Assembly: GCA_000004985.1 (NCBI GenBank)
Contig: GG739020.1
Length of the DNA stretch: 10,744 nt
DNA from: Naegleria gruberi
Lineage: Eukaryota
Strand: one strand, 5' to 3'
Shown here: positions 1 to 10,744 of the stretch, piece after piece
How positions within the stretch are numbered: the stretch's first letter is position 1
Layout of the letters: each line of letters starts with the position of its first letter
Translations under genes and position numbers: made by a program
The notes under the pieces: model-generated
Database searches by the model: none
What the model saw: only the letters and a program-made list of their open reading frames with translations
Told to the model about the DNA's origin: nothing

Positions 1-1301
1 ATATTTGAGAATGTAACATACTTAGCACAACAAGGATATTTTCTTATTAATTCTCGGGCAATGTCAACAGAGGATGAATTTTTCAAAATTAATTCGGCCA
101 TATCTTCATTCCATTCCACACCTTGATGTTGGATCATTTGCTTTATAAGGGCATGATCATTCAATACTGTAGTGAGATGATCAAGACTAAGATAGTTGGC
201 AACCAAAATATTCTTGTTCATTGCCTTTACAATAACCTGTTCATCCAATGTAATCTCTGTGGTGCCCATTAAAAAAGCTTTGTGTGAAATATCAAGAAGT
301 TTCAAAAGTTGTTCTTTCGAGGAAATCAAGTTTGAGTTGAGCAATTCAGATTCATTAACTTTGGAAGTGAGAATCGATTCAATTAAATTGGAATAGAATG
401 GGTAGCTTTTTTCAACCCAATAGATGGCTCTCCAGTCATTTGAAACAGATTTGAAGATGGAAAAGTGACTCTTTCTAATATTTTCACCAGCTCTTTGAAT
501 AGCCATCCCACTTGTGAATATGGAAGTCTCAAACAAATCCTGTCTATTTCTAAATTCTCTATTTAGGTAGTAAAATGAATCTCCGTTCAATTCTACGGCT
601 TTCTTTACAAAATCTTCATCTTGTCTCAGATTGAATGGAAGAAACTTGAAAGCAGCTCCATTATTTCTAATGGCTTCAAGAACAATATCTCGATTTTGAA
701 GAATATCTGGATGTGCGTAATAGAGAAATAATCCATTTTCCTTGACACGAGCTTTTATATATTCTGGATCATTTCGTAATTCATGTGAAATTTCTTCCAA
801 AGTGTCAATTTCACCGTGGTTAGTCTTAATCTTCTTTGTTTGCCTGTTTTTTGGTAGATCAGGAATAGAAAGACTTGAGTCATTATGATCTGAAGGGTTG
901 AGCATGAGTTTTGAATCACCCTGCCACCAATTTGCTCTGTTACATACGGCATCAGAAAGTGTTTCTCCCTTTCCAAAAATAAATATTCCCTCTGTTGAAA
1001 TAGGAGATTTAACAGCCCAAACAACAGATTTTGTAGGTCTTGTACAATATTCCAAAGGAATAATTAAGGAATTGGTTAAGGAAAATAATTGGTCCTCCTT
1101 GTACCATTCCAGGAACAATTTGGTTTGGTTGACAAAGGTACTCTTTAGGGGACCACTAAAGGTTGATAAATCAAGATGGACAACCACTGGATCCTGTTCT
1201 TCTTCTGTTGATGTCCTTGCTTCTTGTGATGGATTCATGATTCGTCTTGTTGTTTTGATTTTTTTTATAAATAAAATGGTTATTTGATGCTTGGCATACA
1301 T
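1..1301 (-). CDS. DUF4116-repeat protein, 3'-partial. The C-terminus lies beyond the window start. The longest ORF starts at the ATG at 1301..1299, and an in-frame alternative start is at 1238..1236.
   Basis: I translated the reverse strand by hand. The reading frame stays open from the ATG at 1301 (preceded in frame by a TAA at 1307..1305) to position 1, with no stop in about 433 codons. That is very unlikely by chance in AT-rich DNA. The translation begins MYAKHQITILFIKKIKTTRRIMNPSQEARTSTEEEQDPVVVHLDL. It contains ...ISHELRNDPEYIKARVKENGLFLYYAHPDILQNRDIVLEAIRNNGAAFKFLPFNLRQDEDFVKKAVELNGDSFYYLNREFRNRQDLF... and continues to ...DIARELIRKYPCCAKYVTFSN at the window edge. The ORF track omits it because there is no in-window stop. 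Its + strand entries 196..396 and 898..1287 and its minus entry 755..1024 are antisense or off-frame shadows of this gene. Confidence 0.85.
   Translation of the reverse strand, partial: MYAKHQITILFIKKIKTTRRIMNPSQEARTSTEEEQDPVVVHLDLSTFSGPLKSTFVNQTKLFLEWYKEDQLFSLTNSLIIPLEYCTRPTKSVVWAVKSPISTEGIFIFGKGETLSDAVCNRANWWQGDSKLMLNPSDHNDSSLSIPDLPKNRQTKKIKTNHGEIDTLEEISHELRNDPEYIKARVKENGLFLYYAHPDILQNRDIVLEAIRNNGAAFKFLPFNLRQDEDFVKKAVELNGDSFYYLNREFRNRQDLFETSIFTSGMAIQRAGENIRKSHFSIFKSVSNDWRAIYWVEKSYPFYSNLIESILTSKVNESELLNSNLISSKEQLLKLLDISHKAFLMGTTEITLDEQVIVKAMNKNILVANYLSLDHLTTVLNDHALIKQMIQHQGVEWNEDMAELILKNSSSVDIARELIRKYPCCAKYVTFSN
528..791 (-). other. Three tandem repeats of about 29 aa inside the CDS. The motif is ELRNDxE[VI]VLxA[VI][KR]xNGxA[LF]xY[AL], which matches the DUF4116 repeat signature as I recall it.
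   Basis: This covers residues about 150-237 of the translation. The pattern 'NG-hydrophobic-hydrophobic-x-Y' followed by 'ELRND/NLRQD/EFRNR' then 'hhhxAh+xNG' repeats with a period of about 29 aa. Downstream helical segments (DEQVIVKAMNKNILVANYLSLDHL...) look like degenerate additional copies. Confidence 0.6.
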
Positions 1302-1374
1302 ATTTTAAAGTTGGAATTGAGCCTATTTTTGTATGAATGGTGGAAATTGCGTTACATCTAAGGTTTCCTTAATA

Positions 1375-2678
1375 NNNNNNNNNNNNNNNNNNNNNNNNNN
1401 NNNNNNNNNNNNNNNNNNNNNNNNNNNNNNNNNNNNNNNNNNNNNNNNNNNNNNNNNNNNNNNNNNNNNNNNNNNNNNNNNNNNNNNNNNNNNNNNNNNN
1501 NNNNNNNNNNNNNNNNNNNNNNNNNNNNNNNNNNNNNNNNNNNNNNNNNNNNNNNNNNNNNNNNNNNNNNNNNNNNNNNNNNNNNNNNNNNNNNNNNNNN
1601 NNNNNNNNNNNNNNNNNNNNNNNNNNNNNNNNNNNNNNNNNNNNNNNNNNNNNNNNNNNNNNNNNNNNNNNNNNNNNNNNNNNNNNNNNNNNNNNNNNNN
1701 NNNNNNNNNNNNNNNNNNNNNNNNNNNNNNNNNNNNNNNNNNNNNNNNNNNNNNNNNNNNNNNNNNNNNNNNNNNNNNNNNNNNNNNNNNNNNNNNNNNN
1801 NNNNNNNNNNNNNNNNNNNNNNNNNNNNNNNNNNNNNNNNNNNNNNNNNNNNNNNNNNNNNNNNNNNNNNNNNNNNNNNNNNNNNNNNNNNNNNNNNNNN
1901 NNNNNNNNNNNNNNNNNNNNNNNNNNNNNNNNNNNNNNNNNNNNNNNNNNNNNNNNNNNNNNNNNNNNNNNNNNNNNNNNNNNNNNNNNNNNNNNNNNNN
2001 NNNNNNNNNNNNNNNNNNNNNNNNNNNNNNNNNNNNNNNNNNNNNNNNNNNNNNNNNNNNNNNNNNNNNNNNNNNNNNNNNNNNNNNNNNNNNNNNNNNN
2101 NNNNNNNNNNNNNNNNNNNNNNNNNNNNNNNNNNNNNNNNNNNNNNNNNNNNNNNNNNNNNNNNNNNNNNNNNNNNNNNNNNNNNNNNNNNNNNNNNNNN
2201 NNNNNNNNNNNNNNNNNNNNNNNNNNNNNNNNNNNNNNNNNNNNNNNNNNNNNNNNNNNNNNNNNNNNNNNNNNNNNNNNNNNNNNNNNNNNNNNNNNNN
2301 NNNNNNNNNNNNNNNNNNNNNNNNNNNNNNNNNNNNNNNNNNNNNNNNNNNNNNNNNNNNNNNNNNNNNNNNNNNNNNNNNNNNNNNNNNNNNNNNNNNN
2401 NNNNNNNNNNNNNNNNNNNNNNNNNNNNNNNNNNNNNNNNNNNNNNNNNNNNNNNNNNNNNNNNNNNNNNNNNNNNNNNNNNNNNNNNNNNNNNNNNNNN
2501 NNNNNNNNNNNNNNNNNNNNNNNNNNNNNNNNNNNNNNNNNNNNNNNNNNNNNNNNNNNNNNNNNNNNNNNNNNNNNNNNNNNNNNNNNNNNNNNNNNNN
2601 NNNNNNNNNNNNNNNNNNNNNNNNNNNNNNNNNNNNNNNNNNNNNNNNNNNNNNNNNNNNNNNNNNNNNNNNNNNNNN
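1375..2678. other. Hard-masked block of 1304 N. Its content (repeat, gene or gap) cannot be determined.
   Basis: Contiguous run of n. On the right flank, all three minus-strand frames and all three + frames hit stops within about 12 codons of the block edge. So no CDS extends far out of it to the right. Confidence 0.99.
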
Positions 2679-2799
2679 GAATATTTAATTATTCTTTATT
2701 AAACTTCCACTTCTAATAATCACCATCACTAGTAATAAAATAAATATGAAATTACAACTATATTTCTTAATAACTTAACTGATAAATAATATGAATAAT

Positions 2800-3250
2800 G
2801 TTTAATAAGAGTTGTAGTATTGAATATCATGTTATTGTTTAATTGTTGATTTGTTGTTGAAGACAAAATTGATGGTTAGGAATTAAGATACTGTTGATAT
2901 TGTTGTTATTGTGTTTGATGACATCAATATTTTGCTTGTTGTTGTTTCATCATTCATTGTTGTTAGAATTTTGTTGAGTAGTTGTGGTAGTATTATTGTA
3001 AACAATAGGAGTAGTGGTTGTTGTTGAATTATTGAAGATGATGTTGTTCAACTACTGCTGTGATATTATTTTCATCCCGATATATTGTTGTTGTTGTGTT
3101 GAATGGTATTATTATTGTTAAATAAGGTTAAGGAAAAGTAAAGAGGTATTGGATGTTAATAATATTGTTGATGTGATATTGGAAGTAGTTTAAGTTAAAG
3201 GTAAGTTGTTCATAATTGACGTGTGGTTGTTTTTTTTTATTATGTTGGCG
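2800..3250 (+). repeat. GT-rich, C-depleted cryptic simple sequence. Interrupted (TTG)n/(GTT)n tracts, which read as (CAA)n on the minus strand.
   Basis: The + strand has only about 20 C in about 430 nt. There are repeated 'ttgttgttg' blocks at about 2848-2864, 2895-2912, 2935-2951, 2955-2970, 3016-3034, 3082-3106 and 3161-3175, and a T9 run at 3231-3239. No convincing ORF is present. The minus 3128..3334 ORF is low-complexity and rejected. Confidence 0.8.
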
Positions 3251-3313
3251 CCAAATAATCCTTAAGTTTCTTTTGTAAGCGAAAACCGTAGATACTGTAT
3301 AATAATGATAGAT

Positions 3314-3413
3314 GTTTATTATGGTGGCAACCATTATGAATATTTATAATGGTGGTTCATGATGTCTTAAAGTAACAACTATGATAAATATTTATAATGG
3401 TGGCTATGAATAG
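3314..3413. repeat. Cluster of three copies of the motif T(T/A)ATGGTGG, with AT-rich dyad-symmetric cores.
   Basis: 'tattatggtgg' lies at 3317-3327. 'tatgaatatttataatggtgg' lies at 3335-3355. 'tatgataaatatttataatggtgg' lies at 3380-3403. 'ccattatgaatatttataatgg' (3331-3352) is a 20/22 palindrome. Related copies are 'tatgaatggtgg' at 1332-1343 and 'taatggtg' at 3587-3594. Confidence 0.6.
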
Positions 3414-3664
3414 TCTAATACTATCACTTCAACAAAACACATGAAAATGCTTTATTCGATGAGTAGAGATTGAACATTAAGTTTATTTACTTTGATATTC
3501 ATAATTTCAACAGATACGTACCACTAAGAAGCTAGGACGAAAATATGGAAGAATAAAAACCACCTTATTGTGTTGTTGAATCATCTTAATGGTGAAACAG
3601 GGTGGAACCTGGTTTTAAGGATGTAATATTTTTGTTCTTCATAGCAAATAATGTAAATGGTTTA

Positions 3665-3880
3665 GTTTTCATATATTTTAGTCACCTTTCAGTAAGGTAA
3701 AGGGTGAAATGGGAAGTTCACATGGTCAACAATGAAAAGGAAATCCTGTAAAATGACCACTCAATGCAACTTTACCATAAGGTTCTACATCTTAAATAAT
3801 GTATGCGGTTCAATTTTCAGACATTTTGGTGAATATTCCATCTTTCAGTAAGGTAAAGAGTGATTTATCAAGGTTGACTT
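3665..3880 (+). repeat. Two-copy direct repeat spaced about 156 bp apart. The core is 'ctttcagtaaggtaaagRgtga' and it can form a short hairpin.
   Basis: Copy 1 is at 3686-3707 (ctttcagtaaggtaaagggtga) and copy 2 at 3842-3863 (ctttcagtaaggtaaagagtga), a 21/22 match. The flanks are also similar: 'ttttca.a.atttt.g' upstream and 'gggaag' downstream. In copy 1, 'tcaccttt' pairs with 'aaagg(g)tga' around the loop 'cagtaaggt'. Confidence 0.6.
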
Positions 3881-4376
3881 GGGAAGATTAGGAGGAAATC
3901 TTCAAATAGAAAACCACATCCTCTATCTACAAAAAATATATCAATCGAATGGAAATCAATAATACATCTCGAAAATATAATTTATTTTATGGTTTGAATT
4001 CTCTCCTTTAAACCTCTTTTAGTCAATTAAGACAATTAAGGATGATACTATAAGGAAAGTTACCAATCTCAAAATAAATGATAATATCATGTTATACATC
4101 TCAAATAGGGCGGTCTTTCTTCAAATTATATATTTTCATTTCAAGAAATACATCCGGTAGATAGTACATGGTGATATTTCAAGTGAATGGAAATCTGAAA
4201 GGTACAGAAACAACTCCATTTTCACTGAAATTGATATCATGATATATAGACACTCTAATTTGCATATGGTATCAATCTCATAAATAAATATTGGTTCAGT
4301 AGATGTCGAGATGTCAACTCTATCACTTTACTATAGACTTTTGACATGATATCATAGATTATTAACTCCAACTCAC

Positions 4377-4381
4377 TCATT
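4377..4381 (+). promoter_or_regulatory. Initiator-like element TCATT, 24 nt upstream of the ATG at 4403 that opens into the masked block.
   Basis: The TCA(+1)YW pattern is seen directly. It only means something if the host uses a parabasalid-type Inr, which is an inference. Confidence 0.25.
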
Positions 4382-4406
4382 TTACATACAATCAGTCTAG
4401 AAATGA

Positions 4407-7400
4407 NNNNNNNNNNNNNNNNNNNNNNNNNNNNNNNNNNNNNNNNNNNNNNNNNNNNNNNNNNNNNNNNNNNNNNNNNNNNNNNNNNNNNNNNNNNNNN
4501 NNNNNNNNNNNNNNNNNNNNNNNNNNNNNNNNNNNNNNNNNNNNNNNNNNNNNNNNNNNNNNNNNNNNNNNNNNNNNNNNNNNNNNNNNNNNNNNNNNNN
4601 NNNNNNNNNNNNNNNNNNNNNNNNNNNNNNNNNNNNNNNNNNNNNNNNNNNNNNNNNNNNNNNNNNNNNNNNNNNNNNNNNNNNNNNNNNNNNNNNNNNN
4701 NNNNNNNNNNNNNNNNNNNNNNNNNNNNNNNNNNNNNNNNNNNNNNNNNNNNNNNNNNNNNNNNNNNNNNNNNNNNNNNNNNNNNNNNNNNNNNNNNNNN
4801 NNNNNNNNNNNNNNNNNNNNNNNNNNNNNNNNNNNNNNNNNNNNNNNNNNNNNNNNNNNNNNNNNNNNNNNNNNNNNNNNNNNNNNNNNNNNNNNNNNNN
4901 NNNNNNNNNNNNNNNNNNNNNNNNNNNNNNNNNNNNNNNNNNNNNNNNNNNNNNNNNNNNNNNNNNNNNNNNNNNNNNNNNNNNNNNNNNNNNNNNNNNN
5001 NNNNNNNNNNNNNNNNNNNNNNNNNNNNNNNNNNNNNNNNNNNNNNNNNNNNNNNNNNNNNNNNNNNNNNNNNNNNNNNNNNNNNNNNNNNNNNNNNNNN
5101 NNNNNNNNNNNNNNNNNNNNNNNNNNNNNNNNNNNNNNNNNNNNNNNNNNNNNNNNNNNNNNNNNNNNNNNNNNNNNNNNNNNNNNNNNNNNNNNNNNNN
5201 NNNNNNNNNNNNNNNNNNNNNNNNNNNNNNNNNNNNNNNNNNNNNNNNNNNNNNNNNNNNNNNNNNNNNNNNNNNNNNNNNNNNNNNNNNNNNNNNNNNN
5301 NNNNNNNNNNNNNNNNNNNNNNNNNNNNNNNNNNNNNNNNNNNNNNNNNNNNNNNNNNNNNNNNNNNNNNNNNNNNNNNNNNNNNNNNNNNNNNNNNNNN
5401 NNNNNNNNNNNNNNNNNNNNNNNNNNNNNNNNNNNNNNNNNNNNNNNNNNNNNNNNNNNNNNNNNNNNNNNNNNNNNNNNNNNNNNNNNNNNNNNNNNNN
5501 NNNNNNNNNNNNNNNNNNNNNNNNNNNNNNNNNNNNNNNNNNNNNNNNNNNNNNNNNNNNNNNNNNNNNNNNNNNNNNNNNNNNNNNNNNNNNNNNNNNN
5601 NNNNNNNNNNNNNNNNNNNNNNNNNNNNNNNNNNNNNNNNNNNNNNNNNNNNNNNNNNNNNNNNNNNNNNNNNNNNNNNNNNNNNNNNNNNNNNNNNNNN
5701 NNNNNNNNNNNNNNNNNNNNNNNNNNNNNNNNNNNNNNNNNNNNNNNNNNNNNNNNNNNNNNNNNNNNNNNNNNNNNNNNNNNNNNNNNNNNNNNNNNNN
5801 NNNNNNNNNNNNNNNNNNNNNNNNNNNNNNNNNNNNNNNNNNNNNNNNNNNNNNNNNNNNNNNNNNNNNNNNNNNNNNNNNNNNNNNNNNNNNNNNNNNN
5901 NNNNNNNNNNNNNNNNNNNNNNNNNNNNNNNNNNNNNNNNNNNNNNNNNNNNNNNNNNNNNNNNNNNNNNNNNNNNNNNNNNNNNNNNNNNNNNNNNNNN
6001 NNNNNNNNNNNNNNNNNNNNNNNNNNNNNNNNNNNNNNNNNNNNNNNNNNNNNNNNNNNNNNNNNNNNNNNNNNNNNNNNNNNNNNNNNNNNNNNNNNNN
6101 NNNNNNNNNNNNNNNNNNNNNNNNNNNNNNNNNNNNNNNNNNNNNNNNNNNNNNNNNNNNNNNNNNNNNNNNNNNNNNNNNNNNNNNNNNNNNNNNNNNN
6201 NNNNNNNNNNNNNNNNNNNNNNNNNNNNNNNNNNNNNNNNNNNNNNNNNNNNNNNNNNNNNNNNNNNNNNNNNNNNNNNNNNNNNNNNNNNNNNNNNNNN
6301 NNNNNNNNNNNNNNNNNNNNNNNNNNNNNNNNNNNNNNNNNNNNNNNNNNNNNNNNNNNNNNNNNNNNNNNNNNNNNNNNNNNNNNNNNNNNNNNNNNNN
6401 NNNNNNNNNNNNNNNNNNNNNNNNNNNNNNNNNNNNNNNNNNNNNNNNNNNNNNNNNNNNNNNNNNNNNNNNNNNNNNNNNNNNNNNNNNNNNNNNNNNN
6501 NNNNNNNNNNNNNNNNNNNNNNNNNNNNNNNNNNNNNNNNNNNNNNNNNNNNNNNNNNNNNNNNNNNNNNNNNNNNNNNNNNNNNNNNNNNNNNNNNNNN
6601 NNNNNNNNNNNNNNNNNNNNNNNNNNNNNNNNNNNNNNNNNNNNNNNNNNNNNNNNNNNNNNNNNNNNNNNNNNNNNNNNNNNNNNNNNNNNNNNNNNNN
6701 NNNNNNNNNNNNNNNNNNNNNNNNNNNNNNNNNNNNNNNNNNNNNNNNNNNNNNNNNNNNNNNNNNNNNNNNNNNNNNNNNNNNNNNNNNNNNNNNNNNN
6801 NNNNNNNNNNNNNNNNNNNNNNNNNNNNNNNNNNNNNNNNNNNNNNNNNNNNNNNNNNNNNNNNNNNNNNNNNNNNNNNNNNNNNNNNNNNNNNNNNNNN
6901 NNNNNNNNNNNNNNNNNNNNNNNNNNNNNNNNNNNNNNNNNNNNNNNNNNNNNNNNNNNNNNNNNNNNNNNNNNNNNNNNNNNNNNNNNNNNNNNNNNNN
7001 NNNNNNNNNNNNNNNNNNNNNNNNNNNNNNNNNNNNNNNNNNNNNNNNNNNNNNNNNNNNNNNNNNNNNNNNNNNNNNNNNNNNNNNNNNNNNNNNNNNN
7101 NNNNNNNNNNNNNNNNNNNNNNNNNNNNNNNNNNNNNNNNNNNNNNNNNNNNNNNNNNNNNNNNNNNNNNNNNNNNNNNNNNNNNNNNNNNNNNNNNNNN
7201 NNNNNNNNNNNNNNNNNNNNNNNNNNNNNNNNNNNNNNNNNNNNNNNNNNNNNNNNNNNNNNNNNNNNNNNNNNNNNNNNNNNNNNNNNNNNNNNNNNNN
7301 NNNNNNNNNNNNNNNNNNNNNNNNNNNNNNNNNNNNNNNNNNNNNNNNNNNNNNNNNNNNNNNNNNNNNNNNNNNNNNNNNNNNNNNNNNNNNNNNNNNN

Positions 7401-9149
7401 NNNNNNNNNNNNNNNNNNNNNNNNNNNNNNNNNNNNNNNNNNNNNNNNNNNNNNNNNNNNNNNNNNNNNNNNNNNNNNNNNNNNNNNNNNNNNNNNNNNN
7501 NNNNNNNNNNNNNNNNNNNNNNNNNNNNNNNNNNNNNNNNNNNNNNNNNNNNNNNNNNNNNNNNNNNNNNNNNNNNNNNNNNNNNNNNNNNNNNNNNNNN
7601 NNNNNNNNNNNNNNNNNNNNNNNNNNNNNNNNNNNNNNNNNNNNNNNNNNNNNNNNNNNNNNNNNNNNNNNNNNNNNNNNNNNNNNNNNNNNNNNNNNNN
7701 NNNNNNNNNNNNNNNNNNNNNNNNNNNNNNNNNNNNNNNNNNNNNNNNNNNNNNNNNNNNNNNNNNNNNNNNNNNNNNNNNNNNNNNNNNNNNNNNNNNN
7801 NNNNNNNNNNNNNNNNNNNNNNNNNNNNNNNNNNNNNNNNNNNNNNNNNNNNNNNNNNNNNNNNNNNNNNNNNNNNNNNNNNNNNNNNNNNNNNNNNNNN
7901 NNNNNNNNNNNNNNNNNNNNNNNNNNNNNNNNNNNNNNNNNNNNNNNNNNNNNNNNNNNNNNNNNNNNNNNNNNNNNNNNNNNNNNNNNNNNNNNNNNNN
8001 NNNNNNNNNNNNNNNNNNNNNNNNNNNNNNNNNNNNNNNNNNNNNNNNNNNNNNNNNNNNNNNNNNNNNNNNNNNNNNNNNNNNNNNNNNNNNNNNNNNN
8101 NNNNNNNNNNNNNNNNNNNNNNNNNNNNNNNNNNNNNNNNNNNNNNNNNNNNNNNNNNNNNNNNNNNNNNNNNNNNNNNNNNNNNNNNNNNNNNNNNNNN
8201 NNNNNNNNNNNNNNNNNNNNNNNNNNNNNNNNNNNNNNNNNNNNNNNNNNNNNNNNNNNNNNNNNNNNNNNNNNNNNNNNNNNNNNNNNNNNNNNNNNNN
8301 NNNNNNNNNNNNNNNNNNNNNNNNNNNNNNNNNNNNNNNNNNNNNNNNNNNNNNNNNNNNNNNNNNNNNNNNNNNNNNNNNNNNNNNNNNNNNNNNNNNN
8401 NNNNNNNNNNNNNNNNNNNNNNNNNNNNNNNNNNNNNNNNNNNNNNNNNNNNNNNNNNNNNNNNNNNNNNNNNNNNNNNNNNNNNNNNNNNNNNNNNNNN
8501 NNNNNNNNNNNNNNNNNNNNNNNNNNNNNNNNNNNNNNNNNNNNNNNNNNNNNNNNNNNNNNNNNNNNNNNNNNNNNNNNNNNNNNNNNNNNNNNNNNNN
8601 NNNNNNNNNNNNNNNNNNNNNNNNNNNNNNNNNNNNNNNNNNNNNNNNNNNNNNNNNNNNNNNNNNNNNNNNNNNNNNNNNNNNNNNNNNNNNNNNNNNN
8701 NNNNNNNNNNNNNNNNNNNNNNNNNNNNNNNNNNNNNNNNNNNNNNNNNNNNNNNNNNNNNNNNNNNNNNNNNNNNNNNNNNNNNNNNNNNNNNNNNNNN
8801 NNNNNNNNNNNNNNNNNNNNNNNNNNNNNNNNNNNNNNNNNNNNNNNNNNNNNNNNNNNNNNNNNNNNNNNNNNNNNNNNNNNNNNNNNNNNNNNNNNNN
8901 NNNNNNNNNNNNNNNNNNNNNNNNNNNNNNNNNNNNNNNNNNNNNNNNNNNNNNNNNNNNNNNNNNNNNNNNNNNNNNNNNNNNNNNNNNNNNNNNNNNN
9001 NNNNNNNNNNNNNNNNNNNNNNNNNNNNNNNNNNNNNNNNNNNNNNNNNNNNNNNNNNNNNNNNNNNNNNNNNNNNNNNNNNNNNNNNNNNNNNNNNNNN
9101 NNNNNNNNNNNNNNNNNNNNNNNNNNNNNNNNNNNNNNNNNNNNNNNNN
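4407..9149. other. Hard-masked block of 4743 N. It probably covers most of one large + strand ORF, as described in the findings.
   Basis: Contiguous run of n. The + frame defined by the ATG at 4403 is the same frame as the 128-codon open segment at 9150-9535. Confidence 0.99.
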
Positions 9150-9535
9150 TATTACTAGCCGAAGTAATTTATACTGAATATATGCAAAACCAAGCCTGTA
9201 ATTCACTTTCAATAGTTTTTCATGCCATGAATAAGGAGTCTTTACCAATTACCAATTCAAAATACCATGATGTGGTATTCATAGAAAATCGAAATGAAAT
9301 TGCACAACTGTTTGGGGAAGAATTTGCTTCTGCCATTTCTGTTTTTCTTTCCAAGAAGCACAACACAGATACTGAGAAATCAACAAATAATCAGATTTCC
9401 TGTCAGTGTAAGATAGGTAGCATTCATTGCTTTAATTGTGTTTGTGCAAAGCAGGGTCAAAAATGCTCGTCCTCATGTCTTTGTAAAGGAGATTGTGAAC
9501 GAACCAAATATGGATTAAACTCAAGCTATCAATAA
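9150..9535 (+). CDS. C-terminal 128 codons of an ORF emerging from the masked block. It ends in a 9-Cys CXC (tesmin/TSO1/LIN54-like) zinc-cluster motif, with a TAA stop at 9533-9535. It may be the end of one 1710-codon ORF starting at 4403, or a separate short gene starting at the ATG at 9182.
   Basis: The frame is open from the block edge to the stop. The translation reads ...LLAEVIYTEYMQNQACNSLSIVFHAMNKESLPITNSKYHDVVFIENRNEIAQLFGEEFASAISVFLSKKHNTDTEKSTNNQISCQCKIGSIHCFNCVCAKQGQKCSSSCLCKGDCERTKYGLNSSYQ*. The Cys spacing is C-x-C-x6-C-x2-C-x-C-x6-C-x3-C-x-C-x3-C. The stop is followed by A, giving TAAA. The opposite-strand ORF (minus, start 9248) shows no recognisable motif. Confidence 0.55.
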
Positions 9536-9595
9536 ACTAAAATAACCTGTCTCAATACTATGCGGAATTTGCCTTAATAATTTTCTGAGCATAAG

Positions 9596-9684
9596 GGGCG
9601 GTTAGCTCAGCGGTAGAGCACCGGATTGCAAAGATATTTGCAGCAGACATCCGATGGTCACGTGTTCGATCCACGTACCACCCT
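9596..9684 (+). tRNA. tRNA-Cys, anticodon GCA at 9628-9630, intron-containing, with a U73 discriminator.
   Basis: The acceptor is GGGCGGT/ACCACCC with one C4-A69 mismatch. The D-arm is GCTC-AGCGGTA-GAGC and is canonical (A box TAGCTCAGCGGTAGAGC). The anticodon stem is CCGGA/TCCGA with a C27-A43 mismatch, and the loop is TTGCAA+A. The variable loop is TGGTC. The T-arm is ACGTG-TTCGATC-CACGT (B box GTTCGATCC). The discriminator T at 9684 matches the known Cys identity element U73. The gene is 89 nt, made of a 72-nt mature body and a 17-nt intron. Confidence 0.75.
9632..9648 (+). other. 17-nt tRNA intron at the canonical 37/38 position. The boundary is ambiguous by 1 nt.
   Basis: The sequence is agatatttgcagcagac. 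Its internal TGC (9639-9641) is complementary to the anticodon GCA. That is the typical anticodon-intron pairing of eukaryotic pre-tRNAs. Confidence 0.6.
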
Positions 9685-9687
9685 TCC

Positions 9688-9691
9688 TTTT
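9688..9691 (+). terminator. Pol III T-run (TTTT), 4 nt downstream of the tRNA.
   Basis: The sequence '...accaccc t tcc tttt ag' is read directly. Confidence 0.5.
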
Positions 9692-10023
9692 AGATATTGC
9701 ACCTAACGGTAATTATTGATGCTTAGAGCTCGCTTAATGTGAGATTTCATTCCAAAATAAATCCTACCCATATATAACCAGCTTTGCCTAATTGTACACT
9801 AACTTTAATGAAATCCACCCTAGAACTTTTTTTCACCCGAGATTGTTGTCTGCCTGGATCTTTAGGCGAGTAAAGTGGGCGGACGTATCCAATAAGGATG
9901 CACCATCTCAGAAAGTGGACATTTAAATTCCAAGATTTTAACAATCATAATTAAAACGTTGGAAAAATCAACGATTATCAAGCAATCCAATTCGAGTGAA
10001 AAAAAAAGTGCAACAATAATAGT

Positions 10024-10744
10024 ATGGACTGTTTCGACATTGATGCTTATCTGAAACGTATTGGTTTGAATTCACGTATCCATGTGGAAGAGGAATTTAA
10101 GTCAATTTCGTATGCATTGTTGCATGCCATTGTGTGGAATCATGCAACTCATATTCCATTCGAAAATCTGGCAACTATTTATCCAGATGAATATCGTATA
10201 GTTTCCGATTCAAATTCTAAAATCAAAGTATCTCTGGATCCAAATGATATTTTCAGGAAAATGGTGTTAAATGATCGTGGAGGTTTTTGTTTCGAACAGA
10301 ATCTTCTATTGGCGAGAGCTTTGAGAGAATTTGGCTTTACTGTCAAACCCATTGGAGCCAGAGGTGTTAATCGCTTGGCAGAAGTAGATCCAATCTCTGG
10401 ATTGCCAGTTGGTCCTTTCACTCACTTGGCTCTATTGGTTGATTGCCAAGATGGAAACACTTATTTGGTGGATAATGGTTTAGGATGGGGTGGTATGCCA
10501 AGATCTCCTCTCCCACTTGTCAATGGAAGTGAAAAGACAGAAAGTACTGGAGAAGTATTTCGATTGGTATTGGGAACTATTTCACAAAGCACAAAATTAA
10601 ATTTTGACAAATGGGGTTGCTTTAGATTTCAAACAGGTGTCAATACAGATCATCAAGATATAAAAGATGGGAAAGTTGTTAGTGGACAGTGGTTTCTCCA
10701 ATATAAAAACAAGGCAGAATCTGACTGGTGGGATATTATGCATT
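10024..10744 (+). CDS. NAT: Arylamine N-acetyltransferase (NAT family), 5'-complete and 3'-partial. 240 codons are in the window and about 50 are missing.
   Basis: The ATG at 10024 is preceded by an in-frame TGA at 9997-9999. The translation starts MDCFDIDAYLKRIGLNSRIHVEEEFKSISYALLHAIVWNHATHIPFENLATIY... It continues ...VLNDRGGFCFEQNLLLARAL...GPFTHLALLVDCQDGNTYLVDNGLGWGG... and reaches ...WFLQYKNKAESDWWDIMH at the window edge. This aligns with NAT hallmarks. The N-terminal 'DxxAYxxRIG' and 'PFENL' are present. The catalytic Cys lies in RGGFCFEQN, with the codon tgt at 10288-10290. The His lies in THLALLV and the Asp in VDNGLG. For comparison, human NAT has RGGWCLQVN, IHLLLQV and VDAGFG. The ORF track lacks this gene because it runs off the window. 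The minus 10179..10421 ORF is its antisense shadow. Confidence 0.9.
   Translation, partial: MDCFDIDAYLKRIGLNSRIHVEEEFKSISYALLHAIVWNHATHIPFENLATIYPDEYRIVSDSNSKIKVSLDPNDIFRKMVLNDRGGFCFEQNLLLARALREFGFTVKPIGARGVNRLAEVDPISGLPVGPFTHLALLVDCQDGNTYLVDNGLGWGGMPRSPLPLVNGSEKTESTGEVFRLVLGTISQSTKLNFDKWGCFRFQTGVNTDHQDIKDGKVVSGQWFLQYKNKAESDWWDIMH

What the first reader, a model, noticed from the sequence alone, without database searches (positions are those of the whole stretch)
4377..9536. One probable 1710-codon gene hidden under the 4.7-kb mask, ending in a CXC zinc-cluster
This is seen in the sequence. The ATG at 4403 is preceded by a TCATT initiator-like pentamer 24 nt upstream. It defines exactly the same reading frame as the stop-free 128-codon segment that exits the mask at 9150 and terminates at 9533. 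The prior chance of that frame match is 1 in 3. The tail carries a 9-cysteine C-x-C...C-x-C...C-x-C cluster whose spacing matches the tesmin/TSO1/LIN54 and E(z)-type CXC domain. That domain family is established knowledge. The stop overlaps a TAAA, and GAATT lies 29 nt downstream. A 1700-aa protein with a C-terminal CXC module next to a tRNA gene could be a chromatin or DNA-binding factor, or the large protein of a mobile element. I know of no well-described family of that size with this C-terminal module in protists. The sequence that would decide this is masked.
Basis: partly seen in the sequence, partly recalled or inferred. Interest (0 to 1): 0.7.

Follow-up and report, generated by a model that had tools for sequence, protein, structure and literature searches.

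The report
Gene fragment beside an assembly gap
The "1710-codon hidden gene" comes from counting codons across an unsequenced gap in a small Naegleria gruberi scaffold; all that is really there is the last 128 codons of an unannotated gene, ending in a nine-cysteine cluster that looks like a CXC zinc domain but fails its defining tests.

Summary
The window is one whole 10,744-nt Naegleria gruberi scaffold. Both flanking genes are 100% identical to NCBI "predicted protein, partial [Naegleria gruberi]" entries whose contig length is 10,744. That assembly has 1,977 contigs in 784 scaffolds, so the two N runs are almost certainly scaffold gaps of estimated size, not masks. The frame match between ATG 4403 and stop 9533 therefore carries no information, and the ATG sits 4 nt from a contig end.

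One part is real. The stretch 9150-9535 (+) is coding by codon usage, GC by codon position and an open frame seen in 1 of 5,000 shuffles. It is unannotated and has no detectable homologue in any collection searched.

Its nine-cysteine cluster has the 5+4 layout of CXC/pre-SET domains. However, Pfam TCR scores 9.0 bits against a cut-off of 23.5. Shuffles that keep only the cysteine positions score as well or better. Both published CXC consensus patterns fail, on the Cys3-Cys4 spacing and the signature Asn. Structure prediction is uninformative.

The gene's length, start and function are unknown. Nothing supports a mobile element. Interest is low.

The parts
4403..4406 (+). ATGA, the last four bases of the middle contig; the proposed start codon
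   Evidence: It is 'open to the gap' only because it lies 4 nt from the contig end. The preceding contig 2679-4406 has no coding-like window free of stops. This is not evidence of a gene start.
4407..9149 (.). Run of 4,743 N: a scaffold gap of estimated size (unsequenced), not a mask over known sequence
   Evidence: The window length equals the 10,744-nt contig recorded for NCBI N. gruberi proteins EFC35802.1 and EFC35803.1. The N. gruberi assembly has 1,977 contigs in 784 scaffolds (PMC6125883 Table 1). Annotated genes and low-complexity tracts elsewhere in the window are not masked.
9150..9535 (+). 3'-terminal coding fragment (frame 9152; 127 codons plus TAA at 9533-9535) of an unannotated gene whose 5' part lies in the gap
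   Evidence: Translation. Codon log-likelihood is +0.13 bits per codon in frame and negative in the other five frames; GC1>GC2>GC3 as in the flanking genes; 1 of 5,000 shuffles is open. Best 300-nt windows are stop-free and score 0.17-0.20. No annotated protein contains it.
9401..9496 (+). Nine-cysteine cluster CQCKIGSIHCFNCVCAKQGQKCSSSCLCKGDC (tail residues 84-115); putative zinc-binding module
   Evidence: The only Pfam match is TCR PF03638, at 9.0 bits and E = 2.3. The published consensus tests fail.
9595..9687 (+). tRNA-Cys(GCA) gene with a 17-nt intron at the canonical 37/38 position, 60 nt downstream of the stop codon
   Evidence: Rfam RF00005, 50.4 bits, 9596-9684. ARAGORN with introns allowed. 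Window 9579-9691 is 94.7% identical to L003, a related metagenome contig that also carries an NAT gene.
2679..4406 (.). Middle contig of the scaffold: non-coding, with low-complexity and repeated sequence
   Evidence: No stop-free coding-like window; the best 300-nt windows contain 4 stops. The longest open frame is 71 codons.
3..1238 (-). Flanking gene: DUF4116 protein, running off the left end of the scaffold
   Evidence: Pfam PF13475, E = 3e-27. It is 100% identical to EFC35803.1 and 85% identical to EFC41128.1, which sits on a 508,457-nt scaffold.
10024..10743 (+). Flanking gene: arylamine N-acetyltransferase, running off the right end of the scaffold
   Evidence: Pfam PF00797, E = 3e-27. 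It is 100% identical to EFC35802.1 and 99% (237/240) identical to EFC41126.1, on the same 508,457-nt scaffold.

Best explanation
The window is a complete small scaffold of the Naegleria gruberi NEG-M Sanger draft. It consists of three ~1.4-1.7-kb contigs joined across two gaps that are written as runs of N of estimated length. It is a diverged second copy (alternative haplotype or recent duplicate) of a DUF4116 ... NAT locus on a 508-kb scaffold.

The '1710-codon ORF' is an arithmetical artefact of reading through the second gap. What exists is the 3' end (at least 128 codons) of a real, unannotated, lineage-restricted protein-coding gene. Its 5' part was never assembled, so its length and start are unknown. 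Most likely it is an ordinary gene of a few hundred codons rather than one filling the whole gap.

Its last ~45 residues carry nine cysteines in a 5+4 arrangement. I infer that these chelate zinc and fold the C-terminus into a small metal-cluster module, comparable to the Zn3Cys9 clusters of CXC/pre-SET domains or to a metallothionein-like M3Cys9 cluster. By analogy such a module could bind DNA or a partner protein.

Shown: the organism, the scaffold identity, the coding character of the tail, the cysteine pattern and the tRNA neighbour. Inferred: that the Ns are a gap, the zinc binding, and any function.
For: Organism and scaffold. Both flanking genes are 100% identical to N. gruberi 'partial' proteins whose only contig is 10,744 nt long, the length of the window. 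Their accessions, EFC35802 and EFC35803, are consecutive, and no protein in the 5.8-billion set contains the tail, so no gene model spans the gap.

Gap. The N. gruberi assembly has 1,977 contigs in 784 scaffolds and 35% GC (PMC6125883 Table 1). Unmasked GC in the window is 0.34-0.38.

Second copy. NAT is 99% and DUF4116 85% identical to proteins on one 508,457-nt scaffold. N. gruberi is reported to be heterozygous (PMC9928731).

Coding tail..

Cysteine cluster. The nine Cys form a 5+4 layout. That is the layout described for Zn3Cys9 CXC/pre-SET clusters, and the same paper notes M3Cys9 clusters in metallothioneins (PMC3447885).
Against: I could not open the GenBank scaffold record, so I have not seen its gap features. 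That the Ns are gaps is a strong inference, not a reading. Nothing excludes that the tail's gene is long. Zinc binding is inferred from the cysteine pattern alone. AlphaFold2 without an alignment gave pLDDT 41 for the tail and 54 for the cluster, and there were no fold matches. With no homologue anywhere, conservation cannot be used, and a recently decayed pseudogene is not excluded.
Confidence: 0.72

Rival explanations
1. One reading: a single gene of about 1,700 codons starts at or near ATG 4403, fills the whole N run and ends in a true CXC (tesmin/E(z)-type) DNA-binding domain.
For: The tail is open right up to the gap edge at 9150. The stated coordinates are in frame. Pfam TCR is the only family that matches the cluster at all.
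Against: The frame match depends on an estimated gap length. The ATG is 4 nt from a contig end, and the 1.7 kb before it is non-coding. TCR scores 9.0 bits against a 23.5 cut-off, no better than shuffles that keep only the Cys positions. Both published consensus patterns fail and the signature Asn is missing. There is no second CXC copy in the 83 residues upstream.
Confidence: 0.04
2. The tail is a separate short gene of about 117 codons starting at ATG 9182, or just inside the gap. It would encode a small cysteine-rich, possibly metallothionein-like, metal-binding protein.
For: An in-frame ATG lies at 9182. Three CxC motifs and nine Cys within 32 residues recall M3Cys9 metallothionein clusters, which are mentioned in PMC3447885.
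Against: The frame stays open for the 10 codons upstream of 9182, up to the gap. Stop-free windows starting at 9152-9164 already score as coding. No gene caller in any collection produced this 117-aa product. About 80 non-Cys-rich residues precede the cluster.
Confidence: 0.15
3. The gap hides a repeated mobile element, inserted in only one haplotype about 60 nt upstream of the tRNA-Cys gene. The tail would be the C-terminus of its large protein, and the repeat would explain why assembly failed.
For: The small, gap-ridden scaffold duplicates a locus on a large scaffold. 1.7 kb of non-coding repeat-like DNA lies next to the gap. The tRNA gene is close by. Naegleria genomes carry DIRS, Gypsy, LINE, piggyBac and EnSpm elements (PMC6125883 Table 3).
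Against: No other copy of the tail exists in the annotated N. gruberi proteome or in any collection searched. No poly(A), LTR or terminal repeat lies in the 60 nt between the stop and the tRNA. No transposase, RT or integrase sequence is visible. The tRNA-Cys/NAT adjacency also occurs in a related contig (L003), so the tRNA is an old neighbour, not evidence of targeting.
Confidence: 0.07
4. The open frame 9150-9535 is a chance ORF or a dead pseudogene remnant and makes no functional protein.
For: It is not annotated and has no homologue anywhere. It lies on a low-coverage scaffold.
Against: An equally long open frame arose in 1 of 5,000 shuffles. The codon-usage score and the GC1>GC2>GC3 pattern match real N. 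gruberi genes and are frame-specific.
Confidence: 0.05

Closest known systems
CXC superfamily Zn3Cys9 domains (tesmin/TSO1/LIN54 CXC, MSL2 CXC, SUV39 and E(z) pre-SET)
   Same: Nine cysteines within about 32 residues, arranged as a 5-Cys loop (CxC...C...CxC) followed by a 4-Cys loop (C...CxC...C). The second half, CxC-x6-C-x3-CxC-x3-C, differs from the tesmin spacing by one residue. Pfam TCR is the only family that aligns to it.
   Different: The score is far below the Pfam cut-off (9.0 against 23.5 bits) and is explained by Cys positions alone. Cys3-Cys4 spacing is 2 residues where the superfamily consensus needs 4-7. The tesmin Tyr before Cys4 is absent. The invariant Asn two residues after Cys9 is Arg (C-E-R). 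There is one copy, not two. There is no PDB sequence hit and no predicted fold.
Metallothionein-type M3Cys9 clusters
   Same: Three CxC motifs and nine Cys in a short Lys/Ser/Gly-rich stretch. M3Cys9 stoichiometry is known for metallothionein domains (mentioned in PMC3447885).
   Different: The cluster sits at the end of a protein of at least 127 residues whose preceding 83 residues have one Cys. The cluster also contains His, Phe, Ile and Leu. No Pfam metallothionein family matched at E <= 10. The comparison rests on the pattern only.
tRNA-gene-targeted retroelements (Dictyostelium TRE5/DGLT-A, yeast Ty3); from my own knowledge, not tested against their sequences
   Same: A large reading frame was proposed ending a few tens of nucleotides upstream of a tRNA gene.
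   Different: No element sequence is visible. There is no poly(A) or LTR between the stop and the tRNA, and the tail has no second copy. The tRNA-NAT adjacency is also found in a relative.

Membership tests
Tesmin/TSO1-like CXC domain (Pfam PF03638, TCR) | Profile score at or above the Pfam gathering cut-off (23.5 bits) | tested here: not met
   9.0 bits and E = 2.3 for the last 50 residues. No hit at all for the 117- or 127-residue tail. Ten full shuffles gave no TCR hit, but two hit other Cys-rich families at 10.2-12.6 bits. Of ten shuffles keeping only the Cys positions, three hit TCR at 9.7-12.3 bits.
Tesmin/TSO1-like CXC domain (Pfam PF03638, TCR) | Consensus CXCX4CX3YCXCX6CX3CXCX2C (as quoted in PMC8892154 and the CPP-family papers) | tested here: not met
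   The regular expression does not match. Observed: CxC-x6-C-x2-CxC-x6-C-x3-CxC-x3-C, with no Tyr before Cys4.
Tesmin/TSO1-like CXC domain (Pfam PF03638, TCR) | Mostly two CXC copies separated by 40-60 residues (PMC3447885) | tested here: not met
   The 83 visible residues upstream of the cluster contain a single Cys. Anything further upstream lies in the gap.
CXC superfamily (Zheng et al. 2012, PMC3447885) | Nine metal ligands in two loops of five and four Cys within about 50 residues | tested here: met
   Cys at tail residues 84, 86, 93, 96, 98 | 105, 109, 111, 115.
CXC superfamily (Zheng et al. 2012, PMC3447885) | Spacing consensus CX[C/H]X2-13CX4-7CXCX5-60CX2-4CX1-2CX2-15C | tested here: not met
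   The regular expression fails with and without the terminal Asn. The Cys3-Cys4 spacer is 2 residues (F-N) where 4-7 are required.
CXC superfamily (Zheng et al. 2012, PMC3447885) | Signature Asn at the second position after Cys-9 (C-X-N) | tested here: not met
   The sequence after Cys115 is E-R.
CXC superfamily (Zheng et al. 2012, PMC3447885) | Compact fold enclosing a Zn3Cys9 cluster | tested here: inconclusive
CXC superfamily (Zheng et al. 2012, PMC3447885) | Binds three zinc ions | not testable with these tools
   This needs metal analysis of recombinant protein.
Single 1710-codon ORF 4403-9535 | Continuous known sequence with no in-frame stop between start and stop codon | not testable with these tools
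   Bases 4407-9149 are N in the source record. N. gruberi DNA could not be retrieved: look-ups of its proteins found nothing on record.
Single 1710-codon ORF 4403-9535 | Coding signal and a credible start at the 5' side | tested here: not met
   Only 4 bases are visible. The upstream contig is non-coding. The motifs cited occur at chance frequency.
Mobile element (tRNA-targeted retroelement or DNA transposon) | Transposase, integrase or reverse-transcriptase domain | not testable with these tools
   Any such domain would lie in the gap. The visible 127 residues have no Pfam domain.
Mobile element (tRNA-targeted retroelement or DNA transposon) | Multiple copies in the genome | tested here: not met
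   No protein in the 5.8-billion set, which includes the N. gruberi proteome, shares the tail. There were none among 1.84 billion representatives. Caveat: only annotated proteins were searched, not N. gruberi DNA.
Mobile element (tRNA-targeted retroelement or DNA transposon) | Element terminus (poly(A), LTR or TIR) between the ORF end and the target | tested here: not met
   The 59 nt between the stop and the tRNA (9536-9594) hold no poly(A) run or repeat arm.

The most novel reading that the evidence does not exclude
The gap hides a large gene or mobile element present on only one haplotype, lying about 60 nt upstream of the tRNA-Cys gene. Its protein would end in a deviant, so far unclassified member of the CXC/pre-SET Zn3Cys9 superfamily, with a shortened Cys3-Cys4 loop and Arg in place of the signature Asn, used for DNA or chromatin targeting in a heterolobosean.
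Probability: 0.05. Interest if true: 0.55.

Novelty: not a real feature. Interest (0 to 1): 0.1.

Why it matters
Runs of N in a draft eukaryotic scaffold are usually unsequenced gaps of estimated size, so no reading-frame argument can be carried across them. Later stages of this scan should check that before scoring "hidden" ORFs.

The real residue is minor. It is one unannotated, orphan N. gruberi gene fragment with a nine-cysteine C-terminus. If that cluster proved to be a zinc cluster, it would be a slightly deviant relative of CXC/pre-SET modules. That is worth a line in a re-annotation but opens no question.

Tried and rejected
- Homology searches with the 127-aa tail all found nothing. 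Searched: the word-indexed 5.8-billion protein set, exhaustive phmmer over 1.84 billion representatives, JGI metagenome contigs and IMG/VR viral contigs by back-translated patterns plus tblastn, and PDB sequences with the whole tail and with the 50-aa cluster at E <= 10 (the only hits were an irrelevant CFAM166A at E = 1.1).
- I tried to recover unmasked DNA by looking up the N. gruberi proteins P0001, P0028 and P0030 in the contig index. None is on record, so the 508-kb allelic scaffold and the protein EFC41127.1 could not be read.
- Synteny in relatives. L001 and L002 (NAT 65% identical) have an unrelated upstream gene and no tRNA. L003 (NAT 66% identical) has the tRNA-Cys, but the contig ends there.
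- Structure prediction of the tail and of the cluster alone gave low confidence. Fold searches returned nothing.
- Default ARAGORN missed the tRNA. Rfam and ARAGORN with introns found it.
- The Cell 2010 genome paper and its 2011 review are not held in the library. Assembly statistics were taken from PMC6125883 instead.
- I considered whether the Ns are a repeat or annotation mask and rejected it. The annotated genes and the low-complexity (TTG)n tract are left unmasked, and the N runs are counted within the record length of 10,744.
Full report
**What the window is**

The two genes at the window's ends identify it. The N-acetyltransferase (NAT) fragment at 10024-10743 (+) (Pfam PF00797) is 100% identical to EFC35802.1/XP_002668546.1. 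The DUF4116 gene at 3-1238 (-) (PF13475) is 100% identical to EFC35803.1/XP_002668547.1. Both are named 'predicted protein, partial [Naegleria gruberi]', and both sit on a single contig of 10,744 nt, exactly the window length. The window is therefore one entire small scaffold of the N. gruberi NEG-M draft.

That assembly consists of 1,977 contigs in 784 scaffolds, with 35% GC (PMC6125883 Table 1). It thus contains roughly 1,200 intra-scaffold gaps. Unmasked GC in the window is 0.34-0.38. The scaffold is three short contigs (1-1374, 2679-4406, 9150-10744) joined by N runs of 1,304 and 4,743.

Annotated genes and a low-complexity (TTG)n-like tract are not masked, and the Ns are counted in the record length. 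I conclude that the Ns are scaffold gaps whose lengths are estimates from paired reads. The point about estimation is established practice for Sanger whole-genome assemblies and comes from my own knowledge. I could not open the record itself to read its gap features.

**Consequence for the finding**

ATG is at 4403, TCATT at 4377, the open frame runs 9152-9532, TAA is at 9533, and 5130 = 3 x 1710. But a frame relation across a gap of estimated length means nothing.

ATG 4403 is 'open to the gap' only because it is 4 nt from the contig end. The other five ATGs in the last 200 nt all meet a stop. The 1.7-kb contig that ends there has no coding-like window free of stops. Its best 300-nt windows carry 4 stops, and its longest open frame is 71 codons.

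The small motifs occur at chance frequency: TCATT once per 336 nt, GAATT once per 391 nt, TAAA once per 109 nt. The initiator and TAAA logic belongs to Trichomonas (my own knowledge), not to a heterolobosean. The mechanical ORF list also shows an equally meaningless 1,618-codon 'ORF' on the minus strand across the same Ns.

**What is real**

The stretch 9150-9535 is coding.
- Its codon-usage log-likelihood, trained on the two flanking genes, is +0.13 bits per codon in frame and negative in the other five frames.
- The two flanking genes give +0.10 and +0.16 when each is scored with the other's codon table.
- GC falls from codon position 1 to 3, as in those genes.
- Only 1 of 5,000 shuffles gives an open frame this long. 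The best stop-free 300-nt windows score 0.17-0.20.

It is not annotated. EFC35802 and EFC35803 are consecutive accessions, and no protein in the 5.8-billion set, which includes the N. gruberi proteome, shares words with it. It has no detectable homologue among 1.84 billion representatives, in JGI metagenome or IMG/VR contigs, or in PDB sequences. It is therefore the 3' end of an orphan, unannotated gene. How far that gene extends into the gap is unknown. An in-frame ATG at 9182 leaves a 117-codon gene as a possible minimum.

**The cysteine cluster**

Tail residues 84-115 (window 9401-9496) read CQCKIGSIHCFNCVCAKQGQKCSSSCLCKGDC. Membership fails wherever it could be tested:
- **Pfam.** TCR (PF03638) is the only family reported, at 9.0 bits and E = 2.3, against a cut-off of 23.5. 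It appears only when the 50-residue segment is scanned alone.
- **Shuffle controls.** Ten full shuffles never hit TCR, but two hit other Cys-rich families at 10.2-12.6 bits, so scores of this size are background. Of ten shuffles that keep the Cys positions and permute everything else, three hit TCR at 9.7-12.3 bits. That equals or beats the native sequence, so the non-Cys residues add nothing.
- **Tesmin consensus.** CXCX4CX3YCXCX6CX3CXCX2C does not match.
- **Superfamily consensus.** CX[C/H]X2-13CX4-7CXCX5-60CX2-4CX1-2CX2-15CXN does not match. Cys3-Cys4 are 2 residues apart instead of 4-7, and the signature Asn after Cys9 is Arg.
- **Copy number.** There is no second CXC copy in the 83 residues upstream.

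A metallothionein-like M3Cys9 cluster is an equally pattern-based alternative. My commitment is that the nine Cys most likely chelate zinc and fold the C-terminus into a small cluster module. That is an inference from the pattern, not a shown property.

**Surroundings**

A tRNA-Cys(GCA) gene with a 17-nt intron at position 37/38 lies at 9595-9687, 60 nt after the stop. Default ARAGORN missed it. The same tRNA, 94.7% identical over 114 nt, lies next to a 66%-identical NAT on a metagenome contig, L003, though on the opposite strand. The tRNA is therefore an old neighbour of NAT, not a sign of targeted insertion.

The scaffold duplicates a locus on a 508,457-nt scaffold. NAT there is 99% identical (EFC41126.1) and DUF4116 is 85% identical (EFC41128.1). 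This fits an alternative haplotype or recent duplicate in a genome reported to be heterozygous (PMC9928731). One accession, EFC41127.1, falls between the two and may be the counterpart gene. I could not retrieve it, and it does not contain this tail.

**Mobile-element idea**

In favour: a gap-ridden duplicate scaffold, 1.7 kb of repeat-like non-coding DNA and a nearby tRNA gene. Against: the tail has no second copy anywhere, there is no poly(A), LTR or TIR between the stop and the tRNA, and no transposase, RT or integrase sequence is visible. I give it about 7%.

**Verdict**

The headline feature, a 1710-codon gene under a mask, is not a real feature. It comes from counting codons through an assembly gap. 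The real remainder is an unannotated orphan gene fragment with a CXC-like but non-canonical nine-cysteine tail. Interest is low (0.1). The decisive data are outside these tools: the scaffold's gap annotation, the 508-kb allelic scaffold, long reads across the gap, and RNA-seq.

Noticed in passing
window 9595-9687 (+); L003:1-113 (-): tRNA-Cys(GCA) with a 17-nt intron at position 37/38. Default ARAGORN (no introns) missed it. Window 9579-9691 is 94.7% identical to the end of L003, a metagenome contig with a 66%-identical NAT, but there the tRNA is on the opposite strand relative to NAT. This suggests a local inversion between related Naegleria-like genomes.
   Followed up: partly
window 3-1238 (-) and 10024-10743 (+): The scaffold is a diverged second copy of a locus on a 508,457-nt N. 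gruberi scaffold. Divergence is very uneven: NAT is 99% identical at the protein level and DUF4116 only 85%, with most differences towards the DUF4116 N-terminus, the end nearest the gaps. It could be an alternative haplotype or a recent duplication. Accession EFC41127.1 lies between the two counterparts and could not be read.
   Followed up: partly
window 2679-4406: The 1.7-kb middle contig has no coding signal, which is unusual for this compact genome. It has a G/T-rich (TTG)n-like tract at about 2830-3180 (GC skew up to +0.6), imperfect direct repeats about 150 nt apart (3634-3707 and 3782-3863), and palindromic ATATTTATAATGGTGG units at 3319-3404. It may be degenerate repeat or element-derived DNA.
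   Followed up: partly
window 10024-10743 (+): The NCBI model for the NAT on this scaffold (EFC35802.1, 218 aa, partial) covers only 91% of the 240 in-window codons. The copy on the large scaffold (EFC41126.1) aligns from the ATG at 10024. The small-scaffold gene model therefore looks truncated.
   Followed up: no
window 4392-9248 (-): The mechanical ORF list reports a 1,618-codon 'ORF' on the minus strand through the same N run. This shows that any frame reads as open across Ns.
   Followed up: yes

What the first reader, a model, noticed from the sequence alone, without database searches (positions are those of the whole stretch)
9596..9691. Intron-containing tRNA-Cys(GCA) with two stem mismatches
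The D- and T-arms are textbook, and the U73 discriminator fits Cys identity. The 17-nt intron sits at 37/38 and pairs with the anticodon (TGC at 9639-9641). All of this is seen in the sequence. Introns in tRNA-Cys are uncommon in well-studied eukaryotes, where they are mostly in Tyr, Leu, Ile and a few others. The C4-A69 and C27-A43 mismatches raise the question of whether this is a functional gene or a decaying copy. tRNA genes are also frequent landmarks for integration of mobile DNA. The masked block upstream and the NAT gene downstream make the neighbourhood worth checking.
Basis: partly seen in the sequence, partly recalled or inferred. Interest (0 to 1): 0.5.

Follow-up and report, generated by a model that had tools for sequence, protein, structure and literature searches.

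The report
Ordinary intron-containing tRNA-Cys gene of Naegleria
This is a normal-looking nuclear cysteine tRNA gene of the amoeba Naegleria gruberi with a short standard intron; one of its two odd base pairs is shared with a second copy of the gene, and the other is a single private mutation, so the finding is real but ordinary.

Summary
Window 9596-9684 (+) is a tRNA-Cys(GCA) gene: Rfam tRNA scores 50.4 bits against a threshold of 29, and ARAGORN in intron mode calls a 17-nt intron at 37/38. It has U73, C4.A69, C27.A43 and a TTTT terminator at 9688-9691.

The window is a whole 10.7-kb scaffold of Naegleria gruberi. A second N. gruberi-type locus, L001, lies next to the paralogous NAT2 gene. 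It carries the same tRNA unit: 87 of 89 bases are identical, while the NAT coding sequences are about 71-75% identical and the flanks do not align.

That copy has the same intron (16/17) and the same C27.A43, but U4-A69. So the intron and C27.A43 are maintained features of both copies seen. C4.A69 is a private T-to-C change of this copy or haplotig. It costs about 3.9 kcal/mol in the predicted cloverleaf.

All 30 conserved positions checked are intact. The intron can form the canonical eukaryotic bulge-helix-loop with a U32.G anticodon-intron pair.

I found no evidence of decay beyond the one substitution, and none of mobile-DNA integration. Expression and splicing were not testable. Interest is low.

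The parts
9579..9595 (+). 5' leader and upstream motif AATTTTCTGAGCATAAG, shared with the second locus. It includes G-1 at 9595.
   Evidence: blastn of window against L001 extends the conserved tRNA block to 9579-9691 (94.7% over 114 columns) while the rest of the flank does not align. L001 has AATTTTGTTGAGCATAA at 113-97 on the minus strand. Its function as a Pol III upstream element is inferred, not shown.
9596..9631 (+). 5' exon, G1-A37: acceptor 5' strand, D arm, anticodon-stem 5' strand and the anticodon loop through A37.
   Evidence: Rfam alignment, ARAGORN -i, position check.
9603..9613 (+). A-box-like internal promoter element TAGCTCAGCGG (positions 8-19).
   Evidence: 10 of 11 matches to TRGCNNAGTGG. 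The consensus is quoted from memory.
9599..9599 (+). C4, mismatched with A69 (9680). This is the private substitution of this copy.
   Evidence: Rfam NC line marks the pair as non-standard. L001 has T at this position, giving U4-A69 with no NC mark. The predicted cloverleaf is -20.8 kcal/mol with C4 and -24.7 with U4.
9621..9621 (+). C27, mismatched with A43 (9654). The mismatch is shared by both loci.
   Evidence: Marked as non-standard in the window and in L001. Identical bases in both.
9628..9630 (+). Anticodon GCA (Cys).
9632..9648 (+). 17-nt intron AGATATTTGCAGCAGAC between positions 37 and 38.
   Evidence: ARAGORN -i. Rfam shows a 19-nt insertion at the same site. 16 of 17 bases are identical in L001.
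9643..9646 (+). Intron GCAG (nt 12-15). It pairs with C35, G34, U33 and U32, which gives the canonical helix and the U32.G anticodon-intron pair. A16-C17-A38 is left as a 3-nt bulge that holds the 3' splice site.
   Evidence: Structure evaluated at -23.3 kcal/mol against -19.4 for the cloverleaf alone. It matches the BHL definition in PMC10275265.
9638..9642 (+). Intron UUGCA (nt 7-11). It gives the alternative pairing with A37-U33, which includes the anticodon.
   Evidence: MFE fold at -27.4 to -27.5 kcal/mol.
9649..9684 (+). 3' exon, A38-U73: anticodon-stem 3' strand, 5-nt variable loop, T arm, acceptor 3' strand and discriminator U73.
9663..9673 (+). B-box-like internal promoter element TGTTCGATCCA (positions 52-62).
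   Evidence: G53, T54, T55, C56, A58 and C61 are all present. The two deviations from GGTTCGANNCC are the paired positions 52 and 62.
9685..9691 (+). 3' trailer TCC plus the TTTT run, a Pol III terminator-type signal.
   Evidence: Read directly. L001 has ACCTTTT in the same place.

Best explanation
Window 9596-9684 is a genuine nuclear tRNA-Cys(GCA) gene of Naegleria gruberi with a canonical protein-spliced intron. The steps below are inferred from the anatomy and from established eukaryotic tRNA biology; none was measured here. RNA polymerase III is recruited through the internal A and B boxes, possibly helped by the conserved 17-nt upstream motif, and terminates at TTTT 9688-9691. RNase P and a 3' nuclease remove the leader and trailer, and CCA is added. 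The 17-nt intron folds with the anticodon loop into a bulge-helix-loop, with pairs C35-G, G34-C, U33-A and U32.G. The tRNA splicing endonuclease cuts after A37 and before A38. One of the organism's RtcB- or Rnl1-type ligases joins the halves into a 72-nt tRNA, which CysRS charges through U73 and GCA. The intron and the C27.A43 mismatch are maintained features of both tRNA-Cys copies seen. C4.A69 is a private T-to-C transition of this copy, which sits on a small scaffold that duplicates part of a 508-kb scaffold. It weakens the acceptor stem, so this copy probably yields a less stable tRNA, but it is not a degraded pseudogene.
For: The tRNA model score is well above threshold and it is the only RNA hit in the window. 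ARAGORN -i gives Cys(gca) with a 17-nt intron at 37/38. All 30 conserved positions checked are standard, 19 of 21 stem pairs are canonical, the bases at the tertiary-pair positions 8-14, 15-48, 18-55, 19-56 and 54-58 are the usual ones, and the A and B boxes are recognisable. The organism was identified from the NAT and DUF4116 proteins, which are 100% identical to N. gruberi entries on a 10744-nt contig. The second locus L001 encodes a NAT that matches N. gruberi NAT2 at 284 of 285 aligned residues. It carries the same tRNA at 87/89 bases, with the intron at 16/17, the same C27.A43 and U4-A69, and scores 54.7 bits. By contrast the NAT coding sequences are 71-75% identical and the flanks do not align. 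At those background identities, 16/17 in the intron has P about 0.001-0.02. The BHL with an A-I pair can form and matches the textbook definition (PMC10275265). U73 plus GCA are the major Cys identity elements (PMC9976931). N. gruberi encodes two RtcB and seven Rnl1-family ligases (PMC4408790).
Against: There are no expression, splicing or charging data. Only two tRNA-Cys loci could be compared, so 'feature of the gene family' rests on n = 2. High identity between copies could come from gene conversion and not from selection on each copy. The splice-competent BHL is about 4 kcal/mol less stable than the alternative fold, in which the 5' splice site lies inside a weak A-U helix end. With C4 the predicted MFE of the mature tRNA no longer has a full acceptor stem. 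The TSEN genes of N. gruberi were not checked.
Confidence: 0.8

Rival explanations
1. This particular copy is a young pseudogene or a crippled allele. The T4-to-C change breaks the acceptor stem enough that the transcript is misprocessed or removed by rapid tRNA decay, and the cell relies on other tRNA-Cys copies.
For: C4.A69 is absent from the other locus. It costs about 3.9 kcal/mol, and the predicted MFE re-pairs the acceptor 3' strand with the variable loop. Acceptor-stem mutants are the classical substrates of rapid tRNA decay in yeast (PMC10275265). The copy lies on a small redundant scaffold. The genome is reported to hold 924 tDNAs, so redundancy is high (PMC2888827).
Against: This is the only private change in the exons. 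The promoter boxes, terminator, intron pairing and all conserved positions are intact. The Rfam score of 50.4 is close to the 54.7 of the paired copy. Single C.A oppositions can be tolerated in helices; that statement is background knowledge and was not tested.
Confidence: 0.2
2. C4 is not a biological feature of a working gene. It is a sequencing or assembly error, or a rare haplotype variant, on a low-coverage 10.7-kb scaffold that duplicates a region of the 508-kb scaffold.
For: The window's NAT is 237/240 identical to the NAT on the 508-kb scaffold, and its DUF4116 gene has an 85% identical twin there. About 56% of the scaffold reads as N.
Against: Nothing points directly to an error. The three NAT amino-acid differences and the 15% DUF4116 divergence show that the scaffold is a truly different sequence and not a misassembled copy.
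Confidence: 0.1
3. Both C.A mismatches are repaired after transcription by C-to-U editing, to U4-A69 and U27-A43.
For: Both mismatches are of the one type that C-to-U editing would fix. The other locus has U4 in its DNA. N. gruberi is reported to have 11 DYW-type PPR proteins but only two verified mitochondrial editing sites, and the authors suggest that the excess proteins may have other or cytoplasmic roles (PMC4202320).
Against: The known DYW-PPR editing in this organism is mitochondrial and acts on mRNA. This is a nuclear Pol III gene. In silico, a U27-A43 pair creates a 9-bp palindromic hairpin that beats the cloverleaf (-30.8 against -25.7 kcal/mol), so repair at position 27 is not obviously useful. 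There are no RNA data.
Confidence: 0.03
4. The tRNA gene marks an integration site of mobile or horizontally acquired DNA, and the downstream NAT gene is the cargo.
For: Outside Naegleria, the NAT relatives that were looked up (about 48-51% identity) sit in contigs with prokaryote-type neighbours such as a sigma-54 activator domain and a histidine-kinase domain. Both NAT paralogues have a tRNA-Cys gene within 400 nt upstream.
Against: There is no duplicated tRNA 3' end or att-like repeat in the window or in L001. No integrase or transposase is visible. The tRNA is intact. The linkage is better explained by an old duplication of a tRNA-Cys plus NAT segment. A third NAT lineage (L002, L003) has no tRNA upstream.
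Confidence: 0.04

Closest known systems
Canonical eukaryotic nuclear intron-containing tRNA genes, such as S. cerevisiae tRNA-Phe(GAA) and tRNA-Tyr(GUA) or human tRNA-Tyr, spliced by the SEN/TSEN endonuclease
   Same: The intron lies exactly between 37 and 38. At 17 nt it is within the known 6-133 nt range. Intron bases pair with N33-N35, and there is an A-I pair between U32 and the antepenultimate intron purine. The 3' splice site sits in a 3-nt bulge. The intron is nearly identical between the two gene copies, as within budding-yeast families (PMC10275265; PMC4090602).
   Different: The isotype is Cys, which has no intron in the standard model organisms. The A-I pair is a U.G wobble. A second, more stable pairing is possible because the intron contains UGCA, which is self-complementary with the U33-A36 of the anticodon loop. 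Splicing was not demonstrated.
Archaeal bulge-helix-bulge (hBHBh') tRNA introns
   Same: A central 4-bp helix forms between positions 32-35 and the intron, and a 3-nt bulge on the 3' side carries the splice site.
   Different: The 5' splice site lies in a 13-nt loop and not in a 3-nt bulge closed by a second helix. The motif is therefore BHL, the relaxed eukaryotic form. The host is a eukaryote.
Plant mitochondrial tRNA-Phe with a C4.A69 mismatch corrected to U4-A69 by C-to-U editing (recalled from memory, not checked here)
   Same: It has the same mismatch at the same acceptor-stem position. The organism is reported to possess DYW-type PPR editing factors (PMC4202320).
   Different: That is an organellar gene edited inside the organelle. 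This is a nuclear Pol III gene with a spliceosome-independent intron, and there is no RNA evidence of editing.
tRNA pseudogenes and tRNA-derived repeats
   Same: A base-pair disruption in the acceptor stem, and a location on a redundant scaffold.
   Different: No loss of conserved nucleotides, promoter boxes or terminator. Only one private substitution. No truncation and no flanking repeat.

Membership tests
tRNA (Rfam RF00005), nuclear Pol III type-2 gene | Cloverleaf sequence and structure scoring above the curated threshold | tested here: met
   50.4 bits against a gathering score of 29, E 1.3e-08, full-length model match 1-71.
tRNA (Rfam RF00005), nuclear Pol III type-2 gene | Invariant and semi-invariant nucleotides, and the usual bases at the tertiary-pair positions (U8-A14, R15-Y48, G18, G19, U33, G53, T54, T55, C56, A58, C61) | tested here: met
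   30 of 30 checked positions are standard.
tRNA (Rfam RF00005), nuclear Pol III type-2 gene | All four stems fully base-paired | tested here: not met
   19 of 21 pairs are canonical. C4.A69 and C27.A43 are not. This is a quality feature, not a strict membership criterion.
tRNA (Rfam RF00005), nuclear Pol III type-2 gene | Internal A and B boxes and a downstream run of at least four T | tested here: met
   A box 10 of 11, B box with all invariant bases, TTTT at 9688-9691. The consensus sequences are from memory.
tRNA (Rfam RF00005), nuclear Pol III type-2 gene | Transcribed and processed to a mature tRNA | not testable with these tools
   No RNA data are available.
tRNA-Cys identity set | GCA anticodon and U73 discriminator | tested here: met
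   G34 C35 A36 and U73 are present. They are the major determinants according to PMC9976931.
tRNA-Cys identity set | Charged by CysRS | not testable with these tools
   Biochemical test.
Canonical eukaryotic tRNA intron (BHL, TSEN substrate) | Intron between N37 and N38 | tested here: met
   ARAGORN -i reports the insertion position as 37-38.
Canonical eukaryotic tRNA intron (BHL, TSEN substrate) | Helix between N33-N35 and the intron, extended by an A-I pair between Y32 and the antepenultimate intron purine, with splice sites single-stranded | tested here: met
   C35-G12, G34-C13, U33-A14 and U32.G15 can form. The bulge A16-C17-A38 and a 13-nt loop hold the two splice sites. Energy -23.3 kcal/mol. 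Caveat: a competing fold is 4 kcal/mol more stable.
Canonical eukaryotic tRNA intron (BHL, TSEN substrate) | Intron shared by other gene copies of the same isoacceptor | tested here: met
   The second locus has the intron at 16 of 17 identical bases. Only two loci could be examined.
Canonical eukaryotic tRNA intron (BHL, TSEN substrate) | Removal by the splicing endonuclease and a ligase | not testable with these tools
   Candidate ligases are reported for N. gruberi (PMC4408790). The endonuclease genes were not checked.
Archaeal strict hBHBh' motif | Two 3-nt bulges flanking a 4-bp helix, closed by outer helices on both sides | tested here: not met
   The 3' bulge and the 4-bp helix are present. 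The 5' side is a 13-nt loop with no closing helix.
tRNA pseudogene | Several disruptive changes in conserved positions, promoter or ends relative to functional paralogues | tested here: not met
   One private exon substitution (position 4) and one intron substitution relative to L001. Everything else is intact.
C-to-U edited tRNA | A genomic C read as U in the RNA, restoring a pair | not testable with these tools
   Both mismatches are C.A. No transcript data.

The most novel reading that the evidence does not exclude
The two C.A oppositions (C4.A69 and the conserved C27.A43) are sites of C-to-U editing of a nuclear-encoded tRNA in N. gruberi. This protist is reported to have 11 DYW-type PPR proteins but only two known editing sites. 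Editing might occur, for example, after import of tRNA-Cys into mitochondria. That would extend plant-type editing to a nuclear Pol III transcript.
Probability: 0.03. Interest if true: 0.7.

Novelty: already known. Interest (0 to 1): 0.15.

Why it matters
It matters little beyond annotation. The result shows that N. gruberi tRNA-Cys genes carry a standard 37/38 intron and a conserved C27.A43 mismatch. Default bacterial-mode tRNA finders miss them, so genome annotators should use intron-aware eukaryotic settings. The C4.A69 copy could serve as a natural test case for acceptor-stem quality control (rapid tRNA decay) outside yeast. The conserved C.A pair gives a cheap, specific place to look for tRNA editing in an organism with unexplained editing factors. 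The linkage of tRNA-Cys to both NAT paralogues documents an old segmental duplication followed by local inversion.

Tried and rejected
1. Default ARAGORN returned 0 genes. I rejected this as evidence against the finding, because that mode does not search for introns and aragorn -i finds the gene.

2. I searched for more copies by DNA pattern. Two metagenome scans, two genome-contig scans and two viral scans all returned 0 hits. These collections do not appear to hold Naegleria DNA.

3. I tried to reach other N. gruberi scaffolds through proteins. P0038, P0039, P0040 and P0041 are not in the gene-position index. As a result the allelic or duplicate copy on the 508-kb scaffold could not be read.

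4. The 127-aa Cys-rich ORF upstream (9152-9535) was tried as a synteny anchor. It has no homologues and no Pfam hit.

5. I first took L001 to be a different species, because its NAT is 66% identical to the window's. Cluster look-up and BLASTP showed it matches the N. gruberi NAT2 paralogue. The comparison is therefore between two loci of one genome or of very close strains, not between species.

6. The NAT relatives P0005 and P0006 lie in bacterial-type contigs, so they were no use for the tRNA.

7. L002 and L003, a third NAT lineage at 65%, have no tRNA upstream, and their upstream gene is unrelated.

8. I looked for an att-like repeat of the tRNA 3' end and found none.

9. Tandem-repeat and promoter/terminator scans gave nothing relevant.

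10. A first numbering map wrongly skipped position 47 and produced false deviations. It was corrected.

Full report
**What is there**

Window 9596-9684 (+) matches the Rfam tRNA model over its full length. The score is 50.4 bits against a gathering score of 29, with E 1.3e-08. It is the only RNA-family hit in the window, even with the threshold relaxed to E<=1.

The packaged ARAGORN call returned nothing, but that mode does not allow introns. Running aragorn -i gives tRNA-Cys(gca) with a 17-nt intron, AGATATTTGCAGCAGAC, between positions 37 and 38.

Coordinates read from the sequence and checked by script:
- 5' exon: 9596-9631.
- Intron: 9632-9648.
- 3' exon: 9649-9684.
- Anticodon GCA: 9628-9630.
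- Discriminator U73: 9684.
- Trailer TCC followed by TTTT: 9688-9691.
- C4 (9599) faces A69 (9680), and C27 (9621) faces A43 (9654).

The other 19 stem pairs are canonical. All 30 invariant or semi-invariant positions I checked are standard. The bases at the tertiary-pair positions (8-14, 15-48, 18-55, 19-56, 54-58) are the usual ones, as are those of the 9, 45 and 46 triples. A-box and B-box-like sequences are recognisable.

**Where it comes from**

The partial N-acetyltransferase ORF (10024-10743+) is 100% identical to a 'predicted protein, partial [Naegleria gruberi]' on a contig of exactly 10744 nt. The same holds for the DUF4116 ORF on the minus strand (3-1238). The window is thus a whole small scaffold of N. 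gruberi.

Its NAT is 237/240 identical to the N. gruberi NAT on a 508-kb scaffold. The DUF4116 gene has an 85% identical twin two accession numbers away on that same scaffold. The window therefore looks like a haplotig or a recent duplicate of a region in the main assembly. About 56% of it reads as N (1375-2688 and 4407-9149).

**Comparison with a second locus**

The NAT search also led to L001, a 3-kb metagenome contig with about 36% G+C. Its NAT matches the N. gruberi 'arylamine N-acetyltransferase 2' paralogue at 284 of 285 aligned residues, apart from one 44-residue gap. L001 is therefore N. gruberi or a very close strain, and it represents a different locus.

It carries a tRNA-Cys(GCA) gene on the strand opposite to NAT, at 96..8, scoring 54.7 bits, with a 17-nt intron at 37/38.

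The two tRNA units are identical at 87 of 89 positions. The two differences are:
- Position 4, which is T in L001. That gives a Watson-Crick U4-A69.
- Intron nucleotide 3.

C27.A43 is identical in both. The conserved block extends only from 17 nt upstream (AATTTT-N-T(T)GAGCATAA) to the TTTT, where the L001 contig ends. By contrast, the NAT coding sequences are 71-75% identical and the rest of the intergenic DNA does not align.

At per-site identities of 0.58-0.71, 16/17 in the intron has P of about 0.001-0.02, and 87/89 overall has P below 1e-10. So the tRNA unit, intron included, has been held constant, either by purifying selection or by gene conversion between gene copies.

Near-identity of introns within a gene family is the known pattern in budding yeast (PMC10275265).

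The linkage to both NAT paralogues most likely reflects an old duplication of a tRNA-Cys plus NAT segment, followed by local inversion.

**What the mismatches mean**

C27.A43 is shared by both loci. It is therefore not a sign of decay in this copy.

As a thermodynamic aside, changing C27 to U in silico creates a perfect 9-bp palindromic hairpin. That hairpin out-competes the cloverleaf (-30.8 against -25.7 kcal/mol), so leaving this position unpaired may even be useful. This is a prediction only.

C4.A69 is private to the window's copy. It lowers the predicted cloverleaf stability from -24.7 to -20.8 kcal/mol. It also lets the acceptor 3' strand re-pair with the variable loop in the predicted MFE. 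In yeast, acceptor-stem mutants are the classical substrates of rapid tRNA decay (PMC10275265).

The most likely reading is a working family member carrying one mildly damaging transition. Whether that copy still contributes mature tRNA cannot be decided here.

**How the intron would be handled**

Two pairings of the intron with the anticodon loop are possible.

Intron U7-A11 (9638-9642, including TGC at 9639-9641) pairs with A37-U33. This works because UGCA is self-complementary with the loop's own U33-A36.
- The other fold (-23.3 kcal/mol, against -19.4 for the cloverleaf alone) pairs intron G12-C13-A14-G15 (9643-9646) with C35-G34-U33-U32. It leaves A16-C17-A38 as a 3-nt bulge holding the 3' splice site, and it puts the 5' splice site in a 13-nt loop.

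The second fold is exactly the eukaryotic bulge-helix-loop. It has the anticodon-intron pair between Y32 and the antepenultimate intron purine, as described by Phizicky and Hopper (PMC10275265). It is not a strict archaeal BHB, because no second helix closes the 5' bulge.

Both intron segments are identical in the two loci.

The remaining steps are inferred from general eukaryotic biology and were not tested:
- Pol III transcription.
- End processing and CCA addition.
- Cleavage by the tRNA splicing endonuclease.
- Sealing by an RtcB- or Rnl1-type ligase. N. gruberi is reported to encode two RtcB and seven Rnl1-family ligases (PMC4408790).
- Charging through U73 and GCA (PMC9976931).

**Is an intron in tRNA-Cys remarkable?**

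It is not unprecedented, though. The fraction of intron-containing tRNA genes ranges from a few percent up to 92% (132 of 143 genes) in Cryptococcus neoformans. The Guillardia nucleomorph tRNA-Cys even has three introns (PMC4090602). I found no paper describing tRNA introns in Naegleria.

**Neighbourhood and the mobile-DNA idea**

- Upstream of the tRNA lies the end of a Cys-rich ORF (stop at 9533-9535) with no homologues and no Pfam domain. Beyond it is a masked block.
- Downstream lies NAT. Outside Naegleria, the NAT relatives I looked up (about 48-51% identity) lie in contigs with prokaryote-type neighbours. That may hint at an old horizontal origin of the gene.
- There is no duplicated tRNA 3' end in the window or in L001, no visible integrase or transposase, and no tandem repeat.
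- A third NAT lineage has no tRNA upstream.

I see no evidence that this tRNA marks an insertion site.

**Verdict**

The object is a canonical intron-containing nuclear tRNA-Cys gene. The intron and C27.A43 are maintained in both copies seen, and C4.A69 is a one-base private change.

The kind is already known and the interest is low (0.15).

The only reading with real novelty is that the C.A oppositions are C-to-U editing sites. The organism is reported to have 11 DYW-type PPR proteins and only two known editing sites (PMC4202320). Nothing here excludes that reading, but it has no direct support. I put it at about 3%.

Noticed in passing
window 1-10744 (whole scaffold): The scaffold appears to be a haplotig or recent duplicate of a region on a 508-kb N. 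gruberi scaffold. Its NAT is 237/240 identical to EFC41126, and its DUF4116 protein is 85% identical to EFC41128 two accession numbers away.
   Followed up: partly
window 9579-10024 and L001 1-312: Both N. gruberi NAT paralogues (66% amino-acid identity) have a tRNA-Cys(GCA) gene 215-340 nt upstream of the ATG. The orientation differs: tandem in the window, divergent in L001. This suggests an old duplication of a tRNA plus NAT segment with a local inversion.
   Followed up: partly
window 9958-9978 (+); L001 298-277 (-): A 22-nt element, GTTGGAAAAA(C)TCAACGATTAT, contains a small hairpin (CGTTG...CAACG). It is conserved at 95% just upstream of both NAT genes and is inverted relative to NAT, like the tRNA. 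E is 0.015 in this small search, so it may be a regulatory site or a chance match.
   Followed up: no
window 9579-9595; L001 113-97 (-): The 5' leader AATTTT(C/G)T(T)GAGCATAA is conserved between the two tRNA-Cys loci, with a 1-nt offset relative to G1. It could be a Pol III upstream element, or it could have been carried along by gene conversion.
   Followed up: partly
window 9595: G-1 could pair with U73. ARAGORN drew an 8-bp acceptor stem starting at 9595. L001 has A at -1. This might influence the RNase P cleavage site.
   Followed up: no
window 10024-10743; loci L004-L011: Outside Naegleria, the NAT relatives I looked up (P0005 and P0006, about 48-51% identity) lie in contigs with prokaryote-type neighbours: a sigma-54 activator domain, a HisKA_3/HATPase histidine-kinase domain and RibD_C. 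The gene may have an old horizontal origin. No phylogeny was made.
   Followed up: no
window 9152-9535 (+): This is the C-terminal end of an ORF whose tail is rich in Cys (CQCKIGSIHCFNCVCAKQGQKCSSSCLCKGDC). It runs out of the masked block. It has no Pfam family, no homologue among 5.8 billion proteins, and is not on record as an N. gruberi protein.
   Followed up: partly
window 2689-4406: An AT-rich stretch with no long ORF and several degenerate short repeats. Examples are a 31-nt inverted repeat at 3327-3357 / 3374-3404, a 49-nt direct repeat 148 nt apart (3634 / 3782), and GTTGTTG-rich runs at 2840-3180.
   Followed up: no
L001 312-1169: The NAT2 product called on the metagenome contig lacks 44 residues near the C terminus relative to the N. 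gruberi reference NAT2 and is otherwise identical. This could be an in-frame deletion, strain variation or an assembly artefact. The adjacent gene is an FAD-linked oxidase.
   Followed up: no
window 9827-9840 and 9992-10005: A 14-nt inverted repeat (93% complementary, 151 nt apart) lies between the tRNA and the NAT start. It does not flank the tRNA.
   Followed up: no
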